A DNA stretch of 56,665 nucleotides. It comes from Chloroflexota bacterium (GTDB lineage: Bacteria > Chloroflexota > UBA6077 > SHYK01). The DNA lies in assembly GCA_016844585.1 (NCBI GenBank), contig JAERMM010000006.1, positions 1-56,665 of the forward strand. The letters are read 5' to 3'. Each line of letters begins with the position of its first letter. Within the stretch, counting starts at the first letter, position 1. The translations under genes and the position numbers were made by a program. Positions 1-56,665 of the stretch are shown here, piece by piece. The notes below the pieces were generated by a model. The model was given only the letters and a program-made list of their open reading frames with translations. It did not search any database and had not been told where the DNA came from.

Positions 1-291
1 TACGGCGGATGGGACGACCCGGGATTTGGGGCCGCCCCGCGATTCGGTTGTGGTGGGACTTGCCATTTCGCTGCCTCCTCGGAACTCATCCAGTGACGCC
101 GTGTGTCCGGCGCGCCCGCTGACGCACTTGGGCACAGTCTACGCACCCTGATTGGGGAGAATCAAATCCAGCCATCACCGCGTGCGAGCGTGCGGCAGCG
201 ACGGATCCCACAGCAGCGGCGGTTCACTTGACAGCTCTCGCCGTGGACTGTTATCTACGCGCGCGGACGCCGCTGGCGTCACGGAGGGAAC

Positions 292-1455
292 ATGCCGGTT
301 GGAACCCTTCCCGGCGATGGCCGCGCGAGCGGACCGAATCGCGTCGAAGCGCTTGACTTCACGCACACCGGACCAGGCGCACTGGCCGGCCGCTACTTGC
401 GCACGTTCTGGCAGCCGGTATTCGTGGCGGCTGATCTGCCTGCCGGCCGAAGTGTTCCGATCCGCATCATGGACGAGCAACTCACCCTCTATCGGGGCGA
501 GACCGGTACAGCGCATCTCGTCGCATTCCGCTGCGCGCATCGTGGAACGCAGCTTTCGACCGGCTGGGTTGAGGGCGACGACCTTCGATGCTTCTATCAC
601 GGCTGGAAGTACGACGCGACTGGACAGTGCATCGAGCAACCCGCCGAGCCAGAACCGTTCTGCGGTCGCATCAGCATTCGAGCGTTTCCCACTGAAGAGT
701 ACATTGGCCTGATCTTCGCCTACCTCGGCGAGGGTCAGCCGCCGCTGCTCCCACGGTATCCGGAGTTCGAGGACTCGGATAGCGCCTTGGAGGCGGGCCG
801 CGCGGACTGGCCCTGCAATTTTTTCCAGCGCAACGAGAACACGCCGGATCTCACCCACGTTGCCTTCGTCCATCGTCAGTCCTCGCCGGCCATTCCGCGC
901 ATGGAGTCGGCGACGGAGACGGATTTCGGAATCGCCGTCTCGGTGAGCTACCCGGACGGAAGTGCCTCGACTGCGCGATTGCAGATGCCAAACAAGAGCC
1001 AGTTTCGGCTGCCACCCCGATCGGCCGACGAGGTCAGGGGCCGCGACAACGTGTTCTGGCGGGTGCCAGTCGACGACGACAACCATGTGAGCTTCAGCGC
1101 CACAGTCATGCACCTGACTCCAGAAGCCGCCCGCCAGGCCGCCGATAAGCCGCGAATCGCAAACGGCGCCGACCACCTTCAACGCATCCGTGAGCTGGGG
1201 GACTCGGTCCTGGCTGGCGCCGCGCATATCTCAGATGTGATGCAGGGGCCCTATGACCGCGTCACCATCATGGAGGTGCAGGATTACGTATCGATGGTCG
1301 GCCAGGGGAACAACGTCGACCGCGGCCTTGACCATCCCGGGCGTGCCGATCTAGGCATCGTGCTGCTTCGCAAGGTGTGGGAGCGCGAGCTTCAGGCCCT
1401 TGCGGACGGTAGGCCGCTCACCCAATGGGACAGGACTCCACTACCGGGCCCTTGA
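292..1455 (+). CDS. Rieske [2Fe-2S] non-heme iron oxygenase, alpha-subunit-like
   Basis: 387-aa ORF. Rieske motif CAHRGTQLSTGWVEGDDLRCFYHGW (CxH...CxxH), then a mononuclear-iron type motif NENTPDLTHVAFVH. Confidence 0.8.
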   Translation: MPVGTLPGDGRASGPNRVEALDFTHTGPGALAGRYLRTFWQPVFVAADLPAGRSVPIRIMDEQLTLYRGETGTAHLVAFRCAHRGTQLSTGWVEGDDLRCFYHGWKYDATGQCIEQPAEPEPFCGRISIRAFPTEEYIGLIFAYLGEGQPPLLPRYPEFEDSDSALEAGRADWPCNFFQRNENTPDLTHVAFVHRQSSPAIPRMESATETDFGIAVSVSYPDGSASTARLQMPNKSQFRLPPRSADEVRGRDNVFWRVPVDDDNHVSFSATVMHLTPEAARQAADKPRIANGADHLQRIRELGDSVLAGAAHISDVMQGPYDRVTIMEVQDYVSMVGQGNNVDRGLDHPGRADLGIVLLRKVWERELQALADGRPLTQWDRTPLPGP

Positions 1456-1466
1456 TGGGACTCGGT

Positions 1467-3218
1467 CTATGGGACATCCCACTCGTGGGAGTTGCGCGAG
1501 AACGTGCCGAACAAACGGCTCGGCTCGGCGCCGCCCATGAAGTCGTCGAGCGCCTTGATGCCTGCGCGAACGGCCGGAGTCGTGGGGTTGAAGTACAGAG
1601 GCAGCACCGGCAGGTCTTCCGCGACGAGGTCCGACACCGCGCGAATCGCGATGCCCTGGTCTCGCTCCGGCACACTCTGTCGATAGCGGTCAACGAGGTC
1701 GTCCATCCGCGGACTCTTGTAGCCACCACGGTTGGCGCCCGAATAGTTGGTACTGGCAACGGAGGCCGTCCTGCTGTCGAAGCGGGAGAGGATCGAGTCG
1801 CTGGAGCCACGCGCCGACGTCTCGAAACCCGGGTACTTCGTGCGCGCCTCGCGGTCACGGACGATGGCGCCGGCGATGATGTACTGCTCGGCAAACACGC
1901 CAATCTGCTTCCAGTAGTCGGCGATCACGGCGATCTCACGCTCGCCGCCCTCCGTCGTCCAGAGCGAGGTACCAAAGCGCCGACCGTCAGGACCGACCAG
2001 AACACCGTCACCGCCGGGATTCCAGCCGAGCTGGGTCAACATGCCGCGGGACCGAGCCGGATCGTAGGTATAGCGGGCGAAGCCGTCTTTCGTCGCTTCG
2101 TACAGGCGATCCCCAGGCGGCAACAGTGAGTTGGCAAACAACTCGCCATGACCGAGCTGCACGGCGTCCGACACCGACTTGCGGTCCACCGCGTAGTAGA
2201 GGGCCTGACGCACTCGCGGGTCCAGCGCCGGCGGGAATTGCTGCACGGCGGGATCGAACTGGGGCGCGATGAAGCGCGTTGTCCCTGTGCCCACATGTAC
2301 GATGCCCTTGCCGCCGCGCTCCCACTCGTCCTTCAACTGCAAGCCGAGCTCGGCGCTAAGCGAGTTGTCCATCAAGATATCGATGGCGCCTGCCAGCGTC
2401 GCGGCGTACAGGCTTGTCTCATCGTTGGAGACACGCACGATTACTCGATCGACCTTGGGTCGTCCGAGGAAGTACCCGTCGAACGCGGTGAAGGCGAGTG
2501 ACTCGCCGGCATGAAACTCCGAAAGCCGAAACGGCCCCAGATGGACGTACTCGCTGGTCCAGTAGGGCAGATTGATAAACGCGGCTCGGTCGATGGTCCG
2601 GTACTGCCCCTCCAGGATGTGGCGCGGATGCGGCCACATAGCGCGCAGGCCGACCGAGTCGGCCTGATAGTAGGGACCGCGCCAGTAGATAACAAATGTG
2701 TAGTCGTCGAGGGCCTCTACCGAGTGCATCTCCTGAATGGCGTCGCGGTTCAGGAAAGGCATGCCCTTGTCGGAGTTGAGCTCGAAGCCGAAGGTCAGGT
2801 CGTGGGCCGTGAAGGGCGTTCCATCCTGCCAGGTCACATCCCGGCGCAGCGGGTAGACCGTCTTCATGCGCCCGTCGGCGAGGATCTCAATGTTCCCGCT
2901 GTCGATCGAAGGGAGCTGCGACGCGACGCGTGGAATCGGGCGCTGAACGTTGCGGTCGGCAGTCACAAGGCCCTGCGAGTGCAGCTCGTTCAACGACTGC
3001 CAGCCGCCGCTCGTGGTGCTGCTCCCCATGATCGACAGAGCGTCGACGGCGTTGGAGACGCCGACGACAATGCTCTTCGTGCGAGTGGGGCTACTGCTGG
3101 TCCCCGGTGAATCCGCGGGAGCAATTGAAATAGACGGCTGGGCCGGAGCGCAAGCCATGAGCGCCAACGTTAGAGAAGCGGCGGCGGCAAGCGGATGTCT
3201 GACCCAGATCCGTTGCAT
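1467..3218 (-). CDS. ABC transporter substrate-binding lipoprotein, family 5 (peptide/nickel type)
   Basis: 583-aa ORF. Signal peptide with lipobox (LALMACAP) and family-5 SBP-like sequence throughout. Paralog of 16657-18339. No permease or ATPase gene adjacent. Confidence 0.8.
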   Translation of the reverse strand: MQRIWVRHPLAAAASLTLALMACAPAQPSISIAPADSPGTSSSPTRTKSIVVGVSNAVDALSIMGSSTTSGGWQSLNELHSQGLVTADRNVQRPIPRVASQLPSIDSGNIEILADGRMKTVYPLRRDVTWQDGTPFTAHDLTFGFELNSDKGMPFLNRDAIQEMHSVEALDDYTFVIYWRGPYYQADSVGLRAMWPHPRHILEGQYRTIDRAAFINLPYWTSEYVHLGPFRLSEFHAGESLAFTAFDGYFLGRPKVDRVIVRVSNDETSLYAATLAGAIDILMDNSLSAELGLQLKDEWERGGKGIVHVGTGTTRFIAPQFDPAVQQFPPALDPRVRQALYYAVDRKSVSDAVQLGHGELFANSLLPPGDRLYEATKDGFARYTYDPARSRGMLTQLGWNPGGDGVLVGPDGRRFGTSLWTTEGGEREIAVIADYWKQIGVFAEQYIIAGAIVRDREARTKYPGFETSARGSSDSILSRFDSRTASVASTNYSGANRGGYKSPRMDDLVDRYRQSVPERDQGIAIRAVSDLVAEDLPVLPLYFNPTTPAVRAGIKALDDFMGGAEPSRLFGTFSRNSHEWDVP

Positions 3219-3249
3219 CAGATGGCCCTCCTTTGGGAAGCGCGTGGCC

Positions 3250-4137
3250 TTACCTGAGTATATCGCTGGCTCTCAGGCGTGGGAGCATGTCACCGGGTAC
3301 GAACCGCGTCACACGAGCATCCAGGCCAAGTTGAGCGACGCGGGCCACTCCCGCGCGGGCAGTGGCTCGCGAATCAAACAGGCCAAAAAAAGAGGGACCG
3401 GCTCCCGAGACCGAGGCGGCAGCCGCTCCGACGGACCGCAAAACGTCGAGCCCGGTTCCGACGACTGCCCAGCGGTCAATGGCGTAGCGGGTAAACGTGG
3501 ACTCCACCGCTTCGTATTCCAAGCGCCCCTGTGAAATCGCCAACGCTAACGCCGCCGTGCGGGAGCCGTCAGTGAAATCGTCGGGCTGGATAAGCTGATA
3601 CATCTCGCGTGTTTTCGCGCCGTTTTCGGCAGCCAGAGGCACAAGCACCATCCAGTGGTGAGGCGCATCCGGCAACAGAGCCAGGGAAGTACCGATGCCC
3701 GTGGCGAGAGCCGTTCCGCTATGGACGGCAAACGGCACGTCAGCCCCAAGAGAGGACGAGAGAGCCGCAAGTTGTTGGCGGCTGAATCCAGATCGCCACA
3801 ATGCGTTCAGGCCCCGTAGGGTGGCGCCGGCGTCAGCGCTTCCCCCACCCAAGCCCCCGGCGACCGGGATGCGCTTCAGACAAGTAATCCAACATCCGTC
3901 GTTCCCGGTGGCCTGGCCCAGCAGGTGAGCGGCCCGCAGTATCAGGTTATCGGGCGTCACCGGCATTCCATCGCAAACGAGGACGACGTCGCCGGCTGGA
4001 GAGAAACTCAGATGGTCTGCCAGGCTGATCGTCTGTAGGACTGTCGCTACCTCGTGCATCCCGTCGGATCGCCTTCCGATCACCTCAAAGGACAGATTGA
4101 TCTTGGCAAACGCCTCGACGCTGACGGAGCGCGTCAT
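3250..4137 (-). CDS. ispE: 4-diphosphocytidyl-2-C-methyl-D-erythritol kinase
   Basis: N-terminus AKINLSFEVIGRRSDGMHEV and GHMP-kinase loop GLGGGSADAGATL. 4-nt overlap with upstream rsmA, a common pairing. Confidence 0.9.
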   Translation of the reverse strand: MTRSVSVEAFAKINLSFEVIGRRSDGMHEVATVLQTISLADHLSFSPAGDVVLVCDGMPVTPDNLILRAAHLLGQATGNDGCWITCLKRIPVAGGLGGGSADAGATLRGLNALWRSGFSRQQLAALSSSLGADVPFAVHSGTALATGIGTSLALLPDAPHHWMVLVPLAAENGAKTREMYQLIQPDDFTDGSRTAALALAISQGRLEYEAVESTFTRYAIDRWAVVGTGLDVLRSVGAAAASVSGAGPSFFGLFDSRATARAGVARVAQLGLDARVTRFVPGDMLPRLRASDILR

Positions 4138-5024
4138 GACGACGCTCGCGACTCGAACTGGTGATACAGAAGGCTCCAGTCTGCGATTGAGAGAACGCCA
4201 GGGCGCCGGATTGGATCGATTCCCGCATGCCTGGCGGCCTCGAGCACATCAAGGCTCGGAGCCCCAAGCCCTTGCGCGAGTGAGTTGTGGAGCTGCTTGC
4301 GTGGCTGGCTGAATCCCGCCCGAACGAAGGCCAGGAATCGCATGACGTCGTCCACGGGAACCGCTGGGGCAGAGCGGACGTCAAGGCGGACAACCGCCGA
4401 TCGGACCTTTGGCGGCGGGAAGAACGCTCCGGGCGGCACTCGGCGCACTATAGCCGGCACGGCGAGCGTATTCATGGCAGCCCCCAGGTAGGTCAGCGCT
4501 CCGGGCCGCCCGACGACACGGTCGGCAACCTCCTCCTGCAACATCACGACGAGTCGTTGTGGGCGTGGCGGGGCGGTGAGGAGCCGGAACAGGATCGGAG
4601 AAGCCACGTGATAAGGCAGACTCGCAACGACGACGTACGGCTCGTCGATGAGGTCGACCAGGCTGACATGGAGAGCGTCAGCCTGTACAACGCGGAGGTT
4701 CTGGGGCGAGTTGAGCCGAGAGGCGAGCGAAGATGCCAGGGAGGCGTCCAGCTCGACGCCGACCACAGAGCGAGCAGCGGTCAGGAGGAGCTCAGTGAGG
4801 ATGCCGAACCCCGGCCCGATTTCCAGAACGTCATCCTGCGAGGAATTGAGGTCAGCAGCCTGGACCATGGAGCGCGCGACGGCGGGGTCGGCGAGGAACG
4901 ATTGCGAGAGGCCCCTTTTGGGGAAAGCCCCTGACTCGCGAAGGAGCTTTCGAGGGTGCCTACCCGTGGACGTGTTCGCCGACCCGCCGGCTCTGAAGCT
5001 CCGCATCGACACTGACGAAAGCAA
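4134..5024 (-). CDS. rsmA: 16S rRNA (adenine1518/1519-N6)-dimethyltransferase
   Basis: SQSFLADP, SAM motif VLEIGPGFGILTELL and SLPYHVASPILF. Start uncertain: TTG 5024 or ATG 5006. Confidence 0.85.
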   Translation of the reverse strand: MLSSVSMRSFRAGGSANTSTGRHPRKLLRESGAFPKRGLSQSFLADPAVARSMVQAADLNSSQDDVLEIGPGFGILTELLLTAARSVVGVELDASLASSLASRLNSPQNLRVVQADALHVSLVDLIDEPYVVVASLPYHVASPILFRLLTAPPRPQRLVVMLQEEVADRVVGRPGALTYLGAAMNTLAVPAIVRRVPPGAFFPPPKVRSAVVRLDVRSAPAVPVDDVMRFLAFVRAGFSQPRKQLHNSLAQGLGAPSLDVLEAARHAGIDPIRRPGVLSIADWSLLYHQFESRASS

Positions 5025-5030
5025 GGTTGC

Positions 5031-5302
5031 GGCCGTGCACCTGTCGTCGATCGCAACGCTCCCCGCGTCTCCCCGACTGGTCAGCTACGGCCCGGCGCCC
5101 CTGCGGCACCCAGGGAGCACTGTTTACCGTTGCTTCCTCCCGGACCTGGCGGGGTTCACAGGTCACTGCCGCGCAGGACCGAACCATCAACGCCACCTGG
5201 CCGGGAACTGGCCGGACAGCGCCGGACCTCGGACAGGAATTCAGCCCCGCTAGAGCGGATTGTGGGTTCAGGGCACCGCTAGCTCCCCGCCTAGCACGAC
5301 CG
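5031..5302 (-). ncRNA. ffs: Signal recognition particle RNA, long (Bacillus-type, with Alu domain)
   Basis: The reverse complement reads GTCGTGCTAGGCGGGGAGCTAGCGGTGCCCTG...AATCCGCTCTAGCGGGGC (Alu-domain-like 5' part). It continues ...GTGAACCCCGCCAGGTCCGGGAGGAAGCAACGG...GGTGCCGCAGGGGCGCCGGGCCGTAGCTGACC...CGACAGGTGCACGGCC. This matches the domain IV core (GGUCCGGAAGGAAGCAGC-like) and the overall order of B. subtilis scRNA as I remember it. The 5' GGTCGTGC pairs with the 3' GCACGGCC. Ends are approximate. Confidence 0.8.
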
Positions 5303-5308
5303 CGATCA

Positions 5309-5338
5309 ATTCTAGAAGCGGTCAGGATCCTGAGTCAA
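5309..5338 (-). promoter_or_regulatory. Candidate sigma-70 promoter of the SRP RNA
   Basis: On the minus strand, TTGACT (5338-5333), an 18-nt spacer, then TAGAAT (5314-5309), about 7 nt upstream of the predicted RNA 5' end. Confidence 0.4.
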
Positions 5339-5382
5339 TGGCTCGGTGGGACCATCCTGCAAGGCTGAGTTACCCAGCGCGG

Positions 5383-6012
5383 TCAACTGGGGATGAAGAT
5401 CAGGGGTATCAGGATCTCGTCGCCTTCGCTGGGATCGGTCCCTCGGATGCGCAGCAGGGTCACGTCGTCGACGCGGTCCGCGGGGATTGCAACGACGACG
5501 GTGAACGGGCCATGATGGTCCGGACCCGGCATTTCAGCTTTCGTGGACCCCTGGGCGACAAGGGTCCCACCTGGGCCGATCACTTCTACGAAAATAGCGC
5601 CATCTGACGTGGCTGCGGACCCGTCAACGCGAATCGGATTGGAGATCCGCACTGCAGGATCGGGCTCAGTCACGCGAATGTTCAGATTTCGCGACCAGAC
5701 GCCATAGGGAAGAACGAGGGGCTCTGGCGCCGGAAACGCGGCGTCCGGAGGGAACGGGTTCATGCCTACGAGCTCCTCGACACGGATCCCGAACCGCTCG
5801 GCGAGGAGCGTCAGTGTCTCGCCAGGTTTCGCTGTATAGCGGGCTCCAACGGGACTGCGAGGGGGCGATATGGAGAAAAGATCGTCGTCCACCGACGGCG
5901 TCGGCTGCGGACTTGGCCGCAGAGTCGGGGTGGGTGGTTGGGTTGGCTGGGTGGGAAGCGAGCATGCGCCTATGAGAAGCAGGACGATTGCGAGCGTGAT
6001 GATAGTGCGCAT
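5383..6012 (-). CDS. LysM domain lipoprotein with C-terminal Ig-like (Gmad2-like, tentative) domain
   Basis: Signal peptide with lipobox LLIGAC, Pro/Thr-rich linker, LysM segment YTAKPGETLTLLAERFGIRVEELVGMNPF, and a beta-rich C-terminal domain. Confidence 0.7.
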   Translation of the reverse strand: MRTIITLAIVLLLIGACSLPTQPTQPPTPTLRPSPQPTPSVDDDLFSISPPRSPVGARYTAKPGETLTLLAERFGIRVEELVGMNPFPPDAAFPAPEPLVLPYGVWSRNLNIRVTEPDPAVRISNPIRVDGSAATSDGAIFVEVIGPGGTLVAQGSTKAEMPGPDHHGPFTVVVAIPADRVDDVTLLRIRGTDPSEGDEILIPLIFIPS

Positions 6013-6040
6013 TGACGTTCAGGAACCCATTGAGAGAGTG

Positions 6041-6066
6041 GGCGGAGAGGGTGGGATTCGAACCCA
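6041..6066 (-). repeat. Orphan copy of tRNA-Ser 3' end (T-stem to CC), putative distal att core
   Basis: GGCGGAGAGGGTGGGATTCGAACCCA is identical to 7674-7699. Identity stops at tRNA position 49. No matching 5' acceptor strand (CCTCTCC on the plus strand) lies within 150 nt, so this is a fragment and not a gene. Confidence 0.85.
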
Positions 6067-6100
6067 GGTGCCGCCCACGGGAGTTTACCATGATCCGCAT

Positions 6101-6130
6101 TAGGCACGAATCGTCTTTCGAGCGCGCTGA
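6101..6130. repeat. Arm motif A, copy 1 (TAGGCACGAA-TCGTCTTTCGAGCG)
   Basis: 34 nt inside the left core. Aligns with 7631-7665 (10-nt exact core plus about 13 further matches with small gaps). Confidence 0.4.
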
Positions 6131-6159
6131 CGGTCCAACAAAACCCGCGATTATCCGTC

Positions 6160-6172
6160 CCCGTTGCTACAC
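6160..6172. repeat. Arm motif B, copy 1 (CCCGTTGCTACAC)
   Basis: Exact 13-mer shared with 7575-7587. GCTACAC is repeated again 6 nt downstream. Confidence 0.4.
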
Positions 6173-6200
6173 ACGTCTGCTACACGGAATCGACTACCCG

Positions 6201-6497
6201 TCACCGCCCCGAAAGCGCCGCCTGCTCGCCGCGACGAACAGCTTCCAGCTTGTAATGTGCTGCCAGGTCTGCCGACGCGCCGTCGTAGAGCACCTTCTTG
6301 ATGTACACTTGGTAAGGCAAGCCTTGGATGCGAGCTGCTTCTTTCACGATGGTCAGTTGTTCAGCGCCCCAACGAAAGTTCACGCGCACCTGAGCGCCCT
6401 CTTGCTCGGCGTCGCGTTCGGCTTCCTTCAGCATGCCGAGGATATCCGCATCGCTCTCCTCACCCACCCCCAATACCTTGACCTCGTATTTGCTCAT
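6201..6497 (-). CDS. Ribbon-helix-helix antitoxin-like protein (BrnA/CopG type)
   Basis: 98-aa ORF. The C-terminal part VNFRWGAEQLTIVKEAARIQGLPYQVYIKKVL fits the strand-helix-helix pattern and the G-(I/L)-P-Y-Q motif of BrnA-type antitoxins (family recalled from memory). Its ATG overlaps the stop of an upstream small gene (ATGA). Confidence 0.55.
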   Translation of the reverse strand: MSKYEVKVLGVGEESDADILGMLKEAERDAEQEGAQVRVNFRWGAEQLTIVKEAARIQGLPYQVYIKKVLYDGASADLAAHYKLEAVRRGEQAALSGR

Positions 6498-6822
6498 TCC
6501 CTTCCCTCCTGCAGCTCAAAGCATGACAACACGATGACTGTGCTACCTTCCCGCCCATGCAGCCATGCCCAGAACAGCACGCGCTGACCGAGTCTGCTCT
6601 CAAACCGCCGCCGCCGCTCGTTCCAGTTCCGCTCGCCCTCGAAGAACAGAGCGACCGCGTCTTCCGCTGTCACCCGTGTCGCGAATGGACATGCAAGACA
6701 CCCGACTGGTCGCGATCAAAGTACAAGCGAAAGCGCTGCCCATTGACTTCGACCTCGACAAAGTCTGTCCGCACAGTGGCACTGTAGCATTTCTGGATGC
6801 ACAGCAGCCATACATGAGCCAC
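6494..6822 (-). pseudogene. BrnT/DUF497-like toxin gene, disrupted by a frameshift
   Basis: Two consecutive minus-strand frames. The first reads ...VEVEVNGQRFRLYFDRDQSGVLHVHSRHG* (stop 6672-6670). The second reads VTAEDAVALFFEGERNWNERRRRFESRLGQRVLFWAWLHGREGSTVIVLSCFEL... (6673-6494). Joined, ...SRHGVTAEDAVALFF resembles the KHGVsFeEA..vF core of DUF497. The gene sits upstream of the antitoxin and overlaps it, as in brnTA. Confidence 0.3.
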
Positions 6823-7574
6823 CGCACGGGGCTTTCGATGGCGATTTGAGAAGTGGGCGAAATGCCGATTCAGGCACAGCAGTTGCGCCTTTCGGGGCGA
6901 TCAGCAGAAAAAGGGCGGAGACAAGATAATCGACGCTTTCGTGCCCTATGCCACCAAGGTTCTAGCCGTGGCGATGTGGCCCGATGCGAGTGAGCAATTC
7001 CAACAGAATGTGGCACTAGGGAGAGTCAGGCCAACTTCAATCAAGCGCAAGGCGAATATGGCCCCTGCCAAGTATGGTTTTCCGATGACTCGTCCGATGC
7101 CGAGGAAGGTTTTCCCAAGGCACTCGCGTCCCGGCTTTACCAAAATATCGCAAGGTCTCTTGGGGGCGAGCCTCAGGACCTATACCCGGTCGTGGTTACT
7201 ATCTTGCAGGAGCGCACGGTAGCGATGGACCTGGACACCAAAGTGAGAGCGATGGACAGCTCCCTAACGTAGAGGATCGACGGGCTCGGGGTGGCTGTCA
7301 CCCGGTTCGGCCTCGATGAGGCCAGCGCAAGACCGATCAGCCCGGTTTGCCTCGCTGGCAACCGTGGGCGTGGGCTGCGCCCTCTCGCGTCAAGGGTTCC
7401 GCTGCGCTCTGATGAACTCGGCGGAAGCTCGCCCTTGACTCGACTCACCCCTTCTTTCTTTCCCGGTATCCCTGGCCTGGGAGGCCAAGCGTTCTTCTAC
7501 AGGACGGTCGACGACTACAGTCCAGAGCACACTTCCGCGCACGCCAACGGACCATCTGGGGGACTCGCGACGCT

Positions 7575-7587
7575 CCCGTTGCTACAC
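7575..7587. repeat. Arm motif B, copy 2
   Basis: CCCGTTGCTACAC, identical to 6160-6172. Confidence 0.4.
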
Positions 7588-7593
7588 CGGCTT

Positions 7594-7616
7594 AAAACAG
7601 CCCACTTGAGGGGCTG
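7594..7616 (-). terminator. Candidate intrinsic terminator downstream of tRNA-Ser
   Basis: Minus strand CAGCCC-CTCAAGT-GGGCTG followed by TTTT, about 57 nt after the tRNA 3' end. Short stem and short T-tract, so weak. Confidence 0.35.
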
Positions 7617-7630
7617 TCAAAACACCGGTC

Positions 7631-7665
7631 TAGGCACGAAAATCGCCCTTTTCGGAGCGATAAGG
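7631..7665. repeat. Arm motif A, copy 2 (TAGGCACGAAAATCGCCCTTTTCGGAGCG)
   Basis: The 10-nt exact core (7631-7640) ends 33 nt before the right core. Aligns with 6101-6130. Confidence 0.4.
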
Positions 7666-7672
7666 AGAAAAA

Positions 7673-7760
7673 TGGCGGAGAGGGTGGGATTCGAACCCAC
7701 GAGGCGTTGCCGCCTACTCGCTTTCCAGGCGAGCGCCCTAGGCCACTAGGCGACCTCTCC
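7673..7760 (-). tRNA. tRNA-Ser (anticodon GGA), CCA encoded
   Basis: The reverse complement folds as acceptor GGAGAGG/CCTCTCC, 3-bp D stem, anticodon arm CTCGC-CTGGAAA-GCGAG, long variable arm (GGCG/CGCC stem), T arm GTGGG-TTCGAAT-CCCAC, then G-CCA. Confidence 0.95.
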
Positions 7761-7860
7761 CTGCCGCGGGGGTGGCGTGACGATTGTACGTTCCGTGCTC
7801 AGCGGCAGGCAAAAGAGGCGTCTGCTATCATCGCATTCGCGGCCGAGCAGGAGGACCGGA

Positions 7861-8730
7861 ATGGTTGCAACCTTGAGTATCGCGCTGCCGAAGCGTGCAA
7901 CATGCCATCCAGCTGCTTACCGAAGCTGGGGACGGCGCCAAGATCCTCGCGGGCGGCCAGAGCCTCGTTCCATTATTCAACCTCGGGCTGGCTCGTCCAT
8001 CGGTGCTGATCGATATCAATAGGCTCGACACTTTGGACTACATTGAGCAGCGGAACGGGTCAATCGCCGTTGGCGCTCTCACCAGACACGCGACCGCCGA
8101 GGCAAGTGACCTACTGCACGCTGCTTGTCCTCTTCTGGCTGAGGCGATACCGATGATTGGCGACCCTCAGGTGCGAAACCGCGGGTCGGTGGGCGGCAGC
8201 CTGGCACACGCCGATCCCGTTGCCGAGATCCCGACGTTGCGGTCTGTCTGGGTGCCGTGATGCACATCGAAGGCCCGCACGGAGGCCGCGACGTCGAGGC
8301 GTCCGAATTCTTCGACACCTACCTCACGTCCTCGCTCGAGGCCGGCGAATTATTGACTGAGGTGCGATTCCCTTCTGCTCCACCGGGAGCCGGAGCGGCA
8401 TTTCTCGAGCTGGTCCGCCGGAAGGGTGACTTCGCGATCTTCGCCGCGGCGGCTTCCGTTGAAATGGGCGGCGACGGCGCATGCAAGGGGGCTCGCCTGG
8501 CGTTGGCCGGCGTGTCCGACACGCCGATCCGCTGCGACGCACCGTCGGCAATCCTGGTCGGCCGCGTTCCGACGGCGGAGTTGTTGCGCGAGGCGGCGAG
8601 TGCCGCTTGTGAAGGGATCGAACCCGAGTCTGACGTCCTGGCATCGGGGGAGTACCGCCGGGCTATGGCTCCCGTCTACGCGCGTCGGGCGCTCGCATCC
8701 GCGGTGGCCCGGGCAACCACTCAGTCCTGA
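7861..8730 (+). pseudogene. CoxM-type FAD-binding (medium) subunit of a molybdopterin dehydrogenase, frameshifted and orphan
   Basis: Homology runs through three frames: NLEYRAAEA, then VQHAIQLLTEAGDGAKILAGGQSLVPL...VRNRGSVGGSLAHADPVAEIP, then DVAVCLGAVMHIEGPHGGRDVEASEFF...SGEYRRAMAPVYARRAL. Frame breaks lie near 7893-7897 and 8230-8236. No large (CoxL) or small (CoxS) subunit gene is adjacent. Confidence 0.8.
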
Positions 8731-8877
8731 CCCCTGGCTGCCGGATCAGTCATCCGAAGACGGCTGGCCGGCGCTTCTCTCGCAACCTATACTTCCGGAG
8801 CGCCAACTGATTGGCTGTCCGCGGGGCGCCGGGCTCTCTGCTAGATCTGGCCGAGGCCGCGTAGCGTCGGGGGATGA

Positions 8878-9546
8878 TTGGAAGCTGACCAACCGTCCAA
8901 AACCATCGAAGACTACCTCCTGCATATCTATACGATCTCCAGTGAGGGGCGATCCGTGATTGCCGCACGCCTGGCGGAAGTTCTGGACGTTGCGCCCCCG
9001 ACCGTCACGGCAACGCTGCAGCGGATGGCTCGCGACGGGCTCGTCAAGATGAACCCGAAAAAGGAAGTGGTGCTGACCACAAGCGGGAACGAACACGCGG
9101 AGCGCATGGTCCGCCGCCATCGCCTTGCCGAACGCCTCCTGGTGGACATCCTCGGCGTCGACTGGGCTGACGTTCACGAAGAGGCTCACCGCTTCGAGCA
9201 CGCAATCTCACCTCGCGTGGAAGAGCGCATCCTCGCTGTGCTTGGCGCTCCGACGACCTGCCCGCATGGCAGCCCGATCCCGGGCACCGGCGCATTCATT
9301 TCGATCGAGGCCGTTCGCCTGGAGTTTGTCTCCGCGGGCGATCACGTGACGATAGAGCGCATATCTGAAGAGGCCGAGAACGATCACGAGTTGTTGTCTT
9401 ACTTCCAGCGGTCGGGGCTGCTTCCCGGCAAGACGTTCGACGTGGTGGAGGTTGAACCCTACAACTCGCTGCTCGTTCTCCTTGGCGCGGAGGGTCGAAT
9501 CCCGATCAGCCTCGCCGTTGCGCACAAGATCTGGGTCCGCAAGTAG
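8878..9546 (+). CDS. DtxR/MntR-family metal-dependent transcriptional repressor with FeoA-like C-terminal domain
   Basis: IEDYLLHIYTI...RLAEVLDVAPPTVTATLQRMARDGLV...RRHRLAERLLVDILGVDW..HEEAHRFEHAISP...CPHGSPIP. TTG start. Confidence 0.85.
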   Translation: MEADQPSKTIEDYLLHIYTISSEGRSVIAARLAEVLDVAPPTVTATLQRMARDGLVKMNPKKEVVLTTSGNEHAERMVRRHRLAERLLVDILGVDWADVHEEAHRFEHAISPRVEERILAVLGAPTTCPHGSPIPGTGAFISIEAVRLEFVSAGDHVTIERISEEAENDHELLSYFQRSGLLPGKTFDVVEVEPYNSLLVLLGAEGRIPISLAVAHKIWVRK

Positions 9547-9719
9547 TCCCTTTCAGTTGTGGGCGCCTGCCCAACGCTTGCGTTTCTGACACGGATTACG
9601 GTACAAGGTGGGGCCGAAGTACCCGAAGTTCGATAACCTGACGGGCAAGGGGCTGCAATTACTTTGGCATGAGTTCCCTACCTGAGTGATCAGCGCCGTG
9701 CGAGTCGCGGGGGGAGCAA

Positions 9720-11282
9720 ATGCACCAGGCCAGAATTTCACCGCTCCGCGGCGAGTACTCGTTCGCAACCGCCGGTTTGGATGCCTTTGATGGGCGCAAC
9801 TGGCTTGACGACCCGGTTGAGCCTGTTCGCGCGGAGCCGACCGCGGAAGCCCCGGACAGCGAGCCCAACGATGACCCCGTTCGGATGTACCTGAACGAGA
9901 TCCACCAGGTCCGCCTGCTCACCGCGGCGGACGAAAAGCGTCTTGCCTGCCGACTCGAAGAAGCGGTCCTTCTGAAGAAGATCGCGGGCGCCGTCTCTGA
10001 TGGCGGCCCAGACGTCGACTACCCTGCCATCGCCGCGACACTCTACGATCGGGTCCGCGAGGGACTTCACTACGCCTCGGCGATCACGGATGTGGCTGAC
10101 CTTGATACGTCATCGGTATCGGCGATGCTCACCGATCCCGGCCTGCGCGAGTTGATCGATTTCCGTCTGGAACCAGTCGTTATTGAAGGCCTCTCACGTT
10201 GTCTCTGCCTGGAGCCCGCAGAGGTAGCAAAGCGGATCATCACGTTTTCGATTGAGACCCGCTTGCTGCCTCCAGTTGTCTATCGACTTATGGCGGTGTC
10301 ATCCACGGAATGCCTGCCTTCTCCCGAAGAGGTGCTGGTCGCCTGTCGCAGACTCTCTTTTGAGGTCGAGGACCATTTCCTTGATGTTCAGGGTCGAGCT
10401 GACGCCGCACAGCGCCAGTTGATCGAAGCCAACCTCCGCCTCGTGGTGAGCGTCGCGAAGAAATATCTGGGTCGCGGAATGGCCCTGCTGGACCTGATCC
10501 AGGAAGGCAATCTCGGCCTGATGCGCGCCGTTACGAAATTCGATCACCGTCTCGGCTTCAAGTTCAGCACGTATGCGACCTGGTGGATCCGCCAGGCTGT
10601 CGGACGGTCGGTCGCGGACCATTCACGGACGATACGTATCCCCGTCCACATGATGGAGATCGTCAGTCGGCTCAACCACACGGCGATCGACCTGACCCAG
10701 CGCCTTGGCCGCGAACCGACGCCGGCCGAAACTGCGCTCATGATGGGCCTGTTCGACCTCAGTACCGAGTCGACGATGATCGCGGAGATCTGCCCCGACC
10801 TCGATCCCGCCGACTGGCCGGATCCCGCCCGACGCGCGCGCATCCTCGAGGCCCAGGTACTCCACCACATCGACACGCTCGACCTACCCCTGCGGAAGGA
10901 CGTTGAGCGAGGCGCTGCCCGCGTTATGCAGGCAAAACAGGTGATGCGCCAGCCGATTTCGCTGGACACCCCAGTGGGCGAAGAACTGGACAGCCCACTC
11001 AGCGAGCTTATTCAGGACAAGAACGGCGTCGAGCCCGAAGCCGAGGCCATGTCTGATATTTTGAAGAGCCAGGTGCGAGCGATCCTTGGCACCCTTCCGG
11101 AGCGTGAGTCCGAGATTCTCGAGCTACGGTTCGGACTTGTTGACGGCAGGCCACGAACGCTCGAAGAAGTCGGTCGCGAGTTCGGCCTCACCCGCGAGCG
11201 CATTCGGCAGATCGAAGAACAAACGCTGGTGAGCTTGCGCCACCCGAAACTCGCCCGACTGGTCCGCGACTTCCTCTACTAG
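9720..11282 (+). CDS. rpoD: Primary RNA polymerase sigma factor (sigma-70 family, group 1)
   Basis: Region 1.2 DPVRMYLNEIHQVRLLT, region 2 DLIQEGNLGLMRAVTKFDHRLGFKFSTYATWWIRQAV, and region 4.2 TLEEVGREFGLTRERIRQIE. Two long lineage-specific insertions. Confidence 0.9.
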   Translation: MHQARISPLRGEYSFATAGLDAFDGRNWLDDPVEPVRAEPTAEAPDSEPNDDPVRMYLNEIHQVRLLTAADEKRLACRLEEAVLLKKIAGAVSDGGPDVDYPAIAATLYDRVREGLHYASAITDVADLDTSSVSAMLTDPGLRELIDFRLEPVVIEGLSRCLCLEPAEVAKRIITFSIETRLLPPVVYRLMAVSSTECLPSPEEVLVACRRLSFEVEDHFLDVQGRADAAQRQLIEANLRLVVSVAKKYLGRGMALLDLIQEGNLGLMRAVTKFDHRLGFKFSTYATWWIRQAVGRSVADHSRTIRIPVHMMEIVSRLNHTAIDLTQRLGREPTPAETALMMGLFDLSTESTMIAEICPDLDPADWPDPARRARILEAQVLHHIDTLDLPLRKDVERGAARVMQAKQVMRQPISLDTPVGEELDSPLSELIQDKNGVEPEAEAMSDILKSQVRAILGTLPERESEILELRFGLVDGRPRTLEEVGREFGLTRERIRQIEEQTLVSLRHPKLARLVRDFLY

Positions 11283-11384
11283 GGGCCAACCCGCTTCCAG
11301 CCGTCGACCCCATTGTGCATTTTCCGTCTGCTTGCGTGATATCGTTCCGCGCGGACATCAGAGCCACCGCTGATAGGAGTGTGC

Positions 11385-12098
11385 ATGACGCAGCCCTACG
11401 ACCGAGCCATCGCCCAGGAACTCAAGGAGAAGGTTGCCCTCTCATGCAGGGTCCTCTACCAGCAGGGTCTCGCCGATTACCTGGGCCACCCCAGCGCTCG
11501 GATCCCCGGAACCGCCCTCGTCATCATCAAGCCGCGCCACGGCCGCGACATTCGCGGCATGCAGGAGATGACGTCAAAACACATGCTGGTGGTCGATCTG
11601 GATGGGAACGTCATCGAGGGCGACTACGCTCCACCGACGGAAACCGTTCTCCACACCGAGGTCTACCGCGTTCGCCCGGACGTCAGCTCGGTGATCCACA
11701 CTCACCAGACGATGACCACCGCCTTTGGGATCACCGGGCGCCCCATTCTGCCGATCATGCACAACGAGTCTGCCCTCGTCGAGAGGCCGATTCCGATTCT
11801 CCCCACCGCCATGTTGATCAGCAAGCCCGAGCAGGGGGCGGCAGTGGCGACCGCGCTCGGTGACCATCGCATCGTGCACCTGCAGAATCACGGCGTGGTC
11901 ATTGCGGGTCCCAGCATCGAGCAATCAACAATCGACGCGATCTTCCTGGAGCGGCTGGCGGTGATGAACCACCTGGTGGCACAGATCGGAGAGCCAAGGC
12001 TCGTAACGCAAGAGGAGATCAACCAGGTGAAGGCCGAGCAGCAGCCGGTTGGCGGTCGGTGGGCTTACTACACCAGCCTTGTGGACACGAATGTCTGA
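11385..12098 (+). CDS. Class II aldolase/adducin-family protein
   Basis: HPSARIP, TEVYRVRPDVSSVIHTHQ and LQNHGVVIAGPSIEQS. ATG 11385 follows AGGAG; the ORF track starts at GTG 11379. Confidence 0.8.
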   Translation: MTQPYDRAIAQELKEKVALSCRVLYQQGLADYLGHPSARIPGTALVIIKPRHGRDIRGMQEMTSKHMLVVDLDGNVIEGDYAPPTETVLHTEVYRVRPDVSSVIHTHQTMTTAFGITGRPILPIMHNESALVERPIPILPTAMLISKPEQGAAVATALGDHRIVHLQNHGVVIAGPSIEQSTIDAIFLERLAVMNHLVAQIGEPRLVTQEEINQVKAEQQPVGGRWAYYTSLVDTNV

Positions 12099-12930
12099 GG
12101 CCGCTCCCGCGACCGGGGAACCAGCAGTGGTCCCGGCGCGGCCCGCGGCGACCGTCGTCCTGGTTCGCCCGACCGGGAACGGGTGGGAAACGTACCTGGT
12201 GCGGCGGAGCCCAAAGAGCCCGGTCTTGCCGAGCCTGTGGGTGTTCCCCGGCGGTACGGTCCGAGCCGATGACATGGGAGCGGTCGCGGAGACCCTCGAT
12301 CCCCATTTCTCAGCCGCGCAAGCACACGCCGCGCTAGCTCGGCCGCCGGGATCGCCCGCGGAGACCGCGGCGGAGAGCCGCGGCTATTTCGTGACCGCGG
12401 CTCGCGAGCTATTCGAGGAAGCGGGCGTCCTATTGGCCAGCGTGGCGCCTGGAACCTCCTCGATCTCGGCCGAACTCGGACCAGACGCTCAATGGGCTCA
12501 GCGCCGACGAGAGGTCGAGTCTGGCCAGCCACTGGCCAAAGCTCTGCGGGATATGGGCGCGCGCCTTGACTTGAACCAGCTCGCCTACTACGCCCATTGG
12601 ATGACGCCGCTTGCGGTTCCTCAGCGCTTCGACACCCGTTTCTTCATTGCCCGCCTTCCAGAGGGAGCGTGCGCTAGCCCAAGCACCCACGAAATGATGG
12701 AAGGGGTATGGATCGGGGCGCTGGCCGCTCTCGATCGCTGCAAGTGCGGGGACATGCCGTTGCATTTCGCCACGCTCAACCACCTGCGCAGGCTCGCGTC
12801 GCAGGAGTCGATCGAGGGTCTTTTCGTCTTCGCCACTACCAAGGCAGTCGTGCCGGTGATGCCGGAAACCCGCGAGACGGAAGGGCACCCCGTTCCTTAT
12901 CTGCCATCGGAGCTGGCCGGAGTCTGGTGA
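12091..12930 (+). CDS. NUDIX-family hydrolase (atypical, insertion inside the Nudix box)
   Basis: WVFPGGTVRADD ... AARELFEEAGVLL. ATG 12091 overlaps the aldolase stop (ATGTCTGA). Confidence 0.65.
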   Translation: MSEAAPATGEPAVVPARPAATVVLVRPTGNGWETYLVRRSPKSPVLPSLWVFPGGTVRADDMGAVAETLDPHFSAAQAHAALARPPGSPAETAAESRGYFVTAARELFEEAGVLLASVAPGTSSISAELGPDAQWAQRRREVESGQPLAKALRDMGARLDLNQLAYYAHWMTPLAVPQRFDTRFFIARLPEGACASPSTHEMMEGVWIGALAALDRCKCGDMPLHFATLNHLRRLASQESIEGLFVFATTKAVVPVMPETRETEGHPVPYLPSELAGVW

Positions 12931-12972
12931 GCTCTCACTAACGAGGAGCGCCTCCACGAGGCGGGTCCGCGT

Positions 12973-13518
12973 TCAGTCGGCGTCGGCTGTCGCGTTGAGA
13001 CTCTCTCCGAGCCCCTGCTCGATGTACGTACGCGCGAGCCCCTGATAGTCTGGCGCCGCTTTACTCGTCCACTCGAGTGAACGCCCGGACAACTCCTTCT
13101 TGACCGTGGCGGGGACGCCCGCGGCGAGATGGCGCGGGGGGATCTGCATTCCCTCCCCGACGACGGCCCCCGCCGCGATCATCGCCTGCTCGCCGACGAT
13201 AGCGCCTTCCAGCACGACCGCGTTCATGCCCACGAGCGCGCCACGCTCAACCGTGCAGGCCTCGAGCACGGCGCCATGGCCGATTGTCGCGTTATCGCCG
13301 ACGATAGTCGGATGCGTGTCCGACGTGTGGACCACGACGTTGTCCTGCACGTTCGCGCCGGATCCGACGACAATTGCGCCAAAATCTCCACGCAGCACGG
13401 CGCCGAACCACACGCTCGAACCCGCTCCAATCGTTACGTCGCCGATCAATGCCGCGTTTGGCGCAATGAATACGTTCTCACCAATCCTCGGGCGCTTCCC
13501 GTTCCATTCGACGATCAA
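12973..13518 (-). CDS. Gamma-carbonic-anhydrase-like hexapeptide-repeat protein (YrdA/PaaY family)
   Basis: IGENVFIAPNAALIGDVTIGAGSSVWFGAVLRGDFGAIVVGSGANVQDN..H. The family N-terminus aligns with a TTG at 13518. The longer ORF to 13653 adds a non-homologous extension. Confidence 0.8.
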   Translation of the reverse strand: MIVEWNGKRPRIGENVFIAPNAALIGDVTIGAGSSVWFGAVLRGDFGAIVVGSGANVQDNVVVHTSDTHPTIVGDNATIGHGAVLEACTVERGALVGMNAVVLEGAIVGEQAMIAAGAVVGEGMQIPPRHLAAGVPATVKKELSGRSLEWTSKAAPDYQGLARTYIEQGLGESLNATADAD

Positions 13519-13602
13519 CCGCCCCTCCGATGCTCGAATTAACGCCCGCCCGGAGTGGGCCAGGCGCGATGGTAGAATACGCGAACGCCGCACCCGAGGA
13601 AG

Positions 13603-14334
13603 ATGAGTATGGCCCGAGAACGACGTCAGTACGTCCGATTTACCTTCTACCATCTGGATCCTGGCTGGCGTCGCCTACCCGCCAATGATCGCGCCTCCGG
13701 CGAGGCTGAGCTAGCCGGAATTATCGACGGCTGGACGGACCGTATTCTGATCCGAACGTACTCGACCATCGGAACACGCGGTGATTGCGACCTGCTCGTC
13801 TGGCAGGTGAGCGAGAATCTCGACGACTTTCAGGCCCTTGCCTCGGACGTTGTTTCTTCGGGGATGGGCAGCTATATGCAGATCCCCTACTCGTACCTGT
13901 CGATGACGAAGCACTCGATGTACGTCTCAGAGCACGAGCATGCCGGCCAGGAGGGCACGCGCCTCACGATTGCCCCGGGTGGCGCCAGATACCTGTTCGT
14001 CTATCCATTCGTGAAGACGCGCGGCTGGTACTTGCAGCCACAGCCCGAGCGGCAACGTATGATGAGCCTGCACATCGCAATGGGACATAAGTACCCCACG
14101 GTGAAGATCAATACGACCTACTCCTTTGGGCTGGACGACCAGGAGTTTGTTCTCGCCTTCGAAACGGACTATCCTGGCGACTTCCTGGATCTCGTGCAGG
14201 AGCTGCGCGAGACCGAGGCCAGCTCCTATACGCTGCGCGACACCCCGATCTTCACCTGCGTAACGACGCCGATCCGTGAAATCCTCAGGTCACTCCATAG
14301 CGGCGCATCGGAGATGGCCCTATCCGCGAGGTAA
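13603..14334 (+). CDS. chdC: Coproheme decarboxylase / chlorite-dismutase-family protein (HemQ)
   Basis: YVRFTFYHLD, FVYPFVKTRGWY, MGHKYPTVKINTTYSFGLDDQEFVLAFETD and SSYTLRDTPIFTC. Confidence 0.85.
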   Translation: MSMARERRQYVRFTFYHLDPGWRRLPANDRASGEAELAGIIDGWTDRILIRTYSTIGTRGDCDLLVWQVSENLDDFQALASDVVSSGMGSYMQIPYSYLSMTKHSMYVSEHEHAGQEGTRLTIAPGGARYLFVYPFVKTRGWYLQPQPERQRMMSLHIAMGHKYPTVKINTTYSFGLDDQEFVLAFETDYPGDFLDLVQELRETEASSYTLRDTPIFTCVTTPIREILRSLHSGASEMALSAR

Positions 14335-14390
14335 GACACAGCGCGTTAACCAAATAGCATCGCCGTCGAGATTCGGTTAGGAGGACGCGG

Positions 14391-15365
14391 TTGACTTCCA
14401 TCAAGGTTGGCATGAACGGGGGGACCGCGAAAATTTACGCGGGCGTCACGCTGGTCGGTATTGGCCGTGGCTACTTCAAGCGCCAGGGACTGGACATTGA
14501 GGTCCTCGAGACGGGTGGGCGCCGCGACTCGATCCCGATGCTGGCGTCGGACGAATTGGACGTGACTGCCCAGGGGCCTAACCTGGAGTTCTTCCAGGCC
14601 TGGAAGCCCAATGGTTCTATCGTCATGGTGGCCGACCACGGCGCGGCGAAGCCCGGACGGGGAGGCGCCGGCGGAATCGTTGCTCGTCCCGAGCTGGTCA
14701 CGAGCGGCCAGCTCCGAGACTTCTCCGACCTGCGCGGCAAGCGCGTGGCGCTCAGCCCTCGCAAGTACGACCACGACTGGTTCACCATCTGCAGCGCGCT
14801 CGAGCTGGGCGGCCTCACCGTCGACGACATTCAGGTCGTCACGATAGGGATGGGTGGAGGCCGACATGAAGCGCTGGCCGACGGATCCATCGACGTCACC
14901 ACAGTCGACCGCCCGGCGAGCATCAAGGAGGGCGCGGAGACGGGCGCGTTCGTCGTCTGGAAGCACGAATATGAAGTGCGACCGGGTCGGCAGCAGCGCG
15001 CCGTCGTCTTCGGCCACCGTTTCCGAACGGAGCGGCCAGATGAGGCGCAACGCTACATCGTCGCATATCTACAGGGCCTTCGCGACTACTACGACGCGTT
15101 CGAGAACGGCGTGAACCGTGACACCATCATTGACGTGTTGTCGGCAGAATGCGGCGACCCGCGCGCGGTCGTCGAGGCGACGATTCCAGCCGGTGTCAAC
15201 CCCGATGGCTACCTCAACGTCGACGCGATCGAGCACGACCTCCGCTGGTACCAGGATGGCGGGTTCCTGAGCGATTCCGTGCCGCTCGATGGGCTCATCG
15301 ACCATTCGTACATCGAGGCGGCGATCGCCGAGCTCGGCCCCTATCGCGCGCCGGAGGTGAGGTGA
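14391..15365 (+). CDS. NMT1/THI5-like (SsuA-fold) binding-domain protein without signal peptide
   Basis: Starts directly with the mature-domain pattern IKVGMNGG..AGVTLVGIGRGYFKRQGLDIEVLE..LASDELDV. TAGGAGGA lies 6 nt before the TTG start. No hydrophobic leader. Confidence 0.65.
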   Translation: MTSIKVGMNGGTAKIYAGVTLVGIGRGYFKRQGLDIEVLETGGRRDSIPMLASDELDVTAQGPNLEFFQAWKPNGSIVMVADHGAAKPGRGGAGGIVARPELVTSGQLRDFSDLRGKRVALSPRKYDHDWFTICSALELGGLTVDDIQVVTIGMGGGRHEALADGSIDVTTVDRPASIKEGAETGAFVVWKHEYEVRPGRQQRAVVFGHRFRTERPDEAQRYIVAYLQGLRDYYDAFENGVNRDTIIDVLSAECGDPRAVVEATIPAGVNPDGYLNVDAIEHDLRWYQDGGFLSDSVPLDGLIDHSYIEAAIAELGPYRAPEVR

Positions 15366-15368
15366 CCC

Positions 15369-16121
15369 ATGCCGAACGTCGGTGATTTTCACCACGTCGT
15401 GATCGAGGTGACGGACCTCGATCGGTCGCAGCAGTTCTACGCTGACACACTAGGGATGGAGCCAATTGGTCGCGACCACGAAGGCTCAACGGCCACGCTT
15501 CGAACCGAGGAGGGCCACCACGTCGTGCTCACCCGGGTGCCCGCGGTCAAGAAGGACCAGTCTGGCGTCCACATGAACTTCACCGTCTCTCACGACCATT
15601 GGCATGCGGTTTCAAGTCGGTTGGCAGAGCTTGGGATCAAGCTACGGGACTTCGAGCACCGTGATGAGCAGCGGGCGGCGGGCGAGATAAGCATGTCCTT
15701 CTGGGACCCCGACGGTCACCGTCTGCAGTTCGCCGCTTACGATCCCGAAGCTTTCCAGGTGCCGGCGGCGAAGAAGGGCAAGATCGTGGCCGGACGCATC
15801 GAGGACTTCCCTCTCGGGTCGGTCACCCACAACAAGCAGGGGAAGTTCTTCGTGGTGCGGCTCGCCGACGGCTTTCTCGCTCTCAACCAGACCTGCACCC
15901 ACATGCAGTGCAACGTCGCGTATCAGCCGGAGCACTACCGATTCTATTGTGCTTGCCACTACCGGAAGTTCACCCGAACCGGCGACCAGATCGAGATCAA
16001 ACAGGATGTGCCTCCACTCCATGTGTACGCCATTGAGTTCGTAAAGGGCGAGGTGGTCGTCGACACCGACAGGTCGATCCCTCGCTCGCGCGATGTTGTC
16101 GACCAAATGGTTGCTGTTTAG
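15369..16121 (+). CDS. VOC (glyoxalase/dioxygenase) domain fused to a Rieske [2Fe-2S] domain
   Basis: N-terminal FHHVVIEVTDLDRSQQFYADTLGM...FWDPDGHRLQF (VOC). C-terminal CTHMQCNVAYQPEHYRFYCACH (CxH-15-CxxH). Confidence 0.75.
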   Translation: MPNVGDFHHVVIEVTDLDRSQQFYADTLGMEPIGRDHEGSTATLRTEEGHHVVLTRVPAVKKDQSGVHMNFTVSHDHWHAVSSRLAELGIKLRDFEHRDEQRAAGEISMSFWDPDGHRLQFAAYDPEAFQVPAAKKGKIVAGRIEDFPLGSVTHNKQGKFFVVRLADGFLALNQTCTHMQCNVAYQPEHYRFYCACHYRKFTRTGDQIEIKQDVPPLHVYAIEFVKGEVVVDTDRSIPRSRDVVDQMVAV

Positions 16122-16150
16122 CGGGGTAGTTCCTCCAGTCAGGAGAAGCC

Positions 16151-16654
16151 ATGCAGAAGGTGATTGAGATCGATCACGCGGTCGTAACAGTCAACGACCT
16201 TGCGCTCACGATCCATTTTTACAAGGAGGTTCTCGGCTCAATCGTCGGCGGTGCTGAGGCCGAGCGTCTCACCATGCTGACGACCGATGAGCTGATGCGA
16301 GCCGAACATCTGCGGCAGCGAGCAGCCGCGTTTGAAAGCCAGGCGAACCGGGTGTCTCGTGTACCGGCGCCGCATGGAAGCGTCACGGTTGGGGACGCCG
16401 TCATCCCGTTTTTCCTCTACCACGAGCACGTGCAGGAGCCGCCGCCCGAACAGCTGCGTGGCACGCCGCGTATTGCGCTTGGCATTACGGAGGCGCAAAT
16501 GGACAACGCTCCCGACGTGCTCCGAGCGCACCGCGTTCATTTCGACGGCCCGGTTTCTTATGCGCCGCCGTGCCCCTCCTCCCGCTCGCTCTATTTCAAG
16601 GACCCATCCGGCAATTTTCTCGAGCTGTGCTGTCCACGAGCAGCGGGGGGCTAG
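16151..16654 (+). CDS. VOC-family protein (glyoxalase/bleomycin resistance/dioxygenase fold)
   Basis: IDHAVVTVNDLALTIHFYKEVLG ... YFKDPSGNFLEL. Confidence 0.7.
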   Translation: MQKVIEIDHAVVTVNDLALTIHFYKEVLGSIVGGAEAERLTMLTTDELMRAEHLRQRAAAFESQANRVSRVPAPHGSVTVGDAVIPFFLYHEHVQEPPPEQLRGTPRIALGITEAQMDNAPDVLRAHRVHFDGPVSYAPPCPSSRSLYFKDPSGNFLELCCPRAAGG

Positions 16655-16656
16655 CG

Positions 16657-18339
16657 GTGAAAGCGTTGTGGGTACTGTTCACGGCCGTCATTGTGCTCAT
16701 CGCCTGCGGACAACCCGCGGCTTCACCCATAAGGAGTGCTGACTCAGCGCCAGATGGGTCAGCACCGATCGCTCCAAAAACGCTGATCATCGCCCTGGAG
16801 GGTGAGCCGGGCAATCTTGACTCCGGAATCGAGGGTGGCGGGCTGAGCCCGACCGGGGTCCAGCTTGCGGTACACGATCGACTCGCCGGCTACAACGAGC
16901 GCGGCCAACTGGTTCCCCGTTTAGCCGTCAGCCTGCCATCTCAGACCGATGGCACCTGGATCATTCGGCCGAACGGCACGATGCAAACGACCTATCGCAT
17001 CCACCGGAACGTTATCTGGCACGACGGTACCCCTCTCACCTCCAGGGACTTCGTCTTCGCCCTGACGATGCACCAGGACAAGGATCTGCCTGTTGGTCCG
17101 AGGACGTCCGCCGCCGCGCTGGAACGCATCGAGACACCAGATGACTTCACGCTGATAATGGTTATCGACGAGGACCTCGGGCCGTTGCCGGCGCACATTC
17201 TCGATCCGCCGTATCGAGAGGACAAAGAGCGATTCGTAACCCTGCCCTATTGGAAGCGCGAATTCATCGGCGTTGGCCCCTACCGAGTGGTCGAGTGGGA
17301 GCCAGGCAGCCACCTCACGGTCAAAGCGCACGAGCAATACTACGGCGGGCGTCCGAAGATCGAAACCGTGCAGTTCCGGTTCATCCCCAATCCGGCGACG
17401 GCCATGGCTAACCTCCTGGCCGGGGCGATCGACGGCGTTATCCCGCGCGCGGTTGACTTCAGCCAGGCCATGTTCGTGAAGGATGAATGGCTACGCGCCG
17501 GCAAACAGCCCTCCGTGTTCGTCGAACCAACCCATTGGCGTCTCTTGAGCATTCAGTTTCGCGAGGGTAGAACCGACCCGCCGGAGCTCCGCGACGTGCA
17601 GGTTCGGCGAGGGTTGCTGCACGCCATCGACCGTACTGCCCTGGTCAACGCGCTCCTCGACGGCCAGGCGCCTATATCTGACGGCATCATCCCGCCCGTC
17701 GACCCGAAGTGGGACTGGGTCAAGGATGTGGCGATTCGCTACGACTACGACCCCCGCCGTGCCCTGGAGCTGCTCAGGAGCGTTGGCTGGCAACGCAGCG
17801 ACGGTGGACCCCTTGTAAACGCTAACGGCCAGCAAGTGAGCATCTCAACCTGGACAACCCCCGGCGAGCAGAACGTGCAGGAGCAGGCAATCGTCAGCGA
17901 TTACTGGAAGGCGCTGGGCATCAATGTCATTCAAACCATCATTCCCCAGGCCCAGCAGCGGGACCGTGAGTTGCGGACCGCCTATCCCGCCTTCGATCAG
18001 ACCTCTGTTCCTTTGGCCGGTGCAACCTCCCTCTATCGGGTTCATTCGGCCCACTGCGCCCGCGAGCCGCAATGGAACGGGAACAATCGTGGCTGCTACG
18101 AGAACCCGGCCATGGATAGGATCGTCGACGGGCTGGCGCTCGCAATCAATCCGGACGAGGAGCGCCGCCTGTTCCGCGATCTCATCCGCTTTTACGCGGA
18201 GGAACTTCCGGTTTTGCCGCTCTACTTCAACGTCGAAGTCACTGTCTTCCGAGATGGCATCACCGGACTCAAGGGAAACTCGAAACCGCGAACCAGTCAC
18301 ACATGGAACATCCAGGAGTGGGACGTAGTCGATCGGTAG
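16657..18339 (+). CDS. ABC transporter substrate-binding lipoprotein, family 5
   Basis: GTG 16657 gives VKALWVLFTAVIVLIACGQ (lipobox). Paralogous to 1467-3218 along its length. No transporter partners adjacent. Confidence 0.8.
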   Translation: MKALWVLFTAVIVLIACGQPAASPIRSADSAPDGSAPIAPKTLIIALEGEPGNLDSGIEGGGLSPTGVQLAVHDRLAGYNERGQLVPRLAVSLPSQTDGTWIIRPNGTMQTTYRIHRNVIWHDGTPLTSRDFVFALTMHQDKDLPVGPRTSAAALERIETPDDFTLIMVIDEDLGPLPAHILDPPYREDKERFVTLPYWKREFIGVGPYRVVEWEPGSHLTVKAHEQYYGGRPKIETVQFRFIPNPATAMANLLAGAIDGVIPRAVDFSQAMFVKDEWLRAGKQPSVFVEPTHWRLLSIQFREGRTDPPELRDVQVRRGLLHAIDRTALVNALLDGQAPISDGIIPPVDPKWDWVKDVAIRYDYDPRRALELLRSVGWQRSDGGPLVNANGQQVSISTWTTPGEQNVQEQAIVSDYWKALGINVIQTIIPQAQQRDRELRTAYPAFDQTSVPLAGATSLYRVHSAHCAREPQWNGNNRGCYENPAMDRIVDGLALAINPDEERRLFRDLIRFYAEELPVLPLYFNVEVTVFRDGITGLKGNSKPRTSHTWNIQEWDVVDR

Positions 18340-18462
18340 TGTCCCATCCGCCGGGTCATGCGGAATCCGCCACGGTTCGTAGGATGGCCGGTCTGACGCC
18401 AGCATAACCTGTCCCCTATAATCGAACTGAATGCGACGATGTTTGGCCAACGGGACCATTAG

Positions 18463-19665
18463 GTGGGGGCACTCGCGCTTGGGCGAGATGCCCTTTTTTC
18501 TTGCCCGCCGGTCGACGCGGGAGGAACCAGGACGTTGATCGAAGCAGCCGTTAGTGGATTTGACATTTTCGAGTTGGACTCACTCGTGGCCCAGGCGGTG
18601 CGCGAGGCGGGATACGAGCAGCCGACGCCCGTTCAGGCGGCGGCAATTCCAATCTTTCGGGCGGGACGAGACCTGATCGCCCAGGCCCAGACGGGCACTG
18701 GCAAGACAGCGGCTTTCGGCATTCCGATTGCTGAGGTTGTTGACCCCAGCAAGAAAGGCATCCAGGCGCTGGTGCTCGCTCCGACGAGAGAGCTCGCGAC
18801 CCAGATCACCAGCGAGTTGACGCGACTCGGGAAACATCGCGGCGTCAACGTGTGCGCGGTGTACGGCGGCGCGTCCATGCAGGTGCAGATCGACGCACTC
18901 CCCCACTCCTCGGTTGTCGTGGGAACGCCGGGTCGCATAATGGACCTGATGCGGCGCGGGTACCTCGACATCCGCGCCGTTCGCATCGTCGTCCTGGACG
19001 AGGCCGACCGTATGCTGGACATGGGGTTCCTGCCAGACGTCGAGTACATCATTCGCCAGACACCACGCTCACGCCAGACTGGCCTCTTCTCCGCCACTAT
19101 CACGAACCTGGTGCGGCGGCTCGCGAACCGCTACTTGCGGGACCCGGAGTCTGTCGCGATAACGCCCGAAGAGCGAACCGTGTCCACCGTCCGCCAGATC
19201 GCGTATGAGGTAGCAGAGCGCGACAAGACGAGCGCACTCCTGGAGGTCCTCGAGCGCGAGGAGCCGCAGAGCGCGATCATCTTCTGCCACATGCAGGTGA
19301 CAGTCGACCGCGTTACCATGCGTATGCAGCGTCGTGGTCTGCCGGTGCGCGCCATTCATGGCAGCCTGAGCCAAACGGAGCGCGAGGCTACGATCGCCGG
19401 TTTCCGAGATGGAAAGGTTCGCTACCTTGTGGCGACGAACCTCGCCGCCCGCGGGCTGGACATCCTTCATGTGTCGCACATCATCAACTACGACGTTGCC
19501 GAAGACGGCGAGACGTACATTCATCGCATCGGACGGACCGCCCGCATGGGCCGTGAGGGAACCGCGATCAGCTTCGTCGCGGAATGGGACGCCGAGGCGT
19601 TCGAGGCTGTCAAGAAGGTGGCCGGCGACAACCTTGAAATGGGCAGGCTGGACCTCTACAGCTAA
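18463..19665 (+). CDS. DEAD-box ATP-dependent RNA helicase
   Basis: Q-motif region GYEQPTPVQ, AQTGTGKT, PTRELA, VLDEADRMLDMGF, SAT, and ARGLDI..YIHRIGRTAR. True start may be internal. Confidence 0.9.
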   Translation: MGALALGRDALFSCPPVDAGGTRTLIEAAVSGFDIFELDSLVAQAVREAGYEQPTPVQAAAIPIFRAGRDLIAQAQTGTGKTAAFGIPIAEVVDPSKKGIQALVLAPTRELATQITSELTRLGKHRGVNVCAVYGGASMQVQIDALPHSSVVVGTPGRIMDLMRRGYLDIRAVRIVVLDEADRMLDMGFLPDVEYIIRQTPRSRQTGLFSATITNLVRRLANRYLRDPESVAITPEERTVSTVRQIAYEVAERDKTSALLEVLEREEPQSAIIFCHMQVTVDRVTMRMQRRGLPVRAIHGSLSQTEREATIAGFRDGKVRYLVATNLAARGLDILHVSHIINYDVAEDGETYIHRIGRTARMGREGTAISFVAEWDAEAFEAVKKVAGDNLEMGRLDLYS

Positions 19666-19684
19666 CTCGTATCATGGTGCGACT

Positions 19685-20899
19685 ATGAGTCAGTACAACA
19701 TTCTCCCGGTCGAAGAAGCGTTCGCGATTATCCGCTCGGTCGTGCGTCCGCTCGATCCTGAGCGGGTCGAAACCGCCGCGGCCGACGGCCGCATTCTTGC
19801 CGAGGATGTTTCCTCGACCGAGAATGTTCCTCCATTTCGCGCCTCCACGGTCGACGGTTTTGCCGTCGTGGCTGACGACCCTGCTCGTTCGAAGCACGTG
19901 GTCCAGGAGATCACGGCTGGGGCTCTGGCGGGACCGACCCTTTTAATCGGGACGGCCGCCCGGATCATGACCGGCGCTCCGCTCCCAGATGGCGCGGACG
20001 CTGTCGTCATGATCGAGGACACTCACCAGGAAGACGGGTCGGTCGTCCTCGATCACACCGTGAAGCACGGGGAGAACGTACGCCCGATCGGGATCGACGT
20101 GGCCAGGGGGGACGTCGCTCTGCGGCGAGGCGCGGTGCTCAACAACGCTGAGTTGGGTCTGCTGATGACCCTGGGCTACACCCAGGTCCAGTGTTTCCGA
20201 CGACCAGTGGTGGCCGTACTGTCCACCGGCGACGAACTAGTCGAGCCGTGGGAGGATGTGCCTCTTGGCTCGATTCGTGACAGCAATCGATATGCCCTGA
20301 TGGCGGCGATCCGCGAGGCGGGTGGCGTGCCGCTTTCGCTTGGACACGCCAGGGACGATCGCGACCTGCAGACCCAGCTGCTGCGAGAGGGCGTGGAGCA
20401 GGCCGATGTCCTGATCACATCGGGAGGCGTCTCAGTCGGGGACCGCGATTACATCAAGCCCGCGCTGGAAGAACTGGGGAAGGTCCATTTTGGACGCATC
20501 GCCTTTCGCCCCGGTATGCCGCTCACTTTCGCAGAAGTGGGGAGGGCTCTCGTGTTCGGCCTGCCCGGCAACCCGGTGTCGTCGTTGGTGACGTTCGAGG
20601 TCTTTGTTCGCCCCACCCTTCGCTCACTGCAGGGTGATCCCCATCCGCTGCGGCCCCGAGTCGAAGTCGAGTTGGAGCATGAGTTTCAGCTCGGCGGCAG
20701 CCGCCTCGAGTACCACCGGGTCATCGCGCGCTGGGCGGATGGCCGCCTCCTGGCCCGCAGCACCGGCTCGCAGATATCGAGCCGCCTCCTCTCCATGGCC
20801 GGTCACAACGCCCTTGCTATCATCCCCATGGGTAATGGCGTCGTCCGCGCTGGGGAGCGTCTCCCCGCGATACTCACCGGCCCTATCCTCTCCGAATAG
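19685..20899 (+). CDS. moeA: Molybdopterin molybdenumtransferase
   Basis: MSQYNILPVEEAF..., STGDELV, and ITSGGVSVGDRDY..GLPGNPVSS. The ORF-track extension to 19409 overlaps the helicase. Confidence 0.9.
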   Translation: MSQYNILPVEEAFAIIRSVVRPLDPERVETAAADGRILAEDVSSTENVPPFRASTVDGFAVVADDPARSKHVVQEITAGALAGPTLLIGTAARIMTGAPLPDGADAVVMIEDTHQEDGSVVLDHTVKHGENVRPIGIDVARGDVALRRGAVLNNAELGLLMTLGYTQVQCFRRPVVAVLSTGDELVEPWEDVPLGSIRDSNRYALMAAIREAGGVPLSLGHARDDRDLQTQLLREGVEQADVLITSGGVSVGDRDYIKPALEELGKVHFGRIAFRPGMPLTFAEVGRALVFGLPGNPVSSLVTFEVFVRPTLRSLQGDPHPLRPRVEVELEHEFQLGGSRLEYHRVIARWADGRLLARSTGSQISSRLLSMAGHNALAIIPMGNGVVRAGERLPAILTGPILSE

Positions 20900-21044
20900 G
20901 CCAACGTACTGGTGCCCCCCGGGGGGGCCTGATATCAGAATCCCGCCACGAAGGTGCCGCCGCGGGTCTCAGGGGGAAACGGATTCCGCCCCCTGTGCTG
21001 CCTCGTGGTATGGTGTGGGGACGCAAGCAGCCGGGGGCTAGACT

Positions 21045-21590
21045 GTGGCGACCACGACGAGACTGATGACGGCCGAAGAGTTCGAGCAGCATCCGTCCAG
21101 CAGATGGGCCGAGCTGGTCGACGGGGTGGTGATTGAGCTTATGCCGGCAGCACCACCACACGGCATCATCGCGGCGACGATCGCATTATTGTTGGGCAAT
21201 TTCGTAAGGCCCCGACACGTCGGGACCGTCCTCGTTGAAGGCGGGTTCATCATTCGGCGGAATCCGGACACTGTCCGTGGACCTGACGTGGCCTTCATTC
21301 GCGCAGAGCGAATGCCGACCGCACCGGCCCCTCGCGGCTTCTGGGAATTGGCGCCGGACCTGGTAGTCGAGATCATCTCGCCCAGCAACACGCGGGCGGA
21401 GGTGCAGACCAAGATCCGCGAATACCTCGAGGCGGGTGTGCCGCTCGTCTGGTCGGTGGATCCCGATGCCCGCACCGTCGAGGTGGTCCATTCGCTCTAC
21501 GACCGCGTGCTGCTCTCGGAGGACGACGTCATCCATAGTGATGACGTGATCCTGGGCTTCAGCTGCCCGATTCGAGAGATCTTCGAGTAG
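21045..21590 (+). CDS. Uma2-family (DUF820) putative endonuclease
   Basis: MTAEEFEQHP..RWAELVDGVVIELMPAAPPHG...PDVAFIRAERM..APDLVVEIISPSN...KIREYLEAGVPLVWSVDP. Confidence 0.8.
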   Translation: MATTTRLMTAEEFEQHPSSRWAELVDGVVIELMPAAPPHGIIAATIALLLGNFVRPRHVGTVLVEGGFIIRRNPDTVRGPDVAFIRAERMPTAPAPRGFWELAPDLVVEIISPSNTRAEVQTKIREYLEAGVPLVWSVDPDARTVEVVHSLYDRVLLSEDDVIHSDDVILGFSCPIREIFE

Positions 21591-21660
21591 ACGGAACCCC
21601 AAAACCCGTGCCTGCCGAGGAGTGCCCCCAGGTGAAGCCTTGATGGGTCGGTCCTACCCC

Positions 21661-22530
21661 TTAGACGAACTCTAGCTTGATCGCCTCGAGAAGGTCGATT
21701 GGCTGCTCGACCGATTTGCGGCAGAGTGGGCCGTCGCGCAACTGTGAAACCTGTTCCTCATACGTTGGCCGACTGTCGTCCTGGAAAATGACGCCGATGG
21801 GGATTCGGTCGCCCCACTCCTTCGCTTTGTCCCAGGCAGCGTCGAAGTCGCCGGCATTGTAGCTCGGGTCGTCGTCCAGCTTGTAGACGCGCTCCTTGTA
21901 CCAGGCGCCAGTATTGACTTTGTTGTAGGTGATGCACGGCTGGAGAATATCGATCAGCGAGTAGCCCTTGTGGTTGATCGCCTTAACGATCAACTCGCGC
22001 AGGTGCCTGGGATCGTTCGCGAAACCGCGGCTGACAAACGACGCGCCACCTGCCATCGCAAGCGCAATCGGGTTCACCTGGACCTCGATGGCGCCCTCGG
22101 GCGACGTTGTGCTCAGGAAGCCCTTCTGGCTGGTCGGGGAGTACTGGCCCTTTGTCAGGCCATAGACCTGGTTGTTTTCCACGATGTGCGTCAGATCCGG
22201 ATTGCGGCGCATGGTGTGCATGAAGTGGTTGCCGCCAATACCGTATCCGTCGCCGTCGCCGCTGAACACCACGACCCGCAGGTCGTGATTGGCCAGCTTG
22301 GCGCCCGTTGCAACCGGCAGTGCCCGGCCGTGCAAAGAGTCATAGCCGTTTGCCTTCATGTAGTACGGCAGCTTGCTGCCGCATCCGATGCCGGACACGA
22401 GGAGCACGTCAGTCGGCAGCAGGTCCAGATTTGCAAAGGCCCACTGCACGGACGCGAGAATCCCGAAGTCGCCGCAGCCTACGCACCACGTGGCCTTCTC
22501 ATCGTTGTTGAACAGCTTGATGTCAGACAC
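21661..22530 (-). CDS. korB: 2-oxoacid:ferredoxin oxidoreductase, beta (TPP-binding) subunit
   Basis: TWCVGCGDFGIL, GIGCGSKLPYY and FSGDGDGYGIGGNHFMH. Confidence 0.9.
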   Translation of the reverse strand: MSDIKLFNNDEKATWCVGCGDFGILASVQWAFANLDLLPTDVLLVSGIGCGSKLPYYMKANGYDSLHGRALPVATGAKLANHDLRVVVFSGDGDGYGIGGNHFMHTMRRNPDLTHIVENNQVYGLTKGQYSPTSQKGFLSTTSPEGAIEVQVNPIALAMAGGASFVSRGFANDPRHLRELIVKAINHKGYSLIDILQPCITYNKVNTGAWYKERVYKLDDDPSYNAGDFDAAWDKAKEWGDRIPIGVIFQDDSRPTYEEQVSQLRDGPLCRKSVEQPIDLLEAIKLEFV

Positions 22531-24391
22531 GGGCCAAAACTCCTTCGCGCACCTTCTGCGCCAGCTCGTCTCCGCTGAACGGGCGACCGTCGTACTTGAG
22601 AATCTTGTGCTTGAAGTCGATGCCGGTCACCATACGGATGACGAGCGCGAGCTGTGCGGTGTAGTTGTTCTCGATGTCGATGGCCCGCCGCGCGCTCCCG
22701 AGGATGCGCTCCGTCGCCTCTTTCGGGAAAGGCCAGATGTCGAAATAATGCAGATGGTTGACGTGAAGCCCTTCGGCTTCGAGGAGCAGGCGGGCCTCAT
22801 GGATCGGGCCATACGTGCTGCCCCAGCCGACGAGGGTCAACTCAGCGTCCTGCGGACCTTCGAGCAGCGGCGGGCGAATGTCTCGCGCCGCCATGTCCGC
22901 CTTACGCATGCGCTTGTCCATCTGCAGGACGCGCATCTCGGCCTCTTCGACCGCCTGCCCGTTTTCGTAATGCTCGTCACTCGTGGTGAGCACAACCGCG
23001 TTCTTGTGGCCCGGCAGCGCACGGGGGGAAATGCCCGATGGGGTGATCTTATGGCGCAGATAGGGCTCTGTCAGCACGTCCAGATCGGCATCGGTCAGCA
23101 GTTCGCCACGGTCGATTGGCTCAGGCCGCACGTTGAATCGCTCTGGATCGACCGCGCGCACGGCAGTCGACTGATTCATGTCGGTGAGGATGAATACCGG
23201 TGTCTGGTACTTCTCGGCGAAGTTGAAAGCGCGGTAGCCAGCCAGGAAGCATTCCTCGAGAGTGCCAGGCGCCAGGATGACTCGTGGGAACTCGCCTTGC
23301 GACGCGTGGAGGACGAACTGCAGGTCTGACTGCTCGGTTCGCGTCGGCAGACCGGTTGAGGGCCCTCCCCGCTGGGCCAGAACCACGACGAGTGGGGTCT
23401 CGGTCATTGCAGCCAGCCCGACCGCCTCGACCATCAACGACAGGCCGCCACCCGAGGTTGACGTCATTGCACGGACACCGGTATGCGCGGCGCCGATAGC
23501 CATCAAGATCGCGGTGATCTCGTCCTCGCACTGCTTCACGACGATACCAAGCTTTCGTGAGTGCGCGGCGAGCCATTCGGATACGGTCGTTGCCGGCGTC
23601 ATGGGGTACATCGAGATCCAGCGGCAGCCCGCCGCCGCGGCGCCAAACGCGATCGCCTGGTTGCCGTTGATCACCATGCGTGGGTTCGATAGTATCGGTT
23701 TGACCTTCCAACCAAAATCCGCGCCGAACTCGCGTGACCCTTCTTCGTACGCAGCACGAGCTACCGCGACGTTCGCGTCGGCAATCGCTGCGCCCTTCTT
23801 GCCGCCGAAGTTCTCGCGGATGATCTGCTCGATGTATTCGAACGGAAGGTCTGTCATGCCGGCAGCCACGGCGACGGCGGCGGTGTTCACCATCAGTTTC
23901 ACGGTCGCGGCAACCGTCGGAGGGGCGAAGTCGGCGGCGATCAGTATGTTGCCGCCCTCGCGCTGGGCGATCTCGGTGAGCGGCACGCGGATCGGCTTCA
24001 CGCCTCGATCGGTGAGGCGGCCGTCGTCAATCTTGAGCGCTGCGTCCATGATCACTGCGCCGCCAGGCACGACCTCGTGGAGGTGCGCTTCGACGGTCTG
24101 GATGTCCAGTGGGAGCAACACCTGGACGCCTGAATCCGTGGCCTGGATGTCCCGATCACTCACGCGGATCTGGAAAAAGTTATGTCCACCACGAATGCGG
24201 GACATGTAGTCCTGCAAGCCATAAACAAAGAGTCCAGCCCGCGCAAAAGCTTTCGTGAACCCTGCGCCGCTGGACTCGGATCCCTGACCGGCCTCGCCGC
24301 CAATCTTGAACGTTACATTGTTGACTACGACCGCCACAGGCGTCTCCCGGAGGCGGAGCCTGATGTCCGCTTCATTTCGACCGGACTTCAA
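22523..24391 (-). CDS. korA: 2-oxoacid:ferredoxin oxidoreductase, alpha subunit with N-terminal gamma-type domain
   Basis: 622 aa. FKIGGEAGQGSESSG...YMSRIRGGHN (gamma domain), then YPMTPAT...GGGLSLM. Overlaps korB by 8 nt. Confidence 0.9.
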   Translation of the reverse strand: MKSGRNEADIRLRLRETPVAVVVNNVTFKIGGEAGQGSESSGAGFTKAFARAGLFVYGLQDYMSRIRGGHNFFQIRVSDRDIQATDSGVQVLLPLDIQTVEAHLHEVVPGGAVIMDAALKIDDGRLTDRGVKPIRVPLTEIAQREGGNILIAADFAPPTVAATVKLMVNTAAVAVAAGMTDLPFEYIEQIIRENFGGKKGAAIADANVAVARAAYEEGSREFGADFGWKVKPILSNPRMVINGNQAIAFGAAAAGCRWISMYPMTPATTVSEWLAAHSRKLGIVVKQCEDEITAILMAIGAAHTGVRAMTSTSGGGLSLMVEAVGLAAMTETPLVVVLAQRGGPSTGLPTRTEQSDLQFVLHASQGEFPRVILAPGTLEECFLAGYRAFNFAEKYQTPVFILTDMNQSTAVRAVDPERFNVRPEPIDRGELLTDADLDVLTEPYLRHKITPSGISPRALPGHKNAVVLTTSDEHYENGQAVEEAEMRVLQMDKRMRKADMAARDIRPPLLEGPQDAELTLVGWGSTYGPIHEARLLLEAEGLHVNHLHYFDIWPFPKEATERILGSARRAIDIENNYTAQLALVIRMVTGIDFKHKILKYDGRPFSGDELAQKVREGVLARV

Positions 24392-24531
24392 GCCCCCCTG
24401 TTATGTTCGTCATGTCAAAAACCCAGGCATTCTAACAGGAATCCGTACCACGCTCGACAGCACTCTGCACAAAGAACGCCTCAGTCAAGGCAGCCGGTTG
24501 TACGAATGAGAGGCTCAGCTAAGAGGGCGCG

Positions 24532-24888
24532 TCAACTGCAGGAGCGCGCGGTTTCGCTGTCGCTGCCCGTGTCAAATGAGTGTCCGCAGGCGCAGCTCTT
24601 GACAGCGTTCGGATTGTGAATGCTGAAGCCGCCACCCATGAGCTGATCGGCGAAATCGATCTCCGAGCCGCCCAGGTACATGGCGCTCATCTCGTCAACG
24701 CGGATGCGCAGCCCATCGTGCACGAAGGTCTCGTCACCCTCTTGTTCCTCGTCATCGAACGCCATGCCGTAGCTCATGCCGGAGCACCCACCAGGAGACA
24801 CAAAGACGCGCAACGCTACGCGGTCGCGATCTTGATCCGCCACCAGACGCCTCAACTCGCTGGCTGCCGGTTCGGTAATCGTAATCAT
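24532..24888 (-). CDS. Iron-sulfur cluster insertion protein (HesB/IscA/ErpA family)
   Basis: ITITEPAASELRRL..LRVFVSPGGCSGMSYGM...FSIHNPNAVKSCACGHSF. ATG 24888 is preferred over TTG 24909. Confidence 0.85.
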   Translation of the reverse strand: MITITEPAASELRRLVADQDRDRVALRVFVSPGGCSGMSYGMAFDDEEQEGDETFVHDGLRIRVDEMSAMYLGGSEIDFADQLMGGGFSIHNPNAVKSCACGHSFDTGSDSETARSCS

Positions 24889-25136
24889 GAGAACCTGCCC
24901 CCGTAACAAGCGCTTGACTCAGCGCCATGTACCCAAGTGCAAGTATATCGAAATCTCGCTTCTCCTTCGCTCCTTCATCGGTCTGATCACCGCCGCCAGC
25001 CCTTCTTTAGAGCCCTGAAGGCACGGGCGTCTCTCCAAACGCCCGCTCCATTCTCGCGCCGGGCGGCCCCATGCACAGCTGTCTCCAGGCGTCACGTGTA
25101 TGCTCGGATAGAATCGTTACAGAAAGGAGCGCAACG

Positions 25137-25805
25137 TTGGCAAAGGCAGCGACCTGCACAAAGGAAGATCTGCTCGCCGAGCTGCGCGACGCCGGCATTA
25201 CCGACGAGCGCGTGCTTCAAGCCATCGCCTCGGTTGCAAGGGAGCAGTTTGTGCCGCTGGATCTCCGCCCGCGAGCCTGGGAAAACTGTGCCCTTCCGAT
25301 CGGCGATGATCAGTCCATCTCGCAGCCGTCTGTCGTGTCGAATATGGTCGAGGCCGCGGGCCTGGCCCCATCCCATCGCGTGCTTGAGATTGGCACCGGC
25401 TCGGGCTACGGGGCCGCCATTCTGTCCCAGCTTGCGCGTGAGGTGGTGACGGTCGAGATCCGGCCCATACTCGCCCTCGAGGCCGCTGAACGCCTGAGAA
25501 ATCTGCGGTTCGACAATGTAACTGTCCTGCAGGCGGATGGCAGTCTTGGATGGCCCGCGCGTGGACCGTACGACGCCATTCTGGTGACCGCGGCGGCGCC
25601 AACGATTGCCGCGAGACTTCTGGCCCAGTTGTCCCCAGACGGGGGGCGGCTGGTAGCGCCAATCGGTTCAATGCGGCGCCAACAGCTCGTGCTCGTGGAA
25701 CGTCACGGCGGGACGCTGCGTTCTCGAGACCTCGGGGGCGTCCGATTCGTTCCCCTCCGCGGAATCGCCGGGTTCGATCCGATCGAAGCCGAGCGCCGTA
25801 ACTAG
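25137..25805 (+). CDS. pcm: Protein-L-isoaspartate O-methyltransferase
   Basis: REQFVP, ISQPSVVSNMVEAAGL and VLEIGTGSGYGAAILS. TTG 25137 is preceded by AAAGGAG; the ORF track starts at 25071. Confidence 0.85.
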   Translation: MAKAATCTKEDLLAELRDAGITDERVLQAIASVAREQFVPLDLRPRAWENCALPIGDDQSISQPSVVSNMVEAAGLAPSHRVLEIGTGSGYGAAILSQLAREVVTVEIRPILALEAAERLRNLRFDNVTVLQADGSLGWPARGPYDAILVTAAAPTIAARLLAQLSPDGGRLVAPIGSMRRQQLVLVERHGGTLRSRDLGGVRFVPLRGIAGFDPIEAERRN

Positions 25806-25808
25806 TAC

Positions 25809-26795
25809 ATGCACGAGTCAAACGGGAGCTTGGCCTCCGCCCAGGCCATTGCGGAGTTCGGCCGCGATCTGACTACCGAAGTCGGCAAGGTCATCGTCGG
25901 AAAGGCCGAGGTGGTCGAGCTGCTCGCGGTGGCGCTGTTATGCGAGAGCCACGTCCTCATCGAGGACGTTCCGGGTACAGGGAAAACGACCCTTGCCAAG
26001 ACGATAGCCCGCTGCCTTGATTGCCAGTTCGTGCGCATTCAGTTCACGCCGGACCTGCTTCCTACCGACGTGACCGGGCTCTTTTTCTACAACCAGAAGA
26101 CAGGCGATTTCGAGATGCGCCCGGGCCCGATTCACGCGAACGTCGTGCTCGCTGACGAGATCAACCGCGCCACTCCGCGGACGCAGTCGAGCCTCCTGGA
26201 GGCAATGGAGGAGCGTCAGGTCACCGTCGAGGGCCAGACACTGCCTCTTCCTCGCCCCTTCTTCGTGCTCGCGACGCAGAACCCTGTAGAGCTCGAGGGG
26301 ACGTTTCCACTCCCAGAGGCGCAGCTCGATCGCTTCCTCCTGCGCCTCGCTGTGGGGTACCCCACTGAGCAGCAGGAGGTGGCCGTACTTCGAAGGTTTC
26401 AATCGTCAACGCCGCTTGATGACGTGAGGCCGATTGCGACCGGCCATCAGGTCCTGCAACTGTCGGGCCAGGCTCGGCAGGTCTACGTGGACGATGCCGT
26501 GGCGGACTACATCGTTGCATTGGCGCGCGCCACCCGCGCCAATGAAGCCGTCGAGCTTGGCGCAAGCCCGCGCGCTACCCTGGGACTTTTCCGTGCCGCC
26601 CAGGCCCTGGCCGCGCTTCGCGGGCGTGGCTTCGTCATCCCTGACGACGTCAAGGACCTTGTCGGCCCGGTGTTCGGTCATCGCTTGATCTTGCGCCATC
26701 AATCGCGGATTCACGGCACGGCGGTCGAACGGGTACTCCGCTCAGTTGTCGACTCAATCGCCGTTCCGGCTGAGCCGGTCATGAGTCGTGAGTAA
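25809..26795 (+). CDS. MoxR-family AAA+ ATPase
   Basis: Walker A DVPGTGKTTLAKT, Walker B VLADEINRATPRTQSSLLEAMEE, and ATQNPVELEGTFPLPEAQLDRF. Confidence 0.9.
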   Translation: MHESNGSLASAQAIAEFGRDLTTEVGKVIVGKAEVVELLAVALLCESHVLIEDVPGTGKTTLAKTIARCLDCQFVRIQFTPDLLPTDVTGLFFYNQKTGDFEMRPGPIHANVVLADEINRATPRTQSSLLEAMEERQVTVEGQTLPLPRPFFVLATQNPVELEGTFPLPEAQLDRFLLRLAVGYPTEQQEVAVLRRFQSSTPLDDVRPIATGHQVLQLSGQARQVYVDDAVADYIVALARATRANEAVELGASPRATLGLFRAAQALAALRGRGFVIPDDVKDLVGPVFGHRLILRHQSRIHGTAVERVLRSVVDSIAVPAEPVMSRE

Positions 26796-26853
26796 CGTGA
26801 CGTCAATGCCACCACGGTTCGTCACGCTCCACGCCCAGCCCAGCTAGTCCGCA

Positions 26854-28104
26854 GTGGCCGCGTTTCTCCTTCTCGCGGCTGGCATCCTTGTAGGGGTGAT
26901 CCGCGAGCAGGCAGCACTCGTCATGCTGTGCTGTCTGTTGCTCGTCGCCGGCTTGTCGTCGTTGGCGTGGTCCCGTCGCTCAACAGGCAACCTTTCCTAT
27001 AGACGCTCCTTCGATCCGCCGCGTATCTTTCCCGGTGAGCGCACTGAATACATCGTAGAGATTGAGAACGGAAAGCTTCTGCCGCTGCCCTGGGTGAGGC
27101 TGGACGAGCATCTTCCGGCCGCGCTCACGCCAGCACAAGCCGTTGGCGTGATGATCAGCAGCGACGAAGGATGGCAGCGACGGCGAACGGTTTCACTCGG
27201 GTGGCGAGAGCGGCTCGTCCTTCGTCAGTCATTCACCGCCACCAAACGCGGCGAGTACATGGCTGGCCCGACCGATGTCGAAACCGGTGATCCACTGGGT
27301 TTCTTCCCAACCCATTTGCGCATACCGGAATCGCGCGCTCTTCTCGTCTACCCGCGTGTTGCGGCGCTCGAACCAATGCTCAGCACCTCGCGCGCCCCGT
27401 TCGGGATTGCGCCCGCCCGCCCGCCGGTCATGGAAGACCCGATCCGGTTCGCCGGCATCCGTGACTATCGGGCGGGGGACCCGATGCGCTGGGTGGACTG
27501 GAAAGCGACCGCCCGCCGAATGAAGCTGCAGACACGAGTATTTGCGCCGACCACGCTGAACAACGTCATTGTTGCGCTCAACGTTCAGACGATGGCTTTC
27601 ACCTGGCAAGGGTACGATGTCACACGGCTGGAGGAAGCGATCGGTGTCGCGGCAGCACTGGTGCGCGATGCACTGTCCACACGACAGCCCGTGGGGCTCG
27701 CGGCGAACGCCAGCGGCTCCGGGATGGAGGACTTTCAGGTTTTCCTCCCGCCCAACCGTCGTCCGTCTCAGCTCGAGGACACCCTCGCGGTGCTCGCCCG
27801 CCTCGCGCCTTTGCCCACGATGGCCTTCGGAACCTTCCTGCGGCGAATTGCCGCGAACTTTCCATACGGCGCCAGCCTGATGGTGGTCACGGCGTTCCTG
27901 GACGCAGAGACCGCGGAGGATCTTGCCCTCCTGGCCGAGAGAGGCCACGGCGTCTCCCTCGTCTACCTCGGAGATCGGTTGCCCGTGAGTGTCCCGGCAG
28001 CAGTCCACGTAACCTGCATGCCAGAAGTAGCGTTTGAGCCCATCCTTACCGAACCGGGACGGCCAGGTGTCACGGGTGTCACGCTGTCACACCACCCTTT
28101 TTAG
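26854..28104 (+). CDS. DUF58 domain protein (MoxR partner)
   Basis: Two N-terminal TM helices. Signature FAGIRDYRAGDPMRWVDWKATARR. Confidence 0.75.
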   Translation: MAAFLLLAAGILVGVIREQAALVMLCCLLLVAGLSSLAWSRRSTGNLSYRRSFDPPRIFPGERTEYIVEIENGKLLPLPWVRLDEHLPAALTPAQAVGVMISSDEGWQRRRTVSLGWRERLVLRQSFTATKRGEYMAGPTDVETGDPLGFFPTHLRIPESRALLVYPRVAALEPMLSTSRAPFGIAPARPPVMEDPIRFAGIRDYRAGDPMRWVDWKATARRMKLQTRVFAPTTLNNVIVALNVQTMAFTWQGYDVTRLEEAIGVAAALVRDALSTRQPVGLAANASGSGMEDFQVFLPPNRRPSQLEDTLAVLARLAPLPTMAFGTFLRRIAANFPYGASLMVVTAFLDAETAEDLALLAERGHGVSLVYLGDRLPVSVPAAVHVTCMPEVAFEPILTEPGRPGVTGVTLSHHPF

Positions 28105-28150
28105 AGAGTGCACAAACGAATGGACAACGTGAAACCGCAGACACGCGAAG

Positions 28151-29539
28151 GTGGACGCGATCGGATGGCGAATGCAGGCCGCTAGTGTCATCGCCGTCGT
28201 CGTCTGTGTGAGCTTCCTCGACGGTCTGTGGACCTGGCTCCTGGCGTCCGCCGTGGCAGAAGTGGCTGGCCAGGCGTCACCGCCGGTGGCGGTCGTCGGC
28301 GTCGTGTTGTTGGGCGCTTGGCTAACGGCGCGCTTCACCACTGCCGCGCACGTCGACGCGAAGCGACGCCGTTGGATCCTGGCTGGTGGTGGGTTGGCAA
28401 TTGCCTTCGCGGCTGGCACCATTCAGTCGGGGCTGATTCAGCCCCTACAGCTCGTTTTTGGACACTACGAGCCCGACTACCGCGGATCTGGAATTGTTCT
28501 TCTGATCCTCTTCGTCTACCTCTGGGCTCGTGGGCTTCAGCTATCAGCCAGGGTCACCCGCGAGCACGTCATTGGCCACATCGGTTTCGCCGCCAGCGCA
28601 CTCGCAACCGTCTTGCTCTTCCTGCCTCTTACCCAGACGGTACAGGAGCGGGCGCTCCCTGTGGTGGTGGAAGCGTTTTTCCTCGCTGTGTCCGCGTTGT
28701 TTCTTACGCAGGTCGCTGGGGCTCAGTCACGCAGCTTGACCAGGTTCGGTTGGGCGAGCATCGCGACAGGGGCCGCCATTCTGGTCCTGCTGGCGGCGGC
28801 TGCCCTTACTGGCGTCATCGCCTCGACGCAGCTTGCCTTCGTTGAACGTCCATTTGCTGAGCTTGCGCGTGCCTTGCTGCCGGTGGCAAATGTAGTACTG
28901 CTCGCCGCGGGATACGGAGCCCAGGCGATAGCAATGCTGCTGCGCTGGCTGATGGACAACTCTGGCGTTGACCAAGAGGCGATCCGTCGCGGCGTGCAGC
29001 AAGCAGAGGAGGCGAGGCCCCAATTCGATTCGGATGCAATCACCGGTGCCCCGGAGGTCCTGGGGACGCTGGTCGCAGTCTTCGTCACCCTCGTCTTCGT
29101 TTTGGCCGCGGCCTCAATCCTCCACCATCTGGTCCGGCACCGCGCGAAGGGCGCCGATGACGAGGTGTGGGAAGGCCGCACGCCCGTTGCCAGCGGCCTA
29201 CGCGACGCGCCCTGGCGGCGGCTTGGCGACCTCTTGCGGCGGAGCAAGCAGCAGGGTGAGGGCGATCGGCGCTCGCAGTTGCGGCGCCACTACCGGAGCT
29301 TCCAGGAAGCGATGGCCCACGCTGGTCGACCCCGAGGGACAAGCGAGACAGCGCTCGAGTATCGAGCAGCGCTGCTGGTCCTGTATCCGTCCGAGGGTTC
29401 GAACCTGGGCGAGGTGACGGCCGCCTACACGCTAGCTCGTTACGCGCCGACCGATGCCCCGCTGCCCGATCCGGATATGATCGGCCGCTTTGTGCAAGAG
29501 CTGCGAACGGCTGCGAGACAGCGCCCTGCTACTCAATGA
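28151..29539 (+). CDS. Polytopic membrane protein with C-terminal DUF4129-like domain
   Basis: Multiple hydrophobic helices, then RRHYRSFQEAMAHAGRPRGTSETALEYRAALLVLYP...ARYAP. No transglutaminase core recognised. Confidence 0.6.
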   Translation: MDAIGWRMQAASVIAVVVCVSFLDGLWTWLLASAVAEVAGQASPPVAVVGVVLLGAWLTARFTTAAHVDAKRRRWILAGGGLAIAFAAGTIQSGLIQPLQLVFGHYEPDYRGSGIVLLILFVYLWARGLQLSARVTREHVIGHIGFAASALATVLLFLPLTQTVQERALPVVVEAFFLAVSALFLTQVAGAQSRSLTRFGWASIATGAAILVLLAAAALTGVIASTQLAFVERPFAELARALLPVANVVLLAAGYGAQAIAMLLRWLMDNSGVDQEAIRRGVQQAEEARPQFDSDAITGAPEVLGTLVAVFVTLVFVLAAASILHHLVRHRAKGADDEVWEGRTPVASGLRDAPWRRLGDLLRRSKQQGEGDRRSQLRRHYRSFQEAMAHAGRPRGTSETALEYRAALLVLYPSEGSNLGEVTAAYTLARYAPTDAPLPDPDMIGRFVQELRTAARQRPATQ

Positions 29540-30239
29540 GCACATCCCCGACCACGACCTCGCAAATGCTCCCATCCGCAATCCTAAGCCTTAGCGCTCC
29601 GGACCGCGAAACCCCTACCGCAGCCCCCGTCAAAACCACACGCCCATCATCGACCCGCACCTGTTGCTGCCGACGCCATAGAAGTGTCTGCCATCGCGCA
29701 TGCAGATGCCGAATGAACACCGGGTCCGGCAGCCCGAGAAGCACGTCGAGCCGCTCCAGCATGGCGTAGAGCATCGGCTCGCGGGCGACCGGTCGCCCTA
29801 GCTCGGCGCTCAACGACGTCGCGGTGTCGGGCACATTGTCGGCCCCCGCATTCAGGTTCACGTTGAGGCCGAGGCCGACGATGGTGGCTAAGTTCCCGTT
29901 TCGAGCAATGACCTCAGTCAACACGCCGCCCGCTTTCCGGTCGCCGATCATCAGGTCATTGGGCCATTTGATGCGCGATGCGATCCCGGTCTGTCGCGCA
30001 ATTGCCTCAGTCGCGGCGACCGCGCACGCAGCTGTGAGATAGACAGATGGGGCCTGACGTCGCAGAACGATGGACATGAGCAGACTGCTGCCGGGCGGTG
30101 CAACCCACGAGCGGCCGAGACGCCCGCGCCCTGCAGTCTGCTCGTTAGCGAGAACGATAGTCCGCTCCGGGCATCCAGCGCGCGCGAGGCTCGCCGCGTC
30201 GTCGTTCGTGCTCGCAGTTGCCCGATGGTAGTGCAGCAC
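29529..30239 (-). CDS. birA: Biotin--[acetyl-CoA-carboxylase] ligase (no HTH domain)
   Basis: QTAGRGRLGRSWVAPPGSSL and IKWPNDLMIGDRKAGGVLTE. Confidence 0.85.
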   Translation of the reverse strand: MLHYHRATASTNDDAASLARAGCPERTIVLANEQTAGRGRLGRSWVAPPGSSLLMSIVLRRQAPSVYLTAACAVAATEAIARQTGIASRIKWPNDLMIGDRKAGGVLTEVIARNGNLATIVGLGLNVNLNAGADNVPDTATSLSAELGRPVAREPMLYAMLERLDVLLGLPDPVFIRHLHARWQTLLWRRQQQVRVDDGRVVLTGAAVGVSRSGALRLRIADGSICEVVVGDVLIE

Positions 30240-30277
30240 CCAGCCCGAAGGAGTCTCCCAACCAGACGCGGGGATGC

Positions 30278-31273
30278 CTATCGGTGGGCAGCGAGGCGCT
30301 TGCGGGATTTGGACGGGCGATCCAACACCGAGGACACTACCTCGTGCCCATTGTCAGAGTGCCCGTTTCTAGCGGGACTGAGCGAAGTCGTCAGCGCCTG
30401 ACGAAGGTAGCTCAGAAACTCCTGCGCCATCGGCGAAAGGCTGCTCGGCGCTCCATGAACGAGGCCAAGCTCCAGATGAAGCTCGACGGACGGAATGCGC
30501 AGCTCACAGAGCAATCCATGCTGCAGCTCCCACTCAGCGCCGAGCCTGAATCCAATTCCGATCCCCAGCCCCTGCTGCGCGGCACGCTTGATGCCTTCGG
30601 CGCCATCGAGCTGCATGTGCACAGGCAAGTTGCCGAGACCATTTGCTTGCAGCAGGCCGTCGATCGCGCGCCGGTAGCTCGTCCCCTTCGGGGCCATGAC
30701 GAAGGACTCGTTCAGTAGCTCCTCAACCGACACCGAATCATGGGTTGCGAGCCGGTGGCTCGGCGCACACATAAAGATCACTTCCTCACGGCCCACGGTC
30801 TCCACATCGAGCTGTGAGGGGATGTCGCGCGCGATCAGAACGGCACAGTCGATAGTGCCCGATTCGATCTCGTTGCAAATCTCGGCGCGCTCGCCAAGTC
30901 GGACGACGATCTCTGCCTCGGCGTGCTCTCGCTTGAACGGGCTGAGGATAGGGGGAAGGACATAGCTGCCGAGCGTCATCGTTGCCCCGATGACGACGCG
31001 GCCGCTGCGCGCGTGCTTCAACTCGTCAACGACGCGACGGGCGTTAGCCTCGGTGCTGAGCACCTCTCGTGCCCAATCGTATACCGTGCGGCCGGCCTCG
31101 GTAAGCACGGTTCGGTGCCTCCGGCGCTCCAGTAGCTGAACGCCGAAGTGGCGCTCCACGACCTGGACCTGCATGCTGACAGCAGGCTGGGTCATGATCA
31201 ACTGCTCGGCCGCGGCGCTGTAGCTCTCGCGCTCAACCACCGTGCAGAACACTTCGAGGTGTCTAAGATTCAC
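30278..31273 (-). CDS. LysR-family transcriptional regulator
   Basis: N-terminal wHTH MNLRHLEVFCTVVERESYSAAAEQLIMTQPAVSMQVQVVERHFG plus a LysR substrate-binding domain. Confidence 0.9.
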   Translation of the reverse strand: MNLRHLEVFCTVVERESYSAAAEQLIMTQPAVSMQVQVVERHFGVQLLERRRHRTVLTEAGRTVYDWAREVLSTEANARRVVDELKHARSGRVVIGATMTLGSYVLPPILSPFKREHAEAEIVVRLGERAEICNEIESGTIDCAVLIARDIPSQLDVETVGREEVIFMCAPSHRLATHDSVSVEELLNESFVMAPKGTSYRRAIDGLLQANGLGNLPVHMQLDGAEGIKRAAQQGLGIGIGFRLGAEWELQHGLLCELRIPSVELHLELGLVHGAPSSLSPMAQEFLSYLRQALTTSLSPARNGHSDNGHEVVSSVLDRPSKSRKRLAAHR

Positions 31274-31322
31274 GACTCTTCCCCGGAACGCCCGGAATCA
31301 AGTCTGCCGATGATAGCAGAAG

Positions 31323-32675
31323 TCAAATGGGGACCGCTGGTGAGCTAGTCGCCGCCTGCTCGTCGATGCGCTTCCGAACCCGCACCCGCGACACGCGCAG
31401 ACCATCCATGTCATCGACGATGAAGGTTCGGCCATCCGCGTCGATCGTGTCGCCTACGATTGGACGCCTGCCCAGCCGGCCAAAGATCAGGCCGCCCAAC
31501 GTGTCGTAGTCATCCTCGTCCAGTTGAACGCCGAGAGCGGCCGCCACGTCGGACAACAGGGCAAGACCATCAACCGACGCGGAGCCGTCAGGGAGCCACT
31601 CGACCTGAGGGATCTCGGCTCGGGCCTCGTCCCCAACCTCACCGGCAATGCGATCCAACAGGTCGCGCAGGGTAACTACCCCAGCGGTGACACCGTATTC
31701 GTCGACCACGATGGCGAGGTGGCTCCGCTCCTGTTTCATCGCCGCCAGCAGCTTGTCGGCACGCATTGACTCAGGCACAAACATGGGTGGGTGCATGAAG
31801 CGTGTGAGGTCGAATACGGCGCCATCAGTCGAGGACAGCCCGACAAGCCCCCCCACCAGGCTCTTCGCCGCCACGACTCCAAGGATATTGTCGGGGCTAT
31901 CGTCGAAAACAGGGTATCGCGAATGCTGAAAGCGCTGCATGAGGTCGGCAAACCGCGTTAGCTCAATGGTCTTGGGAAGCGAAACCATTTCCGTTCTTGG
32001 GACCATCACGTGATGCGCCTCGAGGCGGGCGAAGTCGAGGGCGCGCTCGACCAGTTGTTGCGGGTCCGCCGCCAGCGACCCCGCGGCACGGCTCGACTGC
32101 AGCATCAACTTCAGGTCTTCTGTCGAGTACGACTGGTGATTCTCCGACTGCCAGCGTGTGCCCATCAGTCGAAGCACCAGATCGGTAAACCAGTACAGGA
32201 GAGCAATGAATGGGCGGAACACCAGGCCGATGAGGTTCGTAGGACCGACGGTAAAAAGGGCTGTGGCCTCACCCTTTTGCAGCGCAAGCATCTTCGGAAC
32301 CTGCTCGCCAAGAGTAATGTGGAAGAACGTGATGGCGGTAAACGCGATGGCAACCGCGAACACGTGGGAGGTCAGACCCGCAAAGCCCTGGGGGAAAACA
32401 GCCGCGAGGGGCGGCTCGAGAAGCTCGGCCACTACCCCTTCGCCAATCCAGCCCAGGGCAAGCGACGCCACGGTAATACCAAGCTGGCAAGCAGAAATGA
32501 AGCGATTGGGGTCCTTGATAGCGCGGAGCACGGCCACAGCGGCCCGATTGCCGCGCGCGGCAAGCTGCTCAATGCGGGTCCTGCGTGCGGTGACCAGAGC
32601 GAATTCGGCGGCGACAAAGAATCCGTTTGCCGCGACCAATGCCAGGACCACCGCCAGGCGTAAGCCTACGTCCAT
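31323..32675 (-). CDS. CNNM/HlyC-CorC family protein (DUF21-CBS pair-CorC_HlyC)
   Basis: ANGFFVAAEFALV (DUF21), CBS-pair region, and C-terminal DGLRVSRVRV. ATG 32675 (MDVGLRL) is preferred over the 32756 extension. Confidence 0.85.
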   Translation of the reverse strand: MDVGLRLAVVLALVAANGFFVAAEFALVTARRTRIEQLAARGNRAAVAVLRAIKDPNRFISACQLGITVASLALGWIGEGVVAELLEPPLAAVFPQGFAGLTSHVFAVAIAFTAITFFHITLGEQVPKMLALQKGEATALFTVGPTNLIGLVFRPFIALLYWFTDLVLRLMGTRWQSENHQSYSTEDLKLMLQSSRAAGSLAADPQQLVERALDFARLEAHHVMVPRTEMVSLPKTIELTRFADLMQRFQHSRYPVFDDSPDNILGVVAAKSLVGGLVGLSSTDGAVFDLTRFMHPPMFVPESMRADKLLAAMKQERSHLAIVVDEYGVTAGVVTLRDLLDRIAGEVGDEARAEIPQVEWLPDGSASVDGLALLSDVAAALGVQLDEDDYDTLGGLIFGRLGRRPIVGDTIDADGRTFIVDDMDGLRVSRVRVRKRIDEQAATSSPAVPI

Positions 32676-32983
32676 ATGCACCGCGGGCCGAGTCTTAGGA
32701 CATCGGCGTCCCCGCCCCGCAATCGAATCGTAGAGGCAACACGCAGGTGATGTCAATCAGAGCGTGCGTTGCGCAGTGTCGAGGACCATTAGAATGCTCG
32801 CAAGATCCCTGGACACAGTCTGATCCGCGATGTGACCGCCACATTCGACGCCAGGGGTGAGATAGCCCATTACGACATTGAGGATTTGTAGGGGTCGCGG
32901 GAATCTCACGCACAGCACCTGCGTTACGATTACCGGGACAGAACAGGCAGCGCCGGACCGATGCTATACTCAGGTTCTGGCTC

Positions 32984-33055
32984 GGGCCCGTAGCTCAGCG
33001 GTAGAGCAGTCGCCTTATAAGCGACATGCCGAAGGTTCAACTCCTTCCGGGCCTA
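32984..33055 (+). tRNA. tRNA-Ile with anticodon UAU (gene TAT)
   Basis: Hand fold: acceptor GGGCCCG/CGGGCCT (G1-U72), D arm GCTC-AGCGGTA-GAGC, anticodon arm GTCGC-CTTATAA-GCGAC, variable ATGCC, T arm GAAGG-TTCAACT-CCTTC, discriminator A. IleRS identity features are present: A37, A38, A73, C4-G69, U12-A23 and C29-G41. TATACT -10 lies at 32964-32969. Confidence 0.8.
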
Positions 33056-33130
33056 CCCCTACGTCGCCCCCCGAATCAGTTATTTGCCATGGGCCGCCCC
33101 CGCAGTCCATCCCCCGGAGTGTTCCACCCC

Positions 33131-34420
33131 TTGAGACTTACGCAGTCTGAACCATGGCTGCACGTCGCGGCCATCTCCGTCCACGCATGTCCGCTCGCCG
33201 CTCCAGGCGCCTGGGAGACAGGCGGAATGAACGTCTACATTCGCGAGGTGAGTCGCCACCTCAGCAGGCTCGGCGTTGCAGTCGACGTGTACACCCGCCT
33301 CCAGGGCCCTGAACACTCTATGGTGGCGCAGCTTGCGGAACATGCGCGGGTTATTCACATCCCCGCTGGACCGGCACGCTACATGCCAAAGGAGCAAGTT
33401 ATCCAGCATTTGCCCGAGTTCATATGCAACATGCGAGAATTCCTCAACAACGATGAAGCCACTTATGACGTCGTCCACGCCCACTACTGGCTGTCCGGCC
33501 GGGTAGCCGGCTACTTCAAGAATGTATGGCACGTTCCGATGGTTGCGATGTTCCATACGCTCGCTGAGATGAAGAATCAGGTTTCGTCCAGCGTCGACGA
33601 GACCGAAAGCGATGTCCGTTTCGATATCGAGCAGCTCACTGTGGAAACCGCTGATCGCGTCGTCGCATCGACGCCGGCCGATCGCGCACACCTCGGCGCC
33701 TACTACGGAGCCGACGACGCTCAACTGGTGACCGTCCCTTGCGGCGTGGACCTCGAAACCTTCCAGCCAGGACCACAACGAGCAGCCAGACACGCACTTG
33801 GGCTGGGTGATGAGCCGGTTTTGCTGTTTGTCGGACGCATACAGCAGCTCAAGGGCATCGAGATTCTGCTGCGCGCAGCCGCTGCGCTCAAGTCCGCAAT
33901 TCCGCAATTCCGAGTGCTAATCGTGGGCGGTCGTCCGAGTGGCGACGCGGACGACCCGGAGGCGCGCGAGTTCGTTCGTCTAAAGACAATCACTCGAAAC
34001 CTTGGCATCGAGGATGTCGTCCAGTGGGTCGGCGCTGTCGAGCACGAGGAGCTGCCCTGCTACTACCAGGCGGCTGATGTCACCGTCATGCCATCAACCT
34101 ATGAATCGTTCGGCCTCGTGGCCATCGAGTCGATGGCCTGCGGGACACCTGTCGTTGCCGCTCGCGTCGGTGGGCTTGAGTCAACCATTCAGGATGATGA
34201 GACAGGCTACCTCATTGCCCGGCGCGATCCCGACCTTTATGCCGCCCGCATCGGTGAGCTGCTTCGCCAGCCGTCGTTGCGTGAACAGATGGGTCGACAG
34301 GCGCGCATGCGGGCAGAGACGTTCGGTTGGAGGAACGTCGCGCAGCAGTTGGCAGCCATGTACGCGTCTCTGGCTCCGGCTGAGCGCTCTACGCGGTCAC
34401 CCGTTCTATCGAGGAGCTAG
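33131..34420 (+). CDS. GT4-family glycosyltransferase, MshA-like
   Basis: ISVHACPLAAPGAWETGGMNVYIREVSRHLSRLG, LFVGRIQQLKG and PSTYESFGLVAIESMACGTPVVA. Start uncertain (TTG 33131). The ORF-track start at 33026 overlaps the tRNA. Confidence 0.8.
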   Translation: MRLTQSEPWLHVAAISVHACPLAAPGAWETGGMNVYIREVSRHLSRLGVAVDVYTRLQGPEHSMVAQLAEHARVIHIPAGPARYMPKEQVIQHLPEFICNMREFLNNDEATYDVVHAHYWLSGRVAGYFKNVWHVPMVAMFHTLAEMKNQVSSSVDETESDVRFDIEQLTVETADRVVASTPADRAHLGAYYGADDAQLVTVPCGVDLETFQPGPQRAARHALGLGDEPVLLFVGRIQQLKGIEILLRAAAALKSAIPQFRVLIVGGRPSGDADDPEAREFVRLKTITRNLGIEDVVQWVGAVEHEELPCYYQAADVTVMPSTYESFGLVAIESMACGTPVVAARVGGLESTIQDDETGYLIARRDPDLYAARIGELLRQPSLREQMGRQARMRAETFGWRNVAQQLAAMYASLAPAERSTRSPVLSRS

Positions 34421-34423
34421 GCG

Positions 34424-35125
34424 ATGGAACCGGGCGCCGTCCCCGACCGCAAAGTGATCCTTGGCGTCCAGGCTCACCCGGACGACATCGACTTCTCCTC
34501 CGGGGGGACCATCGCGGCTTTCGTCAAGCAGGGCCACGAGGTGCATTACCTTTCGGTCACGAGCGGGAACAAGGGCACCCACGATCGCTCGATAACCCCT
34601 GAGAAGCTAACGGAGATCCGCGAGGCCGAAGAGCGAGAGGCATCGCGCCGGCTCGGCGTCACGGCCTGTTACTTCCTTCGCTGGAACGACGGTGAACTGG
34701 AGCCGAACCTCACGCTGCGAGCCCAGATCTGCCGCGTGATCCGGCAGGTCCGACCGCATACGCTCTTGACATTCGACCCGTGGCGACCTTACCAGCTTCA
34801 CCCGGACCACCGGGCCGTGGGAATCGCCACGCTCGATGCCGCGATCGCTGCCCGTGACCATCTGTTTTTCCCGGAGCAGCTTCGCGACGGTATCGACATC
34901 GCGCGCGTTCATGAGATCTATCTGTTTGGCGCAGCGGAGCCCGACACATGGGTGGATATTTCCGATACCATCGCCATGAAGATCCAGGCGGCGTCGGCAC
35001 ATGTCAGCCAGATCGGCGATGACCTGACGGGCCGCGAAGAGCGCACGCGCGCGCGCTCGCGTGCCATTGGCGAGCCACGCGGGCTAGCTTATGCCGAAGC
35101 GTTCAAGGTGCTGCATCTGAATTGA
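34424..35125 (+). CDS. PIG-L/LmbE-family N-acetylglucosaminyl deacetylase
   Basis: ILGVQAHPDDIDFSSGGTI and YQLHPDHRAVG. Confidence 0.85.
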   Translation: MEPGAVPDRKVILGVQAHPDDIDFSSGGTIAAFVKQGHEVHYLSVTSGNKGTHDRSITPEKLTEIREAEEREASRRLGVTACYFLRWNDGELEPNLTLRAQICRVIRQVRPHTLLTFDPWRPYQLHPDHRAVGIATLDAAIAARDHLFFPEQLRDGIDIARVHEIYLFGAAEPDTWVDISDTIAMKIQAASAHVSQIGDDLTGREERTRARSRAIGEPRGLAYAEAFKVLHLN

Positions 35126-35238
35126 GTCGCCGGATATCGCGAACGTAGGAATGTTCGGGCTGTCGCACGATCAGGTGCGACCACAGTTGATTTGCAAAGA
35201 ATCTGGAACCGCGAGCTCTGGCTCGCGGTAGTGGAGAC

Positions 35239-35949
35239 GTGCTGTTGCGGAAGATCGACGCGGTGTGGAGTCTACAGGACATCGATTCCCGCGCAGAGGC
35301 AGCGCTCACCACTGCTGAGCAGTTGCGAAGTCAGATCGGCGTCCGCGGAGCGCTCGACGAACGTGAGGCAGAGATCCAGCTGGCCGAAGCGGCGCTGCGC
35401 GTCCTGGCAGCCGAGCAGCGCGACCTCGAGTTAAAGGCCGAGGAGCGACGCGCCAAAATCGCCACGGATGAAGGCAAACTGTACGGCGGACGGGTAACCA
35501 ACCCAAAGGAGCTTCAAGACATCGAGCACGAAGTAGCTCAGGATCGGCGTCAGCTCAGTCCTATCGAAGACCGCCTACTCGAGATTCTCGACGAATCCGA
35601 GACAGCCAGCGAGCAGATTAGGCGGCTCCAGTCGGCGCTGGCAGCCGCCACTCGAAGCTGGGAGCAAGAGCAGGAGCTGGCGCGCGCGCGACTTGCATCC
35701 GCCGAGAGCACCGTGCGGGAGCTACAAGAGGGACGAGGCACAGCTCTCAAGGCGATCGACCCCGCGTTCCTCCCAAGCTACGAGACGCTGCGGCGACAGA
35801 AGGGCACCGCGGTGGCCCGCGTCGGCCAGCGTACTTGCCAGGCGTGCCGTGTCACCTTGACCCCGGTTCAGGAGCAGCGCGCCCGCCAGGGCAACGACCT
35901 GATCATGTGTCACAGCTGCGGTCGCATCCTCTTCGTCCCCATACGCTAG
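35239..35949 (+). CDS. Coiled-coil protein with C-terminal C4 zinc ribbon (COG1579-like)
   Basis: Long heptad-rich region, then CQACRVTLTP...MCHSCGRILF. Confidence 0.7.
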   Translation: MLLRKIDAVWSLQDIDSRAEAALTTAEQLRSQIGVRGALDEREAEIQLAEAALRVLAAEQRDLELKAEERRAKIATDEGKLYGGRVTNPKELQDIEHEVAQDRRQLSPIEDRLLEILDESETASEQIRRLQSALAAATRSWEQEQELARARLASAESTVRELQEGRGTALKAIDPAFLPSYETLRRQKGTAVARVGQRTCQACRVTLTPVQEQRARQGNDLIMCHSCGRILFVPIR

Positions 35950-36055
35950 AAGGCCGCCCAGGGTAACAGCCGCCCGCGCGGTGGTGGCCGCCCTTAAGCG
36001 CTCCCAGTTGCTCCCCAGCCCCCACCCCCGCTTCGCTCAATGTGAACGCGCGCTT

Positions 36056-36089
36056 TGTCAATTACGGGCATGCATATCCGTAATTGACA
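36056..36089. promoter_or_regulatory. 12-bp perfect inverted repeat upstream of mraZ (operator or terminator-like hairpin)
   Basis: TGTCAATTACGG-gcatgcatat-CCGTAATTGACA. The right arm contains TTGACA. Confidence 0.3.
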
Positions 36090-36138
36090 TGTAAGCCTTT
36101 TGTCCCTCATGCCCGCCTGGCTACAATTGGGAGCTTTG

Positions 36139-36163
36139 TGGATAAATATGGGGAAAAGTGGGG
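36139..36163 (+). promoter_or_regulatory. Three phased TGGGN-type boxes (candidate MraZ binding sites)
   Basis: TGGAT-aaata-TGGGG-aaaag-TGGGG, 10-nt phasing, ending 18 nt before the mraZ ATG. Possible promoter TTGTCC (36100-36105), 16-nt spacer, TACAAT (36122-36127). Confidence 0.45.
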
Positions 36164-36180
36164 CTCAGGATGGATAACTG

Positions 36181-36612
36181 ATGTTCCTGGGCGAGTTCGA
36201 GTACGCGATCGATGACCGAGGACGCATCGCGATACCCGCGAAGTTTCGTCCCGCCCTCATTGAAGGGCTCGTCGTCACACGCGGACTCGACCGGTGTCTG
36301 TCCATCTGGCCGATGAGCGCCTGGAGAGATATCGCGGAGCGATTCAACCAGCTTCCCCTCATGAACGCCGATGCACGCCGCCTGCACCGACTGATTTTCT
36401 CCGGGGCGACCGATGCCGAACCGGACCGTTTGGGGCGCATCTTGATACCCAGCTTCCTTCGCACCTATGCAGAGCTGAGCGACACGGTAGTGTTCGTCGG
36501 TTTGCATGATCGCATCGAGGTATGGGGTCGCGCCAACTGGGAGACAGAGCGCGCCGCCGCGGAGTCGCAAAGCGCGGAGCTGGCAGAGCACCTCTTCAAC
36601 CTGGGAGTCTGA
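36181..36612 (+). CDS. mraZ: Transcriptional regulator MraZ
   Basis: MFLGEFEYAIDDRGRIAIPAKFR and a second ...DRLGRILIPSFLR repeat. Confidence 0.95.
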   Translation: MFLGEFEYAIDDRGRIAIPAKFRPALIEGLVVTRGLDRCLSIWPMSAWRDIAERFNQLPLMNADARRLHRLIFSGATDAEPDRLGRILIPSFLRTYAELSDTVVFVGLHDRIEVWGRANWETERAAAESQSAELAEHLFNLGV

Positions 36613-36618
36613 TGCGAG

Positions 36619-37554
36619 ATGTCCGAAAGCCATCACGTGCCCGTACTCATGTCCGAGTGTCTGACGCTGTTAGAACCGAAGCCGGGCGGCCGTTTCATCG
36701 ACTGCACGGTCAACGGGGGCGGTCACAGCGCCGCGCTTCTGGAGCGCACCGCGCCGGATGGTCCGCTCCTCGGGCTCGACGCGGATCCTAATGCGATGCC
36801 CGCCGCCACGTCGCGATTGAACCCATACGGGACCCGCGTGACGCTCATTCAGACGAACTTTCGATTTGTCGGCCGTGTGGCCCGGAGTGAAGGCTTCGGC
36901 TCCGTTGATGGAGTGCTTCTCGACCTAGGGCTGTCCTCCAACCAGCTAGACACGCCTGGCCGAGGCTTCTCCTTCAACAGAGATGAGCCCTTGGACATGC
37001 GCTTTGACCCATCGAGCGGAATCAGCGCCGCCCAGTATGTGGCCGCCGCATCCCGCGAGGACATTGAGCACACGCTCCGCACTCTTGGCGAGGAGCCGCG
37101 GGCGCGACGCATTGCCGCGAATATCGTAGAGGCACGGCAGGATTCGCCCATCGCGACAACCGGTCAACTTGCTCGCCTTGTGTCCCGCGCTGTCGGCGGG
37201 CGCCACGGCCGAATTCATCCCGCCACTCGCGTATTCCAGGCGTTGCGAATGGCCGTAAACGACGAGCTCGGCGCCCTAGCGGAGGCGCTTCCTCAGGCCC
37301 TGACGCTGCTGCGTCACGGCGGTCGCCTGGCTGTCATCTCATTCCATTCGCTCGAGGACCGGCTGGTCAAGACGTTCCTTCGGCACATGGCAGGAGTCGT
37401 GGAGCCAGCACCGCGAGGCATTCCGATCATACCAGTCGCTCCAGTGACAGAGATGCGCATTCTGACGCGACGGCCAGTGGGAGCCGCGGCGGATGAGGTA
37501 GCCGCCAACCCACGCAGCCGCAGCGCACGCCTGCGTGTTGCTGAGCGACTCTGA
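36619..37554 (+). CDS. rsmH: 16S rRNA (cytosine1402-N4)-methyltransferase
   Basis: HVPVLMSECL, DCTVNGGGHS, DLGLSSNQLD and ISFHSLEDRLVK. Confidence 0.95.
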   Translation: MSESHHVPVLMSECLTLLEPKPGGRFIDCTVNGGGHSAALLERTAPDGPLLGLDADPNAMPAATSRLNPYGTRVTLIQTNFRFVGRVARSEGFGSVDGVLLDLGLSSNQLDTPGRGFSFNRDEPLDMRFDPSSGISAAQYVAAASREDIEHTLRTLGEEPRARRIAANIVEARQDSPIATTGQLARLVSRAVGGRHGRIHPATRVFQALRMAVNDELGALAEALPQALTLLRHGGRLAVISFHSLEDRLVKTFLRHMAGVVEPAPRGIPIIPVAPVTEMRILTRRPVGAAADEVAANPRSRSARLRVAERL

Positions 37555-38132
37555 TGGCCAGACTTGCCATCCCAACCACCCGCTACGGGCCGGCTCCCGT
37601 CCCCTCGCGCATGTGGCGCCCAGACGTATCTCGGCTTCCCAGTCTCGCGCTGAGCTGGATCGCCACTGCCGTGCTGTTCGTCGCAGCGGCCGTTGGACTG
37701 TATCTGATACAGGTTAGCTCGCTTGCTACGGGCGGCTACGAGCTGCAACGGCTGCAATCGGAGCGCGACGGATGGGTCGCGCGCAATCAGCAGATGGAGT
37801 TCGAGCTGGCGAAGCGCCGTTCGCTTCCCTGGGTCGAAGCCGAAGCTGCCCAACGCCTCGGCATGGCAAGGTCCGATCAGCCGTCCTACATCAATGTCCA
37901 GGCGCCGCAGGTCGGCGCCGAGCGTCAGGCGGCTCTGCCCTGCCGCCGTGATCTCGGGAGTTCCTGCAGTCTGACCGGACGAGCGGTTTCGTCGGCCTCG
38001 GCCCGCGCGGCTTCGACGGAAGCGCCGACCGGTACGTCCTTTGGAGCGCCGAGCAAGCCTCAGCTGCCCGGCAACCCGACGAGCATCCTGGCGGCCCTCC
38101 GTGACTGGGTCAGCCTTCTGACTGTGCGCTAA
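37554..38132 (+). CDS. FtsL-like cell division protein
   Basis: Position between rsmH and ftsI. Single TM helix LSWIATAVLFVAAAVGLYLIQV followed by a coiled-coil-like segment. Low-complexity C-terminus. Confidence 0.6.
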   Translation: MARLAIPTTRYGPAPVPSRMWRPDVSRLPSLALSWIATAVLFVAAAVGLYLIQVSSLATGGYELQRLQSERDGWVARNQQMEFELAKRRSLPWVEAEAAQRLGMARSDQPSYINVQAPQVGAERQAALPCRRDLGSSCSLTGRAVSSASARAASTEAPTGTSFGAPSKPQLPGNPTSILAALRDWVSLLTVR

Positions 38133-38134
38133 CA

Positions 38135-39841
38135 ATGTGGACGACTGCTGACGCCGATCAGGCACAGCGCTGGCGCCTGATGGTTGTTGGACTTTCTGTC
38201 ACAGCCTTTGCGGGGCTGGTCGCGCAAAATCTGCATTGGTACCAGGTCACGGACCACGAGAACCTGGTCTCGATGGCTACCGCGGAGCACCAGCAGCGCC
38301 TTCCGCTCCCGGCAAAGCGCGGTGGAATCTACGACACGAACGGAAACCCTCTCGCCGTGAACGTCATGTACGACGATGTCTGGGTCTACCGGCCCGAGGT
38401 GCGAGACCCGCAGAAGACCGCCACGAAGCTAGCCGAGGTACTGGACATCCCGGTGCCTGACGTCTCGGCAAAGATCCGGGCAGCCACGGACGATCGGCTC
38501 ATGTTGGCTTCCAGGATCTCGTCTAACGCGGCGAGGCTCATCGAGTCCGCCAACCTGGGAGGTGTCGAGCTTCGGCGGCGGCCAGCGCGCGAATACCCGG
38601 AGGGGAGCCTGGCTCCGCAGGTGCTCGGCTTCGTCGGGGTCGAGGACCATGGCCTGAGCGGGCTCGAACTGACGCTGGATGACGATCTCGGAGGCCGACC
38701 GGGCCTCATGATCACCGAGCGCGATACCGTGGGAGGCGAGATCGCGATAGGGCGGAAGGCTGTCGTGCCGTCCATTGACGGGTCCGACGTAGTCCTCACG
38801 ATCGACCGCTACGTTCAGAGACTGGTCGAGCGTGAGCTGGCGGCCGGGATCGCGGCCAACAAGGGCATCGGCGGAGTGGCTATTGTCATGGAGCCGTCAA
38901 CAGGGTCGATCCTCGCGATGGCATCGCTTCCTACGTACAGCCTGACTGCGGACGCCGGGTTCGACTCCTCGCACCAGCAGCTCTATAAGCCCGTCGCCGT
39001 TACTGACACGTACGAGCCGGGATCTGTAATGAAACTCATCACCATGTCCGCGGCGATCGACGAGCATGTCGTAACGCCGGACACTCCGTACGTCGACACC
39101 GGCGTCAGTATGGTAAACGGCATTCCCATCCGGAACTGGGATGGCGGAGCCCATGGCAACGTGACGGTTCGCGAGATCCTGGTGCGTTCCCTAAACACTG
39201 GAACCTCGTGGGTCGCCGGTCAGTTGGGCCCTGATCGCTTCTACCGCTACGTGGAGGCATTCGGGTTTGGCAAGACCACCGGGGTTCGACTCAACGGGGA
39301 GGCGGCCGGGGCCTTCCGTCGTCCAAACGAGGCCGGCTGGTCTGCTACCGACCTTGCGACAAATGCCTTTGGCCAATCGATCGCGGTCACCCCTGTGCAA
39401 CTGATGACCGCCATCTCCGCGATCGGAAACAACGGGATCCTCATGCAGCCGCGCCTGGTCCGCCAGCTCCGCGGTCCCGATGGAACGGTTGACGTGCCGC
39501 CCCGCCCCGTGCGCCCTGTCGTATCATCCGTAACAGCGGACACGGTCCTTGACATGATGGTTTCAACGTGGAATCAACCGGCTCTGCAGCAGGTCCACAT
39601 CGACGGGTACAAGATTGCGGCGAAGAGTGGCACCGCTGACATACCTGGCCCTGGTGGGTATAGCTCTGGCAAGACGTACGCCTCGTTCGTCGGATTTTCC
39701 CCTCTTCCCAACCCACGATTCGCGGTCATGGTGCGGATCGATCACCCTGAGAGCATCTACGGTGGCGTCGCGGCGGCCCCCGTCTTCAGCAACATCACTC
39801 GCCAGTTGCTCAACTACTATCGGATTGCGCCATCAAAATGA
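38135..39841 (+). CDS. ftsI: Penicillin-binding protein (class B transpeptidase, FtsI type)
   Basis: SVMK (SxxK), SLN (SxN) and KSGTA (KTG-type). dcw position. Confidence 0.9.
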   Translation: MWTTADADQAQRWRLMVVGLSVTAFAGLVAQNLHWYQVTDHENLVSMATAEHQQRLPLPAKRGGIYDTNGNPLAVNVMYDDVWVYRPEVRDPQKTATKLAEVLDIPVPDVSAKIRAATDDRLMLASRISSNAARLIESANLGGVELRRRPAREYPEGSLAPQVLGFVGVEDHGLSGLELTLDDDLGGRPGLMITERDTVGGEIAIGRKAVVPSIDGSDVVLTIDRYVQRLVERELAAGIAANKGIGGVAIVMEPSTGSILAMASLPTYSLTADAGFDSSHQQLYKPVAVTDTYEPGSVMKLITMSAAIDEHVVTPDTPYVDTGVSMVNGIPIRNWDGGAHGNVTVREILVRSLNTGTSWVAGQLGPDRFYRYVEAFGFGKTTGVRLNGEAAGAFRRPNEAGWSATDLATNAFGQSIAVTPVQLMTAISAIGNNGILMQPRLVRQLRGPDGTVDVPPRPVRPVVSSVTADTVLDMMVSTWNQPALQQVHIDGYKIAAKSGTADIPGPGGYSSGKTYASFVGFSPLPNPRFAVMVRIDHPESIYGGVAAAPVFSNITRQLLNYYRIAPSK

Positions 39842-39853
39842 GCGAGGGCTCTG

Positions 39854-41236
39854 ATGTTCGCGTTGAGCGACGTTCTGGCAGGCACGAACGGACGTCTGGT
39901 GACCGGCGCCGAAATGGGTGCCTTCCGTTCGGTGTCCATCGATTCGCGGACGGCATCACGTGCGTCGCTCTTCTTCGCCTTTCACGGCCAGAAGCACAAC
40001 GGACACGACTTTGTCATGCAAGCATTTGGACGGGGCGCCTCGGGTGCGATCGTCGAGACGCTTCCGCCCCAGGCGCCCTGGGCGGCGCCCGAGTGGAGTG
40101 GCCCACCCGTCATTCTGACTGCCAGTTCGGGCCAGGCTCTGCAGGATCTTGCCACCTACTGGCGCCAGCGACATGGCATCCGCGTCGTTGGCGTGACGGG
40201 AAGTGTCGGCAAGACCACGACGAAAGAACTGATCGCCAGCACGCTTGCGCGCCGGTATTCCGTACTGCGTACGACATCGAACCTGAATACGGAGATCGGC
40301 CTGCCTTTGACGCTCATGGAGCTGGGGCCGGAGCATCAGGTGGCTGTGCTTGAAATGGCAATGTACGACGTCGGCGAGATCAGGCGACTGGCAGCCATCG
40401 CTCGGCCCGAGGTCGGCGTGGTGACCAACGTTGGCTACAGCCACCTGGAGCGGCTGGGAACGATCGAACGGATCTCCGAAGCCAAGAGTGAGCTGGTGCG
40501 TGAGCTGCCTGCATCCGGACTGGCCGTCCTCAACGCAGATGACCCGCGTGTGAGCGCGATGGCCGAGATGACAACCGCGCGTGTGGTTCGATACGGCGTT
40601 CAAGAAGGAGCGGACTTCTGGGCGGACGAGATCGAGAGCCATGGGCTGCGCGGCATCGAGTTCACGGTGCACTACGAGAATCACCGGCTACGCGCAAAGC
40701 TCGCCTTGCTCGGGACGCACTCGGTTCACGCCGCGCTAGCCGCCATCGCGGTTGCGACAAACATGGGAATGGAATTCGACGACGCGATGGCCGCGCTGCA
40801 CACAGATGAGCGCGGCGTCCGTCTGCTTGTTGAGGACGGCATACAGGGCACGACGATTCTGGATGACACGTACAACGCGAATCCCGCATCGACGCTGGCG
40901 GCGCTCAATTTGCTGGCCGAAATGGACGGGCGCAGAGTAGCCGTACTGGGTGACATGCTCGAACTGGGAAGCTTTGAGGCGGAAGGGCACCAGCTCGTCG
41001 GGAGGCGCGCCGCGGCGGTCGCCGATTGGGTACTGGCCGTGGGTTCAAGAGCGCGAATCATCGCCGATGAAGCGCGACTCATGAAGCTCCGCGCAACGAC
41101 GGTTGAGACGTTCGACAACAACGAGGAGGTCATCGAGCGTCTGCGACAGGGACTACGCCCCGGAGACTTTGTTCTCATGAAGGGATCGAGGGGCATGCGG
41201 CTCGATGAAGTGGTTTCGGCGATCCGCGTCGGATAG
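39854..41236 (+). CDS. murF: UDP-N-acetylmuramoyl-tripeptide--D-alanyl-D-alanine ligase
   Basis: SIDSRTASRASLFFAF.G...GHDF, VTGSVGKTTTKE and DDTYNANPAS (MurF rather than MurE signatures). Confidence 0.9.
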   Translation: MFALSDVLAGTNGRLVTGAEMGAFRSVSIDSRTASRASLFFAFHGQKHNGHDFVMQAFGRGASGAIVETLPPQAPWAAPEWSGPPVILTASSGQALQDLATYWRQRHGIRVVGVTGSVGKTTTKELIASTLARRYSVLRTTSNLNTEIGLPLTLMELGPEHQVAVLEMAMYDVGEIRRLAAIARPEVGVVTNVGYSHLERLGTIERISEAKSELVRELPASGLAVLNADDPRVSAMAEMTTARVVRYGVQEGADFWADEIESHGLRGIEFTVHYENHRLRAKLALLGTHSVHAALAAIAVATNMGMEFDDAMAALHTDERGVRLLVEDGIQGTTILDDTYNANPASTLAALNLLAEMDGRRVAVLGDMLELGSFEAEGHQLVGRRAAAVADWVLAVGSRARIIADEARLMKLRATTVETFDNNEEVIERLRQGLRPGDFVLMKGSRGMRLDEVVSAIRVG

Positions 41237-41312
41237 CAAAGCGGTCAGACGTGTGGAGCCCATCCTCACCCTTCCCCCCGTAGGGTCAGGGAGGACACAC
41301 TGAGGAGGTCGA

Positions 41313-42275
41313 TTGTCCTACGCCCTCGTGGTTGGCGGCGCAACCTTCATCCTTGCGTTCGCCGCTGGATTTCCGCTCCTTGCCGCGTTGCGACGGCTGA
41401 GCATCGGAAAGCAAATCCGTCTCGAGGGACCCACGACACACGTCGCCAAGATGGGCACTCCTACCATGGGGGGTATTCTGGTCTGGGCATCGGTGTTTGT
41501 GTCAACCGCGCTGTTCAATGTTTTGAACAACCCGTCGATCATCGTGCCGCTCTCCGTCACAGCCGCCACGGGACTCTTGGGCACCATCGACGACGCCCTC
41601 GGAATGGTGGGAACGACTGCAGACGGGATGACCGTCCGAATGAAGTTCGCGGGACTGACCGCAATCGCAGCGGCCGGCGCGGTCGCACTCTATGGGCCAT
41701 TGGGGATTGACTACCTGTACGTACCAACCATTGCGGATAAGTGGCACATTCATCCGGCGATCTACCTGCCCCTGGCGGCGCTGGCGATTGTCTCCACGGC
41801 AAACGCCGTTAACCTTACGGACGGCTTGGACAGCTTGGCCGGCGTATGCGCCGCGGTCGCCTTCACCTGCTACGGAATCATTGCCCATCTGCAGGGCCAG
41901 GGGCCCCTGGTGACATTTTGTTTCACAATCGTGGGCGCGCTACTCGCGTTCTTGTGGTTCAACGCCTACCCGGCCGAGTTGTTCATGGGGGATGCTGGAG
42001 CTCTCTCTCTCGGAGCAGCTCTCGCGGTTGTCGCTTTGATGACCGGTCACCTGCTTCTCCTGCCATTCATCGGGGCGGTTTTCGTCGCGGAGGCTGCATC
42101 CGTAATTCTGCAGGTAGGCTACTTCAAGCTGACTCGCGGGAAGCGACTATTCCTCATGTCACCGCTGCACCATCATTTCGAGATGCTCGGTTGGTCTGAG
42201 ACACACGTGTCGCAGCGCTTCTGGCTGGTGAGCATGCTGTCCGGCATGGTGGGGATCTCACTTGCGCTCACCTAG
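41313..42275 (+). CDS. mraY: Phospho-N-acetylmuramoyl-pentapeptide transferase
   Basis: GTPTMGG, NAVNLTDGLDSLA, MGDAGALSLG and SPLHHHFE. Confidence 0.95.
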   Translation: MSYALVVGGATFILAFAAGFPLLAALRRLSIGKQIRLEGPTTHVAKMGTPTMGGILVWASVFVSTALFNVLNNPSIIVPLSVTAATGLLGTIDDALGMVGTTADGMTVRMKFAGLTAIAAAGAVALYGPLGIDYLYVPTIADKWHIHPAIYLPLAALAIVSTANAVNLTDGLDSLAGVCAAVAFTCYGIIAHLQGQGPLVTFCFTIVGALLAFLWFNAYPAELFMGDAGALSLGAALAVVALMTGHLLLLPFIGAVFVAEAASVILQVGYFKLTRGKRLFLMSPLHHHFEMLGWSETHVSQRFWLVSMLSGMVGISLALT

Positions 42276-43680
42276 CTACCTCATCCCGCACCTTTCTGAA
42301 ATCGGTCGACGAAGACTCGACCTGCTGCGCTCCGTCCGGGTTGGCGTGGTGGGACTCGGGCGTGAGGGCGTCGACCTGGCTCGATTTCTTCATAGCGCCG
42401 GCGCGGACGTGGTGGTGAGCGACCGTGCAGACGCGGGGCTGCTTCGAAGCCAGATCGACGCCCTGCGCGACGTGCCCATCACCTACCGAATTGGCACGGA
42501 GCGTGAAACTGACCTACTGGACTGCGACGAGCTGTTCATTAGCCCGGGCGTGTCTCGAGATGCGCCGCTCGTTCTAGCTGCGGTCGCCGCGCGGATTTCG
42601 GTGACAAGTGCCACCCGATTATTCTTCGAGCTTTGCCCGGGACCGATTGCGGGCATCACCGGCAGCAGCGGTAAGACCACAACTACCTCGATGGTCGGAT
42701 CGATCCTCAAAGCGTCGAATACGCCCAGCATCGTCGGGGGCAACATTGGTATGCCCATGCTTGGGCGATTGGTCGAGTTGACCCCGGACACGTGGACCGT
42801 ACTGGAGCTCAGTAGCTTCCAGTTGGACGATATGACCACGTCGCCGAGCGTTGGCGCCGTTCTCAACGTCACCCCGAATCACCTGGATCGCCATCCAGAC
42901 ATGGCCGACTATGTCCGGGCTAAGGGAAACATCGTGCTCCACCAGGGCCGCCAGGACGTGGCGGTGCTGAACGCGGACGACTCCATCGCATCGTCGCTGC
43001 CCCATAGGAGCCGAACCATCGAGTTCAGCGTCGAGAAACCGGTCACCGGGGCGTGGCTCGATGGTGAGCACCTTATGCTGTCCCTGGACGGCGAGCGTCC
43101 AACGCGCCTGTTCGCACGTGGCGAGCTAAGGCTCCGTGGAATGCATAACGTCGCCAACGCTATGGCAGCGGCCGCTGTCGCATCGGTCATTGGCAGCGAT
43201 TCCACGACCATCGCCAACGCGTTGCGCGCGTTCCGTCCGGTTCCGCATCGGCTGGAGGTAGTCGCTACCGTAGACGGAGTGACGTTCATAAACGACTCCA
43301 TCGCAACATCGCCTGAGCGCTCCATGGCCGCCTTGCGTTCAATAGACGAGCCGATCGTACTGATCGCCGGAGGACGAGACAAGCATCTGCCAATGGACGA
43401 CTGGGCGAACCTGATTGGCAAGCATGCGCGCGTCGTTGTGTTAATAGGTGAGGCCGCTCCGCTCATCCGAGAAGCGCTGCGTTCGACGGCCCCGGGCACG
43501 CCGCTGGTGGAGGCGAAAAGCCTGGACGAAGCCGTCTCGCTTGGCTCGGACTTCGCAGCGCCTGGCGATGTGGTTTTGCTCTCACCCGGCTGCACCAGCT
43601 TCGACACGTTTCGAGACTTCGAAGCACGCGGCGAAGCATTCCGCAATGCGGTAGCGATGGTCCGGCGGAGAACCCTCTAA
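42262..43680 (+). CDS. murD: UDP-N-acetylmuramoylalanine--D-glutamate ligase
   Basis: VGVVGLGREG, GITGSSGKTTT and NDSIATSPE. Start may be downstream of TTG 42262. Confidence 0.9.
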   Translation: MRSPSYLIPHLSEIGRRRLDLLRSVRVGVVGLGREGVDLARFLHSAGADVVVSDRADAGLLRSQIDALRDVPITYRIGTERETDLLDCDELFISPGVSRDAPLVLAAVAARISVTSATRLFFELCPGPIAGITGSSGKTTTTSMVGSILKASNTPSIVGGNIGMPMLGRLVELTPDTWTVLELSSFQLDDMTTSPSVGAVLNVTPNHLDRHPDMADYVRAKGNIVLHQGRQDVAVLNADDSIASSLPHRSRTIEFSVEKPVTGAWLDGEHLMLSLDGERPTRLFARGELRLRGMHNVANAMAAAAVASVIGSDSTTIANALRAFRPVPHRLEVVATVDGVTFINDSIATSPERSMAALRSIDEPIVLIAGGRDKHLPMDDWANLIGKHARVVVLIGEAAPLIREALRSTAPGTPLVEAKSLDEAVSLGSDFAAPGDVVLLSPGCTSFDTFRDFEARGEAFRNAVAMVRRRTL

Positions 43681-44993
43681 TGGTTGTGGCACGCGGTCGA
43701 ATCGACACCATCCTCCTACTACCTGTCGTTGTACTGCTCGCCATCGGAGCCGGCATGGTATTCAGTGCCAGCTTCGTAGTCGCGCACAATGAATTTGGCG
43801 ACGACACCTATTTCCTGGTTCGCCACCTCCTTTGGATTACCATCGGCATGGGCGTCCTGGTCGTTGTGAGTCACATGGACTACCACCGCTGGCAACGACT
43901 TGCCGTCCCCTTTTATGCGGTCAGTCTGGCGCTCCTTTTGCTGGTACTCATTCCCGGGATCGGCTCATCCGCATACGGTGCGAGCCGATGGTTTACAGTC
44001 GGATCCATTCTGTCAATTCAGCCGAGCGAGATCGCCAAACTTGCCGTCGTTGTCTATCTCGGCGCCTGGGTCACCCGGGTCGGCACAGACATCAACAAGT
44101 TCACCTTCGGCACGGTCCCGTTCGCCATCATCCTGGGGCTGTCGGCGGGACTGGTTCTGGTCGAGCCCGACCTCGGAACCACTGTTGTCCTTGTGTTAAC
44201 GGCCGGGTCTGTCTTCTTTATCTCAGGCGCCAACGTCTTGCACGCGCTTGTCGGGCTGATGGTGATCGCCGTCGCTGGCGTAAAGGTCATCGCCTCGTCA
44301 GCCTATAAGTCGGATCGAATCGATGCGTTCGTGAACCCCTGGGCCGACCCGAACGGCGTCGGTTGGCATACCACTCAATCACTACTCGCCCTTGGCTCCG
44401 GCGGGCTGACTGGTCTTGGCCTCGGCGCCAGCCGCCAAAAGTACTACTACGTGCCGAACGCGCACACGGACAGCATCTTTGCAATCGTGGGTGAGGAGAT
44501 AGGGTTCCTCGGTACGACACTCGTTCTCGTCCTTTTCCTGATCATCGTCTGGCGCGGCCTCACCATCGCTGGGGCATCACGAGATCCGCTGGGGCGAGCC
44601 TTGGCCGCTGGGGCCACGCTTATGCTGGCCTGGCAGGCGATGCTGAATATGGCCGTTGTAAGCCATGTCGTACCAAACACAGGCGTGCCTCTGCCCTTCG
44701 TGAGCTATGGAGGCAATGCGATGGTTGTCAGTATGGCCGCCGTCGGAATCATTCTCAGCGTCGGAAGGTCTCTCAGTCCCTCAGTTCTCTCCTGGCGGTC
44801 GTGGCTTCCTCAGTTAGGCCGGATTGGGTCGAGAGCCGATCGCGCGACTCCGACGACTTCGGCTCGGCCAGCACGGGACACTCGTCCCACGGCGAGAGGC
44901 CGCACCGTTCCCGTGACCGGCCGCGCAGCCCTGGCTCAAGTTCGAGGCTCCGTCCGTCCGCGTACGCGCAGGCGCCCGTTGCCGAGCCGCTGA
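43680..44993 (+). CDS. ftsW: SEDS-family peptidoglycan polymerase FtsW with Arg/Pro-rich C-terminal tail
   Basis: IQPSEIAKLAVVVYLG, HTDSIFAIVGEEIGFLG and PFVSYGGNAM. About 75-aa basic low-complexity tail. Confidence 0.9.
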   Translation: MVVARGRIDTILLLPVVVLLAIGAGMVFSASFVVAHNEFGDDTYFLVRHLLWITIGMGVLVVVSHMDYHRWQRLAVPFYAVSLALLLLVLIPGIGSSAYGASRWFTVGSILSIQPSEIAKLAVVVYLGAWVTRVGTDINKFTFGTVPFAIILGLSAGLVLVEPDLGTTVVLVLTAGSVFFISGANVLHALVGLMVIAVAGVKVIASSAYKSDRIDAFVNPWADPNGVGWHTTQSLLALGSGGLTGLGLGASRQKYYYVPNAHTDSIFAIVGEEIGFLGTTLVLVLFLIIVWRGLTIAGASRDPLGRALAAGATLMLAWQAMLNMAVVSHVVPNTGVPLPFVSYGGNAMVVSMAAVGIILSVGRSLSPSVLSWRSWLPQLGRIGSRADRATPTTSARPARDTRPTARGRTVPVTGRAALAQVRGSVRPRTRRRPLPSR

Positions 44994-44996
44994 TCG

Positions 44997-46340
44997 ATGG
45001 GGCTCGAAGAAGCGGTCGTCCGCCCTCCGGAAATAGACGGAGTTCGAAGCGCGCACCTGATAGGCATTTGCGGCACTGCTATGACCCCGCTTGCAACCAT
45101 CCTGCTGCAGATGGGGGTCGGCCACCGCGCCGAACACGTGGGAGACGTAGCAGTGGTGATCGCGTCCTCGGCGATCAGACAGGACAATCCTGAGATCGTG
45201 GCAGCTCTCGCACAAGGAATCCCGGTGATCAAGCACTCCGCGGCGCTCGGGAGCCTGATGAGGCCACGCCGTGGCGTAGCGATTGCCGGCACCCACGGAA
45301 AGACAACCACCTCAGCGCTTGCCAGCTTTGTCCTCGCCAACGCCGGCATCGATATCTCTTTCCACGTTGGTTCTGAGATCCTCAATTACGGCGTGTTTGG
45401 ACGCTACGGGCGCAGCGAGCTGCTGGTCGCCGAGGCAGACGAGTACGACCGCCGGTTCCTGGACTACGAGCCGGAGATCGCCATCGTCACCGGCGTGGAG
45501 CCAGATCATCTCGACTACTTTGGTTCGTTCCATGAGGTAGTCGGCGCGTTCCGGGCGTTCCTCGGACAGGTGCGGCCTAACGGCCTGTCGGTCATCTGTC
45601 AGGATGATCCGGTCGCCCGAATCCTGCCCACGACCGCTGGCCTCCGAATGACCTATGGATTCAGCGAAGACGCCGATTGGCAGATCTCGAGCTGGTCGCC
45701 ATCGGGCGTCTCACCGGGAAGCAGGTTTGAACTGCGAGGCCCTGATGGTGCTGTTCACGAACTGGAGATCGGCCTCGTTGGCCGCCACAACGTGCTCAAC
45801 GCGGCCGGAGTGGTCGCGGTTTGCACTCACCTGGGGCTATCCATGGACCAGATCGCCCGTGGGCTGCGTGAATTTCGCGGCACGCGTCGGCGGTTCGAAC
45901 TCATAGGAGTGCATGACGGTGTGACGGTCGTCGATGACTACGCGCACCATCCTACCGCGATTCGCGTGACCCTGGAGGGTGCGCGTGCGCATTTCCCGGG
46001 CGGCATCTGGTGCATCTTCCAGCCGCACACGGCCCATCGGACCGAGAGCCTGTTCGATGACTTCTGCACCGCGTTCGCCGAAGCCGACCATGTCATCCTC
46101 ACGCCGACCTATCGGCCAGCCGGTCGCGAGGATAGAACTGACGATCCTTCGGTAAAAAGGCTAGCGGAGGCGATGCGTCACCCTGATGCGCGTCTGATGG
46201 CGCCAGACGAGGCGATGAAAACGATCCTGTGCGAAGCCCGGTACGGCGACCTCGTCCTAGTGGCGGGCGCAGGGGACATCACGAGCATAGCTCCTCGAAT
46301 AGTCTCGGCTCTGCGCCAGGGGCGCCCCCATGAGAGTTAA
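44997..46340 (+). CDS. murC: UDP-N-acetylmuramate--L-alanine ligase (N-terminal domain shortened)
   Basis: IGICGTAMTPLA, AGTHGKTTTSAL, EADEYDRRF and DDYAHHPTAI. See the finding on the missing segment. Confidence 0.85.
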   Translation: MGLEEAVVRPPEIDGVRSAHLIGICGTAMTPLATILLQMGVGHRAEHVGDVAVVIASSAIRQDNPEIVAALAQGIPVIKHSAALGSLMRPRRGVAIAGTHGKTTTSALASFVLANAGIDISFHVGSEILNYGVFGRYGRSELLVAEADEYDRRFLDYEPEIAIVTGVEPDHLDYFGSFHEVVGAFRAFLGQVRPNGLSVICQDDPVARILPTTAGLRMTYGFSEDADWQISSWSPSGVSPGSRFELRGPDGAVHELEIGLVGRHNVLNAAGVVAVCTHLGLSMDQIARGLREFRGTRRRFELIGVHDGVTVVDDYAHHPTAIRVTLEGARAHFPGGIWCIFQPHTAHRTESLFDDFCTAFAEADHVILTPTYRPAGREDRTDDPSVKRLAEAMRHPDARLMAPDEAMKTILCEARYGDLVLVAGAGDITSIAPRIVSALRQGRPHES

Positions 46341-47316
46341 AACCTCCGCCGTCTCTTCGATCCGCGCGCTAGCGGAGCGGCTCGGCCCCGCCGCCCGCTG
46401 CGACGCGCCCCTTGCCCGCTACACGTCGATCCGCGTTGGCGGGACAGCAGACCTCTTTCTGGTCGCGAAGTCTCGAGACCAGTTGGTGGAAGCAGTGGAG
46501 CGAGCCGCCGAGCTCGAGATTCCTTGGCGCGTCATAGGTTCTGCCTCAAACCTTCTCGTCTCGGATGAAGGCGTGGACGGTCTGATAATCAAAGTCGGCG
46601 TTGGGACCACTTCGATCGAGACTTCGAACGATGAATCTGGCGCGTTGCTCCGAGCTGACGCTGGCTGCATTCTTGCAGCGGTTGCAAAACAGGCGGCGAA
46701 ACAAGGATACGGAGGACTCGAATGGGCGGCGAACGTCCCGGGCACCGTTGGAGCAGCCGTGGTAAACAACTCGGGCGCGTTCGGCTCTTGCACCTCCGAG
46801 CAACTCGCGTCAGCCGGGGTCTTTACTCCCGGGCACGGTGTGGCGACGTTGTCCGCCGCTGACTTGGATATGCACTATCGGTCGACGCGCTTGAAGCGAA
46901 ATGAGCTTAGAGGCGTCGTGCTGGATGCAGCATTCCGGGTCACGCCAGGTGACCCGATCGCTCTCGCTCAGCGAATCCGCGAGATTCAGGGGAGACGGAG
47001 GGCTACTCAGCCAACCGGTTTCAGCGTTGGGTCGGTGTTCGCCAACCCGTCAGGGGACACGGCGGGGCGACTCATCGAGACTTGCGGGCTCAAGGCGAGA
47101 CGACGGGGTGACGCCGAGGTGTCGCAGCTCCACGCAAACTTCATCGTGAACCGCGGGAGCGCTCGAGCCCGAGACGTTCTGGACTTGATGATGGAGGTCC
47201 AGAGGACTGTGTGGGAAAGGGCGGGACATTGGCTGTCGCCGGAGCTGCAGCTCGTCGGCCGCTGGACCGCTGAAGACTTGGTCGTCCTGTCGCGACCGCC
47301 TGGCGCCGCCCAGTGA
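46330..47316 (+). CDS. murB: UDP-N-acetylenolpyruvoylglucosamine reductase
   Basis: LARYTSIRVGGTADLF, GSASNLLV and GSVFANP. Confidence 0.9.
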   Translation: MRVKTSAVSSIRALAERLGPAARCDAPLARYTSIRVGGTADLFLVAKSRDQLVEAVERAAELEIPWRVIGSASNLLVSDEGVDGLIIKVGVGTTSIETSNDESGALLRADAGCILAAVAKQAAKQGYGGLEWAANVPGTVGAAVVNNSGAFGSCTSEQLASAGVFTPGHGVATLSAADLDMHYRSTRLKRNELRGVVLDAAFRVTPGDPIALAQRIREIQGRRRATQPTGFSVGSVFANPSGDTAGRLIETCGLKARRRGDAEVSQLHANFIVNRGSARARDVLDLMMEVQRTVWERAGHWLSPELQLVGRWTAEDLVVLSRPPGAAQ

Positions 47317-48158
47317 GCCGGGTCGTTCCGATGAGACGTCCGCCTCGTCGATCCAACGGTGGACGGCGCCAACGCGTCGAGGCCCCGCGAAGCAAGGCAC
47401 GCAAACCGGACGCACCGCGCAGCCCAATCATGATCAGACAGCACGTTCGGGGCATTTTCAGCGGTTGGTTCCTCGGGAAGCTCCTCGCGGTGGCAATTCT
47501 GGCTAGTGGAGCCTGGGCGTTTATCGAGGGTGCTTCGAGCCCACAGCTTCGAGTAACTCGGGTCGACGTTGTGGGCAACCGGCTTGTTGGAACCGACGAG
47601 ATTCTGTCCATGCTTTCAGTGGAGGGCGAAAACGTCTTCCTGATCCGCAGCCCACGCATCGAGCGGCGGCTGCTGGCGGACCCAGCCATCGAATGGTCGA
47701 CCGTCGAACCTCGACTTCCTGACCTCGTAGAGATCCATATTGGCGAGCGTCAACCCGCGGTAGTGTGGGACACGGGCGTGCGTAGGACCCTTGCTGACGC
47801 CGATGGGCTGGGACTGAGGGAAAGTCCGCCGGGGACCGTGTCCCTACCCGTCGTGCGCGCACCGGAGGGCCCAGAAGTCGACCCGGGTGGTCGTGCGGAC
47901 CGAGTTGCGGTACGCGTGGCCCAGGCTGTCGGCCCGCGGCTCGACGCGCTGGAGCTGCCCAATGGCTGGATTGAGTTCCACCCCAATAGCGGAGTCTCGC
48001 TGGTCACGCCGAGCGGCATGAGGGTTGCTCTCGGGTTCGGCGATGACGTCGAAAACAAGATCACTGCGTATCAGGCCATTCGCGGGTATCTTTCCCAGAC
48101 GAAAACACCGGCGAGCTTCATCGACGTTCGATTTCATGAACGGCCCTATTTCCGCTAG
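47313..48158 (+). CDS. ftsQ: Cell division protein FtsQ (POTRA domain)
   Basis: Basic N-terminus, TM helix LGKLLAVAILASGAWAF, then POTRA-like RVTRVDVVGNRLVGTDEI. dcw position. Confidence 0.75.
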   Translation: MSRVVPMRRPPRRSNGGRRQRVEAPRSKARKPDAPRSPIMIRQHVRGIFSGWFLGKLLAVAILASGAWAFIEGASSPQLRVTRVDVVGNRLVGTDEILSMLSVEGENVFLIRSPRIERRLLADPAIEWSTVEPRLPDLVEIHIGERQPAVVWDTGVRRTLADADGLGLRESPPGTVSLPVVRAPEGPEVDPGGRADRVAVRVAQAVGPRLDALELPNGWIEFHPNSGVSLVTPSGMRVALGFGDDVENKITAYQAIRGYLSQTKTPASFIDVRFHERPYFR

Positions 48159-48262
48159 TTGCGTTTGTGCTCTGCTCAATAGTCCGTTGCTGAGCGTCAT
48201 AATTGGTCTGGTATCATCGGCCAGCCCAAAAGTCATGGGGTGACAAAATCGCTCGAGACCAG

Positions 48263-49477
48263 ATGATTGTCGGAATCGACGTCGGCACCACGAAAGTGTG
48301 CACTTTGATTGCTGACGTCAGCCGCGACCTTACCGAGGTTCTGGGCGTGGGCATTGCTCCCTCACAAGGCGTCAAAAGGGGGGTGATCGTCGATGTCGAA
48401 GCGGCGGTCGACGCGATTTCCGCGTCGCTTCGCCGAGCGGAGCAGCAGTCCGGATTCAAAGCGATGAGCGCTTTCGTGGGGGTTTCAGGCGCTCACATTC
48501 TCTCAACGAACAGTCACGCCGTCATCAACCTCCGCCCGGCTGAGAGTGTCATCGGGTTCGATGACGTGTCAAGAGTTATCGACGGAACGCGCATAGTCCA
48601 GTTGCCCCCCGACCAGGAGATCGTTCATGTCGTCCCGCGGCACTTCATCGTCGATGGCCGGGATGGACTCGCCAACCCGGTTGGCATGACCGGGCATCGT
48701 CTCGAGGTCGAAGCGAATATCGTGACCGGGTCGGTAACATCGATCCACAACCTCATGCGCTGCATTCAACCGGTTCATGTGGAGCTGGACGCGCTGGTTC
48801 TCGAGCCGCTTGCCGCTGGAAAGGCGGTCCTGACCGATGAGGAGCAGATGCAAGGCGCCATGGTCATCGACATCGGCGGAGGCACCACGGGGGCAGCAGT
48901 CTTTCGTGACGGCAGTCTGATTCACAGCTGCGTGCTCCCGGTAGGCGGGTTTCAGATCAGCAACGACCTTGCCATCGGTCTGCGGGCGACGTTCCAGATC
49001 GCTGAGGAGGTAAAGGTTCGCCACGGGTCGACGATTGAGTACGCATCGGGGAATGGACAGATGGTCACGATTCCCGACTACGGACGGGGCGAGGGCCATT
49101 CCGTCGACCAGCGCATAGCTGCCGAGATCATTGATGCGCGCCTCGCCGAAACGTTCGAGCTGGTTCAGGAACAGATGCTGCGGGCCGGCTTCGGCTATGC
49201 ATATCCTGCCGGCGTTGTCATAACCGGGGGCAGTTCCCAGATTCCCGGCACAGCGGCCCTGGCCTTCGAGGTATTCGGGGTTCCGTGCCGTTTGGGCGCC
49301 CCACGTCGCCTGCATGGTTTGGCCGATGCCGTGCGAGGTCCAGCGTTTTCGACCAGCGTCGGGCTGATCGAATGGGGTCGAGAGCAGCTTGACCAGAGCA
49401 CGCAGACCGAGCCGTCGACAGGTGTCGGACGGGCTGGAGCCACGATCCGTGCCTGGCTCCGGAACTTTTTCGCATGA
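48263..49477 (+). CDS. ftsA: Cell division protein FtsA
   Basis: [28 protein letters not shown] and [11 protein letters not shown]. Confidence 0.9.
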
Positions 49478-49529
49478 GACGAAGGGCCAGGGGGTTCGAC
49501 GTGCGCACGGCGGGGCCGGGCGCGAAAGG

Positions 49530-50690
49530 ATGGAGCTATTGATGATCGGCCAGATGGACGGCGCCGCGCGGATCGTCGTGCTCGGAATCGGTGGCGGCGG
49601 GTGCAACGCCGTGGACCGCATGATCGCAGCCGGTCTTGGAGGCGTAGAGTTCGTCGCCGTCAACACAGATCAGCAGGCATTGACTCGGTCCGATGCGCCC
49701 AGGCGGATCCGGCTAGGCGAGAAACTCACCCGCGGGCTCGGAGCCGGTGGAAACCCTATTGTCGGCGCAAAGGCAGCCGAGGAGACGGCTGACGAGTTGT
49801 TCGACGTGTGTCGGGGGGCCGACATGGTATTCATCGCCGCCGGGATGGGCGGGGGGACCGGAACTGGTGGATCCCGGGTCGTCGCGCAGATCGCGCAAGA
49901 GGTCGGCGCCCTCACGGTTGGTGTCGTTACCAAACCGTTCGCCTTCGAAGGATCTCGGCGGCGACGAACAGCCGAGGAGGGAATCAGCGCTCTGCAGGCG
50001 CAGCTCCACACCCTCATCGTCATTCCGAACGATCGGGTGCTTCAAGTCATTGACAAGCGCACGACAGTCCAGCAGGCATTCGCCGTGGCCGATGATGTGC
50101 TTCGGCAGGGAATCCAGGGCATATCCGAACTCATAACCCGCCCGGGCCTGATCAATCTGGATTTTGCCGATGTGAAGAGCGTCATGTCCGAGTCCGGCAT
50201 CGCGCTTATGGCCATCGGATCGGCGGCAGGCGAGAATCGCGCCGTTGAGGCTGCGCAGGCCGCAATGGCGAGCCCGCTGCTCGACCTGTCCATGCAGGGG
50301 GCCCGCGGCGTGCTGTTCAATATTACGAGCGGGCCGGACCTGAGTCTGGCCGACGTCAACCGAGCGGCCGATGTGATCCGCGCGGCTGCTGACCCGGACG
50401 CAAACATCATTTTTGGCACAGTGATCGACGAGAGTCTGACCGACGAAGTGCGAATCACCGTGATTGCCACGGGCTTCGACGCTTCTGCCTCCGGCGTGAG
50501 CACCCGCTCCACCGGCTCATTCCGCGGCTTTCAATTTCCGGAGAGCTCCGAACCCGCGCCGCCGGCATACGGCAGCCCGACCGCCGAAGAGCCATATGAC
50601 GCGCTTCGCCGGTTCGGGCAACGGCCGACGGGCCTCGATGATCCCCTGCCCCCGGGCCCCGATTGGACCCGGGGGCAGACCCGCCGTTAG
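49530..50690 (+). CDS. ftsZ: Cell division protein FtsZ
   Basis: ATG 49530 after [29 protein letters not shown] and NLDFADV. Confidence 0.95.
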
Positions 50691-50703
50691 AGGGCCGGTA
50701 GCG

Positions 50704-51384
50704 ATGAGTGTCCACGAGCGACTGGCTCTCGTTCGGGAACGGATCGCGGATGCCGCGATTCACAGTGGGCGGATCCCAGGCGCCATCCGGCTTGTCGGTG
50801 TGAGTAAGGGGATGCTCGCTCCGATGATCGCCGAGGCGGTCGAGGCGGGGCTCGAAGACGTTGGTGAGAATCGTGTTCAGGAGGCCGCCGAGAAGATCCC
50901 CAGCGTTGACGCATCCGTTTCAGCGGCGCCGCGCTGGCATCTCGTGGGGCACCTTCAAACCAACAAAGTCCGTGCCGCCTTGGGACTGTTCGACACCATC
51001 CAGTCCATCGACAGTGTTCGCGTTGCTCAGGCCATTTCACACAGTGCTGCACGTCCCGTGCGGGTGTTCCTTGAGGTGCAGTTCGCGCACACGCCCGACC
51101 GCTTCGGCTTCGACCCTGATGGCATCGGCGAGGCCGTCGAGGCGATTCGCGCACTTCCAAGTATGGATGTCGTCGGACTCATGACTGTCGCCCCGTTGGG
51201 CCTTACCGCGGACGAGACGCGACGAATCTTCCGTACACTTCGTGAGCGACGTGACGCGCTCCACGAATCGCGGCCGAGCGTTCCTCTACTTGAACTGTCG
51301 ATGGGAATGTCCGAGGATTTCCCCCTAGCAATCGAAGAGGGCGCGACGGTGGTGCGCATTGGACGCGCAATCTTCGCCGCCTGA
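50704..51384 (+). CDS. yggS: YggS-family pyridoxal-phosphate homeostasis protein
   Basis: LVGVSKG, WHLVGHLQTNKV, and LSMGMSEDF..VRIG. Confidence 0.85.
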   Translation: MSVHERLALVRERIADAAIHSGRIPGAIRLVGVSKGMLAPMIAEAVEAGLEDVGENRVQEAAEKIPSVDASVSAAPRWHLVGHLQTNKVRAALGLFDTIQSIDSVRVAQAISHSAARPVRVFLEVQFAHTPDRFGFDPDGIGEAVEAIRALPSMDVVGLMTVAPLGLTADETRRIFRTLRERRDALHESRPSVPLLELSMGMSEDFPLAIEEGATVVRIGRAIFAA

Positions 51385-51396
51385 CCCTGGAGCACT

Positions 51397-51684
51397 ATGT
51401 TCATTCAGTTCTTGCTCTACTTTGTCTCCGCGCTGTTCGAGATCCTCTTCTGGGCCATCATCGCCCGGTCGCTCCTTTCATGGTTCCCGATGCGTCCTGG
51501 AAATCCCTTCTTCCAACTCGCAGTCGTTCTCAATCAGATCACCGAGCCAATCCTTGGCCCGCTTCGCCGCGTCATTCCAATGATCGGCATGATGGACATC
51601 TCACCCATCGTCGCCCTTTTGCTGCTCCGGTTCATCGAAGGCGCCCTAACCCAGGCCTTGATCAGCGCGTCGCGGAGCTTTTAG
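51397..51684 (+). CDS. yggT: YggT-family membrane protein
   Basis: 95 aa, two hydrophobic segments, ...ARSLLSWFP...ITEPILGPLRRVIP. Follows yggS as in many genomes. Confidence 0.8.
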   Translation: MFIQFLLYFVSALFEILFWAIIARSLLSWFPMRPGNPFFQLAVVLNQITEPILGPLRRVIPMIGMMDISPIVALLLLRFIEGALTQALISASRSF

Positions 51685-51691
51685 CGTCGTT

Positions 51692-51982
51692 TCACGCACC
51701 TCCGATCTCGACGATCTTAGTCCGGCCGCGTTGGCCCGCCACAACTCTTACCTGCGAGGCCCGCACCCCAAGACGCTCAGCAAGAAGGCGGCACAGCGCA
51801 TCATTGGCCTTTCCATCGATGGGCGCGGTCCCTTCAGCCCGAAGCGTGATGTCCTCCCCTCCCTTGTCCTGGAAGGAGTACATTTCCTTTTCCACGACAT
51901 CAGTCATCTCGCCGGAGGCCGCGACGCTATAATAGGAGCCCCGGGCGAGCGCCTCGAGTATTCGCGTCTCCCCAAGCGTCAG
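51692..51982 (-). CDS. DUF167 (YggU-family) protein carrying a 32-codon HisRS-derived insert; start codon unresolved
   Basis: The C-terminus DGKANDALCRLLAERLGVRASQVRVVAGQRGRTKIVEI matches the DUF167 core (..dGkAN.al..lLa..lgv..s.v.iv.G..sR.K.v.i). The N-terminal ...RILEALARGSYYSVAASGE fits the first strands weakly. Between them lies the left arm of the 99-bp repeat. The only in-frame starts before hisS are CTG or ATA. Confidence 0.5.
   Translation of the reverse strand: MTLGETRILEALARGSYYSVAASGEMTDVVEKEMYSFQDKGGEDITLRAEGTAPIDGKANDALCRLLAERLGVRASQVRVVAGQRGRTKIVEIGGA
51817..51915. repeat. Left arm of perfect 99-bp inverted repeat
   Basis: Exact reverse complement of 52158-52256 (99/99, checked by hand). 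Confidence 0.97.
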
Positions 51983-52000
51983 ATTCCAACGAGGTGAACG

Positions 52001-53233
52001 GTGTTTCAGGCCCCTCGCGGCACTCAGGACATCCTGCCAGACGACCTGGCCCACTGGACGTTCGTCGAGCGAACCGCCCGCCGCTTCGCTGCGCTGTTCG
52101 GCTATTCCGAGATCCGCACCCCGACCTTCGAAGACACTGGCCTCTTCCACCATGGCGCCGGCGAGATGACTGATGTCGTGGAAAAGGAAATGTACTCCTT
52201 CCAGGACAAGGGAGGGGAGGACATCACGCTTCGGGCTGAAGGGACCGCGCCCATCGCGCAGCCGATCCGTCTCTTCAGCCTGATCAGCGTTTTTCGATAC
52301 GACCGTCCACAGGCAGGACGCCTTCGAGAGCATCACCAGTTCGATTGTGAGGCGTTCGGCGAGGAAGATGCCGCCCTGGACGCCGAGACCATCACCCTGC
52401 TGTGGCGCTTTTATGAGGCGCTGGGCCTCAGCGGCCTATCGATTCAGCTCAACTCTATTGGCGACCTCGAGTGCCGACCGGCCTACATCGCTCGGCTTCG
52501 CGCTCACTACGCTGGCCGCGAGGCCGACTTGTGCGGCGACTGCCGCCGACGTCTTGAAAAGAATCCGCTGCGCCTGCTTGACTGCAAGGTCCCCACATGC
52601 CAGCCAATTGCCGACGCTGCACCGTCTTTCGTCGACAGCCTTTGCCATCCCTGCGCAGAGCACTTTGCGCAGGTTCGAGCGGCGCTCGATGCCGAGAACA
52701 TCCCGGTCATGCTCAACCGCCGCCTGGTGCGAGGATTCGACTACTACACGCGAACCGTGTTTGAAGTGTGGCCGCAACACATTGGCGCCCAGTCGTCCAT
52801 TGGGGGAGGCGGTCGCTACGACGGGCTTGCCGAGCAGATCGGAGGTCGCCACACGCCGGGCGTCGGATTTGGCACAGGCATTGAGCGCTTGATCTTGAAT
52901 CTCAAACGGCAGGGAGTCGAGGTCCCGCCCGCCGACCGGCCAATCGCCTACGTCGCCCACATGAGCGAAGCAGCCCGGAGCGCTGCGCAATTGTTCGCCA
53001 GCATGCTGCGTGCGAGTGGCATTCCGACAGTGCTCGGCGTTGGGAATCGGCCGGTTCGCGCCCGCCTTCGCAACGCCGACTCAATCGGGGTTCGGTGGAC
53101 AGCACTCTTCGGAGACGACGAACTTCGCGACGGATCTGTATCGTTGCGCGACATGTCCACAACGGCGCCCGAGACCGTGCCGGTCGCGGTGGCAGTCGAC
53201 CGGATCGCCGCGACTGCGGGGAAATCGGCATGA
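52001..53233 (+). CDS. hisS: Histidine--tRNA ligase (with an internal ~13-residue gap relative to the family)
   Basis: MFQAPRGTQDILP, TDVVEKEMYSFQDKGGEDITLRAEGTAP, FRYDRPQAGR, LVRGFDYYTRTVFE, GGGGRYDGL, and an anticodon-binding domain. GAGGTG lies 4 nt before GTG 52001. Confidence 0.85.
   Translation: MFQAPRGTQDILPDDLAHWTFVERTARRFAALFGYSEIRTPTFEDTGLFHHGAGEMTDVVEKEMYSFQDKGGEDITLRAEGTAPIAQPIRLFSLISVFRYDRPQAGRLREHHQFDCEAFGEEDAALDAETITLLWRFYEALGLSGLSIQLNSIGDLECRPAYIARLRAHYAGREADLCGDCRRRLEKNPLRLLDCKVPTCQPIADAAPSFVDSLCHPCAEHFAQVRAALDAENIPVMLNRRLVRGFDYYTRTVFEVWPQHIGAQSSIGGGGRYDGLAEQIGGRHTPGVGFGTGIERLILNLKRQGVEVPPADRPIAYVAHMSEAARSAAQLFASMLRASGIPTVLGVGNRPVRARLRNADSIGVRWTALFGDDELRDGSVSLRDMSTTAPETVPVAVAVDRIAATAGKSA
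52158..52256. repeat. Right arm of perfect 99-bp inverted repeat (inside hisS, codons 54-85)
   Basis: Exact reverse complement of 51817-51915. Confidence 0.97.
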
Positions 53234-54321
53234 GCATGGTCGCTGAGGGACTCAACGCCGGATTCCGCTCCCGCATCGTGGACGCGGAGGCGCGCCTGGA
53301 AGAGATCGGCCGGTTGATGTCCAGCCCGGACGTTGTCACGGATTCGCGGCAACTCCAACAACTGGGGCGTGAGCAAGCGACACTGACACCTATCGTAGAG
53401 CGCGGCAGGGCCTTCTTCGAGGTCGAGCGGCGGATTGATGACAACCGCGCGCTGCTGGATGACACCGACGACGAGATGCGTGCGCTCGCTGAGGAGGAGC
53501 TCCGGGATCTGGATGAGAAGCGGGACACGCTGGCTGCTGAGCTTCTCGAGCTGCTACGCCCACACGACCCGAACGACGAGCGAGACGTCATCATGGAGAT
53601 CCGGGCCGGAACGGGGGGCGACGAGGCGGCGTTATTTGCCGCGGACCTTTTGCGGATGTACCTCCGCTACGCGGAGGCCAGACGGTGGAAGACAGAGATC
53701 ATCTCGGGCAGCGAGAGCGGTTTGGGTGGCCTGCGAGAGTCAATCGTCGAGATCGCGGGACGCGGGGCCTACAGTCGGCTCAAGTTCGAGAGCGGTGTTC
53801 ACCGCGTGCAGCGGGTACCCGTTACAGAGGCGAGCGGCCGTATCCACACGTCCACCGCAACGGTTGCCGTGCTGCCAGAGGCGGAGGAGATCGACATCCA
53901 GATCGCCGAGGACGAGCTGCGCGTCGACGTGTACCGGTCCACCGGGCACGGCGGGCAGAGCGTCAACACCACGGACTCAGCGGTCCGGATTACTCACCTG
54001 CCCAGCGGGATGGTTGTTACCTGTCAGGACGAAAAGAGCCAGCTCAAGAACAAGAATAAAGCGATGGCGGTCCTGCGGTCTCGCCTCTTCGATCTGCAGC
54101 AGCGGGAGCAGCACAACCAGGTTGCCGAAATGCGTCGTTCGCAAGTTGGCACCGGAGAGCGCGCCGAAAAGATCCGTACCTACAACTATCGCGAGAACCG
54201 ACTCACCGACCACCGGATCGGACTCACCCTCTACAGCCTCGACGTCATCATGCAGGGCCAGCTTGACATGGTCATCGACCCCCTAGTCATGGCATCTCGG
54301 GACGACGGCGGACTGCAGTGA
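53230..54321 (+). CDS. prfA: Peptide chain release factor 1
   Basis: ATG 53230 overlaps the hisS stop (ATGA). RVPVTE (PxT tripeptide) and HGGQSVNTTDSAVRITHLPSG. Confidence 0.95.
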   Translation: MSMVAEGLNAGFRSRIVDAEARLEEIGRLMSSPDVVTDSRQLQQLGREQATLTPIVERGRAFFEVERRIDDNRALLDDTDDEMRALAEEELRDLDEKRDTLAAELLELLRPHDPNDERDVIMEIRAGTGGDEAALFAADLLRMYLRYAEARRWKTEIISGSESGLGGLRESIVEIAGRGAYSRLKFESGVHRVQRVPVTEASGRIHTSTATVAVLPEAEEIDIQIAEDELRVDVYRSTGHGGQSVNTTDSAVRITHLPSGMVVTCQDEKSQLKNKNKAMAVLRSRLFDLQQREQHNQVAEMRRSQVGTGERAEKIRTYNYRENRLTDHRIGLTLYSLDVIMQGQLDMVIDPLVMASRDDGGLQ

Positions 54322-55268
54322 CGACGCTTGCTTCGGTCCAACAGGCGGCTGAACCGTCTGCCAGGGCGACGACCTCAGGGCTCCTGTCGGCCGCCAGGGC
54401 TCGAATGGCACAGGCTGGTGTCGACTCGCCGTGGCTCACAGCCCTGATCCTGCTGGAACGGACGAGTGGCATTGGCCGCGAAGCCGTTTTGGCGCATCCC
54501 GAGTCAGTCCCCACCCCTCTGGAGAATCAATGGTTCTGGGAACTGGTGGAGCGCCGTTGCTCGCGCGAGCCGCTGGCATACATTGTCGGCTTTCGCGAGT
54601 TTTTCGGTCGGCGCTTCGCCGTCACGCGTGACACGCTCATTCCGCGACCGGAGACCGAGGGGATCGTGCAGCTTGCCCTGGACCAACTGTCCCGCATCGA
54701 AGGGGAGGCAAGAAGCGCGGTTGCAGAAATGAGTAACGGTGGTGAGCAGACGCCCGCCTTGCTGTTGGACGTTGGGACCGGAAGTGGCGCGATCGCGGTC
54801 ACGTTGCTCGACCAGAAACCACACCTGCGAGCCGTCGCGACAGATATCGACGACGCAGCGCTCCGGGTGGCGAGCCTGAACGCGCGGGAGCACGGAGTGT
54901 CAGCCCGGCTGCAACTCGTGGCGTGCGATCTCGCGGAGGCGCTCCGCGTTACGTTCCCACTCATCGTCGCCAATCTTCCGTACATTCCCACGTCTCATAT
55001 GGATGCTCTGGAGCCCGAGGTCTCTCGCTATGAGCCGATGAGCGCACTTGATGGGGGTCCATACGGAACCGCGGTCATGGATCGGCTTCTCGCGACGCTT
55101 CCCGGCAGGTTGGCGCCGCGTGGCTGCGCGATCCTCGAGATCGGCGAGCATCAGGCAGGCCGCCTGCGCAAGCGTGCGTCACAGCACCTGCCCGGGTGGC
55201 CTGTCACCTTCGAGCGAGACGCCGCCGACATCGAGCGGTTTCTCGTAATCAGTCGGCCGGAGACGTGA
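54318..55268 (+). CDS. prmC: Release factor glutamine N5-methyltransferase
   Basis: REPLAYIVGFREFFG, LLDVGTGSGAIAV and VANLPYIP. 4-nt overlap with prfA. Confidence 0.9.
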   Translation: MTTLASVQQAAEPSARATTSGLLSAARARMAQAGVDSPWLTALILLERTSGIGREAVLAHPESVPTPLENQWFWELVERRCSREPLAYIVGFREFFGRRFAVTRDTLIPRPETEGIVQLALDQLSRIEGEARSAVAEMSNGGEQTPALLLDVGTGSGAIAVTLLDQKPHLRAVATDIDDAALRVASLNAREHGVSARLQLVACDLAEALRVTFPLIVANLPYIPTSHMDALEPEVSRYEPMSALDGGPYGTAVMDRLLATLPGRLAPRGCAILEIGEHQAGRLRKRASQHLPGWPVTFERDAADIERFLVISRPET

Positions 55269-55907
55269 ATGCCGCCTGCCGACAAGGTCATTCGCTGGCC
55301 TGATTCACCCGAGGAACAGCGAGCCGTAACGGCGCTTGCAGCGCGCGTGCTCGCCGACGGCGGTCTCGTGGTCTACCCAACCGACACCGTCTACGGGCTT
55401 GGCGCCGATCCCTCCAACGCGAGGTCACTCCAGCGGATCTTCGTGGTCAAGGGGCGACCCGATGAAAAGGCCATCATCTGGCTTGTGGAGTCGACCGCGA
55501 TGGCGAGGCGCTGGTGCACAGTCGACGCGCGTGCAGAACGCCTGACAGCCCGCTATTGGCCGGGGGGACTCACCCTTGTACTTCGGCGCATTGATCCGCG
55601 CAGCGGCGGACTTCCCACCCTGGGCGTACGCGTGCCGGCTCACCCGGCGGCGCTCGCGATCATTCACGCGGCCGGCGGTGCCGTCGCGACGACGAGCGCA
55701 AACCGCTCGGGCGAGCCAAGCGCACGCACCGCCTCGGAGGCCGCCGCCGCGATCGGCGCTGGAGTCGACCTGATTGTTGACGGCGGGCCAAGCCAGGTCG
55801 GGGCCGAATCAACGGTGCTGGACCTGACAGTTGATCCGCCCGCTATCCTCCGGGCCGGGGCTGTTGACAGCGCCGAGGCGTTGTTTCTGTGCTCCTCGAT
55901 CGAATAG
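55269..55907 (+). CDS. tsaC: L-threonylcarbamoyladenylate synthase (YrdC/TsaC type, single domain)
   Basis: VVYPTDTVYGLGADP, VKGRPDEKAI, and TTSANRSGEPS. Confidence 0.85.
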   Translation: MPPADKVIRWPDSPEEQRAVTALAARVLADGGLVVYPTDTVYGLGADPSNARSLQRIFVVKGRPDEKAIIWLVESTAMARRWCTVDARAERLTARYWPGGLTLVLRRIDPRSGGLPTLGVRVPAHPAALAIIHAAGGAVATTSANRSGEPSARTASEAAAAIGAGVDLIVDGGPSQVGAESTVLDLTVDPPAILRAGAVDSAEALFLCSSIE

Positions 55908-56066
55908 GCACGAATCGAGAAAAAGATGTCCGTGACGACCGTGACGACCGTGACAACCTTTGGCTGGGCTACAGTCGGACATAAGACAACGACGGCGTCA
56001 CAAAGCCGAACGTGAGCCAGGAAGTCCGCCGGGAATCGTTATGTCGCGCAGACTGAGATCGGAACT

Positions 56067-56665
56067 CTACAGTCGGTTTAGGACGCCGTCCAGGATATCG
56101 ACCGCTTCGTCGACTTCCTCCTGGCTCACGATGAGCGGCGGCACAAATCGGAGGATGCGTGAGGACAGCGCGTTCGCGATCAACCCATCCTCACGCATGC
56201 GATCGAGAACGTCGCGCGCGATCTCGTCGTGGAACTCGAGGCCGACGAGTAGTCCGCGGCCACGAATCTCACGAATGGTGGCGTGCCGCGCCATCAGGTC
56301 GTTCAGCCGCGCCATGAAGTAGTCCCCGACAACCGCTACGTGATCGACGAGCCCGAGCCGCTCAATCTCCCGCTGCACGGCCAGGGCAACAGATGTCGCC
56401 AGCGGGTTGCCACCAAAGGTCGAAGCATGATCGCCCGGAGTGAATACCGCGCAATGCTCCTTCGCTAGGGTCGCCCCGATTGGGAACCCGCTCCCGAGGC
56501 CCTTGGCAAGCGTCATGATGTCGTGCTCGATCCCCCATTGCGTATGAGCCCAGAGCGTCCCGGTACGTCCAACCCCGGTCTGCACTTCGTCGAGGATGAG
56601 CAGCATATTTCGCTCGTCGCAGAGCTGCCTCACATCGGCCAGATATCGATCCGATGGTGGGTGGA
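56067..56665 (-). CDS. Class-III pyridoxal-phosphate aminotransferase (acetylornithine/ornithine/GABA type), 5' end outside the window
   Basis: LILDEVQTGVGRTG, IMTLAKGLGSGFPIGA and TFGGNPLA. The reading frame is open to the window edge. Confidence 0.85.
   Translation of the reverse strand, partial: HPPSDRYLADVRQLCDERNMLLILDEVQTGVGRTGTLWAHTQWGIEHDIMTLAKGLGSGFPIGATLAKEHCAVFTPGDHASTFGGNPLATSVALAVQREIERLGLVDHVAVVGDYFMARLNDLMARHATIREIRGRGLLVGLEFHDEIARDVLDRMREDGLIANALSSRILRFVPPLIVSQEEVDEAVDILDGVLNRL

Follow-up and report, generated by a model that had tools for sequence, protein, structure and literature searches.

Two stacked integrase-less elements at a tRNA-Ser(GGA) gene in Chloroflexi suggest a CIME-like, non-autonomous element family

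How does DNA come to lie between a tRNA gene and a displaced copy of that gene's own 3' end when it carries no enzyme that could have placed it there? The question is raised by positions 6041-7699 of the window, the whole 56,665-nt stretch from a Chloroflexota bacterium that was analysed here. The initial annotation saw in this region the scar of integration into a tRNA gene, with both arms derived from one attP and a recombinase acting in trans. The reading that we consider likely is a modified one: two miniature integrase-less integrative elements, E1 and E2, are stacked at tRNA-Ser(GGA), their recombinase having come from elsewhere, and the copy in the window is eroding. The features on which this reading is built are collected in Table 1.

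A site-specific insertion in the tRNA-Ser(GGA) gene

The exact recurrence of the tRNA end that had been annotated is real: GGCGGAGAGGGTGGGATTCGAACCCA is identical at 26/26 positions between 6041-6066 and 7674-7699, a repeat that 0/100 shuffles matched and that has no third copy in the 3.85-Mb genome when up to two mismatches are allowed. Comparison of the locus in related genomes, which had been proposed as a check, revealed the empty site in the sister genera G003 and G005, where the order is SRP RNA, LysM gene, tRNA-Ser and the tRNA directly adjoins the LysM/Gmad2 gene. In the window the displaced 26-nt end lies 28 nt from the LysM/Gmad2 ATG, the position that the intact tRNA end occupies in G003 and G005. 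The integration scar thus stands, and 6041-7699 is a genuine site-specific insertion in the 3' end of tRNA-Ser(GGA), with the core repeat, the empty sites and the arm repeats described below marking its attL and attR bounds.

Table 1. Features of the tRNA-Ser(GGA) locus (positions in the window; a dot marks features given no strand)
Feature	Position	Strand	Basis or remark
LysM/Gmad2 lipoprotein gene, chromosomal flank	5383-6012	-	Pfam Gmad2 and LysM matches; synteny in G003, G005
E1, ~0.88 kb	6041-6921		RHH-antitoxin-like gene, frameshifted partner, own proximal arm with 8 nt of core
Displaced tRNA-Ser 3' end, distal att core of E1	6041-6066	.	26/26 against 7674-7699
Element-derived spacer, residual tRNA variable-arm similarity (GGTGCCGCCCAC against GTTGCCGCCTAC)	6067-6100	.	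Homologous, with indels, to spacers of other E1 copies
Motif A, left copy TAGGCACGAATCGTCTTTCGAGCGC	6101-6125	+	Nearly invariant in G004, L084, L094
Putative arm-type site pair of distal arm, CCCGTTGCTACAC ACG TCTGCTACAC	6160-6185	+	Same pair in distal arms of G004, L094 and the integrase-bearing G057 element
RHH/CopG-like antitoxin-like gene ('brnA-like'), intact, 98 aa	6201-6497	-	Weak PF12441 match; 38 homologues
Partner ('toxin-like', brnT) gene, broken by 1-nt deletion leading to TGA at 6670-6672	6494-6822	-	Intact, 91-93 aa, in L080, L084
E1's own tRNA-proximal arm, terminator-like hairpin and A-like motif, ending with GGCGGAGA (6914-6921); truncated E1/E2 junction att	6846-6921	+	Collinear with brnT-to-tRNA arm of L084, L086
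E2, remnant	6922-7673		
E2 orphan stretch, lower G+C (55-59%); inverted A-like motif at 6931-6951	6922-7380	.	No ORF with family match, no homologue found
E2 conserved non-coding block, imperfect inverted repeat GTCAAGGG...CCCTTGAC	7381-7480	.	84-85% identical in G004, G007
Putative arm-type site of tRNA-proximal arm, single unit remaining	7575-7587	+	G004 has two; 13-nt gap in window
Terminator-like hairpin ACAGCCC..GGGCTGT, then TTTT on minus strand	7592-7617	-	Read from sequence
Motif A, right copy, overlapping tRNA trailer hairpin (TCGCTC/GGGCGA and minus-strand T run)	7631-7660	+	Sequence reading
tRNA-Ser(GGA), intact; last 26 nt (7674-7699) form the proximal att core	7673-7760	-	ARAGORN; Rfam tRNA 58.5 bits

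Two elements and their contents

The proposal that both arms derive from a single attP did not hold. A third, partial arm copy at 6846-6921, which the initial annotation had overlooked, is 71% identical to 7606-7681 and takes in the first 8 core nucleotides, and its alignment score was reached by 0/1000 shuffles (z ~11). The succession of brnT, arm and GGCGGAGA is collinear between the window and L084, running on into the tRNA in L084 only. The insertion consists of two elements rather than one, E1 first and E2 later, the left arm being that of E1 and the right arm that of E2. E1, whose distal arm comprises the core, spacer, motif A and a GTTGCTACA pair, followed by a two-gene operon and a proximal arm, would have integrated first; E2 would then have inserted between E1 and the tRNA, whose end had been reconstituted, and a later deletion may have taken the distal arm of E2 and left just 8 nt of the junction core. 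The proximal arm of E1 carries no GTTGCTACA pair.

The two small genes of E1 overlap by 4 nt in the window, L080 and L084, as members of one operon. They had been described as a BrnTA-like pair, of which the overlapping arrangement is upheld and the BrnT label is not: the intact 93-aa homologue of the toxin-like protein had no match in Pfam, NCBIfam or PDB sequence searches, its AF2 model (pLDDT 63) had no Foldseek fold match at E <= 0.001, and membership of the BrnT family (PF04365) is not supported. The brnA-like protein matches PF12441 with E = 0.0015 and 19.7 bits, below the 28-bit cut-off; its 38 homologues are up to 91% identical, and JGI annotates one of them as CopG/RHH. A probable role of the two-gene module is to stabilise the islet.

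In E2, positions 6922-7380 matched neither the genome nor any of the fetched loci, at the nucleotide or at the translated level. The adjoining block at 7381-7480 occupies the place of the integrase gene in autonomous relatives, and a GTDB pattern scan matched it in G004 and G007 only. It was considered as a structured RNA and rejected (no Rfam match, and no covariation, with 0 compensatory pairs), as was a coding function, the frame being broken by indels across the three copies.

The imperfect inverted repeat of this block also invites the idea of an integron-type cassette with attC-like repeats, or of a segment moved by the host XerCD. Toxin-antitoxin cassettes are common in chromosomal integrons, and the sole tyrosine recombinases detected in genome G000 by a PF00589 search are two Xer-like proteins. 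However, the repeat ends, GTCAAGG and CCTTGAC, misfit the attC R'/R'' consensus GTTRRRY / RYYYAAC, on which ground the attC identity of the block was rejected; E1 has no such block, the bounds of the insertion are a direct repeat of tRNA origin rather than a dif site, and the arm repeats match those of a tRNA-targeting integrase family. Neither an IntI gene with attI near the modules nor dif-like sequences at the junctions were seen, and we regard an integron or Xer origin as exceedingly improbable.

Arm sites and the integrases of the class

Two motifs had been reported near both cores in the same orientation, and their positions are as described: motif A, TAGGCACGAA, lies at 6101 (34 nt from the left core) and 7631 (33 nt from the right core), and motif B, CCCGTTGCTACAC, at 6160 (93 nt) and 7575 (86 nt), all copies sharing one orientation. 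The possibility that they are dispersed genomic repeats was scanned, with different outcomes for the two. The B 13-mer occurs twice in the genome, both times at this locus; the A 10-mer occurs seven times, which is the level expected by chance, and the A-centred local alignment of both arms was reached by 27/1000 shuffles (p ~0.03) and is only modestly unusual. The trailer hairpin that the right copy of motif A overlaps is kept in G004, L081 and L084 and also in the element-free trailer of G006. A strict promoter/terminator scan did not flag the hairpins found by eye. Motif A is conserved and partly overlaps the tRNA terminator, and the binding-site role once proposed for it is unproven; for motif B the same proposal fares better.

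Tandem pairs of GTTGCTACAC or similar 9-10-mers, with a period of 11-12 nt, are found in the same class between the stop codon of tRNA-targeting tyrosine integrases and the tRNA 3' end, and exact GTTGCTACA pairs hold this position in G013, G014, G028 and G057. The G057 element has such pairs at both ends: the proximal one lies 69 nt before the end of tRNA-Arg, beside the integrase, and the second stands at the far end, ~92 nt inward from a displaced fragment (45 nt) of tRNA-Arg. Across 66 genomes of the class the pattern CCGTTGCTACA-N4-7-TGCTAC gave eight matches against none for the reversed control; outside the window and G004, 4/5 matches fall within ~80 nt of a tRNA gene, the fifth being the one ~92 nt from the tRNA-Arg fragment. 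The window repeats the geometry of the G057 element, with the pair at 6160-6185 and the unit at 7575-7587 placed around a tRNA-derived core in the B-core-B layout that had been proposed. The arm sites of the window are homologous to those of integrase-bearing elements, which supports the identification of motif B (GTTGCTACAC) as a putative arm-type recombinase site.

The likeness to these integrase-bearing elements extends to the tRNA-derived core, to GTTGCTACA-type pairs 60-100 nt away on the proximal and ~92 nt on the distal side, and to a terminator-like hairpin that separates the repeats from the tRNA. Their targets differ from that of the window, being tRNA-Arg(GCG) in G057, tRNA-Leu(TAA) in G014, tRNA-Leu(TAG) in G028 and tRNA-Leu(CAA) in G013, and whereas in them the integrase stands beside the proximal pair, in the window elements that place is taken by the conserved block, which is non-coding, in E2 and by the cargo operon in E1.

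The integrases belong to a family with the domains Phage_int_SAM_3 and Phage_integrase that is present in 47/66 class genomes. A tRNA was included in 23/30 fetched integrase loci, and 19 of these 23 carry a tandem 7-mer repeat, at 10-12-nt spacing, no more than 230 nt downstream of the tRNA 3' end, the sequence of which is specific to each integrase. Integrases of the lambda family and of the mycobacteriophage L5 type likewise use short arm sites on both sides of a tRNA-gene core, adjacent pairs being bound by an N-terminal arm-binding domain. The present system differs in that its arm sites are predicted from sequence, the N-terminal domain of the family has no Pfam arm-domain match, and the repeats vary with the integrase. 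The att sites of both E1 and E2 would be of the type used by this common family, whose members may bind the direct repeats of 9-10 nt that are paired in the arms, the crossover taking place within the core that stems from the tRNA.

These observations bear on the view that nothing at the locus is mobile, the displaced core having arisen when the tRNA 3' end and its trailer were duplicated locally, as a second tRNA-Ser now in decay, and GTTGCTACAC being a promoter or operator found near tRNA genes. The 45-nt trailer with its hairpin does resemble the native, element-free tRNA-Ser trailer of G006, and G021 and G037 have the repeat pair on the upstream side of a complete tRNA. However, identity falls sharply after the 26 nt with no gradual decay, the site is empty in two sister genera, repeat pairs follow directly after integrase stop codons and stand at both ends of the G057 element, and a separate repeat for each integrase fits arm sites, not a shared promoter. 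The cargo, moreover, is much younger than its hosts (see below), and we consider a local duplication very improbable.

As had been noted, no integrase or excisionase lies within the insertion, whether sought by Pfam on the ORFs, by tblastn with integrases of the family or by the PF00589 search of the genome. The place beside the tRNA-proximal arm, in which an autonomous island would have its integrase gene, is held by the conserved non-coding block; translations of 7440-7575 are free of integrase motifs, and no relic was found in 7381-7575, by motif in any frame or by tblastn. The cognate integrase family was not found in G000, although this genome is an 80%-complete MAG, so that the absence should not be taken as proof.

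The search for a tyrosine-integrase element with the same core, tRNA-Ser(GGA) (GGCGGAGAGGGTGGGATTC), and the same arms was extended to the class, the phylum, IMG/VR and JGI metagenomes and found none. In the 66 class genomes, among the matches listed, no family integrase adjoins a tRNA-Ser(GGA); the repeat with the tRNA-Ser core gave one extra match in 401 genomes of the phylum, unrelated, chance-like and without an integrase; and pattern scans of JGI metagenomes returned 0 matches both for the proximal arm with core and for the conserved block. A first scan of IMG/VR gave 0 matches, and a second yielded two loci at other tRNA-Ser isoacceptors, one of them with an integrase of the same family in a different geometry.

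Copies in other hosts and comparison with known elements

E1 is also found at this tRNA, again with no integrase, in at least four additional, divergent hosts. In L084, L085 and L086 it is the only element and is joined straight to the intact tRNA, in L080 it lies behind a different 230-nt remnant, and in L094 and L081 its cargo is fused to the second module. G004 has E2 with both arms together with a fragment of the E1 toxin-like gene, and the order of modules is reversed between G004 and L081. Genes of the hosts share 48-71% amino-acid and 32-45% third-position identity, against 85-91% and 74-90%, respectively, for brnA and 77-87% third-position identity for the second module. The cargo is far younger than the divergence of these distant Chloroflexi. 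As it is so much more alike than the hosts' own genes, the elements appear to spread by means of an integrase belonging to another; as they encode no recombinase, excision and integration would have to come from that source. The suggestion of a CIME-like element served in trans thereby gains indirect support, from an integrase-less unit at the same tRNA in hosts saturated at synonymous sites.

Could the locus instead be a dead remnant, in which one or two once-autonomous islands at tRNA-Ser lost their integrase lineage by lineage and the integrase-less units never moved? CIMEs, elements flanked by attL and attR that are devoid of integration or transfer genes, are classically defined as just such decay products (PMC5704250). 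The integrases of the relatives G013 and G057 are frameshifted, no cognate integrase was found among the matches listed in 66 class genomes or in 401 phylum genomes, and the window copy itself has a frameshift, has lost a repeat unit and retains a junction core that is cut short. Against this, every E1 copy seen (window, L080, L084, L085, L086, L094 and L081), as well as the fragment in G004, is without an integrase. The window and L084 share the integrase-less junction of brnT start, arm and core in hosts that are synonymously saturated while the cargo is not, suggesting that loss of the integrase preceded the spread, and the reversed module order of G004 and L081 argues for separate insertions. 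We therefore think it unlikely that the integrase-less units never moved.

Some observations speak against the preferred reading of stacked integrase-less elements mobilised in trans. The match between distal core and tRNA extends over only 19-20 nt in L080, L084 and L094, which, together with the missing GTTGCTACA pair in the proximal arm of E1, suggests that some copies may never have been good substrates. The window copy may be immobile now, given its toxin-like frameshift, lost arm repeat, truncated junction att and the lack of a cognate integrase in the assembled genome.

From the comparison of sequences, E1 and E2 would best be described as members of a CIME-like, non-autonomous family. 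They share with the CIMEs of streptococcal ICEs and IMEs (ICESt1/ICESt3-type) the attL/attR flanks, the absence of genes for integration or transfer, and the tandem position at the 3' end of a target gene; in the accretion model for CIMEs a newcomer enters at the att site that holds the target gene end (PMC5704250). As regards descent by decay from an ICE or IME, every copy seen is already integrase-less, and the matches listed in the 66 class genomes and the search of 401 phylum genomes yielded no ancestor of either element with an integrase. As for those elements, the helper integrase may have been supplied by another element, in trans or in tandem. The window-type elements differ in being much smaller (~0.85-1.1 kb, arms and a two-gene module only), in lying at a tRNA gene in Chloroflexi, and in the comparative evidence that the integrase-less form itself has spread between genera, which falls outside the definition of a CIME; no helper element was found for them.

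A further parallel is with MITEs, which likewise spread although they are reduced to their cis-acting ends and rely on an enzyme whose gene lies elsewhere. The differences are that the ends here are att sites of a tyrosine recombinase and not the inverted repeats of a transposase, that a single target site is used and that a small operon is carried. Tentatively, E1 and E2 could be viewed as more than debris, namely as belonging to a successful family of MITE-like 'mini integrative elements', consisting of att arms and one addiction-type two-gene module with no recombinase, which parasitise the abundant tRNA-targeting integrases of Chloroflexi, move from one genus to another and accumulate at tRNA-Ser(GGA) in an order that varies.

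Non-autonomous integrative elements have so far been known mainly as decay products from streptococci, and here the integrase-less form itself seems to have spread through uncultured Chloroflexi that are deeply diverged, always at the same tRNA and in an array order that differs from host to host. If this is true, integrases of the site-specific kind are exploited by hitch-hiking 'miniature' parasites, much as transposases are by MITEs. For this large and so far unstudied family of integrases, the arm-site code, a 9-10-nt tandem repeat proper to each enzyme, would then be readable from genomes and could pair orphan islets with helper integrases, and small toxin-antitoxin-like modules could travel on att sites alone. 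More distant homologues of the antitoxin (~70% identity) lie in unrelated chromosomal contexts, away from any tRNA or core.

Two elements behind tRNA-Ser(GGA)

The 26-nt sequence GGCGGAGAGGGTGGGATTCGAACCCA is present in exactly two copies in the entire genome of this Chloroflexi MAG, even when up to two mismatches are allowed (3.85 Mb, 443 contigs; 0 of 100 shuffles match); one forms the 3' terminus of an intact tRNA-Ser(GGA) gene and the other is displaced from it by 1.63 kb. G003 and G005, from two sister genera, share the gene order SRP RNA, LysM/Gmad2, tRNA-Ser and CoxM-like, with a few to ~35 nt between the tRNA 3' end and the LysM gene. The displaced copy in the window lies 28 nt from the LysM/Gmad2 ATG (6012), i.e., where the tRNA ends in G003 and G005, and these genomes and the window form the empty-site/occupied-site pair expected of tRNA 3'-end integration. 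The initial annotation had proposed an exact 26-bp duplication of the tRNA end and an integration scar; the duplication was recovered at both coordinates, and the empty sites bear out the scar.

Features of the locus and of related loci
Feature	Position	Remarks
Displaced core copy	6041-6066	exact 26-mer
tRNA-Ser(GGA), intact	7673-7760	minus strand; ARAGORN; Rfam 58.5 bits
Core copy at tRNA end	7674-7699	exact 26-mer
E1	6041-6921	element
E2	6922-7673	later-inserted remnant
Third partial arm copy	6846-6921	71% identical to 7606-7681
Motif A, TAGGCACGAA	6101; 7631	same orientation
Motif B, CCCGTTGCTACAC	6160; 7575	same orientation
Inverted A-like motif, TTCGTGCCCTATGC	6931-6951	against reverse complement of 6097-6110
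TGA in toxin-like gene	6670-6672	1-nt deletion
Conserved non-coding block	7381-7480; L017 5271-5367; L018 3596-3714	~100 nt
LysM/Gmad2	within 5383-6040	
CoxM-like FAD-binding subunit	7895-8260; 8257-8730	two consecutive ORFs
Element-free tRNA-Ser trailer	L030 (G006:C3) 8408-8470	
Integrase and CRISPR-Cas region	L040 (G013:C49) 1-13300	
Frameshift in integrase	L041 (G057:C387) ~2580-2600	
tRNA-Ser(CGA) locus	L092 (IMGVR_UViG_3300044703_000142) 4320-5740	

Both arms had been attributed to one attP, which implied a single element; however, a third partial arm copy, overlooked in that reading, terminates in the first 8 core nucleotides, GGCGGAGA, and its alignment score was reached by 0 of 1,000 shuffles (z ~11). 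Related loci were reached through homologues of the 98-aa RHH-like protein, and three of these metagenome contigs (L084, L085 and L086) hold a simple, integrase-less state of ~0.85 kb, in which tRNA-Ser is followed by a short arm (CTAGGCACAAAATCG and a hairpin), an intact 93-aa gene, the 98-aa gene, one B unit, motif A, a spacer and a 19-nt core copy. The window is collinear with L084 and L086 from the start of the toxin-like gene through the third copy to GGCGGAGA, past which the two contigs continue into an intact tRNA, whereas the window breaks to unrelated sequence. This collinearity marks the third copy as the original tRNA-proximal junction of E1, and E2 as a later arrival at the tRNA end; the array thus consists of two elements and not one. 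E2 inserted between the tRNA and E1, and a later deletion removed its distal arm together with 18 nt of the junction core; accretion is expected to leave the newcomer next to the gene end (PMC5704250).

E2 is recognizable in G004, another genome of the class, as a ~1.1-kb element with double B units and motif A on both arms, the conserved 100-nt non-coding block, and a different two-gene module as cargo (a weak DUF5678 match and a clan AA aspartic-protease-like protein), after which comes a fragment of the E1 toxin-like gene. The block, found at a contig end in G007, is 84-85% conserved over three genera whose housekeeping genes are ~67% identical, contains an imperfect inverted repeat (GTCAAGGG...CCCTTGAC), precedes the first gene of the cargo in both G004 and G007, and occupies the place of the integrase in autonomous relatives; its three copies gave no Rfam match, covariation or conserved frame. 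Contig L080 carries E1 behind a different 230-nt remnant bearing a B-like pair, and in L081 and L094 the E1 genes are followed by the second module, so that the module order in L081 is reversed relative to G004.

The LysM/Gmad2 gene, which in the relatives starts a few to ~35 nt from the tRNA 3' end and is probably co-transcribed with tRNA-Ser, now stands behind the same-strand operon of E1 and the displaced tRNA end, which may make its transcription dependent on the element. The CoxM-like gene, directly beside the integration site, is split through either a frameshift or an assembly error; it is a single ORF of 289-299 aa in the syntenic L080 and L084.

Apparent spread between hosts and decay of the window copy

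When the window was compared with L080, L081 and L084, the host genes rsmA, ispE, mntR and sigA were 48-71% identical in amino acids and 32-45% identical (saturated) at third codon positions, against 85-91% and 74-90% for the 98-aa gene. The host pair L080-L084 is as diverged (CoxM 68% amino-acid and 40% third-position identity). The second module retains 77-87% third-position identity among G004, L081 and L094, and identity is 78-88% in the non-coding arms and 92% in the G004 pseudogene fragment, as against ~67% nucleotide identity in neighboring housekeeping genes. The elements are thus far younger than the split of their hosts and, as all copies sit at the same tRNA and have an integrase-less junction in common, it appears from these comparisons that the integrase-less form itself moved between hosts, for which a recombinase from elsewhere would be needed. 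This pattern is the main support for regarding 6041-7699 as a non-autonomous integrative element like the cis-mobilizable elements (CIMEs) of streptococcal ICEs, a resemblance pointed out in the initial annotation which, with these refinements, is essentially right. On the comparative evidence, these miniature elements seem to form a family that has been successful in evolution, and not one-off debris.

The window copy has kept only its outer cores well (26/26 identical). A 1-nt deletion interrupts its toxin-like gene, intact in L080 and L084; one of the two B units of the right arm is lost (13-nt gap against G004), the junction core is truncated, and 6922-7380 matched nothing in the fetched loci or the genome. 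The gene pair had been called BrnTA-like, but the name "BrnT" for the toxin half was not supported, and the antitoxin assignment of the 98-aa protein rests on a below-threshold CopG match.

Arm motifs and the integrases of the class

Motifs A and B, which recur just inside both cores, have the positions and shared orientation first described, and a genome-wide scan found neither to be dispersed: the B 13-mer occurs at these two places only and the A 10-mer seven times, which is chance level. Across 66 class genomes the pattern CCGTTGCTACA-N4-7-TGCTAC gave 8 matches against 0 for the reversed control; outside the window and G004, four of five have a tRNA gene of other identity within ~80 nt and the fifth has a tRNA-Arg fragment ~92 nt away. 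The repeat pair separates a tyrosine-integrase stop codon from a convergent tRNA 3' end in G013 (tRNA-Leu CAA) and G057 (tRNA-Arg GCG), and a 9-mer scan placed additional exact GTTGCTACA pairs likewise in G014 (tRNA-Leu TAA) and G028 (tRNA-Leu TAG). The far end of the G057 element, on a second contig, has a 45-nt displaced tRNA-Arg fragment with the same pair ~92 nt on in unchanged orientation, a core-to-B geometry equal to that of the window's left end. Its placement beside integrases and tRNAs in these four genomes upholds motif B as a predicted arm-type recombinase site.

Motif A is more equivocal, being a candidate site for the integrase or an accessory factor, or else a duplicated terminator. 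The alignment of the two arms centered on it was reached by 27 of 1,000 shuffles, thus only mildly unusual alone. Its right copy coincides in part with the hairpin of the tRNA trailer (TCGCTC/GGGCGA and a T run). G004, L081 and L084 all retain this hairpin, as does G006, whose tRNA is not followed by an element; the left copy of motif A is nearly invariant across element copies and, for this reason, probably functional. The inverted A-like motif lies just inside E2 beside the truncated junction core. With its hairpin and T run, the element-free trailer of G006 is similar to the tRNA-proximal arm of the elements, a similarity suggesting that they acquired their attP arm in the past from the tRNA-Ser trailer of a host.

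The integrase family, with Phage_int_SAM_3 and Phage_integrase domains, is present in 47 of the 66 class genomes, the copy number reaching 12 per genome. A tRNA was included in 23 of 30 fetched integrase loci, and in 19 of these 23 a tandem 7-mer repeat with 10-12-nt spacing follows the tRNA end within 230 nt. The repeat varies with the integrase (TGGCTGTCAA, TTTGCGGTCA, TTGGGGTCAA and GATTGCAGTAC, for example), which fits specific arm sites and not a shared promoter. All seven other genomes of the host's taxonomic family hold one to nine members; the host genome itself has none, its tyrosine recombinases being two Xer-like proteins, although in an 80%-complete MAG this absence is no proof. 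An integrase-bearing element with the tRNA-Ser(GGA) core was not found among the integrase matches listed for the class genomes, nor in 401 phylum genomes, IMG/VR or JGI metagenome scans.

In the IMG/VR contig L092, a tRNA-Ser(CGA) whose last 26 nt are identical to the window core has three CTGCTACA-type repeats 65 nt away and a same-family integrase (36% identity) on its opposite side, a differing geometry. In L041 (G057), the best comparator among the autonomous elements, a 1-nt frameshift within a run of C breaks the integrase gene, which reflects either a pseudogene or a MAG error. In L040, a frameshifted same-family integrase has a tRNA-Leu(CAA)/repeat arm on one side and, on the other, a type I CRISPR-Cas system with a long array, an arrangement resembling a tRNA-associated defence island.

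Follow-up and report, generated by a model that had tools for sequence, protein, structure and literature searches.

A perfect 99-nt inverted repeat, a 36-nt gap in the gene for histidine--tRNA ligase (hisS) and a truncated DUF167 gene, found side by side in the metagenome-assembled draft genome of a Chloroflexota bacterium, are most probably local assembly or scaffolding errors, and not features of the chromosome. Most likely, contig boundaries at 51817, 51915/6 and 52256/7 were wrongly joined, and the real genome, in which both hisS and DUF167 are probably intact, most likely encodes a normal HisRS of ~422 aa together with a complete DUF167 protein. The stretch of DNA analysed here (56,665 nt, hereafter the window) is one contig, C219, of a draft genome in 443 pieces, which amounts to 3.85 Mb and is 80% complete. 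A first-pass annotation of this DNA had noticed that hisS loses conserved codons at the edge of the repeat, and had proposed that one genomic rearrangement produced both features and left an impaired or specialised enzyme. That proposal is no longer the reading best supported by the data: the arms of the repeat have the 99-nt length of the overlaps between scaffold ends, and similar errors occur elsewhere in the same genome. The features on which the argument turns are the following:

51692..51826, minus strand: remnant of a DUF167 gene (YggU family, Pfam PF02594), with no start codon of its own
51817..51827 (break at 51816/7), no strand: junction J1, placed by the sequence and by comparison with the DUF167 gene of the closest relative, contig L032
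51817..51915, minus strand: left arm of the inverted repeat, exact reverse complement of 52158-52256
51915..51916, no strand: junction J2, where the left arm meets the region upstream of hisS; homology to L032 is back at ~51917
51916..52000, plus strand: hisS upstream region, conserved with L032, with TATAAT at 51928-51933
52001..53233, plus strand: hisS (histidine--tRNA ligase), an ORF of 410 aa as assembled, against 417-423 aa in relatives
52158..52256, plus strand: right arm of the inverted repeat, homologous to the hisS of L032 throughout
52256..52257, plus strand: junction J3, where 36 nt (12 codons, VRAYL(E/Q)HGMQAR-P) are absent according to both DNA (L032) and protein alignments

The closest relative is a JGI contig (L032), whose HisRS (P0002) is 89% identical to that of the window at the amino acid level, and where hisS and DUF167 are both intact and arranged as in the window. 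Between positions 51500 and 52500, the two DNAs are ~90% identical throughout with two exceptions only, which are the interior of the left arm and the gap in hisS. At the gap, the DNA alignment reads ...CCCATCG directly followed by CGCAGCCG in the window, versus ...CCCGTCG followed by TTCGGGCCTATCTGCAGCACGGCATGCAGGCTCGCC and then CGCAGCCG in the relative, so that the right arm ends at base 52256 and the 36 nt TTCGGGCCTATCTGCAGCACGGCATGCAGGCTCGCC that should come next are missing. The loss that had been noticed is thus real and does begin at the repeat edge, although its size is 12 codons and not the ~13 first reported. Judging from these alignments, the gap is derived and specific to this assembly, because both the relative (~90% nucleotide identity) and the other homologs inspected carry the 36-nt segment. 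None of the ~58 homologs inspected lacks it, including the one that is 89% identical, and all other correctly oriented homologs inspected show the pattern (V/M/I)RAYL(E/Q)HG...(R)P.

The lost residues belong to a conserved helix (VRAYLEHG) between the LRxEGT strand and motif 2, which is absent from the window ORF. In an alignment of 38 homologs, whose members are 54-86% identical to its first sequence (P0003), residues R87, Y89 and G93 of the segment are invariant, whereas A88 and H92 are at least 90% conserved, a pattern that argues for strong constraint on this part of the protein. The segment aligns to residues 87-99 of the HisRS of Staphylococcus aureus (1QE0) and to residues ~88-98 of the Escherichia coli enzyme (1HTT). 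In the AlphaFold model of P0003, an intact relative, it appears as a helix (residues 82-91), with mean pLDDT values of 63-86 for the 10-residue blocks over residues 71-110, and the model of the window HisRS, obtained with the same alignment depth, falls below 50 at residues 40-70, 73-87 and 99-108. The remainder of the enzyme looks complete, as had been anticipated from the sequence: the catalytic core (PF13393, residues 7-297) and the anticodon-binding domain (PF03129, residues 317-403) are both recognised by Pfam, and the protein as assembled scores 422.2 bits against TIGR00442, well over the curated equivalog cut-off of 286.75, with 444.6 bits for the intact P0002.

The two arms of the repeat (51817-51915 and 52158-52256) are identical over 99 nt and lie 242 nt apart, and their origins can be told from the comparison with the relative. 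The right arm is genuine hisS sequence, corresponding to codons ~53-85 (GEMTDVVEKEMYSFQDKGGEDITLRAEGTAPI). The left arm occupies the place of the 5' half of DUF167 and of its upstream DNA: positions 51831-51923, inside the left arm, have no homology to positions 282-414 of L032 in the DNA alignment, where the relative has 133 nt that hold the first 30 codons of DUF167 (MRLTVRVHPRAGRDEVVLREGGGVDAWLKA) and the DNA upstream of them. Accordingly, what is left of the gene in the window matches only profile positions 35-75 of the 76 in PF02594 (at 51704-51826), and, read on the minus strand, the left arm runs in frame into this C-terminal half. A full-length DUF167 on the opposite strand, between yggT and hisS, is present in both L032 and another relative (G005).

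All three junctions fall at the ends of the 99-mer (51816/7, 51915/6 and 52256/7). At J1, the repeat arm terminates within codons for Ala-Pro-Ile that are common to DUF167 (minus strand) and hisS (plus strand). Judging from the DUF167 sequence of the relative at this point (...WLKAAPIDGKAN), J1 would lie at an inverted microhomology of ~7-10 nt, GCGCCCATCG. Positions 51916 to 52000, between J2 and the start of hisS, are a putative hisS promoter region, whose expected -35 position would fall in the left arm. We also considered the minus strand of 51916-51990 (TRILEALARGSYYSVAAS) as a possible N-terminus of DUF167, a candidate that was rejected, as this is the conserved upstream region of hisS and the DUF167 of L032 starts with MRLTVRVHPRAG....

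The surrounding genes run in the order ftsZ-yggS-yggT-hisS-prfA-prmC, as they do in six family relatives, and the spacer between yggT and hisS is a variable insertion spot. In one of the relatives (G003, L026 6619-7298), the slot of DUF167 is taken by two overlapping ORFs on the same strand (138 and 87 aa), which from their sequences look like a PIN-domain toxin and its antitoxin, and in four others there is nothing between yggT and hisS. Further upstream in the window (36181-50690), the dcw cluster has no murE, murG or ddl, and its order is collinear with three family relatives, so this composition is lineage-typical and implies no loss in this contig.

The strongest evidence for an assembly origin comes from the length of the repeat. 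We compared the whole draft genome with itself by BLAST, and separately scanned it contig by contig with a word-based method. Perfect repeats of exactly 99 nt occur 12 times in the genome, and BLAST found no other perfect repeat longer than 72 nt; the word-based scan detected perfect direct repeats of 98, 86, 85 and 77 nt within contigs, none of them of 99 nt. A scaffold end is involved in 11 of the 12 repeats of 99 nt, the window repeat being the only one that is internal on both sides. Likewise, 11 pairs of scaffold ends have a common terminal 99-mer, and none has a common 100-mer. A single 99-nt overlap pairs the end of a scaffold with an internal site of another (C85 6078-6176 and C304 2738-2836), and it may mark a further point at which a scaffold crosses a junction of the graph. 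The assembly was therefore built on a de Bruijn graph, with neighbouring pieces overlapping by exactly 99 nt, and was then scaffolded using distance estimates from read pairs. According to Chen et al. (bioRxiv 10.1101/808410), with n as the largest k, scaffold ends overlap by n in metaSPAdes assemblies and by n-1 in those of IDBA_UD, and 99 nt is the k or k-1 of the assembler used here. As for the identity of this assembler, the 99-nt overlaps and the N runs of variable length are suggestive, and only point to one. For a real duplication, a length of exactly 99 nt would be a coincidence of roughly 1 in 100.

Scaffolding errors can indeed be recognised elsewhere in this genome, which contains 21 N runs with lengths of 2-78 nt. 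At two of them, the sequence of the left flank is repeated directly after the gap, over 48-59 nt in one case (C406, 2995-3006) and over 21 nt in the other (C423, 1150-1176), and therefore the distance estimates were off by ~50-60 nt. At both sites Ns were put in although the contigs overlap, a behaviour that has been listed for IDBA_UD and CLC (Chen et al., bioRxiv 10.1101/808410).

Besides, two other conserved genes of this genome show dropouts of similar size, each unique to it in comparison with relatives. In murC (44994-46337), 75 nt (25 aa) are missing in frame at 45117-45118 (LLQMGV/GHRAEH), where three family relatives carry DVTGSDL...GARIFF, a stretch that takes in the V-x-GSD strand of the N-terminal domain; this site has no flanking repeat, and here the contig probably suffered another local dropout during assembly. 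The other case is a HisRS-like paralog linked to hisG in contig C155, which lacks 61 nt at ~3801 when compared with its orthologs in G003 and G005, so that LARGLRYYTG is lost and the frame is shifted, again with no repeat at the site. Since two of the three dropouts (hisS and murC) are in frame and the third is not, nothing points to selection for the frame. It is implausible that an organism would live with damage to both its MurC and its sole HisRS. A further gap of 13 aa, in the protein encoded at 26848-28101, was discarded as ordinary, since it falls in a variable low-complexity loop. Taken with the scaffolding errors of similar size and the two further dropouts, the match between arm length and scaffold-end overlap makes a shared contig boundary the most likely link between the gap and the repeat.

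A plausible course of events can be proposed from the positions of the junctions. The upstream contig would run from the 3' half of DUF167 through a false or minority junction, placed at the short inverted microhomology within the Ala-Pro-Ile codons of the two genes, into the reverse strand of hisS, and it would end with a 99-nt overlap, as any contig that meets another one in the graph; this tail would be the left arm. A short contig, with the promoter region and the 5' end of hisS, would stop at 52256 owing to a branch in the graph, its final 99 nt being presumably the right arm. The scaffolder would then have ordered the upstream, short and downstream contigs correctly from read pairs, and the three would have been written head to tail without Ns, with distances that were wrong by tens of nucleotides and came out as non-positive. 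As a result, the 99-nt tail would be kept, whereas hisS would lose ~36 nt and DUF167 its 5' half, and the junctions would be expected to lack support among the reads.

Two observations count against a pure artifact. The first one is the putative microhomology of 7-10 nt at J1, since an assembler alone cannot create such a join, which would need either a real event or, among the reads, chimeras or a minority variant. The second one is that both the hisS gap and the DUF167 fusion are in frame, and a viable real deletion would look alike. Among more specific versions of the artifact, routines of particular assemblers (unitig rules, or the closing of gaps at tips with 10-nt overlaps) were considered, and none gave all three junctions. 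A wholesale stripping of Ns from the scaffolds was rejected, as 21 N runs remain, and a library rich in chimeras, which would show numerous inverted junctions of every length, is unsupported, the 99-nt repeat being the only local inverted repeat above 29 nt, which is the length of the next longest in the word-based scan of the genome. We also searched for the same sequences on independent records. The exact HisRS protein of the window, with either a V or an M start, was not on record in the protein collections searched, and a search by protein for an independent assembly gave a best non-self match of 89% identity. When the N-terminal 149 aa were used as query, with gene fragments on short contigs in mind, the best match was 77% identical, and an exact 47-mer of the repeat was absent from the metagenome_contigs and genome_contigs collections.

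Mutation by template switching between inverted microhomologies that lie close together is well established, and a real and recent switch of this type, or a fold-back during replication or repair, is the foremost rival explanation, although we regard it as unlikely. A 3' end at the Ala-Pro-Ile microhomology would have written an inverted copy of 99 nt of hisS over the DUF167 5' half, and the 36 nt of hisS would have been lost either in that event or through damage at that site, leaving a dead DUF167 and a shortened HisRS. The microhomology at J1, the breakpoint that J1 and J3 share and the complete identity of the arms, which is what a recent event would leave, all agree with this explanation, as do the in-frame deletion and the fact that the protein still scores as hisS. 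However, the arm would have to match the assembly overlap exactly, by the coincidence calculated above, and a deletion on the donor side is not expected from a simple templated repair. The event would also strip three invariant residues from the only HisRS found, in a genome where demonstrable scaffolding errors are present and where murC and the HisRS paralog show similar dropouts with no repeat at all.

A stronger form of the same explanation, in which a single recent switch is real and the loss of the 12-residue helix from the only HisRS is tolerated or compensated by the paralog linked to hisG, seems improbable to us. The first-pass annotation had suggested that a second hisS could back up the enzyme, but a second true hisS was not found in this 80%-complete draft genome, and the only candidate is that paralog, which is broken in the assembly:

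C155 3320-4830 (locus L006), minus strand: HisRS-like paralog (35% identity), lying immediately upstream of hisG

The hisG beside it is of the long form (TIGR00070 plus TIGR03455). The N-terminal part of the paralog scores 163 bits against the HisZ model TIGR00443, below its cut-off of 271.65, and the C-terminal part aligns with positions 263-405 of the hisS profile, which include the anticodon-binding region, so that the protein reaches neither the hisS nor the hisZ cut-off. In relatives, the intact paralog has ~500 aa, with an insertion of ~120 aa and an end that resembles an anticodon-binding domain, and from these features it could be either HisZ-like or a second HisRS.

Far less probable is a programmed invertible DNA switch, in which the 99-nt repeats would flank a 242-nt segment with the promoter and 5' end of hisS, and where inversion would swap the N-terminus of hisS between the hisS body and the 3' half of DUF167. 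Perfect inverted repeats do bracket the divergent 5' region, and both fusions would be in frame. Nevertheless, the inversion would break the only hisS, and the repeat is absent from L032 (89%) and from G005, which have the same gene arrangement. The flanks are the housekeeping genes ftsZ, yggS, yggT, prfA and prmC, collinear with relatives and with no recombinase among them, and the length of the arms is again that of the assembler overlap.

The last alternative, a clade whose HisRS would naturally have a short loop and a variant motif 2, retains next to no probability, because its ISVFR and REHHQ variants are indeed common to relatives but the 12 residues are present in all the relatives and homologs inspected, the closest being 89% identical, which refutes it for the gap. 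The motif 2 had been described as atypical, and the sequence so described is there; nonetheless, ISVFRYDRPQAGRLREHHQFD is identical in family relatives, and LISVFRYDRPQAGRLREHHQFDCE is the same in L009, L010, P0002 and P0003 and differs by one residue in L007. Because of this identity among members of the same family, the variants are, on the evidence of these alignments, lineage-typical, the normal sequence of the clade and unrelated to the repeat. The orthologs from related lineages, which had been put forward as the way to refute a link between the protein's peculiarities and the repeat, give a split answer: they share the motif-2 variants but not the short loop, which is unique to this assembly.

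With an assembly error as the preferred explanation, the finding is biologically minor, since the organism most likely has an ordinary HisRS. The deposited 410-aa protein is nevertheless probably wrong, as is the chimeric ORF that covers DUF167, and such sequences can spread into databases; in-frame gaps that look unusual in this genome should not be taken as biology until the reads have been checked. More generally, an exact internal repeat with the length of the scaffold-end overlap is a cheap flag for errors in other draft genomes, which requires no reads. Should the structure prove genuine, it would illustrate clearly how, in nature, a template-switch mutation can strike an essential aminoacyl-tRNA synthetase.

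It remains to compare these observations with known systems. The window protein has, like the class IIa HisRS enzymes (TIGR00442; 1QE0, 1HTT/1KMM and 1ADJ), a catalytic core and an anticodon-binding domain with the GGGRYDGL and RGFDYYT motifs, and its matches to HisRS chains in the PDB have E-values of 1e-89 to 1e-79; unlike them, the protein as assembled has no helix between the LRxEGT strand and the first strand of motif 2. With template-switch mutations, and with the fold-back chimeras that arise in vitro during amplification or library preparation, the window has in common that an inverted copy of a nearby sequence replaces the local one, with a junction at a short inverted microhomology. 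Those processes, however, give copies of arbitrary length, whereas the copy here equals the assembler overlap, and they leave the adjacent loss of 36 nt from the donor unexplained. Among the errors of de Bruijn metagenome assemblies (IDBA_UD, CLC and metaSPAdes; bioRxiv 10.1101/808410), the form seen in the window, where the end overlap of a contig is kept as an internal inverted repeat, is not described, and the density of errors in our genome is somewhat above that of the example genome in the same study, which had 13 errors in 1.13 Mb. Lack of read support defines such errors, and the likeness drawn here comes from the assembled sequence alone. Even so, the shared features are several: perfect overlaps of fixed length between scaffold ends, N gaps whose size was estimated, Ns put between flanks that overlap, and short stretches of consensus that damage protein-coding genes.
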